Below are positions 1-46,224 of a stretch of DNA of 46,224 nucleotides, piece by piece. Below the pieces are notes generated by a model, which was not told where the DNA came from, searched no databases, and saw nothing but the letters and a program-made list of their open reading frames with translations. Location: assembly GCA_026395435.1 (NCBI GenBank), contig JAPLYT010000002.1, positions 1-46,224 on the forward strand, written 5' to 3'. A program made the position numbers and the translations under genes. Numbering within the stretch: position 1 is the stretch's first letter; every line of letters begins with the position of its first letter. Source of the stretch: Candidatus Saccharimonadota bacterium. GTDB taxonomy: Bacteria > Patescibacteriota > Saccharimonadia > Saccharimonadales > AWTP1-31.

Positions 1-1
1 C

Positions 2-274
2 AGGGGCGGGGGCTACATTGGTGAAAAGCAAGACACTAACTCTCTCAAACAATGGACTGACGAAAAATGGGGCTACACCGGCGAACCAGGGCATAGTAGA
101 TATCTACCACTTAAAGCCAGGCAAGCATTAACACCCGGCGAAAAAGCTGCCACTTCAAGAGCCAAAAATCTAGGAACAAAACAAGGCCATCAATGGGTTG
201 CACAACCCGAAAACATTGCCAAAAAAACGAGTAAATTCAGGCGCAATGACAACTTGCCGGAGAGTTTGAATTAA
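2..274 (+). CDS. 5'-truncated DUF5872-like small basic protein
   Basis: Frame 2 is open from the window edge: RGGGYIGEKQDTNSLKQWTDEKWG...RYLPLKARQALTPGEKAATSRAK...QWVAQPENIAKKTSKFR, TAA at 272-274. The GGGY / SLxxWTxExW / RYLP pattern recalls DUF5872 proteins (from memory, not searched). Confidence 0.65.
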   Translation, partial: RGGGYIGEKQDTNSLKQWTDEKWGYTGEPGHSRYLPLKARQALTPGEKAATSRAKNLGTKQGHQWVAQPENIAKKTSKFRRNDNLPESLN

Positions 275-277
275 TAG

Positions 278-721
278 ATGATTATTCATTTTATTTGTAG
301 AGGTAATGCTTTCAGGAGTAGGATGGCCGAAGCCTACTTTAATTCACTCAATATTAAAGATGCCACAGGGATCTCAAGTGGCACGGTTGCTAAACTTCAT
401 AGTCAAGTCAACAAAGACAACTTTAAAATTACTCAAACGGTATTAGAGGAACATGGACTGAAAAAATACACAAAACCAGATTGGGACCAGTTGACCCAGG
501 AAAGGCTGGATAGTGGCGATATTACGGTGTATCTCAGTAAAAGTGTTAAAGATGAATGCGATTCATTATTCAAGCCCGTACATAACACATTTGTTTTGAA
601 TGTACCAGATTTTGATGAGGCGATACCAAAAATAGAGACCGACGAAGATATTAATGACTACGCAGAAAATACATTTACGTTAGTTGCTTCTTCTATCGAT
701 GAACTTGTGCATATTCTTTGA
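278..721 (+). CDS. Low-molecular-weight phosphatase / arsenate-reductase-like protein (LMWPc fold)
   Basis: N-terminal HFICRGNAFRSRMAEAYF contains the CX5R P-loop; VPD later in the sequence. Confidence 0.75.
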   Translation: MIIHFICRGNAFRSRMAEAYFNSLNIKDATGISSGTVAKLHSQVNKDNFKITQTVLEEHGLKKYTKPDWDQLTQERLDSGDITVYLSKSVKDECDSLFKPVHNTFVLNVPDFDEAIPKIETDEDINDYAENTFTLVASSIDELVHIL

Positions 722-730
722 TATAGTGAG

Positions 731-2473
731 GTGGTGAAAAATAATCCCCTAAAATCTTTATGGTGGGTGCTCAAAGTTCAGTTTGAAAACTCAAAATTAT
801 TTTTGTTGTGGTCGCTGGTTTACTCTTTGTATAACGGTTTTGGGTCTATCGCCACGGTCTACGCTGGGGCAAAATTTCTATCCAATGTAACGGCCATTGC
901 TTTTAAGAAATCATCACCGCACAGTGCTTATTCGTGGCTGATTATCTTACTGGCTTTGGAAATTATAAGCATCACTGTATCAAGAATCAATACGCTTATT
1001 GAGCATAGGGTTCAACAAAAAATGGATCTTAAGCTTAACGACATGTTGATGATAAAAATGTATGAGCTGAGCCAAGAACAATTCGACAACGAAGAGTTTA
1101 ATACAAAGTTAGCCCGGGCTCGAGATAGTCTTGGGTCGATGTGGCGGCTCACAAGTTATTTGTCTTGGACCGCATCTTCAATTGTAAGGTTTGTCAGTGC
1201 TATGGCCGCCATTTTGGTTGTTTCGCCAGCGGTTGGCTTTGTCATTACTGTCATGGTGGTACCCGTCACACTTATTAAAGCTCGGCAAAATAAAGTAAAT
1301 GAAGCTGTCAACAAGCAGATTGAGCCAATAGACCGAGTATCTTTCCGGACCCGCTGGATGATGATCGATCCAAATAGTATGCCCGAGATTAGGCTGATGA
1401 ATGCCTTTGGTCAATTACTTAAGATTTGGAAAAAGAATATTACTAAGTCACAGGACATACTATTCCGAGTCGATAAGAAAATGGCGGTTATTGATTCTGG
1501 AACAGATTTGGTCGAGCCAACAGTGTCTTTTGGCGCTACCCTCTACTTTCTTAGATTGTTGATCATTGGAGTAATATCGCTAGAACGATTTATCTTTTTG
1601 AGAGGCCTGCTAGACCAAGCAAGTAATGCCGCTACCTCGATTGTGACTGGTTTTCAATCGCTGCACGAGACGGCTATAGGTTTGGAGAATTTTGACTATA
1701 TCTACCGAACGAAACCAGCTATTCCTAACGGCACTATCAAGGTAACTAGGCCATTGACTGTCGAGTTCAATCACGTAAGTTTTGGCTACCCTAGTACTGA
1801 AAATCTGGTTCTGGATGATGTCTCATTCCTGATTGTTCCAGGTAGCAAGTTAGCTCTGGTCGGCGAGAATGGTGCAGGCAAATCCACACTCATAAAGCTA
1901 CTTCTCCGTCAGTATCTACCAACCAAAGGGACTATTACGATCAACGGTATTGATATCAAAGATGTCGAACAAAAAAGCTATTACGAAGCCATCAGCAACC
2001 TAAGCCAAGAATTCTTGATGATAAACCACCTGACCATTAAAGATAATCTGCTAATGGGTATCGAACGCAAAGTCGAAGCCCAAGAAATAGAAGCTATGAC
2101 TACCATGGTTGGCGCAACTAATTTTATATCAAAGTTAAAACACAAATACGACCAACGCCTAGATCCATCTTTTGATGATGGTACAGGCCTGTCAGGCGGG
2201 CAACTGCAGCGTCTGGGTGTAGCTCGATCGTTATTGCGAAATGGCGATTTGATGATTCTTGACGAACCAACTAGTGCTATTGACGCAAAGGCCGAGTATT
2301 TGATCTTTAATAACATTTATAAAAGTCATGAAGCAAAAACTACTCTTATTGTCAGCCACCGATTTAGTACCGTCCGTAAGGCCGAAAAAATCATTGTTAT
2401 GGAGAATGGCAAGATTATCAAATGTTCGAGACCCAGGCAGAAGGCTACAAATAATATCTTCAACAATTTGTAG
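731..2473 (+). CDS. ABC transporter, fused permease/ATP-binding protein (C-terminus apparently altered by a deletion)
   Basis: N-terminal TM region; Walker A GENGAGKST, signature LSGGQ, Walker B MILDEPT, H-loop SHR. Confidence 0.9.
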   Translation: MVKNNPLKSLWWVLKVQFENSKLFLLWSLVYSLYNGFGSIATVYAGAKFLSNVTAIAFKKSSPHSAYSWLIILLALEIISITVSRINTLIEHRVQQKMDLKLNDMLMIKMYELSQEQFDNEEFNTKLARARDSLGSMWRLTSYLSWTASSIVRFVSAMAAILVVSPAVGFVITVMVVPVTLIKARQNKVNEAVNKQIEPIDRVSFRTRWMMIDPNSMPEIRLMNAFGQLLKIWKKNITKSQDILFRVDKKMAVIDSGTDLVEPTVSFGATLYFLRLLIIGVISLERFIFLRGLLDQASNAATSIVTGFQSLHETAIGLENFDYIYRTKPAIPNGTIKVTRPLTVEFNHVSFGYPSTENLVLDDVSFLIVPGSKLALVGENGAGKSTLIKLLLRQYLPTKGTITINGIDIKDVEQKSYYEAISNLSQEFLMINHLTIKDNLLMGIERKVEAQEIEAMTTMVGATNFISKLKHKYDQRLDPSFDDGTGLSGGQLQRLGVARSLLRNGDLMILDEPTSAIDAKAEYLIFNNIYKSHEAKTTLIVSHRFSTVRKAEKIIVMENGKIIKCSRPRQKATNNIFNNL

Positions 2474-2513
2474 GTTCACAGATAGTTAAAGGTTTTATTG
2501 ATACAATATTGTC

Positions 2514-3224
2514 ATGGGACTACCAAATTCAGACCAAAATAACTCCGAACTGGAGACCAACATGAGAACTTCTCAAGAACAATCATTAGTCGACAATGAA
2601 CAAGCCAAGCTGAACTCACTCTTTGGTGCCTATCCAGAGAACGAACGTCATCTTATCTTCACTCAGGATGGAATGGAATTCATAGCCTGCGGAAAACCCA
2701 ATCCCGATCATCAAAGCATACTTATTGCAGGCATTACTGCTATGGAGCAACGGTTTGAAAAAGATGTCATTACGCAAGCCTTTAAGGGTGTGAAGATATA
2801 TCTGGCTAATGGCATTGCCTCGGGTGGCGGAGAAGCTTTGCCCCGTGTGGACACGATTATTCTGAATGCTGAAAATATGGGAATGAATGTGGCTCAAATG
2901 GAGGCAATCGCATCAGAAGCAGGCATGTATCGAGTGGGGGATCAGAGTGATGTATTCGGCGCAGATGCTGACGCCAGTGAAGTGGGATTCGTTCACGAAC
3001 TGGGACACATTCTCGAATTTCGAGCGCATTTAGATATGGGTGTTGGCTTCCAAACATTAGATTCGTTGAAATCACCTACCTGGTATGGTCAACAAAAGCC
3101 GCGCGAGGATTATGCTGAGAGCTGGATGTTTATGGTTTATGGACACTCTATTGACCAAGATCGGGAGGCTATATTGCAAGCAGATCTGAAAAAGGTTGCG
3201 GCTGCAAACGTATCTAGGCTCTAA
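2514..3224 (+). CDS. Putative zinc metallopeptidase (zincin-like HExxH)
   Basis: VHELGH followed by YGQQKPREDYAES, a typical third-ligand segment. Confidence 0.55.
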   Translation: MGLPNSDQNNSELETNMRTSQEQSLVDNEQAKLNSLFGAYPENERHLIFTQDGMEFIACGKPNPDHQSILIAGITAMEQRFEKDVITQAFKGVKIYLANGIASGGGEALPRVDTIILNAENMGMNVAQMEAIASEAGMYRVGDQSDVFGADADASEVGFVHELGHILEFRAHLDMGVGFQTLDSLKSPTWYGQQKPREDYAESWMFMVYGHSIDQDREAILQADLKKVAAANVSRL

Positions 3225-3272
3225 TCTGTCACAACTATTCAATTTTATTTTCCGCTGTGATATGATTTTTAT

Positions 3273-4043
3273 ATGAGTAAACATAACAACTTTGAATATC
3301 AACAATTAAGAAAATGGAATGTTAGAGCTGGGCTTTTGCATTTAACATCATTGATTGCAGTGCTATTGCTTGCAAATAATTTCTCGCTGCCCATTACAGC
3401 AACCTATATGACTGGTCCTCCAGGGACTGATTCAACTGGTCCGATCGTTTTGTTTAGTGTTAAGGTAGCCTACACGATTGCAGTTTTTCTCGGTTTGTCG
3501 GCATTTTTCCACTTTTTTATATCCATGAGCACGGTTTTCCCCAGATATGTTAATGGGCTAAAAAACAATCGGAACATTTTTAGATGGGTTGAATATTCAT
3601 TGAGCTCGACAATTATGATATTTGTTATTTCACAACTAAACGGCACCAGCAACTATGCTGCTCTGTTGGGGATTTGTGGTGTCAATGTTTCGATGATTCT
3701 TTTTGGCTGGCTGCAAGAAAAGTACAATAAGCCAGGTGATAAGCAGTGGCTACCATTTATATTTGGTTGTATCGCTGGCATAATCCCCTGGATTATCTTC
3801 ACCATTCAGCTTATTTCGCCAAAAGGGCCTTCTACCGCTACGGCACCAGGATTTGTCTACGGGATAGTCATATCGTTGTTCCTACTTTTCAATTGTTTTG
3901 CGATCGTTCAATTTTTGCAATACCGGGCAAAAGGCAAATGGGCAAATTATCTTCGAGGCGAAAAAGCATATATTATCCTGAGCTTTGTGGCAAAATCTTT
4001 GCTTGCATGGCAAATATTCGCTGGCGCCCTTGCTGCTAAATAA
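3273..4043 (+). CDS. heR: Heliorhodopsin
   Basis: Seven hydrophobic segments; LRKWNxxAGLLH (TM1 His), SAFFH (TM2 His), RWVEYSLSS (counterion Glu), retinal-binding SFVAKSLLAW. Confidence 0.93.
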   Translation: MSKHNNFEYQQLRKWNVRAGLLHLTSLIAVLLLANNFSLPITATYMTGPPGTDSTGPIVLFSVKVAYTIAVFLGLSAFFHFFISMSTVFPRYVNGLKNNRNIFRWVEYSLSSTIMIFVISQLNGTSNYAALLGICGVNVSMILFGWLQEKYNKPGDKQWLPFIFGCIAGIIPWIIFTIQLISPKGPSTATAPGFVYGIVISLFLLFNCFAIVQFLQYRAKGKWANYLRGEKAYIILSFVAKSLLAWQIFAGALAAK

Positions 4044-4161
4044 AATGTAGAAATACGTATTTGTACTGAGCCTTTGGTCGTGTATTGTCGTGAACGATAT
4101 TTTGCCATGACCCGCACTATCGTACTTGTGCTTATTGTGATATAACTGAGTGTACTTATAC

Positions 4162-6258
4162 ATGGATGAAACAAATAACTTTCCGCTACCATCGTCAGGG
4201 CCTATCCCGGATGAAGTCTTGCAGAATCAAGAGCAGGCTATTGCTCCGCCTACCGTTGAATCTATCCAAGAAGAAGAGTTTGTAGAGTCGTTTGTAGACA
4301 GCCAAGGAATCGAGCGCAATCCGTCACAGCCAATCGTACTTTTGGATAAAGAGGCCCGTGATGCAATTGATGGATTTTTTGTCGAACACGATCGCTATGC
4401 CGACACCATAGAAACGACATTAGACTTGGCGACGGAGCTGAGATCTTACATCCAGCGTCCCGATAAGACCGGAACATATTTTGGCACGCTACATTCACCG
4501 GAAGCTTTAGCACGGCGCGTTAACGCTGCTACGAATGCTGCACAATCTCCCCTCGAGAGTATACCTTCGGCCGAATCAGATAAGCCAGTAGAGTCTCCTT
4601 TGGCAGAAATTACGGACAGAATCAAAGCCAGCAAAACTCTCTTGGCAGAAATGCCCGTTATTTCTATCCAGGAAGGTGCAAGCATTGGAGATATCAAGAG
4701 CTATATCGAAAGACTTCATCCTGATGTAAAAAAAGTTGTTGATGATATTGATTTAGGGGGCGTTAAATTACGTCTAAGCTCATCTGCTCGCAACGAGGTA
4801 ATCCAGCAGATAAACTACAGCGTATCTAGGCTAAAGCGAGAAACCGAGAGGGTAGCAACAGACAGTGGCGCTGTAAGTACCGATATAATACAGTCGGTCA
4901 AATCTGCCTTGGTTGATGCCATGAAGGATGTCGAGCCAACCAGCCCAAGTGAAGAAACTGCCGAATTTCATGAGAGGCGAATGAAACGAGGGTCTGAAAT
5001 AGATCAAGGTCACACACCAGTCCAAAACGAAGAGATTCTAGGAGAATTTAACGGTGAAATATCTTCGATTCTTGATGTTCTACGAACTATGGGTTCGGCA
5101 GAAGAAGCTGCATTGGGTGCGCTTACATCTCCCGATGCATTAGAAGCACTCGATCAACTGTCTGAAGTAGATAAACAAAAGCTATTTACAGAAATTACTC
5201 AAAAAATAGGATATGTACTTAAAAGCGATGAAGTTATGCTCGCTCATCGAGATGGAATATTCGATGCACTAAATAAAGGGCGGAATATCGATGCTACGAT
5301 TAAATATCATGTTGATGTGGCTATGGCCACAGTATTCAAAGAAAGGGCCCTTCCCATGGTCTACGTTTCGGATGTGGAGCGAACTCGTACCAAAGAATTG
5401 ATCGATAAATATAATGTATTAATACCAAATGCAATTTCAAACCCAGCAGACTATATTGATCGTAAATTTAGGTTAGACGGTCTAGATATTGTTTCAGCCT
5501 CTCAGTTTGTTTGCCACGCGACAAGCTTCACTGCAGAGATACTAGCGTCAGAAAAACTGAGGCCGAAACAAGCGCAACTTGATAATGGAGTCCTTCACGA
5601 ACAGATGATGTCAGCGAGTCAAACGTGGACTTCAGATGACCCTAATAGTCTGACAACTCACTCGAGCGTCCCGCACTTTTCTGAGGGTTATAGTCCTGGC
5701 TATTTAATGCCAAGGGAAGGCGGTATTAAGGGTATATTCTTGATACCTATGGCCGACATCGTAGCTGTCGCTCCATATGACTTTCAAGGAAGGTACTTAA
5801 AAATATTGCCGTCTGCTCCAACAAGTAGGTACGGACAAAGTTCGCCGCCGAGTCAAACCAACGATACATTTAGAGATGATTTAGTCTTTTATGCTTCTCC
5901 TGATTATGAGACTTCAGATGATTACGAGATACCATTGGATGGCAGTTCTGTCGTGATTATCCAAGATGAGGGTCAAGAATTACAGATACCTGACCTTTCT
6001 AGTGACCATGTTCGAATCGTCAAAAATGTAGCCGGCCAGAACTATCCTGCGGGAGAAGTTAGTCAGGCAATCTATGATCTAAGCCAATCACGTGAAGTTG
6101 AGCAAACAGCAAGAGTCATTATCCCCCTCCGTGAAGGTGGCATCAATTTCACTCCTGAAACGCCTAAATATCAGGGTGGCACGAGCAGTAGAAGGGGCAG
6201 CCAAATAGGCAGACAATTAACTGCACCTGGGCCAGTAGAACGGATAAGAATTCGGTAG
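4162..6258 (+). CDS. Large hypothetical protein (helical N-terminal part; possible ADP-ribosyltransferase-like C-terminal domain)
   Basis: ~700-aa ORF; C-terminal CHAT...ILASEKLRP...PHFS pattern (weak). First ATG at 4162. Confidence 0.6.
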   Translation: MDETNNFPLPSSGPIPDEVLQNQEQAIAPPTVESIQEEEFVESFVDSQGIERNPSQPIVLLDKEARDAIDGFFVEHDRYADTIETTLDLATELRSYIQRPDKTGTYFGTLHSPEALARRVNAATNAAQSPLESIPSAESDKPVESPLAEITDRIKASKTLLAEMPVISIQEGASIGDIKSYIERLHPDVKKVVDDIDLGGVKLRLSSSARNEVIQQINYSVSRLKRETERVATDSGAVSTDIIQSVKSALVDAMKDVEPTSPSEETAEFHERRMKRGSEIDQGHTPVQNEEILGEFNGEISSILDVLRTMGSAEEAALGALTSPDALEALDQLSEVDKQKLFTEITQKIGYVLKSDEVMLAHRDGIFDALNKGRNIDATIKYHVDVAMATVFKERALPMVYVSDVERTRTKELIDKYNVLIPNAISNPADYIDRKFRLDGLDIVSASQFVCHATSFTAEILASEKLRPKQAQLDNGVLHEQMMSASQTWTSDDPNSLTTHSSVPHFSEGYSPGYLMPREGGIKGIFLIPMADIVAVAPYDFQGRYLKILPSAPTSRYGQSSPPSQTNDTFRDDLVFYASPDYETSDDYEIPLDGSSVVIIQDEGQELQIPDLSSDHVRIVKNVAGQNYPAGEVSQAIYDLSQSREVEQTARVIIPLREGGINFTPETPKYQGGTSSRRGSQIGRQLTAPGPVERIRIR

Positions 6259-6299
6259 ATTTAGCCACTTCGGGCACGTATCTCTCGCTTATGTGGTAC

Positions 6300-6434
6300 C
6301 TATTCTGCGTCGCTCCGTGCATCTTCGAGGGCATCTTTTTGGGAATCGGTGAGCGTCTTATAATTCTTGTTTGCTGGCTTTTTGTAGAGCTTATTCAAGA
6401 CTGCAACGGGGATAATGTATTTGAAAATATTCAT
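6300..6434 (-). CDS. Putative 44-aa microprotein
   Basis: MNIFKYIIPVAVLNKLYKKPANKNYKTLTDSQKDALEDARSDAE*, preceded by TGGTACACT-N6-ATG like other leaderless genes here. Confidence 0.45.
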   Translation of the reverse strand: MNIFKYIIPVAVLNKLYKKPANKNYKTLTDSQKDALEDARSDAE

Positions 6435-6564
6435 ATCCTCAGTGTACCATTTCTAGCCCAATCAAATCACATAAACCCTATCTGTTAGAGACTAATCCGG
6501 TGCTATTCTCATGAACAGAGCATTCGGCAACATGCTATAATTTACCTAAACCTAATCACAAATC

Positions 6565-7407
6565 ATGCCCAAACAAAAACAAGCTAAAGCAATAAAAAAC
6601 ATTCGGAGCCACTCCCATCGTGATCATGTATTGGTTTTGATGTTGTGTGCAATAGTATTAGCAATATTGAGCACGGTATTGTATTTCCATGAAACTAAAA
6701 CCAAGAAAGTAGATTCTACGCCGGCTGTCACTGTAATAAAAAAACAAGATGATCAAGTACCAAAAACTAAGAAAAAGGTACGTTTTGAGATAAGACAAAA
6801 AATACTACGTGATTATACTATACCGCCGGTCATTAATGGCTTGGCTCCCGTATTAAGTTCGATTCCGACCAAACGTCCCGTCGTATTTTTAGGCATTGAT
6901 GATGGGGCCAACAAGCAGCCGTTTGAGCTTGAAATGGTTAAAGCAAATAATATTAAAGCGTCGCTGTATCTGGCCAATCGTTTCATATCGAATGATTATG
7001 ATTATTTCAAAGATTACATTACTGCTGGATCTTTAATCGAAGATCATTCCATGACCCATACATTGCTCGCCGGTAAATCCTATGGGTTTCAGAAACAAGA
7101 AATATGCGACACTGCAGAGTTATTCTTGAGTAAATATGGTCGGCGTCCAATTTTCTTTCGACCTCCTGGCGGCAGTTATGATGTCACCACTCAACGAGCG
7201 GCCGCTGATTGCGGTATGAAGGCAGTAGTGCTTTGGATTGCCAAAGCCAACGGTGGTTCGATGCAGTATCAAATTGGGAACAAGCTACGCCCGGGTGACA
7301 TTGTGCTGATGCATTTCCGGCCGGAATTCAAAGCAGACATGCAGGCATTCCTCAATGCTCAAAACGCTGCTGGCCTGCACACCGAACTGTTAGAGGATTG
7401 GCTATAA
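6565..7407 (+). CDS. Membrane-anchored polysaccharide deacetylase (CE4/NodB)
   Basis: N-terminal TM; LGIDDG, HSMTH, FRPPGG, IVLMH motifs. Confidence 0.88.
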   Translation: MPKQKQAKAIKNIRSHSHRDHVLVLMLCAIVLAILSTVLYFHETKTKKVDSTPAVTVIKKQDDQVPKTKKKVRFEIRQKILRDYTIPPVINGLAPVLSSIPTKRPVVFLGIDDGANKQPFELEMVKANNIKASLYLANRFISNDYDYFKDYITAGSLIEDHSMTHTLLAGKSYGFQKQEICDTAELFLSKYGRRPIFFRPPGGSYDVTTQRAAADCGMKAVVLWIAKANGGSMQYQIGNKLRPGDIVLMHFRPEFKADMQAFLNAQNAAGLHTELLEDWL

Positions 7408-7432
7408 CAAAGCTCATTGGTACACTGGATAC

Positions 7433-8179
7433 ATGAATACACTCACGCCTCCGAGTAGGGGGGAATCATCGCCTATTATTGATCCTATCATCCGGGCCGA
7501 ACTGTTCCCAGGCACTGAATTAACGCTGGCTACTGAACAGGAGCGTGTTGCGCAGTGGCAAAAAACTGGAGAAGCCACCGGACCAAAACATATTGGCATG
7601 CTGGATCTCGATCCGGATGTACTTGAGGCAATCAAGCGTGAAGCGACATTCGACTTTTGTTCACTTGATTATGATTATTTCAGTGACGATGAAGAACGGG
7701 CATCGGATGCCGCAGCTCTTGAAAAAATCCCACTCATGAGCGTCGATGCTCGCAAGGTGCTAGGTGATCTGTTGAGTACGTTTATCGACATAACAGAACA
7801 AGATCGATCACGGAGTGATCTTGGCGATGAATATATCCGTGCTCCGACATACATGTATATCGGCATGTACAAGTATTCAGAGCTTGACCCGCATATAGAT
7901 CTTGGGTTTGGTGGGTATGTGCCGCGATACATTGCAACCATCGCAGGGCCATCAACATTATTTTATACCGGCAAGACAGACCCGAGGAAATTCTCTGAAG
8001 AGCAAGTTTCGGATCCAGTAGAATCGATTGATTATCCGACAATTTCCAGTGGAACAAACGTGATCGACAGATTTGCTGCAGACTGCGACCCTCACAGTAC
8101 ACCTATTGTGGATGAACCGGTTTTCCGGATAACAATAATTTCGCAATTCCATCCAAAACGACCATATTACGATGTATAG
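7433..8179 (+). CDS. Hypothetical protein, possible Fe(II)/2-oxoglutarate oxygenase fold (DUF1826-like)
   Basis: PHID...RYIATIAGPSTLF...PHSTP...FRITI resembles HxD...H...R of double-stranded beta-helix oxygenases. Confidence 0.5.
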   Translation: MNTLTPPSRGESSPIIDPIIRAELFPGTELTLATEQERVAQWQKTGEATGPKHIGMLDLDPDVLEAIKREATFDFCSLDYDYFSDDEERASDAAALEKIPLMSVDARKVLGDLLSTFIDITEQDRSRSDLGDEYIRAPTYMYIGMYKYSELDPHIDLGFGGYVPRYIATIAGPSTLFYTGKTDPRKFSEEQVSDPVESIDYPTISSGTNVIDRFAADCDPHSTPIVDEPVFRITIISQFHPKRPYYDV

Positions 8180-8186
8180 TAGTGCT

Positions 8187-8780
8187 ATGCATACAGAAAT
8201 AGAAGCCAAATGGCTTGATGTTGATCACAATGATCTACGTCTCAAACTCAAGAACATCGGAGCGGAGCTGGTCCATTCCGAGAGACTCATGGCTCGCAAA
8301 ATCTATGATTTTCCTAATGCACAACTAAAAAAAGTAGGTGGATGGGCACGAGTTCGCGATGAGGGCGACAGAGTGACGATGAGCTACAAACAACAAGACG
8401 ATAAAAGTTTGCATGGGACCAAAGAGGTTAACCTAACTGTTGATTCATTCGATGAGGCAGATTCTTTCTTGCTCGCTCTCGGACTCGTTTGTAAATCGAC
8501 CCAAGAAACTAAGCGAGAGAGCTGGAAACTTGGTGACGTTGAGATTGAGCTCGACACCTGGCCATGGATTCCTCCTTACGTAGAGATCGAAGCACCGTCA
8601 GAATCTGAATTAACAAAAACCGCTAAGGCACTAGGACTAACCTATGAAGAGGGCTTACCAGGGGCGGTGAGTGTCGCGTATCGGGCGGTGTATGAGTTGG
8701 TACCTGGAGAAGTCGACTCTTGGGAGTCTATTACCTTTACGCCTATTCCAGAGTGGTTGGAAGCAAAAATTAAGAAGTAA
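8187..8780 (+). CDS. CYTH-domain protein (class IV adenylate cyclase-like)
   Basis: EIEAK N-terminal motif, RVRDEG, ETKRESW, YVEIEA; TATAGT box 6 nt before ATG 8187. Confidence 0.85.
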   Translation: MHTEIEAKWLDVDHNDLRLKLKNIGAELVHSERLMARKIYDFPNAQLKKVGGWARVRDEGDRVTMSYKQQDDKSLHGTKEVNLTVDSFDEADSFLLALGLVCKSTQETKRESWKLGDVEIELDTWPWIPPYVEIEAPSESELTKTAKALGLTYEEGLPGAVSVAYRAVYELVPGEVDSWESITFTPIPEWLEAKIKK

Positions 8781-8829
8781 ACAGGCAATTTTGTAATTAC
8801 GGCTAACACGGATTACAATAGAGAGTAAT

Positions 8830-8946
8830 ATGCTTAAGCTCTCCAAAAATCAAAAAGGTTTTATACCCATGATGTTGGCGATTATTGCGGTAGTTTTGGC
8901 TATTATTTTGTTCGCCTTCTTAAAAGTCAGAGCACATAATTCGTAA
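8830..8946 (+). CDS. 38-aa prepilin-like microprotein
   Basis: MLKLSKNQKG|FIPMMLAIIAVVLAIILFAFLKVRAHNS*: class III signal peptide (QKG/F) plus one hydrophobic helix. Confidence 0.55.
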   Translation: MLKLSKNQKGFIPMMLAIIAVVLAIILFAFLKVRAHNS

Positions 8947-8988
8947 CTATCCCCTGACACCACGTATTCTCTGTAATACACTGTAAGT

Positions 8989-9852
8989 ATGAGAATTCCA
9001 CGCTACACTATCGATACCTTTCATCAAGAATTTCCTAATGATGATGCCTGCCTTGAATACATGTTCCAAAAGAGATATGGTCATTTAGAGTACTGCCCCA
9101 AGTGTGCAGTCCAAACTAAGTTCTATCGTATTAAAGCCCGAAAGTATTACAAATGTCCTCATTGTGCTTTTGAGCTTTACCCTTTGGCAAATACGATTTT
9201 TCATAAATCCGCGACGCCATTAACTAAGTGGTTCTATGCCATCTACCTCTTTGGGGTTGGCAAGAACGGTGTTAGTGCTATGGAGTTAGAAAGACATTTA
9301 GGCGTAACTTACAAGACTGCGTGGCGCATGGCTAAACAAATCCGTTTTATGATGCAGCAGAATGGTGGCAAGTTATCTGGCATTATTGAAGCTGACGAAA
9401 CTTACGTTGGCGGTAAGTCTAGGTTAGAAACTAAATTTCAGAATAAAACTGCAGTGGTCGGTATTGTTGAAAAACAGAAAGGCGTAGGCCAAGTAAAAGC
9501 CATCGCAACTAAACAGGCAGACGCAACGGTCACACTTCCGTTCCTAAAGGCTAATATCGAACCCGGGTCAACGCTACAAACTGACGAAAGTCGAATCTAT
9601 AGTAGAGTTAAAAGAGATTTCACACATAGTTTTGTAACTCACAGTAAATTAGAATACGTGCGAGCAGGAGTGCACACCAATACTATTGAGGGTTTTTGGG
9701 GTCAGTTGAAGCGGTCTTTGGATGGGACGTATCACTGCGTGAGTCCGAAGTATCTACAGCTCTATGTGAACGAGTTTGTGTATCGCTATAATCATCGGCA
9801 CGTTTCTGTTGTCCCTTTTCTGTTGGCAAAGGCTGGGCAGACAGTTCGATAA
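8989..9852 (+). CDS. IS1595-family (ISXO2-like) DDE transposase
   Basis: Zn ribbon CPKC...CPHC, HTH, EADETYVGG, TDE, HTNTIEGFW, YVNEFVYRYN. Confidence 0.95.
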   Translation: MRIPRYTIDTFHQEFPNDDACLEYMFQKRYGHLEYCPKCAVQTKFYRIKARKYYKCPHCAFELYPLANTIFHKSATPLTKWFYAIYLFGVGKNGVSAMELERHLGVTYKTAWRMAKQIRFMMQQNGGKLSGIIEADETYVGGKSRLETKFQNKTAVVGIVEKQKGVGQVKAIATKQADATVTLPFLKANIEPGSTLQTDESRIYSRVKRDFTHSFVTHSKLEYVRAGVHTNTIEGFWGQLKRSLDGTYHCVSPKYLQLYVNEFVYRYNHRHVSVVPFLLAKAGQTVR

Positions 9853-9955
9853 GAGAGTGTACGGCTGCTTCAGGGTTGGCGTTACGTTCTGAATCTGGAA
9901 GAGATTCTTCGAATTTCTTAAGGCTTTTTCTTATTTCTTCGTCTTTTCTAGACAT
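9683..9955 (-). CDS. Small IS-borne protein antisense to the transposase 3' end
   Basis: 90-aa ORF preceded by TGTTAAACT-N6-ATG promoter-like motif. Confidence 0.45.
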   Translation of the reverse strand: MSRKDEEIRKSLKKFEESLPDSERNANPEAAVHSLIELSAQPLPTEKGQQKRADDYSDTQTRSHRAVDTSDSRSDTSHPKTASTDPKNPQ

Positions 9956-10022
9956 ATGCTTAGTTTAACATCCTTATAGCCCAAAGTAACACTAGCGGTT
10001 TGTGATACACTAAACTTAAATT

Positions 10023-10982
10023 ATGGAAAATCAACCCAACACAGAAAATTCAGATAAACTAATAGAAAAACCTGCTCAGACAACTGAAATACAAACGCAA
10101 CAACAAAATAATATTCCGTCGCCAAAAAAAGCAAGCAAAACGAAGGCTTTGTTACTTATTTTTATTCCACTGTTATTCTGGGCAATCTCTTTCGGACTAT
10201 TGATTTTAGACATCAATAAAGCGCCCGCAACAGCTCCATCAGCTGATCGATACGCAGTTATTGAAGTTAAACAAAATCCGATTTTGCCCATAATGAATAT
10301 TGTAAATTTTCTACTAGGACCAGTTTTATTAGGCATGCTTATCTACGGAATAGTGCTCCTTATTAAAAAGCCGACCCAGTCACCTAATAGCACTGTAAAT
10401 ACAATACAACCGACGAAAATGCCAAGTTATAAGTCTGCTTCAGTTACATTATTAGTCGGTTCCGTGCTCTTATTAATAGCGATTCTAATAGTACATAACA
10501 TTCGATCTGATGTGGGGTATTCAGGCAGTGAAGCTGAGATTGGGTCTTTCCCATTTATCTTTTCAGGTGCAATTACTATTGTTGTTTCCATAATAATGTA
10601 CATCTCAACAGTGGTCAGAAGAATTACATTGAAGCGAAAAGGACATGATCTTAAATCCACTACCAAACGGGGGGTTGTAACGGGAATGATTATCGTATTT
10701 TTTGTAGTGCCAATCGTTAGTTTAATTGTACAAATTCGTGTTAAAACTAGACCAATGCCAAAGGATGAGGTTATAAAACTCATCAACAATTGCGAAGTGT
10801 ATAACGTTAATAGAGAAATCGGAAATAAAGTGATCGTCAATTATAAAGATAAGGACATCATTCATCATAGAACAAATGGAGCTGATGCCAAGTATTTTGA
10901 TGAGTACGTCGAAGCTGCGAAAAACAACACAACATGCGAAGTACAGATCCATGACAGACCAAACGAAACCACGCCATATTAA
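10023..10982 (+). CDS. Multi-pass membrane hypothetical protein (IS passenger)
   Basis: 319 aa, ~5 hydrophobic segments, lies between the IS inverted repeats. Confidence 0.75.
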   Translation: MENQPNTENSDKLIEKPAQTTEIQTQQQNNIPSPKKASKTKALLLIFIPLLFWAISFGLLILDINKAPATAPSADRYAVIEVKQNPILPIMNIVNFLLGPVLLGMLIYGIVLLIKKPTQSPNSTVNTIQPTKMPSYKSASVTLLVGSVLLLIAILIVHNIRSDVGYSGSEAEIGSFPFIFSGAITIVVSIIMYISTVVRRITLKRKGHDLKSTTKRGVVTGMIIVFFVVPIVSLIVQIRVKTRPMPKDEVIKLINNCEVYNVNREIGNKVIVNYKDKDIIHHRTNGADAKYFDEYVEAAKNNTTCEVQIHDRPNETTPY

Positions 10983-11124
10983 CTAATTCAAAACCCCTAC
11001 AAACAGCGTATACGTGGTGTGAGGGTATACTCACGACATAATTAGTATAGACAAAAATGCAATAATCTGATATAATCGCGATATTAAAGACATAATAGTG
11101 TTTGAATTACGGACGAAGATATAT

Positions 11125-11535
11125 ATGAACGAGAATAAACAAATCATTGGCACGTTTGAAAAGGTTAGTTTCCCTACCCTTGGCGTAAAAAACGTTATTG
11201 CGAAGATTGACACTGGTGCGTATACCGGTGCGTTCCACTGCACTAAAATTGAAGAAATAGAAGTGGACGGCTCAAAGGAGCTACATTTCGTACCATTCAA
11301 TGATTCTGCCAATGCTCAAACGGTCTCCGATTATTATTCTATCCCTGTAAAAAGCTCAAATGGTGTCACCGAACGTCGATTCGTAGTTCGCACCAAGATC
11401 GTTATCCAAGGCACAACATATCCGATCAAATTGACGCTTTCAAACAGAGAAGGTATGAAATATGAAGTCCTCATTGGACGACGGTTCCTCCGTAAAAATA
11501 ACTTGGTGGTTGACGCCGCTCAATTTAAGAAGTAA
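11125..11535 (+). CDS. RimK-associated retropepsin-like (putative ATP-dependent zinc) protease
   Basis: AKIDTGAY, VKSSNG, LIGRRFL; directly upstream of rimK. Confidence 0.88.
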   Translation: MNENKQIIGTFEKVSFPTLGVKNVIAKIDTGAYTGAFHCTKIEEIEVDGSKELHFVPFNDSANAQTVSDYYSIPVKSSNGVTERRFVVRTKIVIQGTTYPIKLTLSNREGMKYEVLIGRRFLRKNNLVVDAAQFKK

Positions 11536-11544
11536 GGTTTTGCT

Positions 11545-12447
11545 ATGAAGATTGCTATATTATCACGCGGCCCTGGAAACTACTCAACAAAACGACTCAA
11601 AGAAGTTGCGCTAGCACGTGGACACGACGTTCGCGTTATCAACCATGCTGAATGTTATGTGACGGTCGAAAAGAGCAGGCCAGTTGTCCGATATCGCGGT
11701 GAAGACCTTATCGATATCGATGTTATCATCCCCCGAATTGGTCAGAGCATTACCAAGTACGGTACCGCAATGGTTCGTCAATTTGAAATGCAAGGTGTCT
11801 ATACTACAGCTAGCTCAATCGCTATCAACCGTTCCCGCGATAAGCTTCGATCAGTCCAGATATTGGCTCGTGCAGATGTCGGAATTCCAAAAACCGTGTT
11901 CGCCCGTGAAACCAGTGATCTCGACGACGTTGTCGAACAAGCAGGTGGTGCGCCACTTATTATCAAAGTTGCCCGTGGAACGCACGGCAATGGTGTGGTG
12001 CTAGCCGAAACACGCAAAGCTGCTCAAGCGGTAATGCAAGCCTTCTATGTGGAAGGTGTGAACTTCTTGGTACAAGAATTCGTCGCCGAATCTGCCGGTG
12101 AAGACATCCGTGCATTCGTCGTTGGTGGCCGTGTGGTAGCTAGTATGAAGCGCCAAAGTTTGGATGATGATTTCCGTTCAAACCTCCACCAAGGTGGGGA
12201 AGGTTCAATCGTGAAGCTTACCGATGATGAGCGCAAGACTGCCCTCAAAGCAGCTAAAGCAATGGGTCTCTCAATCTGTGGTGTTGATATGATGCGATCC
12301 GATCGTGGTCCACTTGTACTTGAAGTAAATCCAAGCCCTGGGTTTGGTGTTGAGAAGGTTACGGGGCGAGATGTGGCCGAGAAGATTATTGAGCATATCG
12401 AGCAAAACGCCAAAGGCATAAGACGCAAAGATCGCATCGGCGCCTAG
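11545..12447 (+). CDS. rimK: 30S ribosomal protein S6--L-glutamate ligase
   Basis: MKIAILSR...YSTKRL, IPRIG, RSRDKLRS, GTHGNGV, FRSNLHQGG, LEVNPSPG (ATP-grasp). Confidence 0.93.
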   Translation: MKIAILSRGPGNYSTKRLKEVALARGHDVRVINHAECYVTVEKSRPVVRYRGEDLIDIDVIIPRIGQSITKYGTAMVRQFEMQGVYTTASSIAINRSRDKLRSVQILARADVGIPKTVFARETSDLDDVVEQAGGAPLIIKVARGTHGNGVVLAETRKAAQAVMQAFYVEGVNFLVQEFVAESAGEDIRAFVVGGRVVASMKRQSLDDDFRSNLHQGGEGSIVKLTDDERKTALKAAKAMGLSICGVDMMRSDRGPLVLEVNPSPGFGVEKVTGRDVAEKIIEHIEQNAKGIRRKDRIGA

Positions 12448-12861
12448 TTGAGCTTACGCAGAAGGCACTATAAACAATTTTAGCTTCCGTTCCTCAGGAC
12501 AAGTATTATTCATACATGTCCTTCCGGTACTCAGCGAGAAATTGCCTCTAGCACTCTTCTGCGAAACCTCACCCTAAATCTAGTTAAATACTCATCGAGA
12601 AAATAACCCCAGTACTCATCTGTGATCCTCTAGGACGTTAGTGGTTAATTTACTGATAAAACTCCTGCTGCGCACAGCCTTAATTGATTAGGGCCGTACA
12701 ATGTTCGTTCCGCGAACAAAAATCACAAATAGCTCAAGTGTGATGCGCCTTGCGATTGTAGTGTGTAAGTGCGTTAGCGCTCTTCTGCGTAAGCTCAACC
12801 CGGCATATTCAGAAATTCTCGTCGAGAATATAACTTTAGTGCTCATCTGCGAAACCCCAAC
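12447..12861. repeat. Cluster of ~25-bp repeats (REP/MITE-like)
   Basis: Unit like TAGCRCTCWTCTGCGWAAVCYCAMC at 12549, 12610 (degenerate), 12775, 12837, plus an inverted copy at 12447-12470. Confidence 0.75.
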
Positions 12862-12904
12862 ACAAGTGAGTTATTAGGGTGATAGAGCGTGGTATTATAG
12901 AGGG

Positions 12905-13402
12905 ATGAATCCGCTTATCGTTATGGGCCTTATCGCAGGTGTGCCAGCAGTCTTAATTAGCTTGTTTCGCTCAAAGGCAGCCATGGTGTTCATGGCCTTG
13001 TGTGCTGGAAGCGTTTTGACGACATTTGCTGGAGCTACGGTCATTGAATTATTAAATGTCTTTTCGACGAACGATAGCGACTCAGCACTTGCAATCGTAA
13101 AGATCGGGCTGCTCGTAGCCCCGGCTTTTATAACGCTTCTGCTCGTAAGTCGTACCATGAATGGCCCTAAAGCCATGATGAACATATTCCCAGCAATTCT
13201 TACCGGCATAACCATTCTCTTCTTGGTCGTCCCACTTCTACCACCGGGGACGAAGTATAGTATTGTAGCTACGTCTGTCTGGAGTCAGCTTCTGCAGTAT
13301 CAAGCCGTATTAGTCGGCTCAGCCATTTTTATATGCCTATTGCAGCTGTGGGGAGGCGCCAGAGGCCCTCGTCACAAAAAGCGCGGCCGCCACAGCAAAT
13401 AA
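12905..13402 (+). CDS. Hypothetical membrane protein
   Basis: 165 aa, ~5 TM segments, basic tail; TGGTATTAT-N6-ATG upstream. Confidence 0.75.
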   Translation: MNPLIVMGLIAGVPAVLISLFRSKAAMVFMALCAGSVLTTFAGATVIELLNVFSTNDSDSALAIVKIGLLVAPAFITLLLVSRTMNGPKAMMNIFPAILTGITILFLVVPLLPPGTKYSIVATSVWSQLLQYQAVLVGSAIFICLLQLWGGARGPRHKKRGRHSK

Positions 13403-13408
13403 CCAAGC

Positions 13409-13807
13409 TTACTTTTCGAGAGCTTCAATGAGCGTATCGATATTGGAGAGCCGGTCGAGCTTCTTCATTTCGTCTACGCTAAAGAACTTCAATTCCTGGC
13501 ATTCTTCTGATGGAGTGAAATTGAGATCTTTGAGTTTTATTTCGTAGACAATGTTAGCTGCAAATTTACCGGGTAATCTTCGTTCATAGGTAAAAAAGTA
13601 GAGTGGAGCAGGGCTCATTTGGGTTACTTCCAAACCAGTCTCTTCCTTGATTTCACGATGCATACACTCTTCTGGAGTCTCACCATGGTCGATGCCGCCG
13701 CCCATCATCTCCCACTTGCCATTATCTTCACGGCAAAGCAGCACCCGACCATCGTCGTCAATAACGACGCCTTTGACACTTATTCGGTATACGCTTGGTT
13801 CGTCCAT
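13409..13807 (-). CDS. NUDIX hydrolase
   Basis: Nudix box GGIDHGETPEECMHREIKEETGL. Confidence 0.92.
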   Translation of the reverse strand: MDEPSVYRISVKGVVIDDDGRVLLCREDNGKWEMMGGGIDHGETPEECMHREIKEETGLEVTQMSPAPLYFFTYERRLPGKFAANIVYEIKLKDLNFTPSEECQELKFFSVDEMKKLDRLSNIDTLIEALEK

Positions 13808-13825
13808 AGACTTATTGTATCAGGG

Positions 13826-14098
13826 TGGAGCCCAGTGAGTATGTTCTACGAACCATTTCCTCACTTTCTCGAAGCAAGCTTCTACGATAGCTCGTCATGA
13901 ACGAACAGCACGACACTAAATATGCCCAGCGAGGGCTGCCTTCGGCACGTTTCGCAATCTTCTCGGAATGAATTCCTGCGACGATTGCTTACGAACGAAC
14001 TCACGACAACAATCCGCTTTCGCGTCTTGGTCGTGAATCCAAGGCTCACTGGAAGACATACAAATTAAAATACCTACGGCGAGGTAGGTATTTTAATT
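13826..14098 (-). repeat. tRNA-Lys-tailored downstream element
   Basis: Terminator; antisense tRNA 3'-half copy (14030-14052); exact 13-bp T-arm copy (13996-14008); core CTCGGAATGAATTCCTGCG (13962-13980); acceptor-end copy (13826-13839). Confidence 0.75.
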
Positions 14099-14099
14099 T
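14062..14099 (-). terminator. Intrinsic terminator after tRNA-Lys
   Basis: Hairpin AAATTAAAATACCTAC-ggcgag-GTAGGTATTTTAATTT. Confidence 0.7.
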
Positions 14100-14175
14100 G
14101 GAGGGCCCAGTGAGACTCGAACTCACGACACCCTGCTTAAAAGGCAGGTGCTCTAACCGGCTGAGCTATGGGCCC
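14099..14175 (-). tRNA. tRNA-Lys(TTT)
   Basis: Reverse complement GGGCCCATAGCTCAGCCGGTTAGAGCACCTGCCTTTTAAGCAGGGTGTCGTGAGTTCGAGTCTCACTGGGCCCTCCA folds as a cloverleaf; encoded CCA. Confidence 0.95.
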
Positions 14176-14342
14176 CCAGATGCTTGCACCTCATCGCACT
14201 GCTTATGGCTGAGCCATAACCCTGCGATGCTCTTGGCAAATTACTGCGTTATACGCTTTCGGCATATCCTCGCTGTAGTAAACTACCACTGCGTCTATGC
14301 CTCGGCTATGCCTTGTACTTTGCTCAAGTGCAAATATCTGGG
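14175..14342. repeat. Palindromic REP/MITE-like element 5' of tRNA-Lys
   Basis: Terminal inverted repeats CCCAGATGCTTGCAC / GTGCAAATATCTGGG (13/15) with internal hairpins. Confidence 0.55.
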
Positions 14343-14445
14343 TTGAAGCACTTGATTAATTGCAAAGTAAACAGGAGAAATAACTCCTTACATTATCGTT
14401 ATTTTGGGCGAAAAGTCAATGAGGATGTTTGGGGGAGGGTACTTC

Positions 14446-14853
14446 TCAGACTGTTGGGGCAGTTGGTGGAGTAGGTCCTGTAGGTGCAGATGGCACCTCA
14501 GGCACTGCAGGAGCAGCCGCCGACATTGGAGACGCGGCAGCTGGGGCCATGGCTGGAGCACCGGCTTTGTTGAAAGCATCTTGGATGATTGCGGCACCGA
14601 TTGAACCGATGAGATATAGCAGTATAAAAGCCAGTACCTGTGAATATTTAGCGTTAGTGACTTTTTCGACACCACCACAGTATTTCCAAACCCAGTAGAT
14701 ATTAGCGAGAGGTACGATGAGGAGCCACGCCGTAGGGATATCCGCACCATGCGCATTCATCTCTTCTTTTGTGTCAACATACCAGAATATCTGATAAATT
14801 CCGAAGGTTACGATTGGTAGAAGAGCTACGGCGATAGGGCTACGATTTTTCAT
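14446..14853 (-). CDS. DUF4234-like membrane protein with Pro/Ala-rich tail
   Basis: RSPIAVALLPIVTFGIYQIFWY...IQDAFN; AAGGA RBS upstream. Confidence 0.75.
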   Translation of the reverse strand: MKNRSPIAVALLPIVTFGIYQIFWYVDTKEEMNAHGADIPTAWLLIVPLANIYWVWKYCGGVEKVTNAKYSQVLAFILLYLIGSIGAAIIQDAFNKAGAPAMAPAAASPMSAAAPAVPEVPSAPTGPTPPTAPTV

Positions 14854-14965
14854 TGTTGTTCCTTTTATGGTTACTTATGCCAATACTATATCATCTTAAA
14901 GATAAAATCGTGCAATAACAGGGGTTTGTGCTTTTGTATAACAGGGAAGGGCATGATACAGTCTT

Positions 14966-16402
14966 TTGGTGAGGGGACATGGCACTGTGCGTCGATCGAC
15001 TTGGCTGAATGTATTTCTATCGAGTTTTTTATTCGGATTGATTATTTCTCGGCGAATCCCTCTGGGGAACTTCTGGATCGTGGTACTTGCTTGTTCCCTC
15101 ATTCCTCCCCTTGCCTACTTTCATCATAAACTTAGCTTGTTAAGTATAATAATTTTGGGCCTTGTTCTTGGTAACTACCGAGGCTCGGTATTTTCGCAGT
15201 CTCTTCTACCCTACCGTACCTTTGCCGGTCGCCTCGTCTCAGTTCGCGCCGTGGCTCTTGACGATGCGGTGTATGGCAGGCAAAGCCAAATTACGTTTGA
15301 CGCTGGGCGGATTAGTCTGCTTTCTCCTGAGCGTATTTCTCTGCCTGGGTCGATCAAGATTGGAGGCTATGGCGAGCCGATGATATATCGAGGAGATACG
15401 GTGGTCATTATCGGTAAGCTTTTTCCCACCAGGGGATCTCGGCAGGCCAGCATGGGGTACGCACAAATTCAACGAGTAGCGGTAGGGTCTTCACGAGTTG
15501 ACGCTATTCGGAGTCGTTTTGTGGCGTCTATTCAATCGATCTTGCCGGCTCCACTTGGCTCGTTTGGTCTGGGGCTATTAGTGGGCCAACGATCTACCTT
15601 GCCTGTTTCATTGAATGACCAACTGAGTGCGGTTGGGCTGACTCATATTGTGGCCGTGAGTGGCTACAACCTGACAATTCTGATTCAGTTTGTTCGACGT
15701 CTCATGCAAAAACGTTCTAAATATCAGGCGACGGTGATTACCTTCGGGATTATAGGGCTATTCATGCTGGTAACTGGTAGTAGCGCATCTATCGTGCGGG
15801 CAGCGATGGTGAGTGGGTTAAGCTTATGGGCTTGGTATTACGGCCGAGCATTGCGACCAAGTGTCCTGATCTTGCTCGTGGCAGCATTGAGTGCCGGCTG
15901 GTTCCCGGTGTATATTTGGAGTGACATTGGGTGGTATTTATCATTCCTAGCATTCAGTGGGATTTTAATCGTAGCGCCACTTATTACGAGGCGAATATTC
16001 GGAAGTAAAAAGGCACATGCTATCGCTCAGTTATGTATTGAGACATTCTCAGCTCAATTGATGACCGTTCCAATCATCATGTTTATTTTTGGTCGCCTAT
16101 CGACGATATCGTTTGTTTCTAATATCCTCATTGTTCCTTTGGTGCCGCTGGCAATGGGACTCAGTTTTGTGGCGGGCCTATCAGGAATGCTCGTGCCTTC
16201 TATGGCGGGATGGTTCGCATTTCCTGCCCGCATGCTACTAACCTATATGATTGACTCGGTTCGGTATTTTGCAAAAATACCTGCCAGTTCATTATCGATT
16301 TCATTAACAACCACACAGGTGATTCTGAGCTATTGCTTGATCGTGGGAATTCTGTTGCTATGGTGGCGAAAAACACCAACAAATGATAACATTACAGAGT
16401 AA
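14966..16402 (+). CDS. comEC: ComEC/Rec2 competence protein (no metallo-beta-lactamase domain)
   Basis: GLTHIVAVSGYN, SIVRAAM, DIGWYLSF, VSNILIVPLVP. Confidence 0.9.
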   Translation: MVRGHGTVRRSTWLNVFLSSFLFGLIISRRIPLGNFWIVVLACSLIPPLAYFHHKLSLLSIIILGLVLGNYRGSVFSQSLLPYRTFAGRLVSVRAVALDDAVYGRQSQITFDAGRISLLSPERISLPGSIKIGGYGEPMIYRGDTVVIIGKLFPTRGSRQASMGYAQIQRVAVGSSRVDAIRSRFVASIQSILPAPLGSFGLGLLVGQRSTLPVSLNDQLSAVGLTHIVAVSGYNLTILIQFVRRLMQKRSKYQATVITFGIIGLFMLVTGSSASIVRAAMVSGLSLWAWYYGRALRPSVLILLVAALSAGWFPVYIWSDIGWYLSFLAFSGILIVAPLITRRIFGSKKAHAIAQLCIETFSAQLMTVPIIMFIFGRLSTISFVSNILIVPLVPLAMGLSFVAGLSGMLVPSMAGWFAFPARMLLTYMIDSVRYFAKIPASSLSISLTTTQVILSYCLIVGILLLWWRKTPTNDNITE

Positions 16403-16440
16403 ATTACAACTTCTGAATGAGTAATGACGAGGAGCCAAAC

Positions 16441-17178
16441 ATGAGTGGTCACAGCAAATGGTCAACAATCAAACGAGCCAAAGGTGCTAAAGATGCAGCC
16501 CGTGGTGCAGTATTCACCCGACTCGGTAATGCAATTGCCGTCGCGGCTCGCGCGGGTGCTGACCCTGACATGAACTTCAGCTTGCGTCTGGCCATCGATA
16601 AAGCCAAGGCTGCCAACATGCCACTGGCTAATATTCAGCGAAGTGTAGACAGAGGCTCCGGCAAACTCGGCGGCGACCAAATCCAAGAGGTTTTGTATGA
16701 AGGCTATGGCCCTGGCGGCGTGGCAATACTCGTGGAATGTGCCACCGATAACCTTAATCGAACGTATCCAGAAGTAAAATTAGCCTTTAGTAAACATGGC
16801 GGAAACATTGCCGAAAAAGGCGCCGTGGCTTTCCAATTTGATCATAAAGGTATGATCCGTGTAAAAGGTGGCGGAGACGAATTAATGCTGCAGGTACTTG
16901 ATGCTGGTGCTGAAGACATCGAATCAGACGACCAAGACGGCAGCGTTGAATCTATCGTCTATACCGACATGAAAGATTTAGCCAAAGTTCGAGATGCGCT
17001 CAAAGACGCTGATGTCGAAATCATGGAAGCCGAGCTCACTTATGTGCCAAACAATACCGTTGAAGTGACCGACCAAGCCACCGCTGGTAAAATTATGCGC
17101 ATCATGGACGCCCTCGAATCGATTGACGATGTCAGCAACACCCATGTAAACTTTGACATCGACGAATCACTACTGTGA
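16441..17178 (+). CDS. yebC: YebC/PmpR family protein
   Basis: MSGHSKWSTIKR, YEGYGPGG, TDNLNRT; RBS GAGGAG before ATG 16441. Confidence 0.95.
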   Translation: MSGHSKWSTIKRAKGAKDAARGAVFTRLGNAIAVAARAGADPDMNFSLRLAIDKAKAANMPLANIQRSVDRGSGKLGGDQIQEVLYEGYGPGGVAILVECATDNLNRTYPEVKLAFSKHGGNIAEKGAVAFQFDHKGMIRVKGGGDELMLQVLDAGAEDIESDDQDGSVESIVYTDMKDLAKVRDALKDADVEIMEAELTYVPNNTVEVTDQATAGKIMRIMDALESIDDVSNTHVNFDIDESLL

Positions 17179-17191
17179 GAAAGCAACTCTT

Positions 17192-17665
17192 ATGAGGATT
17201 TTGGGGATTGATCCGGGTACCGGGATTTTGGGATTTGGGGTGATCGATGTCGACGCTCGCGGCACCATGCAACTGGTGGATGCCGGAGTGATTCGAACGC
17301 CTGTACATGAGGATGACGCCGTGCGATTGCTGACGATTTTTGAAGAACTCACCGATATAATCGCCCAAAATAAACCATCTGTTATGGCTGTCGAGAAGTT
17401 ATTCTTTTCTAGAAATGTCACCACCGCTATGACCGTGTCGCAAGCTCGAGGAGTAGTGCTGTTGCTCGGTCAGCAAAATGGTATGGAGCTGTATGAATAC
17501 ACACCGATGCAGATCAAGCAGGCAATTACTGGATACGGCAAAGCCGACAAAAAACAGATTCAAGAAATGGTCCGGGTGTTACTCAAGCTCAAGGAAGTCC
17601 CAAAGCCTGATGACGCCGCAGATGCACTTGGCGTGGCGATTACCTGCCATATGAGTATGAGATAA
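17192..17665 (+). CDS. ruvC: Holliday junction resolvase RuvC
   Basis: MRILGIDPG, VEKLFF, QARG, GYGKADKKQ, DDAADALGVA. Confidence 0.95.
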   Translation: MRILGIDPGTGILGFGVIDVDARGTMQLVDAGVIRTPVHEDDAVRLLTIFEELTDIIAQNKPSVMAVEKLFFSRNVTTAMTVSQARGVVLLLGQQNGMELYEYTPMQIKQAITGYGKADKKQIQEMVRVLLKLKEVPKPDDAADALGVAITCHMSMR

Positions 17666-17731
17666 TGGACTCATGAAACATTTCTTTATTGCATACCGAC
17701 ACACCGCTGAAGACATCATGGAGTTTACTAT

Positions 17732-18310
17732 ATGATAGCAACGCTCACTGGCATAGTGGCCGAGACAGAATCTGGCATGGTGGTGATCGAAGTCGGTGGG
17801 GTTGGGTATGGTGTAATGGTGACGGCGACCGATCAAGGGACGCTGCCGAGCGGCACACAGACCAAACTGTTTATTTATGAAAACATCAAAGAAGACGCCC
17901 ACAACCTGATCGGCTTCAAACAAATCAGTACCAAAAAGTTGTTTGAGCAATTACTGAGCGTCAAAAACGTTGGACCAAAAGGTGCGTTGGCGGTACTTGA
18001 TATAGGCAGCGATGCGATCGTCCGTGCAGCAATTGCTGGTGGCGATGTCAAAGCATTGCAGTCGGCAAAAGGTGTCGGCAAACGAGCGGCCGAGCAGATT
18101 GTAGTGGAGCTTCGAGATAAAGTGGGAGCGCCAGTGGGCGATGCCGCCGAAATGCTCATCGGACGGGCTGGCGTGAACACGAGCGATGAGGCCGTTCAAG
18201 CATTGATGGCTCTCGGCTACAGTGATTACGACGCAAGTGCAGCCCTCGCTGAAGTCGATACTTCGTTATCTACAGAAGAGCGGATCACTCTTGCTCTTCG
18301 AAAACAATAA
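17732..18310 (+). CDS. ruvA: Holliday junction branch migration protein RuvA
   Basis: GVGYGV, LLSVKNVGPK, KGVGKRAAEQIVVELRDK, ALMALGY. Confidence 0.95.
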   Translation: MIATLTGIVAETESGMVVIEVGGVGYGVMVTATDQGTLPSGTQTKLFIYENIKEDAHNLIGFKQISTKKLFEQLLSVKNVGPKGALAVLDIGSDAIVRAAIAGGDVKALQSAKGVGKRAAEQIVVELRDKVGAPVGDAAEMLIGRAGVNTSDEAVQALMALGYSDYDASAALAEVDTSLSTEERITLALRKQ

Positions 18311-18366
18311 TATGAAATTGTAGTACTGCAACCTATTTGGATGCTCATACCGTGTACAATAGAGGT

Positions 18367-19374
18367 ATGGCAATTGAGCGAATAGTTACTGCAACGGAGG
18401 TACCAGACGAGGTTGAGCAAGATCTCGAACAGACCGTCCGTCCGCGTGATTTTGATAATTACATCGGTCAGAAGCGGCTCAAACAAAACTTGAAGCTTGC
18501 CATTGATGCTGCCCAAAAACGTGGTGAACCGCTTGACCACATCCTGTTGTACGGCCCTCCTGGCCTGGGTAAGACAACGATGGCCAGTGTAATTGCTAAT
18601 GAAATGGGCGCTCAGATACGCATCACCAGTGGCCCCGCTATCGAACGAGCTGGAGATTTGGCCAGTTTACTGACAAATCTTCAGGACGGCGATATTCTTT
18701 TTATCGACGAAGTCCATCGCATGCACCATAGTGTCGAAGAAGTTTTGTATAGCGCGATGGAAGACTTCAAGCTTGATATAATGCTCGGCAAAGGCCCCAG
18801 CGCCAAAAGTTTGCGACTCGATCTGCCAAAGTTCACGCTCATTGGGGCAACTACCCGAACGGGATCCCTGGCAGCACCACTCCGGGATCGTTTCGGAATG
18901 ATTCATCGACTTGAATTTTATACACCAGCCGAGGTTGCGCAGATCATCGAGCGAACGGCGAGTATTTTACATATCGGCATTCATAGCGAAGCGGCTGGTC
19001 AGCTGGCTGAGCGGGCTCGGTTGACACCTCGAATCGCCAACAGATTACTCCGACGAGTTCGCGATTATGCCGATGTGAATGGGGACGGGATCATCGATAC
19101 GGTCATAAGTAAAAACGCCTTAGAACTGCTTGAAGTAGATGAGCTTGGGCTTGATCCAGGCGATCGCATGCTCCTACTCGCGATCATTGATAATTACAAT
19201 GGCGGTCCCGTGGGTGTCGATACACTCGCTGCCCTCACAGCAGAAGAACGCAGTACCATTGAGGACTTCTACGAACCGTATCTTATGCAGATTGGTCTAT
19301 TAGAGCGTACCACTCGCGGTCGTAAAGTTACGCCAAAAGCATATAAACATTTAGGCAAAACAGCCCCTGCATAA
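18367..19374 (+). CDS. ruvB: Holliday junction helicase RuvB
   Basis: [45 protein letters not shown]. Confidence 0.97.
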
Positions 19375-19439
19375 TAACTGTCACGAAATAGCTAAGCTTG
19401 AGCCACAATTTAATAAGAAATACTGATATAATGGGCGTA

Positions 19440-20270
19440 ATGAATCCTCCAAAACAAGATTTTTCAATAACCCTTGGCCAAATAAACCCTAATGAAAAAC
19501 TACTTGCCGTTATTAAGCGTCATCCTTTTGGTATTGTGAAATTATACGTCCAAATGCTTGTCGGCGTTGTTTTTGCAGGAGGCCTGATCATGGTTCTTTT
19601 GCCTCAACTTATATCGCGCGAAGATAATCCAAGTGTGTATGTTGGGGTAGGAATCGTTGCAGTGATAATCATCGTCTTTTTGATATTTCTTTTGGCTGTC
19701 GCTACTGTTATCTACAGGCGAAATAAACTGGTTGTAACCAGTGAGACAATTACACAGACCTTACAGCTTGGGCTATTCAACAAAAAGATTTCACAGCTCG
19801 CAGTATCGAACATTGAGGATGTTACTGCCCAAAAGTCAGGGTTTTTCCCAACGGTACTCAACTACTCCCGATTACTCATTGAAACTGCAGGCGAACAAGA
19901 AAACTTCTATTTCGATTACTGCCCGTCGGCAGACCATTATGCCAAGCTTATTCTGGAGACGCGACAAGCATTTTTGTCTGGACGTGAGTTTGAATTTAAT
20001 GTTCAAAATCGAGGTCAAGCGGGCTCGATGCCCCAGAACGGCGCACAACAACAACCTAACCTATATGCTCCCGCTGGTCCTGCGCCTGGGCAATATGCAC
20101 AACCAGCATCACCTCAATATCCTGACCCCAGTCAGGTACCGGCTCAGCCATATCCTGCTGCCCCTAATCCTGTCATGAATCCTGGCCAGTACAACCCGGC
20201 CCAGCCATACAATCAGAATCAACCGCAGCCTCCAGTAGATCCAAATCAAGTTCCACCAACCGGATACTAA
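19440..20270 (+). CDS. Membrane protein with bacterial PH-like domain and Pro/Gln-rich tail
   Basis: Two TMs then IEDVT...LLIETAGE; low-complexity C-terminus; TGATATAAT-N7-ATG. Confidence 0.7.
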   Translation: MNPPKQDFSITLGQINPNEKLLAVIKRHPFGIVKLYVQMLVGVVFAGGLIMVLLPQLISREDNPSVYVGVGIVAVIIIVFLIFLLAVATVIYRRNKLVVTSETITQTLQLGLFNKKISQLAVSNIEDVTAQKSGFFPTVLNYSRLLIETAGEQENFYFDYCPSADHYAKLILETRQAFLSGREFEFNVQNRGQAGSMPQNGAQQQPNLYAPAGPAPGQYAQPASPQYPDPSQVPAQPYPAAPNPVMNPGQYNPAQPYNQNQPQPPVDPNQVPPTGY

Positions 20271-20285
20271 CCCCGGAGGGCAATA

Positions 20286-20738
20286 ATGCATCGTATCTCA
20301 GATAGCCGCGGGTTCTCGAGTGTCGAACTAATGATCGCACTTTCACTCTTGTCTGTTCTCATTGGGATTGGTTTTTTATCTACCATGACACTTCAGAGGC
20401 GAGATCGAGATACGAAGCGAATGAACGATATCGATGCAATCCACAAAAATGTTGAATCTTACTTTGCCAAAAAAGCCTTTTATCCAACACTTGATGCTAT
20501 TAATAGCAAAGTATGGCTCAAAGAAAACCTACCACTACTTGACTATGATTCTTTGAGGGATCCGCTTGGAACTGAGCAAAAGTTGGCCGGTAAGCCGGCA
20601 GGAAATGTCTATAGTTATGCGGTCACGGCTGCAGATGGGGCAGGGTGTGATAACGTTACCGTTATGTGTAAGAAGTACACGCTGACTGCCGTCAAACAAG
20701 AATCAGGCAAATTCTATGCAAAAAGTAATATCAACTAA
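20286..20738 (+). CDS. Type IV pilin / pseudopilin
   Basis: RG|FSSVELMI prepilin cleavage motif with E5; RDTKRMNDI; C-terminal Cys pair. Confidence 0.88.
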   Translation: MHRISDSRGFSSVELMIALSLLSVLIGIGFLSTMTLQRRDRDTKRMNDIDAIHKNVESYFAKKAFYPTLDAINSKVWLKENLPLLDYDSLRDPLGTEQKLAGKPAGNVYSYAVTAADGAGCDNVTVMCKKYTLTAVKQESGKFYAKSNIN

Positions 20739-21381
20739 GATACGATTTCAATTTTGCTTTGTCAGTTAGAATGATGAGAGATTTATCTACCACCACCATG
20801 CCCTTTTTCACCAGCGCATTGAGCTCACGACCAGTAGTTTCTCTAGTGGCATTTATGGAGCTTGCGATATCCTGATGGCGCAGCGGCACATCGATCAGAA
20901 TACCTTTGTCGATCTCTCTGCCGAATCGCGCTGCCGAACCAAGTAAAAAAGAAATCAAGCGTTCCCGAACGGTGCGATATTCGAGGGTCATTATTCTCTC
21001 TGAATGTATACGATACATTTCTATGGTCATGTCGAGGATTGGCGCCAGAGCATTGGGATGATTATTTAGATAATCCAGATATTGTTTTCGGCTGATCTTC
21101 CAGACCTCGGTAGGTGTTAAGACTTCATAGATTACGCTTCGCTCTTGCCCGGTTATTGCCCAAATAAGGGGGAAAATTTCTTGATCTTTTCGGATTATGA
21201 GCAAGTTTTCTTCACCATATTTTGTGATGTCAAAAGCCTTCACTAACCCTTTCTCAATATAAAAAACCGCCGAAGGCATTTCGCCAGGGCGGATAATAAA
21301 TTCACCTTTTTTATACGTAAGCCGGGTACCTAAATGGAAGGTATCTATAAGCGATTGAGACTGGGAATTTGAGGCCAACAT
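20731..21381 (-). CDS. Crp/Fnr family transcriptional regulator
   Basis: cNMP-binding-type N-domain (YKKGEFII...IEKGLVK); HTH HQDIASSINATRETTGREL. Confidence 0.92.
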   Translation of the reverse strand: MLASNSQSQSLIDTFHLGTRLTYKKGEFIIRPGEMPSAVFYIEKGLVKAFDITKYGEENLLIIRKDQEIFPLIWAITGQERSVIYEVLTPTEVWKISRKQYLDYLNNHPNALAPILDMTIEMYRIHSERIMTLEYRTVRERLISFLLGSAARFGREIDKGILIDVPLRHQDIASSINATRETTGRELNALVKKGMVVVDKSLIILTDKAKLKSYLS

Positions 21382-21431
21382 GTATGTATTATGACACGAT
21401 TTTTTTATCTTTCAATACATACCGATAGCGT

Positions 21432-21447
21432 TGTGATGTAGCTCACA
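21432..21447. promoter_or_regulatory. CRP-type binding site
   Basis: Perfect TGTGA-tgtagc-TCACA between the Crp gene and the divergent gene. Confidence 0.8.
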
Positions 21448-21523
21448 GACACTAGGCGATTAGGTTAACGGCAATATTGATTCTCGAAGCATATAGTAGG
21501 TATTGTAAGAGGAGGTAAAAATC

Positions 21524-22156
21524 ATGGTAGACAAAAAGATCGTTCTGCAGCAGTTGGCACAAATCGGTGCTACGACATCATTCTGGGGACAACCCGAGCT
21601 TAATGAGCTACCCAACATCCTCATCGATGGTGAAGAAATTCAACACATTCTTAATGGTTATTATCATGGGGGATTCGCCACTCTCTGTGCAACCAACATG
21701 AGGTTATTACTCATAGACAAAAAGGTATTCTTCCTCAATCTCGAAGATATCAGATACGATATGATCGCTGAGGTTGATTACGGCCACCAATTTATGGGAG
21801 CTACCATACATATTCGAAGCTTTAGTAAAGACCTCAAATTCCAGAGCTTTAAACAGAAAGAATTGCGCGACTTCACGAACTTTATCCAGAAGCGTGTTAT
21901 GGAACTTCGAGGACACCAAGTTGAGAATCGCCAAGCACCTATACCTACAAGTAACCGCTCAGGTGCAATCCCACTGCAAGTATTTGAGACGGGCAGTACA
22001 TCGCTCACCGACCTTCAGGCAGAAACACTTGTCCCAATGGACCCTGCAATATGGCAAAAAGTCAATGAAGCCCGTCGCCAGGTGAACCCGTACGCCCAAA
22101 CGCCCCTCATGATCCGTCGTCGAATAGGACGCTTTAGTAACGCAAACAACAAATAA
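21524..22156 (+). CDS. Bacterial PH-domain protein
   Basis: ELPNILIDGEEI...LCATNMRLLLIDKK...IRYDMIAEV; strong RBS GAGGAGG. Confidence 0.72.
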   Translation: MVDKKIVLQQLAQIGATTSFWGQPELNELPNILIDGEEIQHILNGYYHGGFATLCATNMRLLLIDKKVFFLNLEDIRYDMIAEVDYGHQFMGATIHIRSFSKDLKFQSFKQKELRDFTNFIQKRVMELRGHQVENRQAPIPTSNRSGAIPLQVFETGSTSLTDLQAETLVPMDPAIWQKVNEARRQVNPYAQTPLMIRRRIGRFSNANNK

Positions 22157-22159
22157 ATA

Positions 22160-22420
22160 CTAGGCTGACATTTGTTCAAGTCGTGTGATTCTGACTTCAT
22201 GGTCACGAAGCAGCTCATCGTAGACTTCATTGGATACTGTTATGGCTTCAGCAACGGAGAATGATAGGTCTTGAATCGTCTCTTCAACTCCGTTGATTCG
22301 TGCGTCGACCTCATCAAATCTTTCATCCATCGCATCAAGGCGCTTATTGAGGTCATACGACTGTTGCGCAAAAAGCGCAGTGATAAATTGTTTGAAATCG
22401 TCAATAATTTCCTGGTTCAT
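22160..22420 (-). CDS. Small coiled-coil hypothetical protein
   Basis: Heptad pattern RLDAMDERFDEVDARINGVE...HEVRITRLE; TGATACACT-N6-ATG. Confidence 0.7.
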   Translation of the reverse strand: MNQEIIDDFKQFITALFAQQSYDLNKRLDAMDERFDEVDARINGVEETIQDLSFSVAEAITVSNEVYDELLRDHEVRITRLEQMSA

Positions 22421-22496
22421 AATCTCAGTGTATCACTTTTTGAAATGAATAAAATTGCTCGTGTAAAAGAATATTTTGCTTTGCAAAATGCGCCTC

Positions 22497-22668
22497 CGGG
22501 TGGAGAGAATAAGCCTACGGCTTGCGAACTGCAGCAGTGCTCGGAATTCATTCCTGCGCCCCGCTTTGTTCTTCGAGCCTCCCGTCAGCTCACTTGCGTT
22601 CGCCACGAGAGTTCGTTTCTCTCCGAGACAAAGCAAAAGACCCGCCCCTTTGGACGAGTCTTTCACTT
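22497..22668 (-). repeat. tRNA-Gly-tailored downstream element
   Basis: Terminator 22636-22663; antisense copy 22605-22624 (19/20); T-arm-like copy 22573-22586; core CTCGGAATTCATTCCTGCG 22540-22558; exact 14-bp tRNA copy 22497-22510. Confidence 0.8.
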
Positions 22669-22743
22669 TGGTGCGGGTGGAGAGAATCGAACTCTCGTCC
22701 TGAGTTTGGAAAACTCATATACTAGCCGTTGTACGACACCCGC
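22669..22743 (-). tRNA. tRNA-Gly(TCC)
   Basis: Reverse complement GCGGGTGTCGTACAACGGCTAGTATATGAGTTTTCCAAACTCAGGACGAGAGTTCGATTCTCTCCACCCGCACCA. Confidence 0.92.
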
Positions 22744-22921
22744 GAACAGAGGTGATTATACCATCCCGAGGACTAATTGCATACTGGAATATTGGTGATA
22801 AAGAATACTCTTAGGGCTATTGTGCAATGATTTGGCTTATCTAGGATAGCATATTTAACAAGCACTCCTGTACGACGAACAGATGAAAATAGGGTATAAT
22901 ACGGTGGTTGATAAACCGTGC

Positions 22922-22998
22922 GCCCTGGTAGCTCAGCTGGATAGAGCAGGAGACTTCTAAGCTCAAGGTCATAGGTTCGAATCCTATCCGGGGCACCA
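22922..22998 (+). tRNA. tRNA-Arg(TCT)
   Basis: GCCCTGGTAGCTCAGCTGGATAGAGC...CTTCTAA...GGTTCGAATCC...GGGCACCA; A20; TATAAT upstream. Confidence 0.9.
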
Positions 22999-23030
22999 AA
23001 TAATTAAATCTCAGCTTGTCTGGGATTTTT

Positions 23031-23885
23031 TTATTGCTCTGCTGGCGTTGGGGGTCTTTGACTGTGAATGTCGTAGGCCATAGTGAGGTCGCGCTGCATG
23101 TTGGCACGAAGTTGCTCAGTGAATTCGGTAGGATCAGAAATCTTTTCAACTATTGGCTGGCCAATAAATACGGTTGGATCTTTCAGGTTTCTGTATGAGT
23201 CATCATGGCCGTATGCCATCCCGGCACTTACAACAAGTACTTCTCGCTCAAGATCGAGCAGATTTTCATAGAGGATACCAAATCCACGGCTCAGGGTACG
23301 AACTTTGGTGTGATCTTCGCCTGGGTGCGTGAAGCCAGTATCATCAACTCTTGCAACTAATGTTCTTCTACCTTCTGGAAACCCTGCTAAATGATATTTA
23401 TCGCGTCCTGTTTTATTCAAGCCGAGTTGGATTGATGAATCCGAGGCACGTCTTTGGAGGAATCGTTGCGGTGAGCCTTTTTCGCCAACACCGTCAGATG
23501 CCCTAAATACAGGATATGATCCTAGTTCATCAATAGCCATTCGTTGTAATCGCCCAGCTTTGCCAGCCATCGAGAACAGTTGTGGCTTGGCCATAATTAC
23601 CGTTTTGCCGACCATTGGAGCGAAAACACCTTTTGTATTGACCATGCTTGCAAGATTGTACTGATCTACGTCAGAGTCGTGATTGGTGACTATTATTACT
23701 TGTGCTCCGTTACTGAGCTTTTCGGCGATTACTTGTTGAGCATCTGGAGCAAATGAAACATCTGGATGAAATGCCTTGCGCATGAGGAAGTGCCCTAGAT
23801 GCGCGAAGTTAGTATTTGGCCCGCGCTGATCGTAATAGTCATAAACGGCTTGATAATTTTCCATAGTAACTTCTGGTCTCTTCAT
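23031..23885 (-). CDS. PlsC-like lysophospholipid acyltransferase
   Basis: NHDSDVD (HX4D), MAKPQLF, PVFR, FPEGRR. Confidence 0.78.
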   Translation of the reverse strand: MKRPEVTMENYQAVYDYYDQRGPNTNFAHLGHFLMRKAFHPDVSFAPDAQQVIAEKLSNGAQVIIVTNHDSDVDQYNLASMVNTKGVFAPMVGKTVIMAKPQLFSMAGKAGRLQRMAIDELGSYPVFRASDGVGEKGSPQRFLQRRASDSSIQLGLNKTGRDKYHLAGFPEGRRTLVARVDDTGFTHPGEDHTKVRTLSRGFGILYENLLDLEREVLVVSAGMAYGHDDSYRNLKDPTVFIGQPIVEKISDPTEFTEQLRANMQRDLTMAYDIHSQRPPTPAEQ

Positions 23886-24011
23886 GAGCTTGAGTATACC
23901 AGAGCCTTTGAGCTTTAGAAAACGCCCACGCTTACTATGGGGTTGCCTTTCTGGCGAGTTCTTGACTGCTTGTAAAAAGCTCCATTAACAGATATAATAG
24001 GCCAGTTATAT

Positions 24012-24089
24012 GGCGGGCTTAGCTCAGTTGGTTAGAGCGCCGGGTTGTGGTTCCGGAGGTCGTGGGTTCGATCCCCATAGCTCGCCCCA
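24012..24089 (+). tRNA. tRNA-His(GTG)
   Basis: G-1, acceptor GCGGGCT/AGCTCGC, C73, anticodon loop TTGTGGT, CCA. Confidence 0.95.
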
Positions 24090-24332
24090 AAACAATATCC
24101 CCAAGCGAAAGCTGGGGTTTTTGTTTTGGGAGGGGTGAGAACCCACGACCCATATTTTGCTACCACTACTTAAGCAAACATTCATGTTATCAATGTAGTC
24201 TATAGATATTGACTCGGAAGAACCGCGTCAATGCGCTTTGAACAGCCGGCAGCAGTGTCGTGTATGTAGACTTTCGTTTACTAGATACTCGGCAAGAAAA
24301 GCGCACTATTATGTAAAAAAAAGGAGAAGCCT

Positions 24333-24914
24333 ATTAACACTCGAATCAAAAAATCATTATTGGTGGGAGGTGCCGTGGCAGCAGTTGGATTAGGTAGTTT
24401 AGGAAGTGTCGGTATTGCAAATGCCGCAACAAAGACCAACACAAATCCTCAGCAAAGTCTGATCGAAAAGCTTGCAACAACCTTCAAACTTAATAAGGAT
24501 GACGTCAAGAAGGTCTTTGACGAAGAGCATGCATCGCGTCAAGCTGAGCATACTGCCGATATAAAGACCAAGCTCGATGCAGCAGTCAAAGCGGGTACGC
24601 TTACGCAAGCACAAGAAGATAAGATTATCGCAAAAGCTGCTGAGCTACAGATGACCCGCCAAGCAGATATGGACGCTTTTAAAGATAAGACACCTGCTGA
24701 ACGCAAAGCAGCCATGGACGCAAAACGGGCTGAAATAGACAAGTGGATAAGCGATAATGGTATCCCAACTGAATTTGCTCGTTTTGTCATGGGTGGTGGC
24801 CCTGGTGGTCACCGTGGCCATAGAGACCCAGAAGGCAAGGGTGGCGGAATGGGTCATGGCGGTATGATGCATGACGACAACGACTCAGACACCAAGGCAC
24901 CATCAGCAAACTAA
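24333..24914 (+). CDS. Secreted helical hypothetical protein with Gly/His/Met-rich tail
   Basis: Signal-peptide-like N-terminus; LTQAQEDKI repeat-type motif; start uncertain (ATT 24333 after AAGGAG, or TTG 24360). Confidence 0.7.
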   Translation: MNTRIKKSLLVGGAVAAVGLGSLGSVGIANAATKTNTNPQQSLIEKLATTFKLNKDDVKKVFDEEHASRQAEHTADIKTKLDAAVKAGTLTQAQEDKIIAKAAELQMTRQADMDAFKDKTPAERKAAMDAKRAEIDKWISDNGIPTEFARFVMGGGPGGHRGHRDPEGKGGGMGHGGMMHDDNDSDTKAPSAN

Positions 24915-24942
24915 ATAACTAATAAGGAGGGTAGACAAAGAC

Positions 24943-24974
24943 ACCACCGGATGAAATATACCGGTGGTTTTTAT
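24943..24974 (+). terminator. Intrinsic terminator
   Basis: ACCACCGG-atgaaatata-CCGGTGGT followed by a T-tract. Confidence 0.65.
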
Positions 24975-25042
24975 ATGTCATTCACATGCCTAAGCAATCA
25001 TTGCTTTACTCTGTTATAATATGACTAAAGAGGAGAGCGTTT

Positions 25043-26905
25043 ATGAAGAAACTATTTATTAAAATTGTTCGATTTTTTAAAGAATATAAGCAATTCGGAT
25101 TTGTGATTATTTCTATTGTGATAGCTGGAGCGCTAAGCTTACTCGGTAAGCAATCTGCAGCACACCTCGTGCTTGCGGTGAGTGCTTTCGCAAATGTCAT
25201 TCCATTGGTATGGGGCATGGTCCAAGATCTGAGAATGGGAACCTACGGAGTTGATATCCTTGCTGTTACGGCTATTGTGAGTGCAGTCTTGTTCAAAGAA
25301 TATTGGGCCGGAATTATCATCGTCTTTATGCTTTCCGGTGGAGCTGCTCTCGAAGACTATGCAGAACGTCGAGCCCAGTCTGAACTTACCGCGTTACTTG
25401 CTCGTGCTCCTCAAAAAGCGCATGTTATTCGAGGACGAAAAGAACTCGATATACCCGTATCAGAAGTTGTGGTTGGCGATCGAATCTTGATTAAGCCAGG
25501 CGAAGTGGTTCCAGTAGATGCAATCATTTTGGAAGGTATTTCTGACTTTGACGAATCAAGTCTCACGGGAGAAAGTTTGCCTGTTAATAAAACCATTGGC
25601 CAAGATCTACTTAGTGGATCTATCAATATCGACGGGGCTATTACGGCCAAAGCACTCAACACTTCAGAAGATAGCCAATTTAGTCAGATTATTAAACTGG
25701 TGAAGTCTGCTCAAGCAAGCAAATCTCCGTTCGTTCGTATGGCAGACCGATACGCCGTTCCATTCACACTACTCTCATTTACCATCGCCTTGGGTGCTTG
25801 GGCGCTCAGTGGCGATAGCCTTCGCTTCTTGCAAGTCTTGGTCGTTGCAACACCATGCCCGCTTATTCTCGGTGCTCCTATTGCCATGATAAGTGGTATG
25901 AGTCGTGCTGCAAAACACGGTATTATCATCAAAAATGGATCAGCGCTCGAGCAACTCGCGGGAGCTAAAACGTTTGGTTTTGATAAGACAGGGACGCTCA
26001 CGCAAGGCACTCCTCTCGTTAAAGACATCATGGTCTATGGTACCTTCAAGAAAGAAGACGTCCTTAAAATGGCAGCAACCTTGGAGCAAAGCTCTAATCA
26101 TGTGCTTGCCAGTGCCATCGTTTCGCGGGCCAAAGATGAAGGCATTAAACTTGCTAAGGCAAAGCACATCCGGGAAATTACTGGTAAGGGACTGGAATCA
26201 CACATAGCAGGAGTCGATGTCCTGGTGGGACGATTCAGTTTAATCGAAGAGATGAAGGTAACACTACCTAAGAGCTTCAAGCAATCGCAGATTGCGACCA
26301 CTGCAGCCTACGTCGCCATTGGTGGATCACTTGCCGGCGTTATAACCTTCGAAGACGCAGTGCGACCTGATGCTAAGAAGACCTTAGCTCGTTTGAAAGA
26401 ACTCGGCGTTAACCACTTTTTGATGGTTACGGGCGACAACAAAACTACTGCGGGGTTAATCGCAAAACATTTGGGTATTGATCAAGTAATCTCAGATGCA
26501 TTGCCGGGCGATAAACTGCGAGCGCTCGATAATGTTGCGCAGAAGCCGGTTGGATTTGTCGGTGATGGAGTCAACGATGCGCCAGTACTCACCTCGGCCG
26601 ACGTGGGTATCGCACTTGGTGCTCGTGGATCTACCGCAGCCAGTGAATCAGCAGATGTGGTCATTATGCTCGATAACTTTGAGCAAGTAGCCATCGGCGT
26701 AGACATTGCCAAGCGAACCATCCGAATTGCCACGCAAGCAATAATGACTGGAATCATTATGAGTACCGTTTTGATGTTCATATTCGCCACTGGAAAATTC
26801 CCACCAATCTACGGTGCTGCCATTCAAGAGCTCGTCGATGTTGTGGTTATTGTCTATGCGCTGCGAGCTCATGGTCCTTGGAAGAAGCAAGACATTTTGT
26901 CCTAG
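25043..26905 (+). CDS. Heavy-metal P-type ATPase (P1B-5-like)
   Basis: LTGES, TPCP, DKTGTLT, GDGVNDAP, QAIMTGIIMSTVLM, QELVD. Confidence 0.92.
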   Translation: MKKLFIKIVRFFKEYKQFGFVIISIVIAGALSLLGKQSAAHLVLAVSAFANVIPLVWGMVQDLRMGTYGVDILAVTAIVSAVLFKEYWAGIIIVFMLSGGAALEDYAERRAQSELTALLARAPQKAHVIRGRKELDIPVSEVVVGDRILIKPGEVVPVDAIILEGISDFDESSLTGESLPVNKTIGQDLLSGSINIDGAITAKALNTSEDSQFSQIIKLVKSAQASKSPFVRMADRYAVPFTLLSFTIALGAWALSGDSLRFLQVLVVATPCPLILGAPIAMISGMSRAAKHGIIIKNGSALEQLAGAKTFGFDKTGTLTQGTPLVKDIMVYGTFKKEDVLKMAATLEQSSNHVLASAIVSRAKDEGIKLAKAKHIREITGKGLESHIAGVDVLVGRFSLIEEMKVTLPKSFKQSQIATTAAYVAIGGSLAGVITFEDAVRPDAKKTLARLKELGVNHFLMVTGDNKTTAGLIAKHLGIDQVISDALPGDKLRALDNVAQKPVGFVGDGVNDAPVLTSADVGIALGARGSTAASESADVVIMLDNFEQVAIGVDIAKRTIRIATQAIMTGIIMSTVLMFIFATGKFPPIYGAAIQELVDVVVIVYALRAHGPWKKQDILS

Positions 26906-26912
26906 TTACTGC

Positions 26913-27542
26913 TCACACTAAACTAAAAACAGCAACTATCAATAAGGGGACAAGCACGTTGTCTATTCCTAAAATGCCGAGATTTTCAACAGCAGCCGTC
27001 ATGAATGGAAGCGCCGCTAGTAGTGCTAAAGACATGCCTCGTGGCTGGTGGGGAATAGTGGCGATGAGAATCGCATAGGACACCACAATAAACGTTCCGG
27101 TCCCTATCAGACTCCTCGAGAACCCCAACACTTTGTATGAATTTCGTTTACCCCATCGTGAGCCAACCAGCCCAGCCAAACCGTCTGCTAAACTCATATG
27201 TAGTATGGCAATTGTAAATATCCACGGATTTTTAGTTAATGTGGCTGTTAATCCAATACCGAGAGCGTACAATACATCTCCCCACGTGTGTCTTTTGACC
27301 CCGTTGATAGCATGAAAAATATGATATCGGTGTGAAATATAGACAACCACTAGTAACGCCAAGCTGATCAATTGGATGGTCCACATGGCCATAAAGAAGG
27401 GCCAAAACGCCACATAGCTGCCGATGAGTATATGCAGGAATTTTCGGGCTGCTTCACCACGAAGTTTTTTTGTGCGCCATAGAAACTCCGATACAACAAG
27501 CAGTATAAATATCGGACCGATGGCCAGTATAAGATCTATCAT
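26913..27542 (-). CDS. Dolichol/phytol/diacylglycerol kinase-like (CTP-dependent) membrane protein
   Basis: RKFLHI, ADGLAGLVG, RSLIG, GIDNVLVP motifs of the SEC59/DGK1/VTE5 family. Confidence 0.8.
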   Translation of the reverse strand: MIDLILAIGPIFILLVVSEFLWRTKKLRGEAARKFLHILIGSYVAFWPFFMAMWTIQLISLALLVVVYISHRYHIFHAINGVKRHTWGDVLYALGIGLTATLTKNPWIFTIAILHMSLADGLAGLVGSRWGKRNSYKVLGFSRSLIGTGTFIVVSYAILIATIPHQPRGMSLALLAALPFMTAAVENLGILGIDNVLVPLLIVAVFSLV

Positions 27543-27587
27543 TGGTGTATATTGTAGCATTTTGTAAACGATGTTTTTTGATTTAGA

Positions 27588-28976
27588 TTAGCTTCTACCA
27601 GTCGCCATGGCAAAAAACAATATCAGGACTGATACCGTCATAACCACAAAGGCACTGTTTATAAACACGTTACTGATTCGACTATTTTTATGAGCACCCA
27701 TTATTTGCGTATTGTTTCCGACGCGGGCGATCAAAAACAGTAATGGGATAGATGCAATGCCATTAAAAACGGCGGTAAAAACAAGCGCTTTGATTGGGTT
27801 GATACCGAGGAAATTAATCGATAATCCAATGATAGTAGCCACCGCGATAACTCCATAGAAAGCCCGAGCTTTTTTGAATCGATAATGTAATCCTTCTTTC
27901 CAGCCAGCTGCTTCGCTTATGGCGTACGATGACGAACCAGTCAGGACTGGAATTGCTAATAGACCAATACCAACAATACCAACTGAAAAAATCAATTTAG
28001 CGATAAGACCGGCATGAGGAAATCCTTTGACCAATGGCTGCAGTGCTTGCGCTGCGTCTGCCGCTGTATTGATAGTGGTGGTTCCATTTTTGAATAATAC
28101 TGAGGCACAAACAATGACGATAAACCAAGCAGTAACGGTCGTCAGGGTCATACCCACAAGGTTATCAATCTGCAAGCTTCGCATGAAATGTTTCGTGATA
28201 GTCGGCGGTCTTCCCGTTTGGTCGAGTCGTCGGCTGGCTATTTCTTCTTCTACGACTTCTGATGTATCCCAAAAGAAAAGGTAAGGCGAAATAGTGGTGC
28301 CGAGCATACCCACAAAGATATAGATGATGTCGAATCCAATATGTTTTGGAAGCGAAAAGGTGGTCAGAAAAATATGGCCCCATGGTTGGCCGATCAAAAA
28401 GGCGGTGATGGGGTATGCAAACAGCGAGATAGCCAGCCACTTGAGTATTTTGGCATATGACTTATATTGCACGAACATTTCTAGTAACAGCACGGTGGCA
28501 GCAAATAATATCGCCCAGATAGCAGGCGAGGCGGGCACAATCAAATTCATGGCTGCTGCCATTGCTCCCAAATCGGAACCGATGTTGATGGTATTGGCGA
28601 CCACAACCAGCGACACTGCAATGTACAATAGCTTCCGATTGTAATTTTCTTTGATGACGGCTGCCAGACCCTTTCCTGTCACAGCACCAATGCGGGCACA
28701 GCTCTCTTGGACAGCCACGAGAAGGGGAAACATGAGAGGGAATGCCCACAGCAAGCTGAAGCCAAACCCAGCACCGGCTTGAGAATATGTTGCGATGCCT
28801 GACGGGTCGTCATCGGCTGCTCCAGTGATCAGGCCAGGGCCCAAGATTCGGAGAAACCTGTTGAACCGTTTGCGGTTGGTGATAAATTTGCCGAATGCTT
28901 TGGCAGCGCGTTCGGAGTCAATGACTTCGTTCTCGATCTTTTGAATGTTGGAAGGCTTGATATTGTGTCGTTTCAT
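27588..28976 (-). CDS. Nramp-family divalent metal transporter
   Basis: GPGLITGAADDDPSGIATYSQAGA, GTTISPYLFFW; many TM segments. Confidence 0.9.
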   Translation of the reverse strand: MKRHNIKPSNIQKIENEVIDSERAAKAFGKFITNRKRFNRFLRILGPGLITGAADDDPSGIATYSQAGAGFGFSLLWAFPLMFPLLVAVQESCARIGAVTGKGLAAVIKENYNRKLLYIAVSLVVVANTINIGSDLGAMAAAMNLIVPASPAIWAILFAATVLLLEMFVQYKSYAKILKWLAISLFAYPITAFLIGQPWGHIFLTTFSLPKHIGFDIIYIFVGMLGTTISPYLFFWDTSEVVEEEIASRRLDQTGRPPTITKHFMRSLQIDNLVGMTLTTVTAWFIVIVCASVLFKNGTTTINTAADAAQALQPLVKGFPHAGLIAKLIFSVGIVGIGLLAIPVLTGSSSYAISEAAGWKEGLHYRFKKARAFYGVIAVATIIGLSINFLGINPIKALVFTAVFNGIASIPLLFLIARVGNNTQIMGAHKNSRISNVFINSAFVVMTVSVLILFFAMATGRS

Positions 28977-29051
28977 AGTAATGCAAGTGCTTACCATTAG
29001 TGTAGTTGCTGACGATGTGATTGGCAACCAGGCTATCTATTAATGAATCGG

Positions 29052-29241
29052 AAAAGACCTCAGAAGAGGTGGGTGAAAGGAACTGCCTTTAGCACATCAG
29101 CTACTGTCCTCGGAATTAATTCCTGTGGGCAGTATTGATGAGCACACCTTCGACATACGCCAGCAAGCTGACGTGTCTCAGAGCTAAGTCCTTAATACCA
29201 CGGGCAAATAAAAAAGACCTCAGAAGAGGTCTGTTTTATTT
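29052..29241 (-). repeat. tRNA-Pro-tailored downstream element, displaced from its tRNA by the island
   Basis: Terminator 29206-29241; antisense-like 29187-29199; ACCTTCGAC (29146-29154 = 33787-33795); core CTCGGAATTAATTCCTGTG 29109-29127; GGGTGAAAGGA (29071-29081 = 33771-33781). Confidence 0.72.
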
Positions 29242-29438
29242 GGTCGAACCTCTCCGAACGTACTTGAACTGTTCTATTCTATCATCAAAGTTGGTGACCA
29301 ATATGAACGTGCTTGCGTAGAACTAGAGGAATGTTTGAGCTTTACGGTAGAAAACCCCTGTTATGTAACCTTATAACGTGGTATACTTTAAGTAACATTA
29401 GCTAACAATAAGCCAAACTAAGTGAGGGGAAATAACAG

Positions 29439-29657
29439 ATGGATGACGAGAACCACGCCGACACCGCAAATACACTAGATAACGTTGCTAGTACGCAACC
29501 TGTGGTGAGCGATGCACCTGCACCTGCCGTCAATCCATCAACCGCTACTGACAGTAGTGGAAACAATATAATCTTGAACGAAGGCGGTCACAACACTGCT
29601 GATATATCTTCTACACAAGCCTCCTCGAACCAAGGACCAGACGTAATACAAAAATGA
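29439..29657 (+). CDS. Small low-complexity hypothetical protein
   Basis: 72-aa ORF with GAGGGA RBS; ATGA overlap with the next gene. Confidence 0.5.
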   Translation: MDDENHADTANTLDNVASTQPVVSDAPAPAVNPSTATDSSGNNIILNEGGHNTADISSTQASSNQGPDVIQK

Positions 29658-30061
29658 GTACCGTAGACACCCAAGAACAGTTTATAGAGATGCGAGCGAA
29701 CAACGAAAGTTACGCCAGCATTGCTACCAAATTAGGTGTCAGCAAAACCACCCTTATCAAGTGGGCTAAAGATTACGAATACGAAATACATAACCAACGG
29801 TCACTCAATATGGATGCCTTGCAAGAGCAGTACAAGGTCGGTAAGCAACATCGTATACAAATGCTGGGCGAAAGGTTGCAAAAGCTACAAACAGAGGCAG
29901 AAAACCGTGATTTATCAGAAGTACCGACCTACAAGCTATTTGAACTTATTGACCGTACTGTACAGGCACTAGAGCGTGAGGAAACACCGTTTGTATACAC
30001 CGAGGTAGAAGACGGTATGCGGTTACAACCTCTCAATACAATAACTAAGTTAAGTGTCTAG
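29654..30061 (+). CDS. HTH-containing hypothetical protein
   Basis: SYASIATKLGVSKTTLIKW HTH followed by a helical region. Confidence 0.7.
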   Translation: MSTVDTQEQFIEMRANNESYASIATKLGVSKTTLIKWAKDYEYEIHNQRSLNMDALQEQYKVGKQHRIQMLGERLQKLQTEAENRDLSEVPTYKLFELIDRTVQALEREETPFVYTEVEDGMRLQPLNTITKLSV

Positions 30062-30095
30062 GATGGTCCAAAAGTTGACCAAAACTGTACCAATT

Positions 30096-30278
30096 ATGAA
30101 AACAGACGATTTACCAGACTACCTAACGTTAAAACAAGCCTGCGTGCTATTACAAGTCCACCCTAACACCCTACGCAACTGGGATAAAAAAGGCATTTTG
30201 AAGGCTAATCGCATCGGTGAACGTGGTGTTAGGCGATACAAGAAAACAGATTTAATAAATTATATGGAGGCAAAATGA
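30096..30278 (+). CDS. Excisionase-like / MerR-type HTH protein
   Basis: YLTLKQACVLLQVHPNTLRNWDKKGIL...RRY. Confidence 0.82.
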   Translation: MKTDDLPDYLTLKQACVLLQVHPNTLRNWDKKGILKANRIGERGVRRYKKTDLINYMEAK

Positions 30279-30940
30279 TTGTTATAACAGGTGCAAGTGA
30301 CGGACTAGGTTTACAGTTGGCAAAGCTTTATAAGGAAGCAGGTAAAACTGTGGTGAACGTGTCACGGCGTAAAAGTGAATATGCAGACCATAATATACTC
30401 TTTAGCTTACGTGAAGGACCAGAAATTGAAAAAGCAGCAAAAGCAATTCTTGCCATTGATGAGCCTATTGAGGCACTTGTAAATTGTGCAGGTGTTTTAT
30501 CTATACAGCCACTAGGCAAAATTACCGAGGATGAAATAAAGCGTGTTATGTCTACTAACGTAAAGTCGGCAATTCTGCTAGTTTCAAATCTTGCTGAAAG
30601 AATAAAAAAAGACGGAACTGACATTGTAAATGTGGCTTCAACAGTTGGACTTAAAGGGTACGTTGACCAAGCAGTTTACGGTGCTTCTAAATGGGCTATT
30701 AGAGGTTTTAGTGCGAACTTGCAAGCTGAACTAAAAGACACGCCTTGCAGGGTTATTAGTTTTTGTACAGGTGGCTTTAAGTCAAAGTTATTCGCTAAAG
30801 CAACTGGAGATGACAACACTACTAACGAAGGTGAATGGATGCGACCAGAGGATGTAGCTTTATTTATGAAACAGATACTAGACTTACCGAAAAATATGGA
30901 AGTATCAGAAGTTATTATCAATAGAAAACAAGCGAAATAG
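30275..30940 (+). CDS. SDR family oxidoreductase
   Basis: TGASDGLG, VNCAG, NVAS, YGASK. Confidence 0.92.
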   Translation: MIVITGASDGLGLQLAKLYKEAGKTVVNVSRRKSEYADHNILFSLREGPEIEKAAKAILAIDEPIEALVNCAGVLSIQPLGKITEDEIKRVMSTNVKSAILLVSNLAERIKKDGTDIVNVASTVGLKGYVDQAVYGASKWAIRGFSANLQAELKDTPCRVISFCTGGFKSKLFAKATGDDNTTNEGEWMRPEDVALFMKQILDLPKNMEVSEVIINRKQAK

Positions 30941-30943
30941 GTT

Positions 30944-32062
30944 ATGGGCGAACAAATGATAAACCTTGATATGGAAAAAATAAACGCTGGTATAGCCGAT
31001 AGGTCCGATGTTTTTTATTGGCAAACAGACCGTGCCGTGGAACCAGAACAGGCAGGTCATATATGGGCTGATAGACACCGTTATTTCACTGATACAGAGC
31101 TTGTAGAGCGTGTAAACGGTGTTATTGGTGATGATAAACTTGGTTCGATATAGCCACTAGACCTAGACGCTCAAACCAATTTAGGGAACGTCAATTCTGT
31201 ACGTGTTGGTACGCTCGTTTCTGGCAAAGAAGTTATCATCCGAAGTCACCCTAAAGGTGTAAAAAATGGTTATTTCCACGCAGAAGCCGAAGCATCACAC
31301 CGTGCCAAAGCATCAGGTTTACCAAGTTACGAAACATTAGCTGTTCACGACTATGAACGTGGTGACGATTTTGCCTTTCAGGTAATTGAAAAACTGTCAG
31401 GTACAGCTATTAAAAAATGGCTGGAAAATCACCCAGATGACGAAGCAAAGCTTTTACCACAGGTTGGTAAGATGATGGCTCGATTACATAATGTTAAAGT
31501 TGATGGATTTGGACCATTTGATAATCAAAAAGCTAAAAATGGTGAGCTTGTTGGGGTACACACAACGCTAGGTAAAGCCGTAAGGGCTGGACTACTGTTT
31601 AATCTTGATGTACTTGTTGAGCAAGGTATTTTGACAGCTACACAGCAAGAAGCCGTAGCAGGGTTGTTCGCCGATAGTAACCCCCTACTAACAATAAGTC
31701 AGGCTGTGCTTGTACATAATGATTTTGCAGACTGGAACTTATTAACGGACGGCGAGGATGTTACTGGCGTATTAGATTGGGACGAGTGTGTAGCAAGTGA
31801 CCCTGTTGCAGACATAGCTTGTTGGAGTACATTCTTTGAACCAGAACGCTTAAAGCCATTTCTTGATGGCTATTGGCAGGTTGCCGATAAACCTGATGAT
31901 TTTGAAGATAAGTTTGAGTTACTACGACTAAGATATGTTGTTTCAAAAATGACACTTCGGACAAGACGCTATACTTGGGACCCAAGTGACTTTATGAAGG
32001 AAAAAATCGTAACTGGTAAAACACACTTGGCTCAATCTATGAGCTACTTTGATATTAAGTAG
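30944..32062 (+). pseudogene. Aminoglycoside/choline phosphotransferase-family kinase interrupted by one in-frame TAG (31151-31153)
   Basis: ORFs 30944-31153 and 31472-32062 share a frame and the intervening sequence is open; HNDFADWN and LDWD kinase motifs. Confidence 0.82.
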
Positions 32063-32070
32063 GCACGGCT

Positions 32071-33924
32071 ATGGACGAAGAAAACATCAAAAAAGGTCCA
32101 CTTGACGAACTGCTATCAATTTTTCAGGCAAACAAAGATTTACAAGAAGAAGTAATCAAGCCAGAGAACCTGCGGTACATACTGTATGCTCGCAAATCTA
32201 CTGTTGATGAGGGTCGGCAAGAAAAGTCCATCCCTGACCAAATAAATGACTGTTTTGACCGTGTTATAAAGCCCCTGCATATCACCTTGCCTGATAGCGA
32301 CATTATCGAAGAAAAAGGGTCAGCAAAAGAACCTGATATACGACCCCAATTTCGTGAGATGTTGAACAGCATTGTTGCTGGTCGCTATGACGGTATCATC
32401 TGTTGGCATCCTGACCGACTTGCAAGGAATATGAAGGAAGCTGGCGAGATTATCGACCTACTGGACAAGGGTATTATCAAGGACCTGCGATTTGCTACTT
32501 CTGCCTTCGAAAACAGCCCCACAGGTAAGATGTTGCTGGGTATTAGCTTTGTTCTATCAAAACAATACTCCGAACACCTTAGCGAAAGCGTCACTAGAGG
32601 TAATAAACGCCGTACTGAAAATGGATGGTGTTTGAAGAAGCAACAGCACGGCTACTACATATCTGACGGCAAGCTGTTCCCTGATGGCGAAAACTACAAT
32701 ATCATCCGTCACGCCTTCGATATGAGGTTACAGGGCAAGACACAAGCCCAAGTCGAGCGGTATTTGAACAAACGTAGTGACTATAAGGTATTTCGCAAAA
32801 TCAACATCAAAGACAAGCACGGTAAGGTGCTAAAGCGTACCTCGGAGCGAGTAGCCTATAAATGGGATAAAGATGCTGTGTCGGAAATGCTCAAAGACAC
32901 TACCTATGTTGGTATTTTGCAGTATGGTCGTGCCTACTGTGTACTGGGTGATTTTTATGACTTTACTCCTATGGCCACCGAAGAAGAGTATTTGACCTTA
33001 TACCCTCGTCAGGACCTTGAAAAGCTAAGATTTAAGGCATCGCAAGCTCGCAAGCAAAGCATATCGGCAAAACTGCTGAATGGTCGCATTGTGTGCGGTG
33101 ACTGTGGGCAAACGCTATCTGCTGGCATCACTACCAAGAAAAAAGGTACAGAGCAACGTTTTCGCTACCGTTGCGAAACCAAGAACTGCCCTATGTATGA
33201 CAAAGGTCCAAGAGCCAAGGTTATTACTGACTTTTGTATAGATTTTCTTGATAAATACCGTTTTACTACCCAGACTAACTACGCTAATTACAAAATCGAA
33301 ATGAGTAGCTACCAAACAAGCCAACGTAAGGAGCTTACAAAGCTCATAGCATCGCTTGCCAAGCAATTATCTGATAAGGAGCGTGAGTACAACAATTCTA
33401 TGCGTATCGCTGCCGACCCTAATCATAGGCTGGCACAACGGTATGCTGACCACGTTGAGTTGTTGGATAAAGAATTAAAGTCACTGCGTAAGGATTATAA
33501 AGAAGCTAAGGACACCAAAGACAAGCTAAATACGGCTATTTTGTCATATGAAAGGTATCTCGAACTTTTCGATAATACAGCTACTTTACTTCGTTCAGAG
33601 CCGAGTTTGGAGTTGCTAGACAATGTACTGTCAAAGTTCTTCTCGAACCTTGTTTTGAAGGGTGCATTGATGCCACCAAAAAACGCTATTACCAGATGGG
33701 AAGTAACCGACTTCAAACTAAGAGAACCCTATGCAGGGTTCTTCAAAGATAGTAATTTCGAACTTGGTCGGGGTGAAAGGACTCAAACCTTCGACCTCTC
33801 GGTCCCAAACCGAGCGCGCTATCAACTGCGCCACACCCCGTCGTCAGAATCGACGGTAGCCTTTCACAAAATTGATGATTCAATTTTGTTCCACGCTCTA
33901 GTCGCTTCTTCCTCTCAGTTCTAA
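32071..33924 (+). CDS. Large serine recombinase (integrase)
   Basis: LYARKST catalytic motif, DRLARN, recombinase domain, Zn ribbon CGDC...C...C, coiled coil; the 3' end runs antisense through tRNA-Pro. Confidence 0.93.
   Translation: MDEENIKKGPLDELLSIFQANKDLQEEVIKPENLRYILYARKSTVDEGRQEKSIPDQINDCFDRVIKPLHITLPDSDIIEEKGSAKEPDIRPQFREMLNSIVAGRYDGIICWHPDRLARNMKEAGEIIDLLDKGIIKDLRFATSAFENSPTGKMLLGISFVLSKQYSEHLSESVTRGNKRRTENGWCLKKQQHGYYISDGKLFPDGENYNIIRHAFDMRLQGKTQAQVERYLNKRSDYKVFRKINIKDKHGKVLKRTSERVAYKWDKDAVSEMLKDTTYVGILQYGRAYCVLGDFYDFTPMATEEEYLTLYPRQDLEKLRFKASQARKQSISAKLLNGRIVCGDCGQTLSAGITTKKKGTEQRFRYRCETKNCPMYDKGPRAKVITDFCIDFLDKYRFTTQTNYANYKIEMSSYQTSQRKELTKLIASLAKQLSDKEREYNNSMRIAADPNHRLAQRYADHVELLDKELKSLRKDYKEAKDTKDKLNTAILSYERYLELFDNTATLLRSEPSLELLDNVLSKFFSNLVLKGALMPPKNAITRWEVTDFKLREPYAGFFKDSNFELGRGERTQTFDLSVPNRARYQLRHTPSSESTVAFHKIDDSILFHALVASSSQF
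33765..33840 (-). tRNA. tRNA-Pro(TGG)
   Basis: Reverse complement CGGGGTGTGGCGCAGTTGATAGCGCGCTCGGTTTGGGACCGAGAGGTCGAAGGTTTGAGTCCTTTCACCCCGACCA. Confidence 0.92.
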
Positions 33925-33970
33925 AGTGCAGGAGAGTCGAATGAATCGACTCCTTGGCACTTTAGAACTG
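33916..33970. repeat. Long hairpin
   Basis: CAGTTCTAAAGTGC...GAGTCGA-atgaa-TCGACTC...GCACTTTAGAACTG. Confidence 0.6.
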
Positions 33971-34060
33971 GTTAAGACAAGCGATCATACGTCATCTTCA
34001 CTTTTTGGGTGAACGATGAACTTGCCTATTATACCTTTTTTACTTCGGTACGTATAGTAT

Positions 34061-34726
34061 TTATTTTTCGGGGATATGTACATCGGGTTCATGGCTAATG
34101 GTGCCAAGATATCCGAGCAACTCGCTAAGCCGCTTGAGCCGTTCAATGTGATTCAGCCTTGATACCATTATCTCCTCGGGCTGAAGCTTGCCTTTGCCAA
34201 GATATCCTCGTTTTAATTTTTGGTCGGCCCATCCTCCAAATAAACCAATTGGGGTATGGTGCACGTAGTAACGCCCAGATCGACTGTTCAGAGTATTATC
34301 TGGCCCAACCCAAAGGAAAGGTCCAACTTCATCAGGTAAGTAAAAGCTCTTCGCAACATCGTAATCGATCGAAGTCGTCCTACAAGAAGTAAAACCTGTA
34401 TCGAGTCTGAAAATATAATCATCAATAACGCGGTGTTCGGTAGTACTATCCAGCGATGTAGAAACAATATTGGCCGTAACCCAAAGTGCCTTATTATGAT
34501 TTCGACTAGGGCGGACAAATACCGATGTAGGCAAGGCGTCGGTTGTGTAGGTTTCATGAAAGGAGGACATATCACCAGTTTGATCGAATAGGTTTTCAAA
34601 CGACTCGCACGTAGCATCATGGTGTGCTACAAATTCATCTTCTAGCATATCGTATAAATATCCCATTTCAGCTTGCTGCTGGGATTCATCGAAGGGGACC
34701 CCACCCAGTGATTCAAAATTACTCAT
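34061..34726 (-). CDS. Hypothetical protein
   Basis: ~220-aa ORF; TATACT-N7-ATG at 34726. Confidence 0.6.
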   Translation of the reverse strand: MSNFESLGGVPFDESQQQAEMGYLYDMLEDEFVAHHDATCESFENLFDQTGDMSSFHETYTTDALPTSVFVRPSRNHNKALWVTANIVSTSLDSTTEHRVIDDYIFRLDTGFTSCRTTSIDYDVAKSFYLPDEVGPFLWVGPDNTLNSRSGRYYVHHTPIGLFGGWADQKLKRGYLGKGKLQPEEIMVSRLNHIERLKRLSELLGYLGTISHEPDVHIPEK

Positions 34727-34775
34727 GAAGTGAAGTATATATGCTTTGAGCACTAAAAAATACTATAAAATATAT

Positions 34776-34979
34776 TTAATTATTTGTGGGTGGGTCCAAA
34801 GGGTTATCTTTGGTCACTTGAGAGCCAATCCCCATGATAGCTCCGAGAAGAAAGATGATAAAGCCGATAATAGCTTTTGCGAAAATAGCTACGATAATCG
34901 CTACAAGTATGAGCACAACTGCAGTCATAAGCAGTTGTTTACTGAGACTTGGCTTTGGGGGAATATCGAACTCAGCCAT
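34776..34979 (-). CDS. Small two-TM membrane protein
   Basis: MAEFDIPPKP followed by two hydrophobic helices; starts right after the upstream stop. Confidence 0.6.
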   Translation of the reverse strand: MAEFDIPPKPSLSKQLLMTAVVLILVAIIVAIFAKAIIGFIIFLLGAIMGIGSQVTKDNPLDPPTNN

Positions 34980-34980
34980 A

Positions 34981-35286
34981 TTAATATTCCAGAGGAATTC
35001 CTGTTTTGGTTGATACGCGTTCAGCCCAAGCAAGTAGTCGCTGGTGTTGTGAATCGCGCGAAGTATTTTCTATTTCCATATCATCAAGCCGTTTCACAAA
35101 AGCGTCGATAGTATTCGTAAGCCTGTTTATATTAGCTTCCATTCGATCGTTACTTTTTTCTAACGATGCAAAACGGGTATCAACCTGAAATGCAAACTGA
35201 GCTATAACATCTGAAAGATCATCGACAGCTTTTTGGACGATTATCTCAACGTCTTTCTTGGTGGCAAAATTTGTTGAACTACTCAT
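34981..35286 (-). CDS. Small coiled-coil hypothetical protein
   Basis: FATKKDV...heptad region...KTGIPLEY; TAGAAT-N6-ATG. Confidence 0.72.
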   Translation of the reverse strand: MSSSTNFATKKDVEIIVQKAVDDLSDVIAQFAFQVDTRFASLEKSNDRMEANINRLTNTIDAFVKRLDDMEIENTSRDSQHQRLLAWAERVSTKTGIPLEY

Positions 35287-35413
35287 GCATCTATTCTACA
35301 CCGACCCAAAATTCGATGCTAGTAATGATTGCTGGTAAATTATCCTGCTTGAGAGAATTTGGGGGTACGTTTGAGGAGCGGAAGACATGATGTATATTCC
35401 CCAAAGTGAGGGT

Positions 35414-35541
35414 GCAAATAGTCTGACTTGGATGATCAGTGCATTTTCTAGCTGAATCGCGCAGCAAGCCGTACATATATGTACGGTGACGCGAGCAATG
35501 GAAGCTAAAAATGTGATGAGCGCCAAGTTCAGGCTATTTGG
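35414..35541. repeat. Long palindromic REP-like element overlapping the rny stop
   Basis: Nested IRs: CAAATAGTCTGACTTGG/CCAAGTTCAGGCTATTTG, CATTTTCTAGCT/AGCTAAAAATG, CCGTACATA/TATGTACGG. Confidence 0.65.
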
Positions 35542-37048
35542 CGAATTCTATGGCGCGGGTTTCACGGATGACGTTAACCTTAATTGTTCCAGGATACTGC
35601 ATCGTACTTTCGATCTTGTTGGCGATATCACGAGCAAGCCGGATAGCTGAAAGATCATCGACGTTTTGTGGTCGTACAAAAACACGTACTTCGCGACCTG
35701 CACTGATGGCATATGATTTGTCGATACCGTCAAAGCCGTTGGCAATGTTCTCGAGCTCTTTCATTCGCTCGCCAAAGTTTTCAGCGCTAATGTTACGAGC
35801 ACCAGGGCGAGATGCACTGATGGCGTCCACTACACGGACGATAATCGCTTCAACACTCGTTGCCTCGACATCATCGTGATGTTGCTCGGCAGCAAGTGCG
35901 ACGGCCTCTGGAGCGCCGTATTTACGGAGGACTTCACCACTGATGTGGTGATGTTTTCCTTCCAACTTATGAGTGAGAGCCTTTCCAAGATCATGAACAA
36001 GGGCAGAGTACTTCGCGATGCGAACATCGGCACCAACTTCTTCAGCGATGACACCGGCGATGTGAGCCATTTCTGTAGAATGCTTGAGGACATTCTGGCC
36101 GTAGCTGGTTCGATACTTCAGTTCACCGAGCAGTTGCAAGATATCCTTTGGAATACCGATCACGCCAACTTCACGAGCCGCGTCCTCTCCAGCACGGACG
36201 ACATCTTTTTGAACCAACTTTTGAGCTTTTTCGACGATCTCTTCAATACGTCCCGGGTGCACACGACCATCTTTGAGAAGCATTTCAAGAGCAACTCGGG
36301 CTACTTCACGGCGGATTGGGTCGAATGAGCTGAGGATGATCATACCTGGGGTATCATCAACCATAATGTCTACGCCCGTAGCACGTTGTAGTGACTGAAT
36401 GTTTCGGCCTTCTTTGCCGATGATACGGCCCTTCATTTCTTCATCTTCAAGCTTAACAGCAGTGACTGTTCTCTCGGCGGTAACTTCACTGGCCATTCGC
36501 TCCATCGCACTGGTGATGATGACGGCGGCTTTTTCTTCGGCGCTATCTTTGGCTTCGTTTTGAAGTTTTGCGACCAAACCGGTGAGGTCGTTTTTGATAT
36601 CGCGTTCGGTCATTTTGATAAGCTTTTCAGCAGCTTCTTCTTTGGTCAGTTTGGCAACTTTCTCAAGCTTTTCTTGCTGACGGCGCCGAATATCTCGAAT
36701 CTCATTCTTTAGTTCTTCGACTTCGTCTTCGCCCTTACGTAGGTTCTCGTTTCGTTTGTCGAGTTGATCAAGTTTTTTGTCGAGTGATTCTTGGCGTTCT
36801 AGGAGTCGTTGCTCAATCTCTTTGACTTCACGACGGCGGGTTTGCTCATCCCGACGAGCAGTTTCAGCCATCTTTGCTGCTTCTTCTCTGGCAGCACTTA
36901 TTTGGCGTTCCGCTTCTTTTTTAGCTTTCTTGAGCTCTTTGTCAGCCGCGTCCTGAGAACTTCCGAGCCTCTTTTTAGTAATAGTAGTACTAGCACCAAA
37001 GCCAATAGCAACGCCAGCCACTGCAAGTCCAATGGTAAGTGGGTCCAT
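35534..37048 (-). CDS. rny: Ribonuclease Y
   Basis: N-terminal TM, coiled coil, KH (KGRIIGKEGRNI), HD domain (RTSYGQNVLKHS, HDLGK), SASRPGAR. Confidence 0.97.
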   Translation of the reverse strand: MDPLTIGLAVAGVAIGFGASTTITKKRLGSSQDAADKELKKAKKEAERQISAAREEAAKMAETARRDEQTRRREVKEIEQRLLERQESLDKKLDQLDKRNENLRKGEDEVEELKNEIRDIRRRQQEKLEKVAKLTKEEAAEKLIKMTERDIKNDLTGLVAKLQNEAKDSAEEKAAVIITSAMERMASEVTAERTVTAVKLEDEEMKGRIIGKEGRNIQSLQRATGVDIMVDDTPGMIILSSFDPIRREVARVALEMLLKDGRVHPGRIEEIVEKAQKLVQKDVVRAGEDAAREVGVIGIPKDILQLLGELKYRTSYGQNVLKHSTEMAHIAGVIAEEVGADVRIAKYSALVHDLGKALTHKLEGKHHHISGEVLRKYGAPEAVALAAEQHHDDVEATSVEAIIVRVVDAISASRPGARNISAENFGERMKELENIANGFDGIDKSYAISAGREVRVFVRPQNVDDLSAIRLARDIANKIESTMQYPGTIKVNVIRETRAIEFAK

Positions 37049-37229
37049 AGGGTTCCTTTCTATTAATACAGGTATGAAAAGACGATCACTATCACTTCTT
37101 TAGTCTAATCATATCTGTTAAAGCGAATTAAATATTGCGAACAAGATTATTGAAAATATCTAGATAATCTTGTATCTATCATACTGCCCCTGCAGTATAT
37201 CGGCAAGGATAACCGCAAAAGGAGAGTTA

Positions 37230-38114
37230 CTAGATAGCAACCGCAAATACGATTATTCGTTGGTTATATTCGCCAGATTTTTCATCATAGGTGCCCGTGC
37301 AAGTAATTAAATTTAGCCCTTGCTTGCCTGTTTCGGCAGAAATTAATGCATCAGACATATCGGTGTCGGCCACATCTGTCGTGTTACTTTTAACAACCTT
37401 ATAGCGAAATACTGTTCCGTCTCCTCGCTCTACTTCAATTACATCACCCGCTACCAATTTTTTGATGTTATAGAAAACACCACGTTGCGTTGGTCCGGCT
37501 ACATGGCCGTCTAGCAACATTGCTCCGCCTTCTCCGGGCTTACTACTACTTGTGAACCAACCAGCATCATTAACGTTACCTGGTGCCTTGAGAGCTCCTG
37601 ATTTTGTTGTAGTCTGAGGCATCACACGTGCTGCAACCCCAATCTTTGCTATACGTACATAGCGAGGGCGAGTAGGGTCTACGGTGTATGCTCCGTAGGC
37701 CGCTGCCGTAGGTTTCTGCTCTGTAGGGATTGGAGCCTCTTCTGAATTCTTTGCTTTTTCTGCGACTGTGGCAACCTGAGCGGCAACATGCTTGTTTGTC
37801 CTCAGCCCAAGTCCTGCTACACCAAGCCCAACAACAAATACTGTCATAGCCATGCTTAACAGAGCTTTTTGTTTAATAGACGTAGTGTTCCGAATCTTGG
37901 TTTTCTTTGGCGCCACGGTAACGCGTCTTTGAAGAACCTGAGACTTGCATTGACGAGGCTTGATGGGCAATGCTGCGATATTCCTCTGTACAGTTACAGG
38001 TGATTTTCTCTTTTTTGGAAGATGCCTAAAAGCAGTACCCCGTGATGAAATGCGCAGAGATCCAGCCTTGAACAATGAATTATTGAGAATATTTTGTTGC
38101 GCCATTGTGACCAA
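37230..38114 (-). CDS. Class F sortase
   Basis: TM anchor; AGWF..S.KPG, LLDGHV, LNLITCTG, R.IVFA. Confidence 0.9.
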   Translation of the reverse strand: MVTMAQQNILNNSLFKAGSLRISSRGTAFRHLPKKRKSPVTVQRNIAALPIKPRQCKSQVLQRRVTVAPKKTKIRNTTSIKQKALLSMAMTVFVVGLGVAGLGLRTNKHVAAQVATVAEKAKNSEEAPIPTEQKPTAAAYGAYTVDPTRPRYVRIAKIGVAARVMPQTTTKSGALKAPGNVNDAGWFTSSSKPGEGGAMLLDGHVAGPTQRGVFYNIKKLVAGDVIEVERGDGTVFRYKVVKSNTTDVADTDMSDALISAETGKQGLNLITCTGTYDEKSGEYNQRIIVFAVAI

Positions 38115-38151
38115 TTTTTATGTTTGTTTTTGTTTGAAAGATTATTTGCTG

Positions 38152-39804
38152 TTAACGACGACTTCGTTTTGTAGCTGGCTTCAATCGTCGGGACATTATG
38201 AGGATCGCACCTGCGGCAGCTACTGCGACGCTGAGTATGATAGCCGGATTGTTCATAAGTAGGCTAAATCCTGTATCCGGAACCCCTACTGAGACGACCG
38301 TGAGTGTGACATCGTTTCCGTCACCACCAACATAGCTAATTTTTAGCACCGTTCCGCTGGCCGTCTTAAATGTGGCACCTTCGGCTAGATCTTTGAATGT
38401 ACCAACTACTTTATCAGCCGCATCATTATCGATAATGGTAAACTTTTCACCTCCAACAAGCTTGTATCCGTTGATGATACTAGCACTCAATGTGCCACTG
38501 AGTGGTGTCCCTACACTTTGAGACAAAGTTACTGTTCCCGTTACCTTCATTTGATCGTGAAGCGTACACGGCGTGACACCCGCGATCTCTGCCTGATACG
38601 TGCCGAAGACTGTTAAATCGCCTGATGAAATACAACCTGGTGACATTCCAGGAGCTACTGTGCCTCCTTCTGAAATGGTTAGTGAACCCTTGAAAGTTCC
38701 TGTGCCCTTTAATGTCGACTTCGACGTCACGAACCCGCTTTGATATGTACCAGTAACTGTTGCTGTTTCATTCTTCTTTAAGGATATATCAGTTTGAGGA
38801 GAGTTGGCTTCATACTTGGTTGTTGTAGCCGGTGTTTCGGTTGTGCCATTTGGACTACTTGAAGTATTGCTTGACGAATTAATTACTAGCGTTCCGTACT
38901 CACCATCCAGAAGCATTATCGTATGGCTCCCAGATAGTGCACCAGTAATCGTCACAGTACCGTATGCGCTGACTTTGACATCGGCACCTAATACGATCGC
39001 ACCGGCAAAGGTAATGTTACTGTCTGAGCATTCACTATATCCACAAGCAGTCGAGACTACGACGGAACCCTGACTATTTCTTGTAGTACCGTTTAGCGTG
39101 AAGGGCTCGTTAATAGTTGCAAGCTTATCAGATTCATAAAAAAATAAATTCAACTGCGCAGCATCATTAAAGGTAGATCCAGCCGAAGATGCTCCGAAAG
39201 CAGTTGGTTTTACGGCACTAATTATGCCTTCCTCCGCCAAGAATGTTCCTGTAAACGTATTACTGCCGTATAGTCCCATTGCCCCAGGTCCTACCTTTGT
39301 AATATTTCCAGAACCACTTATAACCCCACTGAATAGAACACTTGAGCTTGAATATAGTACGCTAATTTCTACTGCAGATGTAACCTCAATATTTAAATCA
39401 AATACTCCCTGTACGCCAGTATTATCTGCCCGTTTTGAGGTGTTTATAATACCTGTTGTTATCGCTATACTGTTGCCAGCTAAAGTATAATCGGTTTCCA
39501 AATTATTGGCGGTAGTGCCTGAAAAAGTGATACTAGCAAACGATGTTCCAGCGGTAATATCATTGTTAAGCGTTCTGTTTGTGACGCCCGTACCAGAAGG
39601 GAAAACAAGGCTATCACCGGCGCCAGGGACTGCGGCTCCGTCGGTTGCACAGCTCCAGTTAGCCGCGGTATTCCAGCTACTATTTGTTGCCCCCGTCCAT
39701 GTACAGACATCGACGGCTGCGCTAGCGATCATTGGCGCGAACACGAAGAGTGATGAAAGGCTTAAGACCGTAGCACCGAGTCCAGATAATATTCTTTTTA
39801 ACAT
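38152..39804 (-). CDS. Sortase-anchored surface protein with beta-helix/autotransporter-associated repeats
   Basis: Signal peptide; WTG...WNTAANW; TKVGPGAMGLYGSNTFTG; ISYVGGDGNDVTL; C-terminal VPDTG + TM + basic tail. Confidence 0.85.
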   Translation of the reverse strand: MLKRILSGLGATVLSLSSLFVFAPMIASAAVDVCTWTGATNSSWNTAANWSCATDGAAVPGAGDSLVFPSGTGVTNRTLNNDITAGTSFASITFSGTTANNLETDYTLAGNSIAITTGIINTSKRADNTGVQGVFDLNIEVTSAVEISVLYSSSSVLFSGVISGSGNITKVGPGAMGLYGSNTFTGTFLAEEGIISAVKPTAFGASSAGSTFNDAAQLNLFFYESDKLATINEPFTLNGTTRNSQGSVVVSTACGYSECSDSNITFAGAIVLGADVKVSAYGTVTITGALSGSHTIMLLDGEYGTLVINSSSNTSSSPNGTTETPATTTKYEANSPQTDISLKKNETATVTGTYQSGFVTSKSTLKGTGTFKGSLTISEGGTVAPGMSPGCISSGDLTVFGTYQAEIAGVTPCTLHDQMKVTGTVTLSQSVGTPLSGTLSASIINGYKLVGGEKFTIIDNDAADKVVGTFKDLAEGATFKTASGTVLKISYVGGDGNDVTLTVVSVGVPDTGFSLLMNNPAIILSVAVAAAGAILIMSRRLKPATKRSRR

Positions 39805-39878
39805 ATAGTTTACCTTTTGATTTTTATTTTAGAGAACCTTAAATCTAGCATAAGCGCAATACCATGCGTTGTCAAGTA

Positions 39879-40271
39879 TTATTTACGGGGTTGAGTGATG
39901 TGGGGTTCGCCGCCATAGAGCGGACTAACTTGGCGGTCGTCTTCTTTTGCAGCCAAGCATTGTAAACCTGCAGAAAGCCATTCTTCATTACTTTCTCCCA
40001 CAATAGGCACGGCAAGAGAGCTAGCTAATGCGTTGGCAAGACTAATGCCGATGCGGAGGCCAGTGAAGCTGCCAGGCCCTTTGTAGATCACTATTCCTTC
40101 AATATCTTGGATTGTCAGAGACTGCTTCTTGAGCATTGCTTGTATTTTGAGGTGAATTGTCTCTGCAAGATGCCGATGGGCTGGCCATATCTCATAGGCT
40201 ATTTTTTTGTCATCATCGAATAGTCCGATTTCGGAATCTGGTTTATCGGTACGAATTACGAGTATTTGCAT
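39879..40271 (-). CDS. tsaB: t6A biosynthesis protein TsaB (short form)
   Basis: GPGSFTGLRIG motif; near tsaE. Confidence 0.9.
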   Translation of the reverse strand: MQILVIRTDKPDSEIGLFDDDKKIAYEIWPAHRHLAETIHLKIQAMLKKQSLTIQDIEGIVIYKGPGSFTGLRIGISLANALASSLAVPIVGESNEEWLSAGLQCLAAKEDDRQVSPLYGGEPHITQPRK

Positions 40272-40314
40272 ACTTCTAGTATACGATACCTCTACCGGAC
40301 GTTACTACGATTTC

Positions 40315-41097
40315 TTAGTATGTAGGATCGGGCTTACACTGTGAAGTGATAGTTATACTGGTGTTCCTCTGACTATCAATTGGTCCATCATCTAATGTAT
40401 AAATATCTGGTTCGAGCATAGTAATTCTACTTTTATCAAAGCCTTGCGCAATTAATTCGTCTTTAATTTTCGAGGCGCGTTGATTTGCAAATGCTATATT
40501 TGCTGCGCTATTACCACTGCCGCCAACATCTTTTATTTTTCCTTCTATTTCTAGCGTCCAATATCTATCTTTATATGTTGAGTAAAATTTGCCAAATTTA
40601 GCAAAAGTTTTTACGTCTTGATCTGGGTATTCGTATTCAAGACTATCCGGTTTAAAAAATACTGCCTCGCCAAGAACAGTTGATTCAGTAGGTTGATCAT
40701 AATAGTTTGGTGTATCGCCGAAATCACTAAATAGTTTATAGTCATCTGGGCGCAAGCAACGGGCGAAGTCAGCATTAGGATCAGCTTTAATTTTTACTTC
40801 TGGCTTAGCTTCTTTTGTTGCGTTAGTAGAGGCAGTGGGTTTGGCATCGGTAGATTTTTTCTTATCTTTGCCGAGCGTAAAGAGCGCTAAGACACCACCA
40901 GCTAGTATAACTACTACTAGAACGACGATTATGATTATAAGTTTTTTGTTGCCCGAGTTTTTTGGCGGAGGTGTTTGAACGGGGGAGGCGGAAGCTATCG
41001 GTTCGACTGGCGAAGTAACTGTTGGTTGCGATGGGCTGTATGGTGCGGGCTCTGCAGGAGTATCGTTGTTTAGTGGTGTTTCTGGTTGTTGGTCCAT
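40315..41097 (-). CDS. Membrane-anchored protein with OmpA-C-like domain
   Basis: Pro-rich N-terminus, TM, then VFFKPDS...IEGK...NIAFANQRASKIKDELIAQGFDKSRI...QRNTSI. Confidence 0.6.
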   Translation of the reverse strand: MDQQPETPLNNDTPAEPAPYSPSQPTVTSPVEPIASASPVQTPPPKNSGNKKLIIIIVVLVVVILAGGVLALFTLGKDKKKSTDAKPTASTNATKEAKPEVKIKADPNADFARCLRPDDYKLFSDFGDTPNYYDQPTESTVLGEAVFFKPDSLEYEYPDQDVKTFAKFGKFYSTYKDRYWTLEIEGKIKDVGGSGNSAANIAFANQRASKIKDELIAQGFDKSRITMLEPDIYTLDDGPIDSQRNTSITITSQCKPDPTY

Positions 41098-41157
41098 GAG
41101 AATCCTTGTTTTGAATAGTGATTACGCTTATTGTAGCAAAGTTCAATCAATCGTGGG

Positions 41158-41616
41158 TTATGTGATCGAGTCGAGTATGGCTTTGGGGGCTTTTATTGAA
41201 AGTTGACGTTCATGCTCAGAGACGTTTTTGATGGTGATAGTGATTCGTTCCTTGGGCAGGATATCGGCCACAATGTCAGCCCATTCGACCACAATAACAG
41301 CGTGGGGGTCGGAGAGCCCTTCTTGAAGCTCATGCTCCATAATGCCGGGCTCGCTGAGACGATAGAAATCGTAGTGATACAGGGTGAGCGCGTCTGCGCG
41401 ATATTGCTTGCATATCATAAAAGTAGGACTGGCTACTGTATCAGTGCTCCCCATACCGCGGGCTAAGCCACGAACAAAGGTGGTTTTGCCTCCGCCGAGG
41501 TCGCTCATGAGTTCAATTACTTCGCCACCGCGAAGGAGTTTACCGATTTTTTCGCCGATTGCTTCGGTGTTCTCGGAGTTTTTGGATAAATGTTGCAGCG
41601 TCACGTCGGTATTCAT
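41158..41616 (-). CDS. tsaE: t6A biosynthesis ATPase TsaE
   Basis: DLGGGKTTF, SPTF, HYDFYRL, VVEW. Confidence 0.95.
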   Translation of the reverse strand: MNTDVTLQHLSKNSENTEAIGEKIGKLLRGGEVIELMSDLGGGKTTFVRGLARGMGSTDTVASPTFMICKQYRADALTLYHYDFYRLSEPGIMEHELQEGLSDPHAVIVVEWADIVADILPKERITITIKNVSEHERQLSIKAPKAILDSIT

Positions 41617-42811
41617 ATGCCCCGTATAGTACCGCGCTTCCCCCTACTCCTGCAAGAATTCCTGGGTGAAGGGTAGGGGTAGGTTCTTCGTTTTTTGATT
41701 TTTTGGGTTTGTCAGTGACCTTCTTCTTGTCTGTAGTTTTTGATTTGATTGCTTTGGTGGTTGTTTTTCTCGAGGCAACTTTGGGCACTTTGATTGGCTT
41801 TGGTGGTGCGGCCAAAGGTATGCTGGCGGACTGTGCAGTGGAGGCTTTAACAATATTTACTGCACCTGGTGTCGCTGTATCTGACCATGCCCATGTTGAC
41901 CCGTCCCACGCCCATGTTTTATTTTCGAGGGCAGTATCATAAGGGCTTGTTTCGCTAACCGTAGTTCCTCCAGGATTTTTCAAAACTACTTGACCTCCAG
42001 AATTAGATAATGCTATTCGGGTATCACGCGCGAAAAGCGCCTTGTACTCGTCAGGCTGTAACGTCATGTCGGGTATTTTGTATGAATACGATAAGTTAGT
42101 GCCAGCCCAGATAGAGTAGCCTTTTAGTTGCACTGAATCTGATGATCCATTATGGAGCTCGATGAATTCGTCTTTGGAGTCCGTGAGTGGGCTCCCCGGG
42201 TTTGGTAAAAGCTCACTGATAGTTATGATCGTAGATTGATCAACGGCATTTTGCATAGTGGCATCTGCGGAAGATGGGGTAGAGAAGTCAGCGGCATTGT
42301 CTCCAGTTGTACTATAATCGCCATTATTAGTCTTTTGTCTTCGCAAAATTTCACCTGGTGCCGGAGCGAGCGCAGGATTACCTGAGGCGTGCGTAGCTGT
42401 GCCCCAGCCAACAAGGTCGTAGGTTGTTTTCATATCATTACTCCGCAAGCGCAGGTGACCACCTGAAGCGGCCAGCGTTGGTGCGAAATGAACATCTGCT
42501 TTTTCGATCATGAAATTGGTACTTGTTAACATATACGTGCTTTGGGGTGTAATGGAACCCGAAAGAATGATAGTTCGGCTTGGAATTGAGAAATCTTTTG
42601 GCGCGGACGACAAGTATTCTAATTTCCATCCAGTTATGTCTTGGTTTTGCGACGAAGTATTGTAGAGTTCTATCAATTCTTCACTCGCAGATGTCTTGCT
42701 CCCTGTCTGAATTCCAACCACTATGACCGAAGATACTGCGTAAATATGCGCAGGGAACACGGGGACGAATATCCCCAAAACCATTACTATTACCCCTGTT
42801 GACCACCTCAT
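41540..42811 (-). CDS. Secreted lamin-tail-domain protein (two LTDs) with C-terminal anchor
   Basis: EELIELYN...DITGWKL and ISELLPNP...DEFIELHN...LSNSGGQV; C-terminal hydrophobic segment. Confidence 0.8.
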   Translation of the reverse strand: MRWSTGVIVMVLGIFVPVFPAHIYAVSSVIVVGIQTGSKTSASEELIELYNTSSQNQDITGWKLEYLSSAPKDFSIPSRTIILSGSITPQSTYMLTSTNFMIEKADVHFAPTLAASGGHLRLRSNDMKTTYDLVGWGTATHASGNPALAPAPGEILRRQKTNNGDYSTTGDNAADFSTPSSADATMQNAVDQSTIITISELLPNPGSPLTDSKDEFIELHNGSSDSVQLKGYSIWAGTNLSYSYKIPDMTLQPDEYKALFARDTRIALSNSGGQVVLKNPGGTTVSETSPYDTALENKTWAWDGSTWAWSDTATPGAVNIVKASTAQSASIPLAAPPKPIKVPKVASRKTTTKAIKSKTTDKKKVTDKPKKSKNEEPTPTLHPGILAGVGGSAVLYGAYEYRRDAATFIQKLREHRSNRRKNR

Positions 42812-42928
42812 AATTGGTATACTATACTCTCTCAAAAATATATTGCAAAACATTTTTTATATAAGCACAAACAGCACAAAATGCTCAACCTGTATTCACT
42901 CCTTTCCGTGGTATATACTAGTGGCAGT

Positions 42929-43468
42929 ATGTTGATTTTAAGCAAAATGATAATGAACCGCCCGGTCATGAGTCTCCGTACTGGTCGCCCGGTGGCGACT
43001 GCTTTTGCTCCTATCATTAACCCCAATAACCTCAAGATCGAAGGATTTTTCTGCGAGGATTCAATCGATAAAAAACAACAATTAATATTGCTTCATCAAG
43101 ATATTCGAGATGTATTACCTGCCGGGCTTGTCGTGAATGATCACGATGTACTATCTGAGCCTGAAGACCTTATCCGGCTCAAAGACGTCATTGAACTCAA
43201 CTTTTCAGTTATGGGTAAATTAGTAGTGACTGAGAAAAAGAAAAAACTTGGTAAAGTGGTCGATTATGCGTTAGAGCCAGAAAGCATGATAATCAAAAAA
43301 TTATACGTTTCTCAATCGATTATCAAAAGTTTTAGTGGCGGTACGCTTGGTGTTGATAGAACTCAGATAGTCGAGATAACCAATAATAAGATAATTATCA
43401 AAGATCCTTTGCAGATGCTTAAAGCAAAGGTTGCTGTGCCTAAACTTACTACTGCCGAAGCAGTATAA
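42929..43468 (+). CDS. PRC-barrel domain protein
   Basis: Two PRC-like repeats (PVMSLRTG...INPNNLKIEGF; GKLVVTEKKKKLGKVVDY). Confidence 0.72.
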   Translation: MLILSKMIMNRPVMSLRTGRPVATAFAPIINPNNLKIEGFFCEDSIDKKQQLILLHQDIRDVLPAGLVVNDHDVLSEPEDLIRLKDVIELNFSVMGKLVVTEKKKKLGKVVDYALEPESMIIKKLYVSQSIIKSFSGGTLGVDRTQIVEITNNKIIIKDPLQMLKAKVAVPKLTTAEAV

Positions 43469-43504
43469 GACTTCCTTCATACATTTGTTTCGACAAATCT
43501 ACCT

Positions 43505-43884
43505 GATACTTTTGAAGTCAAAAGTATCCAAAAACTCTTGGACCACTCTCTCATATAGATACACTACGTATGTCTAATAAAACAACAGGCTTGCGGAACT
43601 CGCTTCGCTCAAACAGTCCTCGCCTGTTAGTTGTTTTATCGACCGTAGTTGTATCTCATGAGTTCGCGATGTCCGTATAAAGACAAGAACTATTAAATAT
43701 TGTCTTGTCTAAGTACGGGCATCGGAAAAATCCGAAGCAAGCTGTAATACTCAAAGGGAACGAAGTCGAGGACTGTCTGAGCGTAGCGAGTTCCGCAGAC
43801 TTCTTCTTTTTGAGATTATAAGCTTGTGCTCGATATTTTTCTGGCCCTGATGGTTCCCCGATACTTTTGCCAAAACAAAAGTAT
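43505..43884. repeat. REPIN-like nested inverted-repeat element
   Basis: 30-bp IR 43593-43622 / 43767-43796 (28/30); GATACTTTTG..CAAAAGTAT hairpins at 43505 and 43860; central hairpin 43681-43710. Confidence 0.75.
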
Positions 43885-43940
43885 GAGAAGAGGCTTGACT
43901 TCAAGATTATTAGAATAGGCTAAAGGAATAAATCTTCTGA

Positions 43941-44549
43941 CTATTCAGTCTGCGAATCAGTAATTGCTTGCTTAACGTCAGTGTAGTTATAACCTTGGCG
44001 GATAAGGTATGCCATAAGTTTTTGAGTGTCCTGGTATCTTGTTTGCTTTTGCTTGCGGGCTACGAGTTCTCGTAGAACTTCATTTTCATCGGTCTCGTCT
44101 TGAGCTAATGCGGCGGAAATGACATCGTCACTTACGCGTTTGGCTTTTAATTCCTGGGTAATGCGTCGGGCGCTGGTCGATTTCAGTAACCTCCGGTTTT
44201 CAACCCACATTAGGGCAAAAGCAGCATCATCCAGCCAGCGTGATTTGTAAAGCCGTTCTACCAAAGAATCAATTAGTTCGGGCTCATATTCTTTACGCTT
44301 GAAGTAATCGCGAATTTCCCATTCACTCCGCTTCCTCCGGGCGATGAGCCCAAGTGCTTGGCCATATGTCTTATCTGATCGAGCACTGTCTTTAAGCTCA
44401 GCAAGCTCACCGGGTGTGATTTCTTTACCGACCTTAAGCGTGCTAGCCATCAAGGCAGACTCACTCAGCCCAAAACTGAACTTGTCATCCACGAAAATAG
44501 AATACCGCTCGGGCGATTTTACTTGCTGTTTGATGTCTGTAATTTTCAT
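43941..44549 (-). CDS. recX: Regulatory protein RecX
   Basis: RSEWEIRDY, LDDAAFA, ELKAKRV, YLIRQGY; downstream of recA. Confidence 0.9.
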   Translation of the reverse strand: MKITDIKQQVKSPERYSIFVDDKFSFGLSESALMASTLKVGKEITPGELAELKDSARSDKTYGQALGLIARRKRSEWEIRDYFKRKEYEPELIDSLVERLYKSRWLDDAAFALMWVENRRLLKSTSARRITQELKAKRVSDDVISAALAQDETDENEVLRELVARKQKQTRYQDTQKLMAYLIRQGYNYTDVKQAITDSQTE

Positions 44550-44555
44550 TTTCGG

Positions 44556-45134
44556 CTAAATAATACCGTCATGTCGAAGCTGATCAGCAAGCTTGGGAAG
44601 TTCGGTTAGTCCAGAACTGGAGCCGAGATGATGACCATTCTGGATGACTATAAATTTTCCACCGAGTTCTTCGCAAAGATTTCGAGCATCATCGATGTCA
44701 CAATATGGATCATTACTGCCATGTACGAAGTAGAAAGACGAAGCGCGTTTTTTGATTGCAGTAGCATCGTAGTTGTCAAGAAAGAGGTTATCGAACTGAC
44801 CAGGCTGTACCCAATCAGCATCTTTTGTTAGTTTCTGATTGAGAAAAGTCCCCGCGAGTATCACTGTCGATGCATTCGGGAACCAGTCTGACGACAGCAA
44901 ATTCAAGGCTGTAGTTGCGCCAGAAGAATGGCCGACAATAATATTATTGGTAAAGTCCCATCCAGAGTCCTGTAAGAATTTCTCGTATGTGTGTCTATTT
45001 GGCGTTTTATTTTCTGGTAGTAGAGGAGCAAAAACCTCATATCCAGCTGCCTCAAGCAGATTTCGCATCCATGGTAGCCAATCATTCTCAGGGGCACTAT
45101 CGGTACTGTGTAAAATTAAAGCTCGTTTTGTCAT
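44556..45134 (-). CDS. RBBP9/YdeN-like alpha/beta hydrolase
   Basis: WLPW, VGHSSG nucleophile elbow, SNDPY, GHHL. Confidence 0.85.
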   Translation of the reverse strand: MTKRALILHSTDSAPENDWLPWMRNLLEAAGYEVFAPLLPENKTPNRHTYEKFLQDSGWDFTNNIIVGHSSGATTALNLLSSDWFPNASTVILAGTFLNQKLTKDADWVQPGQFDNLFLDNYDATAIKKRASSFYFVHGSNDPYCDIDDARNLCEELGGKFIVIQNGHHLGSSSGLTELPKLADQLRHDGII

Positions 45135-45135
45135 C

Positions 45136-45510
45136 TTATGATTGTATCTTAACCATCGTTTCGCGAACAACTTTCATAACCGCAGTGATATCACCATCTG
45201 CCTTAAAGAGCGTAATTGATTCTTCGTCGAACGGATTAGCATGGACGTGCCATTGCCCCTTATCCATACTAAGTGAGATGCCTGGTGTGAGTTCGTGAAC
45301 GTGCTCATTATCCCCATTCTCGTCGGAAAGTGTCATCTTACAGCTTCCAGATATTTGCAGTAGATTCTCACGAGCCAGCGGTCTGTTATGGCGAGCCAAC
45401 TCAGCCCCCGGCTGAAGTGTTAAGATGCCTGTAGTAAATATTTCGTCCGAATGAGAAAAGCTAAATCGAGCTTTTCCGTCTGATGATTCCCAAGTTTCAA
45501 ATACACTCAT
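45136..45510 (-). CDS. Cupin-domain protein
   Basis: LQPGAELARHNRP...E.L.QISG and GQWHVHAN. Confidence 0.78.
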   Translation of the reverse strand: MSVFETWESSDGKARFSFSHSDEIFTTGILTLQPGAELARHNRPLARENLLQISGSCKMTLSDENGDNEHVHELTPGISLSMDKGQWHVHANPFDEESITLFKADGDITAVMKVVRETMVKIQS

Positions 45511-45758
45511 ACGTTTTCTTCAGTGAATTTGCCGTCTACGCCGTCGAATACCGCGATCATGTCTACCGAATTTTGAGTTATGACAGGGCCTAGATCTTGT
45601 GCTGCGTTTGCATTGTCTCTGACTAATTCTGCAGCGAGCACAAGTACTTTACCTTTTTTTCCTGATTGAATCGCAGGATATACATGATCGGCGAGTTCAG
45701 TAAGGTCGTGTTCTGGGAAGAAAGTAAATGTGCCTTTTGTTGCTTTTGATTCGGGCAT
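45507..45758 (-). CDS. Small hypothetical protein
   Basis: MPESKATKGTFTFFPEHD...; RBS-like GGAGG within the recA end; overlaps the next start. Confidence 0.55.
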   Translation of the reverse strand: MPESKATKGTFTFFPEHDLTELADHVYPAIQSGKKGKVLVLAAELVRDNANAAQDLGPVITQNSVDMIAVFDGVDGKFTEENV

Positions 45759-45760
45759 AA

Positions 45761-46224
45761 TTATGCCTCCTTGGCGGCTGCCTCTTGGACTTTTATGGCT
45801 ATTTCGTCGAGGACTTTTGGATTTTCTTCGAGGTATTTCTTGGTAGCTTCGCGGCCTTGGCCGATTTTGCCTTCGCCATAGGCAAACCATGCACCTGATT
45901 TTTCGACGATGTCGCGTTCTACTGCGAGGTCGAGTACGTCACCACTGCGTGAAATACCTTGGTTATACATGATATCGAATTCGGCTTGGCGGAATGGCGG
46001 AGCAATCTTGTTTTTGACTACCTTCACTCTTGTGCGGTTGCCAATGATGGCGTCACCTTGTTTGATCTGAGCGATTCGACGAATATCCATACGTACCGAG
46101 GCATAGAATTTAAGGGCGTTACCACCAGTAGTGGTTTCGGGGTTGCCGAACATGACGCCAATTTTCATACGGATCTGGTTGATAAATATAACCGTGCCTT
46201 TAGAACGGCTGATGACACCAGTCA
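45761..46224 (-). CDS. recA: Recombinase RecA (3' part; truncated by the window edge)
   Basis: [46 protein letters not shown]. Confidence 0.98.

Follow-up and report, generated by a model that had tools for sequence, protein, structure and literature searches.

A likely mobile, tRNA-linked DNA element with a folded core and an antisense T-arm copy in Saccharimonadales

Introduction

Genomic islands integrated at tRNA genes (Islander, PMC4383910; bioRxiv 10.1101/2020.11.02.365908) are described as leaving an intact upstream tRNA gene and a displaced downstream 3' fragment in the same orientation, with a crossover in the T-loop region and tandem accretion. The element reported here resembles them in each of these respects. 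It differs in size, at about 170 bases compared with 2–200 kb for islands (PMC4383910), and it is non-coding, whereas islands hold an integrase; no integrase-bearing version was present in the loci examined. Unlike islands, it also splits the T-loop, carries an inverted copy of its target and uses at least 35 tRNA types with a single family.

REP/REPIN sequences, which are associated with RAYT proteins, share with the element their short non-coding palindromes, patchy copy number and a likely trans-acting protein on single-stranded DNA hairpins (PMC3733652). The terminal unpaired GTAG/CGTC tag of those sequences is not present in the element, where an RCAG motif is internal and partly paired. 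REPs are dispersed, whereas all 23 copies of the element in this genome are tRNA-linked, with a multi-branch fold and an 18-base target duplication. No RAYT gene flanked by the repeat was found: the genome has no Y1_Tnp domain, and the Y1 genes of relatives have repeats of their own. The element is therefore not a REP, although an earlier suggestion had called it REP-like. The bcr1/MITE-like repeats of Bacillus cereus are similar in length (approximately 150 bases), in a cruciform fold with compensatory changes and in patchy positions, but they have 5-bp direct repeats and neither a tRNA target nor a target-matched arm (PMC3184786); the element instead duplicates tRNA positions 59–76 and has no conserved terminal repeats. 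Integron attC sites also form a recombination site from one folded DNA strand with conserved unpaired bases (PMC5737381). In contrast to integrons, the genome studied here has no integron integrase and no cassette array (it encodes one tyrosine recombinase), and cargo between units is only occasional.

Integration of a folded single strand is established for the CTX phage, and IS200/IS605 transposons choose their target by DNA-DNA pairing. The element differs from the latter in that no Y1 transposase is present and the target is a tRNA T-loop, which is duplicated. Tandem units with a tRNA 3' end and a terminator, as in the element, also occur in the tRNA-linked repeats of E. coli, for which we know of no shared core or antisense arm. 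Mobile DNA tends to be lost from genomes smaller than 1 Mb, yet inserts occur here at up to half of the tRNA genes, across a whole bacterial order. A literature search that covered few subscription papers found no published description, and the element is probably undescribed mobile DNA. This work adds junction statistics, a DNA-versus-RNA control, the modularity of frame and core, strain-level turnover and a core tip shared with another repeat.

Results

A composite unit follows tRNA-Gly

The window is the whole 46,224-nt stretch of DNA that was analyzed (contig JAPLYT010000002.1, positions 1 to 46,224 of the forward strand), from a Candidatus Saccharimonadota genome of 938 kb in 17 contigs (GCA_026395435.1). 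A preliminary description of the window reported five parts behind tRNA-Gly, interpreted them as a mobile or REP-like element, a cis-RNA switch or decoy att sites, and proposed checks that included tRNA enrichment in this genome and its relatives, covariation, comparison of orthologous tRNA loci, and a search for a co-occurring HUH/RAYT or integrase gene. All five parts are present at the reported positions, as judged by ARAGORN, folding, the 19/20 arm match and the exact 14-nt copy:

22669..22743, minus strand: tRNA-Gly(tcc), the intact target gene (ARAGORN; Rfam)
22629..22668, minus strand: terminator-like hairpin hp1, directly after the CCA, part of the inserted unit (fold)
22605..22624, minus strand: antisense arm, a putative guide, complementary to the tRNA T-arm at 19/20 positions (the mismatch is A58)
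22587..22604, minus strand: P2 cap hairpin, between the arm and the 5' copy (fold)
22574..22586, minus strand: degenerate sense copy of the variable loop/T-stem 5' side, ending at G57
22526..22573, minus strand: type-A core hairpin P3, with invariant unpaired A residues; includes the 19-mer motif at 22540-22558
22505-22592: core model match at the tRNA-Gly unit
22511..22523, minus strand: P4 mini-hairpin with a C(GTA)G triloop, at the right junction (folds)
22497..22510, minus strand: distal duplicate of the tRNA 3' end, positions 58-71, exact over 14 nt, CCA lost
22473..22489, minus strand: small P2-cap-like hairpin, possibly a remnant of an older unit (sequence)

Read in the tRNA sense, the general order is CCA, terminator-like hairpin, variable spacer, antisense arm (approximately positions 46–61), cap hairpin, 5' T-stem copy to G57, core hairpin, often a fourth hairpin, and the copy of the tRNA 3' end. 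Units are non-coding and approximately 150–190 nt long, with 87–121 nt (5th–95th percentile) from the tRNA end to the core, and the terminator-like hairpin is closed by TGG in 125 of 160. Folded as DNA, the 183-nt Gly unit gave z = -4.3.

The same order recurs behind tRNA-Lys, as had been noticed, although that gene has two units and not one. The element assigned to tRNA-Pro is also present, but it is 4.6 kb from the tRNA, with a serine-recombinase island between them:

14099..14175, minus strand: tRNA-Lys(ttt), target of two units (ARAGORN)
13915..14098, minus strand: Lys unit 1, with terminator 14061-14098, arm 14030-14052, 5' copy 13996-14008, core match 13927-14014 and a decayed 3' copy
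13822..13920, minus strand: Lys unit 2, with a partial left module, core match 13833-13920 and a 3' copy
29067..29246, minus strand: Pro unit, displaced from tRNA-Pro, with CCA remnant 29241-29246, terminator, arm, core match 29074-29161 and 3' copy 29071-29081
29247..33764, no strand assigned: serine-recombinase island between tRNA-Pro and the Pro unit; context, outside the unit (Pfam; island-free allele in sequencing run X6)
32071..33924, plus strand: large serine recombinase gene of the Pro island, overlapping tRNA-Pro (Pfam)
33765..33840, minus strand: tRNA-Pro(tgg) (ARAGORN)

The 19-mer that was first taken as the shared core occurs three times in the window compared with 0.16 expected, and none of 100 shuffles got to three. 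It marks only one sub-type, with four exact copies genome-wide among 23 cores.

The element is tied to tRNA genes across the order

A core model was built from 19 cores of this genome that aligned almost gap-free and covaried; these 19 are the training set among its 23 matches in the genome. All 23 are tRNA-linked, at 19 of 37 tRNA genes (a count that includes one intron-containing tRNA), and six lie 3–18 kb from their tRNA. Across the order, the model gave 480 matches in 92 of 151 genomes, with 0 to 25 copies per genome and the unpublished genome G057 entered as one no-match row. Approximately 110 loci around the best-scoring of the 480 matches held 125 matches, of which 101 were within 300 bp of a same-strand tRNA, five were farther away and 19 had no tRNA in the locus; this sample of relatives was chosen by our own core model and pattern. 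By inspection, nearly all members of the last two groups followed a CCA remnant and terminator or lay at a contig end. The proposed tRNA enrichment was thus borne out in the genome and in its relatives.

A pattern scan of GTDB genomes returned 130 matches, 71 of them within 300 bp of a tRNA, and 81 of 120 named records with the core pattern were labeled Saccharimonadales (Saccharibacteria). The core model found nothing outside the order: a phylum sample of 151 genomes gave two with matches, both inside it. The full hairpin was present in 32 of 119 metagenome matches, 26 of these 32 having a tRNA nearby, and no autonomous version was found among the 119. Viral contigs gave 16 and 1 matches, none tRNA-linked. 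At the gathering threshold, Rfam matched only the tRNAs over these elements, in keeping with the preliminary remark that the element was not recognized as a described family.

The unit sits at a fixed position in the T-loop

Junctions were mapped on the 69 of 94 first units that have a clear distal copy. Identity to the tRNA was 0.06–0.23 at positions 54–58 and rose to 0.84, 0.74 and 0.97 at positions 59, 60 and 61; in a larger set (n = 104), position 58 matched in 29, position 59 in 85 and position 60 in 86. The 5' copy ends at G57 and the distal duplicate starts at N59 (tRNA 59–76, 18 bases), with a boundary that varies between 58 and 61. Near-exact copies of positions 61–71 occur within 320 nt at 12 of 36 tRNAs, compared with 0.06 expected.

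A terminator follows 149 of 160 element-bearing tRNAs. The proportions for intact distal CCA ends (31 of 79) and for tRNAs without a core (37 of 118) are lower and close to each other, which indicates that the terminator is part of the unit and that the distal side resembles the original host terminus. The distal copy differs from the tRNA at 106 sites, and at none of them was it the better pair with the 5' strand, as expected under neutral decay. The unit behaves as an insertion at A58|N59, and the earlier idea of a non-autonomous mobile element that duplicates the tRNA 3' end is supported.

The core fold covaries and leans toward single-stranded DNA

In 113 aligned cores, 93% of 1808 cells are paired and 14 of 16 pairs show two-sided changes, and the pairing and covariation score exceeded all 500 shuffles and every slid control, in an alignment fitted to the model, which favors high pairing and covariation. 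Adjacent terminator stems were used as an internal control: their G·T to A·C ratio is 242:22, as for an RNA hairpin, compared with 32:28 in the core. C(GNA)G triloops are abundant in the P2 cap (64 versus 11 expected) and in P4 (34 versus 5 expected) relative to a crude shuffle, whereas cUUCGg is absent from both, and GNRA loops are at chance level in the P2 cap and raised in P4 (19 versus 6). Three unpaired A residues are invariant (160, 159 and 158 of 160). The CTTG tip loop was left out of the DNA evidence, since CUUG also forms an RNA tetraloop.

A core without G·U bias and caps rich in C(GNA)G favor single-stranded DNA rather than an RNA switch, as far as sequence statistics can indicate. 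DNA hairpins of the type GCGNAGC melt at 70–76°C and their RNA counterparts are far less stable, according to PMC13037366. The DNA reading is a lean, not proof, because it is difficult to distinguish single-stranded DNA motifs from RNA motifs on the basis of sequence (PMC5737381), and the raised GNRA loops in P4 weigh against it. The elements have no replication-strand bias (p = 0.76); lagging-strand mechanisms that use single-stranded DNA would often give one, so its absence counts against the single-stranded DNA reading.

The antisense arm tracks its own tRNA imperfectly

Each part of the unit was ranked against the cognate tRNA and 73 other tRNA ends. The preliminary claim that the tRNA-like parts match their cognate tRNA is strong for the 3' copy, for which the cognate ranked first in 80 of 94 units, and weaker for the 5' copy (38/94) and the antisense arm (32/94, with 63/94 in the top five). 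Arms match their own tRNA at a mean of 11.1 of 17 positions compared with 9.5 when permuted, the highest of 200 permutations being 9.7; only 8 of 160 match at 15 or more of 17, and the Gly arm is unusually good. Own tRNAs were preferred over same-anticodon tRNAs of other species by 236 to 42, with 93 ties. Among the sites that distinguish the 5' copy from the tRNA, the arm is complementary to the tRNA in 35 cases, to its own copy in 7 and to neither in 9. These statistics fit a guide and also an RNA switch, and kinship of host and element inflates the counts. Shared ancestry of the two can mimic tailoring, and arms are often poor matches.

In its acceptor-stem part, the arm matches at a near-random level (about 0.3), whereas the distal 3' copy is approximately 97% identical, which argues that the arm predates the last insertion and travels with the unit. 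By the same two values, the arms are not simply made anew from the target at every insertion, as the preliminary mobile-element idea would have it.

Units come and go at orthologous tRNA loci

The proposed comparison of orthologous loci found the core at 0 of 22 other tRNA-Gly(tcc) loci; in two genomes (G012 and G014), the same downstream gene as in the window lies directly behind a terminator and the core is absent. Tandem units with differing terminators and cores are common. The nearest relative of a core was in another genome and at a different tRNA in 77 of 93 cases; it was at the same tRNA in 16 of 93 compared with 4.2 expected, so site-specific lineages exist too. Two cores that are 98% alike sit at Tyr and Ser tRNAs in different families, with unrelated left modules.

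Strain-level change was seen in sequencing runs. One contig of run X6 (depth 4), representing a close strain, is identical to the window at 412/412 bases of 22150–22561 and differs at 19 sites and three gaps in 22562–22666; the differences replace the terminator of the Gly unit in this single depth-4 contig, and four of X6's Gly-unit changes recur in run X7, which comes from a different study. In a second X6 contig, 29239 is joined to 33764, so that without the island the Pro element follows tRNA-Pro directly. The seven sequencing runs examined contained no empty Gly allele, and the contigs showed no excised or circular form of the unit. The sharp junction, the orthologous loci that lack a unit, the tandem arrangements, the nearly identical cores found at different tRNAs and the swapped strain allele point to mobility.

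Near-identical units also flank short cargo behind one tRNA at L067:1400-2110 and at C2:87720-88930 of this genome, an arrangement that suggests re-insertion within the same genome.

Frame and core are separate modules

Genome G101, which has no type-A core, carries the same frame with other cores at approximately seven tRNAs. Additional core families, at least three in number and ranging from single small hairpins to type B, occupy the same tRNA frame at G101 loci L576-L598 and at loci L525, L527, L543 and L603 of genome G060. In the genome studied here, type-B cores split two tRNA sequences at T54|T55, namely tRNA-Gly(ccc) and an upstream tRNA-Gln(ctg) copy.

The tRNA-Gly(ccc) T-loop is broken by a type-B core at C17:213027-213215 (L019); ARAGORN found no intact copy of this tRNA in the genome, and the interrupted gene is probably a pseudogene. 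A broken tRNA-Gln(ctg) copy with a type-B core, followed by the intact tRNA, lies at C15:134240-134499, with a near-identical core 12 kb downstream (146560-146900), as if the two cores bracketed the tRNA and its island. At L248:3451-3780, a tRNA-Met 5' half copy carries a type-A core in its anticodon loop, with no arm in front of the core; this half copy is upstream of an intact tRNA-Met that bears its own T-loop unit.

A dispersed, high-copy cruciform repeat of approximately 135 bp in Bacillaceae has the same tip as the type-A core. Four of five genomes hold at least 40 copies of this repeat (loci L336-L365; genomes G172, G173 and G175-G177), which was found with a pattern containing the tip. 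In 31 whole-repeat copies, the bases flanking the tip are constant and the loop varies. The shared tip may reflect convergence. The repeat is comparable with bcr1-type repeats and might correspond to bcr1 itself. It was considered as Rfam Bacillaceae-1, which the Rfam scan rejected; no Rfam match was obtained in the six loci scanned. Hairpin repeats with the same tip, not at tRNAs, were also seen in planctomycete-labeled records and a viral contig family (L186, L194, L246, L255, L274 and L051).

No partner enzyme stands out

No recurrent gene was found beside the elements in the loci examined beyond ordinary tRNA neighbors. The genome contains neither a Y1 HUH transposase (Y1_Tnp) nor a reverse transcriptase; it has one tyrosine recombinase and six serine recombinases at tRNAs, and GIY-YIG occurs only in two long frames (510 and 526 aa). 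Across the same 151 genomes, G057 again entered as a no-match row, the core did not co-occur with Y1_Tnp (30/45 versus 62/106, p = 0.37) or PIF1 helicase (p = 0.72), and its presence or absence was not linked to serine recombinases (p = 0.29), to extra tyrosine recombinases (p = 1) or to Replic_Relax (p = 1), so the suggested HUH/RAYT or integrase companion did not emerge. Island genes of the Replic_Relax family were present in 10 of 16 genomes with at least 10 copies compared with 32 of 135 others (post hoc p = 0.002, close kin included). Subtraction left 43 proteins common to this genome (G000) and G060 and missing from G101, with no transposase or recombinase among the 21 scanned. Both the co-occurrence and the subtraction tests are weak or confounded because genomes that lack this core, such as G101, can hold different cores within an identical frame.

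In relatives, the sequence beside Y1 genes at 30 loci is not that of the element. RAYT-like Y1 transposases (about 200–230 aa; L310-L335) are present in many of 45 genomes from the order, where short palindromes of their own, unrelated to the element, flank them. The six large serine recombinases of this genome (window 29247-33924, C2, C6, C13 and C15) each adjoin a tRNA 3' end; PMC4383910 states that only tyrosine integrases are known to target tRNA genes.

Discussion

We propose, with a probability of roughly 0.6, that the unit is mobile but non-autonomous, travels as single-stranded DNA in folded form, pairs through its arm with the T-arm of the target and inserts after A58. The anatomy, the junctions, core covariation, presence or absence at orthologous sites, tandem units and module exchange are observed features; the single-stranded intermediate is deduced from pair and loop statistics, and the arm's function as a guide is putative, as is a trans-acting nuclease or strand-transfer protein that would bind the core tip. 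The tRNA-sense strand of the unit would fold as single-stranded DNA, its antisense arm would pair with the exposed T-arm of the target tRNA gene, and a protein supplied in trans on the core tip would join the unit after A58. Bases 59–76 would end on both sides of the unit, which is why the tRNA would stay intact, and the distal copy would be the displaced host end, decaying neutrally. The tRNA-specific frame and the core are exchanged independently of each other, thereby allowing cores to reach new tRNAs. A bolder version is tentative, possible but not favored: insertion would be self-programmed and DNA-guided, a swappable arm would address any tRNA T-loop, and the tip would recruit a candidate nuclease that is the same as, or a relative of, the one spreading the Bacillaceae repeats. 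If this DNA-guided reading were true, a new arm would retarget insertion, and the 18-base duplication would leave the gene intact. If the arm is a guide, the element would represent a natural, retargetable and gene-sparing insertion mechanism with directly testable junction and arm rules. For annotation, the repeated tRNA ends look like the att sites of islands, and some tRNA genes are disrupted by related cores.

The main rival dispenses with a dedicated enzyme. Incoming or looped-out single-stranded DNA would anneal by its arm to the T-arm, host polymerase would switch template at approximately position 59, copy the unit and return at the universal CCA, and natural transformation anchored on conserved tRNA genes would spread it. 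This would account for the consistently host-matched proximal 3' end, the junction that drifts between 58 and 61, the lack of a partner gene, several unrelated cores in one frame and the local tracts replaced between strains, and the window encodes a ComEC-family protein (Pfam). We nevertheless regard it as unlikely, because the invariant unpaired A residues and the tip common to the Bacillaceae repeat suggest recognition by a specific protein, the core at L248 entered an anticodon loop with no arm in front, and replication-strand bias is lacking. Neutral scars, that is, local inverted triplications at tRNA terminators homogenized by gene conversion, are scarcely credible: the sense-antisense-sense layout does resemble a template-switch triplication and many copies are decayed, but compensatory covariation of a non-tRNA core across the order largely refutes this origin, and the fixed junctions and invariant unpaired bases also speak against it.

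Two further explanations are each improbable to a high degree. A cis-acting RNA trailer, the switch envisaged in the preliminary description, would have the arm invade the tRNA T-arm in read-through transcripts and so control processing or decay. The predicted RNA fold of tRNA plus element does pair the two (z = -5.6), the structure is on the sense strand and the arm tracks the tRNA better than its own copy (35 versus 7 sites); yet a terminator separates tRNA and arm in 149 of 160 units, 6 of the 23 genome copies are 3–18 kb from their tRNA, orthologues lack the element, the core is DNA-like in having no G·U bias, and a switch leaves the 59–76 duplication and tandem units unexplained. The other explanation, to which we likewise give little weight, treats the units as att-site relics: minimal passengers of tRNA-integrating islands, moved by island recombinases or serving as decoy att sites. 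A tRNA with a displaced 3' fragment is the island signature (PMC4383910), six serine recombinases lie at tRNAs in this genome, and Replic_Relax is enriched post hoc in high-copy genomes. However, islands cross over near the CCA end, leaving only 6–14-base remnants, instead of at 58|59; the units split the T-loop and do not duplicate it, the island-free Pro allele retains the element, and no presence/absence link with serine recombinases, extra tyrosine recombinases or Replic_Relax was detected. The decoy role is further disfavored because islands still integrate at the real tRNA.

Other repeats and an intron-containing tRNA

Two other repeat arrangements were noted in the window. At 43579-43810, a 47-bp inverted repeat pair, 83% complementary and REP-like, is distinct from the tRNA elements, and at 12442-12862, three degenerate direct repeats of approximately 42 bp and an inverted 23-bp pair lie between rimK and the next gene. 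Elsewhere in this genome (C2:19442-20124, minus strand), a tRNA with a CAT anticodon, missed by default ARAGORN, contains an intron of approximately 607 nt that on visual inspection resembles a group I intron; a 141-aa frame on the opposite strand (19722-20147) overlaps it.

Follow-up and report, generated by a model that had tools for sequence, protein, structure and literature searches.

The window examined here, a 46,224-nucleotide stretch of DNA from a member of the Saccharimonadales, carries a gene for a large serine recombinase that is 617 amino acids long as integrated (32071..33924, + strand). The predicted protein contains, in order, a resolvase catalytic domain (PF00239), a recombinase domain (PF07508), and a zinc ribbon (PF13408), all above cut-off, and scores 50 bits against the CcrB model (cut-off 900). 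Its own sequence ends at G566-R567, and the last 50 amino acids are read antisense from the target gene, a tRNA-Pro(TGG) (33765..33840, - strand), and from the DNA upstream of this tRNA. A copy of TTGGTCG that overlaps the CCA end of the tRNA (attR; 33764..33770, + strand) supplies codons 565-567 (L-G-R). Thus, the first-pass annotation was correct in placing the att site within the recombinase ORF and in reading the integrated ORF antisense through tRNA-Pro. A second copy (attL; 29240..29246, + strand) marks the left end that relatives share. Both copies of the 7-nt core proposed earlier are present, but across the family the core comprises 6 nt, TGGTCG, because the extra T matches in just 10/37 loci.

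Ahead of the integrase gene, and likewise on the + strand, lie a 72-aa low-complexity ORF (29439..29657) that is conserved in the related loci L001 and L058 and has no Pfam or PHROG match, a gene for a 135-aa HTH protein weakly resembling a terminase small subunit (29654..30061; homologs in 6/37 elements), and a gene for a 60-aa excisionase-like HTH_17/MerR protein (30096..30278). These are followed on the same strand by cargo, namely genes for a short-chain dehydrogenase (SDR; 30275..30940), missing from L001 and L058, and for an APH/kinase-family phosphotransferase (30944..32062) that has an in-frame TAG at 31151-31153 and falls well under every curated resistance-gene cut-off. The presence of cargo is a small correction to the first description. 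The 60-aa protein had been put forward as a directionality factor, and it does score exactly at the TIGR01764 excisionase cut-off; however, its homologs are present in just 5/37 elements, which leaves it a weak candidate. Nor is any other gene common to most elements. Unrecognized directionality factors may be among the remaining element ORFs.

The earlier statement that replication and transfer genes are lacking holds in part. No replication or conjugation genes were recognized, but terminase-small-subunit-like genes recur in related elements. The 135-aa protein of the window matches terminase small subunits with E values of 1e-4 to 3e-3, and representatives of related clusters reach an E value of 2e-11 and exceed the cut-off of Pfam Terminase_2. 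This recurrence hints at transfer of the phage-satellite type, in which a helper phage would carry the element between cells. PICI-like phage satellites have a primase/replication module and an AlpA regulator, neither of which was found among the element's ORFs.

Ends of the element

The window contains 17 copies of the 7-mer TTGGTCG (10 on the + strand and 7 on the - strand), a frequency that by itself is not above chance, and the ends were set by comparison. Three lines of evidence fix them. First, homology among relatives begins at a sharp boundary. The integrase of L001 is 96% identical, its cargo and flanks differ, and its match to the window begins at exactly 29239 (93% over 857 nt). Locus L058, whose integrase is 95% identical and which occupies tRNA-Pro GGG, shares this left end. 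Second, the rebuilt empty site consists of an intact tRNA-Pro gene followed directly by a terminator-like hairpin of the host (29205..29242, - strand; z -6.1), which forms the B arm of attL. The DNA just 3' of tRNA-Pro(TGG) in a genome of the same family (G012, locus L007) matches this flank (window 29146-29246, 72% over 101 nt), and relatives carry similar hairpins 3' of tRNA-Pro.

Third, the DBD2 motif of attB lies about 5 bp nearer the crossover than its attP counterpart, as in large serine integrases. Identity between the tRNA arm and the far-end arm is 0.51 at a shift of 5 and does not exceed 0.32 at any of 14 other shifts (37 loci), a result that comes from one pair of arms, the remaining arms being without a clear motif. 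The attB motif is supplied by the T-loop of tRNA-Pro(TGG). The last two core bases vary with the target and are always identical at both ends. The symmetry peaks that would mark a central crossover dinucleotide are low and divided between the first two and the last two bases of the core.

It could be argued that the 7-mer and the open frame both arose by chance. The abundance of the 7-mer in the window is compatible with this argument, as is the result that no joint of the element ends is present in contigs of runs X1, X2, X6, and X7 (depth ~2-15), although this absence says nothing about excision, because the depth is low and contigs drop rare forms. One X7 contig linking 29061 to 33764 via 18 other letters was set aside as most likely the empty tRNA-Pro site of another organism. 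Against a chance origin stand the exact shared ends, the empty-site flank, and the 5-bp motif shift, together with the conserved and selected tails described below and the existence of natural proteins that carry such tails. These comparative data rule out an artefact for practical purposes, and we regard it as extremely improbable. Sequence comparison identifies the locus as an integrative element of 4.5 kb whose large serine integrase belongs to a Saccharimonadales family that inserts at the CCA end of tRNA genes.

A C-terminal tail left behind by integration

Joining 33770 to 29247 in silico keeps the frame open and yields a 609-aa product with the 42-aa tail predicted earlier (stop 29374-29376). 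The stored 42 codons and stop (29248..29376, + strand) carry the attP DNA-binding-domain-2 motif ACTTGAAC in their first codons, near 29262-29269. In the integrated state, this tail is preceded by 12 open codons and has no in-frame start. Because attP lies in the last codons of the integrase, the full-length enzyme, with a tail of 35-53 aa, is encoded solely where attP is intact, namely on a free circle or at a tandem junction. After integration, the chromosomal gene ends in arbitrary residues from the tRNA, and the tail is stranded at the far end, lacking a start codon.

The idea that the integrated state encodes a second functional isoform is not supported by comparison. Across 37 loci, 12 have a tRNA-antisense tail of a single residue, 11 have one of 4 aa, 10 have one of 16 aa, 3 have one of 26-27 aa, and the window alone has one of 50 aa. 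In addition, near-identical integrases acquire different ends at three tRNA-Pro isoacceptors. Because the tRNA-encoded residues are incidental in this way, integration amounts to a truncation of the enzyme and installs no second functional tail. Of the 120 homologs from databases that were examined, 111 are clipped, and screens that clone annotated forms may thus test the wrong protein.

Conservation of the stored tail was examined in homologous islands. Of 47 loci, 39 were counted; those dropped had too little upstream DNA (L027, L047, L059), an integrase that runs off the contig (L040, L061), or no tRNA at the integrase end (L036, L060, L043). A similar in-frame tail (similarity threshold 45) is present at the far end in 36/39 loci, compared with 7 and 3 loci for the two other frames. 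The far-end cluster formed by L034 and L055 proved to be the host rny gene and was left out of this count. For the 37-locus analyses, the L034 tail (score 44) was added, and L023 and L032, for which no tail was obtained, lie outside the set.

Across 8 disjoint pairs (the pair L053/L056 lies outside this pool), pN/pS is 0.39 for the whole tail and 0.41 from codon 10 on, compared to 1.04-1.65 in the other frames. For the portion beyond the att arm, the value of 0.41 stands against 1.08 and 1.56. Close pairs give 0.05-0.17, comparable to the integrase body. The window differs from L001 by 4 synonymous changes and 1 non-synonymous change, and from L058 by 5 and 2, respectively. By these measures, the stored tail is under purifying selection at the protein level, also beyond the att arm. 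We are highly confident in the element anatomy and the selected tail taken together.

The tails split into several sequence families, and their length nevertheless stays tight (41-43 aa in 18/37). Tail similarity tracks integrase similarity (Mantel rho 0.52, 0/2000 permutations, with kin not independent). Part of a conserved L-E-L motif is accounted for by the attP DNA motif, and helical amphipathy falls within the top 5% of shuffles for just 18/37 tails. Searches of Pfam, PDB, and the ESM Atlas returned nothing credible, and beyond weak matches to protein A helices no resemblance of the tail to an RDF or to a solved protein could be detected. Among 301 genomes of the phylum, a tail profile matched only the window's own copy, which is no evidence of absence because the tail is short and diverse.

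Hydrophobic C-termini are known protease signals, and the final tail residue is L, Y, F, or V in 35/37 loci. One possibility is therefore that the tail, or its loss, alters half-life, solubility, or translation termination and not directionality, with the hydrophobic end either marking the circle-encoded enzyme for degradation, and so limiting it, or stabilizing it as a cap. The coexistence of several tail families with a tight length is also compatible with such a role. However, a degron needs few residues, yet selection extends along the whole tail, and the integrated ends are free to vary from 1 to 50 aa. We consider this explanation improbable.

The tail might instead be an accessory that has no part in regulation, with placement of attP in the gene reflecting compact packing. 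It would then give modest help in folding or DNA binding, both forms would behave roughly alike, and direction would come from another factor. This would suit the moderate pN/pS near 0.4 between distant pairs, the swapping of tails by clades at tandem junctions, and the excisionase-like gene of the window's element. The much lower values between close pairs, which resemble those of the integrase body, argue against it, as does retention of the layout in clades that share ~30% identity and at four different tRNA targets, and we hold it to be quite improbable.

A possible control by DNA state

The clipped integrase keeps the catalytic, recombinase, zinc-ribbon, and coiled-coil regions, and the family profile aligns with residues 18-518 of the 545 in the SPbeta integrase (E 8e-17). 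Thus, the tail appears to be an add-on behind a complete enzyme. RDF fusions act behind the complete integrase, which is where the tail sits.

Most of the tail-bearing proteins found in nature look like chimeras formed at tandem junctions. L030 and L052 are tandem junctions encoding full-length chimeric enzymes, and tails exchange between clades at such junctions. The tail-bearing proteins P0029, P0125, and P0128 belong to one 90% cluster and have three different tails, indicating that one tail can replace another at a tandem junction and that such proteins are no proof of circles. The window's own 90% cluster holds tRNA-ended forms only (6 members), and a homolog search with the P0116 tail region gave 3 proteins and no further tail-bearing form. 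Of 19 loci in IMG/VR, 2 are close (45%), both integrated at tRNA-Gly, and none is circular; the best matches in phage and plasmid collections are merely 23-27% identical. Most of the elements examined are single.

We see about an even chance that the tail is a control module of the integrase that depends on the state of the DNA. The tail-bearing form, the sole form that an incoming circle can encode, would be the integration-efficient enzyme, and the clipped chromosomal form, with all canonical domains kept, would be attenuated or excision-biased. The recombination event itself would set the state of the enzyme, and a separate directionality factor would therefore be unneeded in most elements. 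In line with this, an excisionase-like gene is carried by just 5/37 of them. In SPbeta, a single RDF helix is reported to decide direction (PMC11722253).

Another proposal is that the tail is essential for any activity. The integrated gene would then be dead, and excision would rely on a full-length enzyme supplied in trans by an incoming element or by a tandem junction that restores the tail. SSV-type integrases behave so according to a review (PMC8371274), and similar behavior was speculated for DsiB (PMC3146451). The strong selection on the tail and the full-length chimeric enzymes at L030 and L052 also fit. However, the clipped protein retains every domain, whereas SSV integrases are separated from their catalytic domain. 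Furthermore, single elements prevail, and an internal stop is absent from 128 of 130 integrase matches, among the matches listed. We find this proposal rather unlikely. Unbroken integrase ORFs would also follow from recent arrival.

The integrase gene may have a further function at the RNA level. A hairpin within its EPYAGF codons (33723..33742, - strand; z -1.8) lies ~20 nt beyond the tRNA 3' end, and in 25/37 loci the fold of this region is better than that of 95% of its synonymous recodings. This candidate replacement terminator could take over from the tRNA terminator displaced by insertion. A more elaborate form of the control-module hypothesis is that the tail is a helical module, present only together with an intact attP, acting as an inverse RDF, which locks the integrative mode such that integration creates an RDF-free excisionase, and that protein code, att site, and tRNA terminator share one stretch of DNA. 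We advance this combined reading tentatively, as possible if doubtful.

Distribution and comparison with known systems

Relatives occur in 96/401 genomes of the order, and the integrase family is therefore probably one of the principal ways by which these small genomes gain genes. Large serine integrases are known to depend on a separate RDF for control of direction, and the cognate RDFs are difficult to identify. Enzymes that occur naturally as a pair, with and without the tail, would offer a cheap, ready test of another solution and could be developed into switchable integrases for genome editing at tRNA 3' ends. The family is missed by island finders that seek tyrosine integrases and longer tRNA duplications, and an account from 2014 held that no serine recombinase was known to use tRNA genes as targets (PMC4383910).

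We found no published description of this family in a literature search that covered few subscription journals. The principle of an att site within the integrase gene has precedents in Mx8, in SSV integrases, and in the speculation on DsiB. The altered form of the Mx8 integrase is said, in work by Magrini et al. from 1999, to be less active. In this myxophage, attP lies inside the int gene of IntP and integration alters the C-terminus (Tojo et al. 1996, via PMC4383910), much as here, and the enzyme is a phage tyrosine recombinase.

SSV-type suicidal integrases, described in a review as exclusive to archaea, also have the att site inside the int ORF, and insertion into a tRNA gene disrupts the int gene itself (PMC8371274). 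They are described as all-in-one modules of integrase, site, and directionality control, and chimeric genes arise (PMC8371274, PMC7253208). These are tyrosine enzymes split into int(N) and a catalytic int(C) (PMC8371274), whereas the enzyme described herein is a bacterial serine integrase whose domains stay together and that loses just ~7% of its length.

A close serine counterpart is DsiB, the ssrA-specific integrase of Dehalococcoides islands (McMurdie et al. 2011, PMC3146451). As described there, its 3' end always overlaps an att site and is antisense to the RNA gene that is targeted, and islands occur in tandem, a likeness that holds at the level of description. Its authors speculate that the enzyme is fully functional just on the circle or downstream of a neighboring island (PMC3146451). 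The DsiB islands target tmRNA and carry a six-gene module with a second recombinase, DsiA (PMC3146451), whereas here tRNA CCA ends are targeted by one recombinase, and none of the genes of the dsiA-recF-parB-mom module was recognized in the window's element. The tail stored here is under selection, and the consulted parts of the DsiB account describe no conserved stored tail (PMC3146451).

Finally, the domain order is identical to that of SPbeta SprA/SprB and Listeria A118/LI (PDB 9dxh, 4kis). In phage large serine integrases, att is reported to lie outside int, with a separate RDF setting the direction (PMC11722253), whereas in the family described here att lies inside int.

Boundaries of the element

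The large serine recombinase ORF (32071-33924) runs antisense through its target, tRNA-Pro(TGG), at 33765-33840. The first-pass annotation placed the crossover core TTGGTCG (29240-29246 and 33764-33770) in codons L-G-R of this ORF, which was borne out on re-inspection of the window, and in-silico rejoining of 33770 to 29247 reproduced the predicted open frame with its alternative 42-aa tail (29248-29376). Because the 7-mer is common in the window (17 copies), the element ends had to be settled by comparison. For example, locus L001, from another family and with different cargo and flanks, carries an integrase 96% identical to that of the window, and the match between the two begins at exactly 29239. 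The left end is the same at L058, whose integrase (95%) is sited at tRNA-Pro GGG. In the reconstructed empty site, a strong hairpin comes directly after an intact tRNA, and genome G012 of the same family has a homologous flank immediately behind tRNA-Pro (72% over 101 nt).

When the tRNA arm is compared with the far-end arm over 37 loci, one motif recurs in both at an offset of exactly 5 bp, with an identity of 0.51 versus at most 0.32 at other shifts. A 5-bp offset between attB and attP motifs is given as a rule for large serine integrases (PMC11722253), and these arms follow it. The protein outcome of recombination is independent of the exact central dinucleotide. The predicted anatomy is real and well supported.

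An integrase family with a stored tail

The window is contig C10 of a 938-kb genome, and the nearest relatives of its integrase were found in Saccharimonadales genomes. At E 1e-30, relatives occur in 96 of the 401 genomes of the order, a tally that takes in two genomes marked unpublished. By a pattern-based call, 111 of the 120 homologs listed lose their match at a common G-R position and continue antisense through a tRNA, the remainder being seven with other ends and two fragments; 128 of the 130 integrase matches listed are unbroken. We sampled 47 loci (40 regions picked from the best matches, four metagenome loci, the window, L001, and the genome's second recombinase). Elements span 2.8-10.7 kb (median 5.8 kb) and target mostly tRNA-Pro, with Gly, Ala, and Leu also used. 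The target has switched to tRNA-Ala, Leu, or Gly in the close relatives L028, L049, and L039-L042, where the last two core bases are altered at both ends, and these loci form a natural series for the study of target specificity. In L031, L035, and L038, elements of one clade, the serine integrase is accompanied by a tyrosine integrase and by an MgsA-like gene. The second element of the genome (contig C2, 17898-19463) matches the window element in design: a tail of 42 aa is stored 6050 bp upstream (C2 13399-13524), and its recombinase ends at a tRNA-like sequence where ARAGORN made no call.

Among the 39 of 47 loci testable for a stored tail, 36 have an in-frame peptide of 35-53 aa, similar to that of another locus, opening at the 6-nt core (181 upstream core copies), and the two other frames yield 7 and 3 loci as a control. 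Thus, the alternative tail is conserved among homologous islands, a point that the earlier annotation had proposed to check. For eight disjoint pairs, the integrase frame gives a tail pN/pS of 0.39, versus 1.04 and 1.65 for the other frames; over 340 codons, mismatches number 94/64/147 at codon positions 1/2/3. Because the first nine tail codons overlap the attP arm, the L-E-L motif partly reflects DNA constraint; from codon 10 onward, pN/pS is 0.41 versus 1.08 and 1.56. The window tail differs from that of L001 by four synonymous changes and one nonsynonymous change, and from that of L058 by five and two. Selection acts on the stored tail at the protein level, and we consider it highly improbable that the tail is an artefact. 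It has no start codon in the integrated state.

The tRNA-encoded end spans 1 to 50 aa among 37 loci, the longest being in this window, and near-identical integrases differ in this end at three Pro isoacceptors. Such an end, variable and not under selection, implies that integration is a truncation. The proposal of two distinct isoforms is thus supported as to the far-end tail and not supported as to a functional tRNA-read end.

One reading of this truncation is a suicidal enzyme rescued in trans. Every canonical domain is retained in the chromosomal form, as judged by domain and profile comparison, its gene is usually unbroken, and we regard this reading as unlikely, if the foremost of the alternatives. 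Control of protein stability by the tail is more doubtful, and a purely accessory tail slightly more so. An incoming circle would be able to encode the tail-bearing enzyme alone, so that this form would have to perform integration. We favor a tail that exerts state-dependent control of activity or direction, a reading to which we give an even chance.

Full-length proteins occur in nature. In L030 and L052, a tandem junction fuses the integrase to a tail, and one 90% protein cluster combines tRNA-ended members with three members bearing three unrelated tails, a pattern that fits tandem chimeras. Natural full-length forms thus exist, yet they do not prove circles. Homolog P0124 comes from a 5.1-kb contig and has the kind of tail that its clade predicts; it may be a circle. 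The window integrase's own 90% cluster holds only tRNA-ended members, and no joint between the element ends was found in the four contig sets searched (runs X1, X2, X6, and X7).

Hairpin, cargo, and tRNA-linked sequences

A hairpin on the tRNA strand lies within the last 19 integrase codons before the core. Of 23 windows along the gene, that of the hairpin is the most stable in 20 of 37 loci, and it folds better than 95% of synonymous recodings in 25; its sequence differs between clades, and the window by itself gives a modest signal (z -1.8). This hairpin probably replaces the tRNA terminator, which insertion displaces by 4.5 kb. L010, L012, L044, and L045, where just the last integrase codons or the hairpin are left beside the tRNA or tail, are deleted-element remnants that kept the hairpin.

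Among 37 elements, no gene besides the integrase is common to most. An excisionase-like HTH protein (at 30096 in the window) occurs in five. Three ORF clusters, which between them cover 17 elements, have terminase-small-subunit-like representatives, the window's own protein being a weak match, and offer a hint of helper-phage packaging. The APH-family cargo gene of the window is broken by an in-frame TAG (31151-31153), and a near-identical contig of run X1 concurs.

Several further sequences adjoin tRNA genes or att sites. At 29052-29082, a 19-nt duplicate of half of the tRNA-Pro terminator, 160 bp upstream of the original, precedes 11 nt that match the tRNA end exactly; this is possibly an old attachment scar or a small insert. 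Related inserts of ~190 bp just left of attL in L019, L025, L049, and L051 open with 21 nt copied from the tRNA 3' end and close with terminator plus core; they may represent a small non-autonomous element, or a structured RNA, that shares this site. L001 has three more hairpin-plus-TTTGGTCG junctions (3290, 4716, and 5378) with near-identical left arms; upstream of the element, these bound small blocks of genes and resemble a cassette array or stacked scars. The DNA upstream of tRNA-Pro (33841-33970) forms a pair of long hairpins (z -7.7). Over its first 75 nt it shows 87% similarity to the sequence upstream of tRNA-Met on contig C2, and genomes G003 and G026 also hold matches to it. The region is a repeated structured element adjoining tRNA genes.

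Relation to known self-altering integrases

In the literature searched, which left out most subscription journals, we found neither this tRNA-targeting family nor its tail described. Integrase genes of Mx8 and SSV are reported to extend across attP (PMC4383910), and a review of archaeal enzymes describes self-disrupting recombinases as exclusive to archaea (PMC8371274). Among serine enzymes, dsiB provides a precedent for att-site overlap: McMurdie et al. report that it always overlaps its own att site and perhaps attains full function only in the circular form (PMC3146451). The layout described here is a new variant of this known principle, in which a gene is altered by its own integration.
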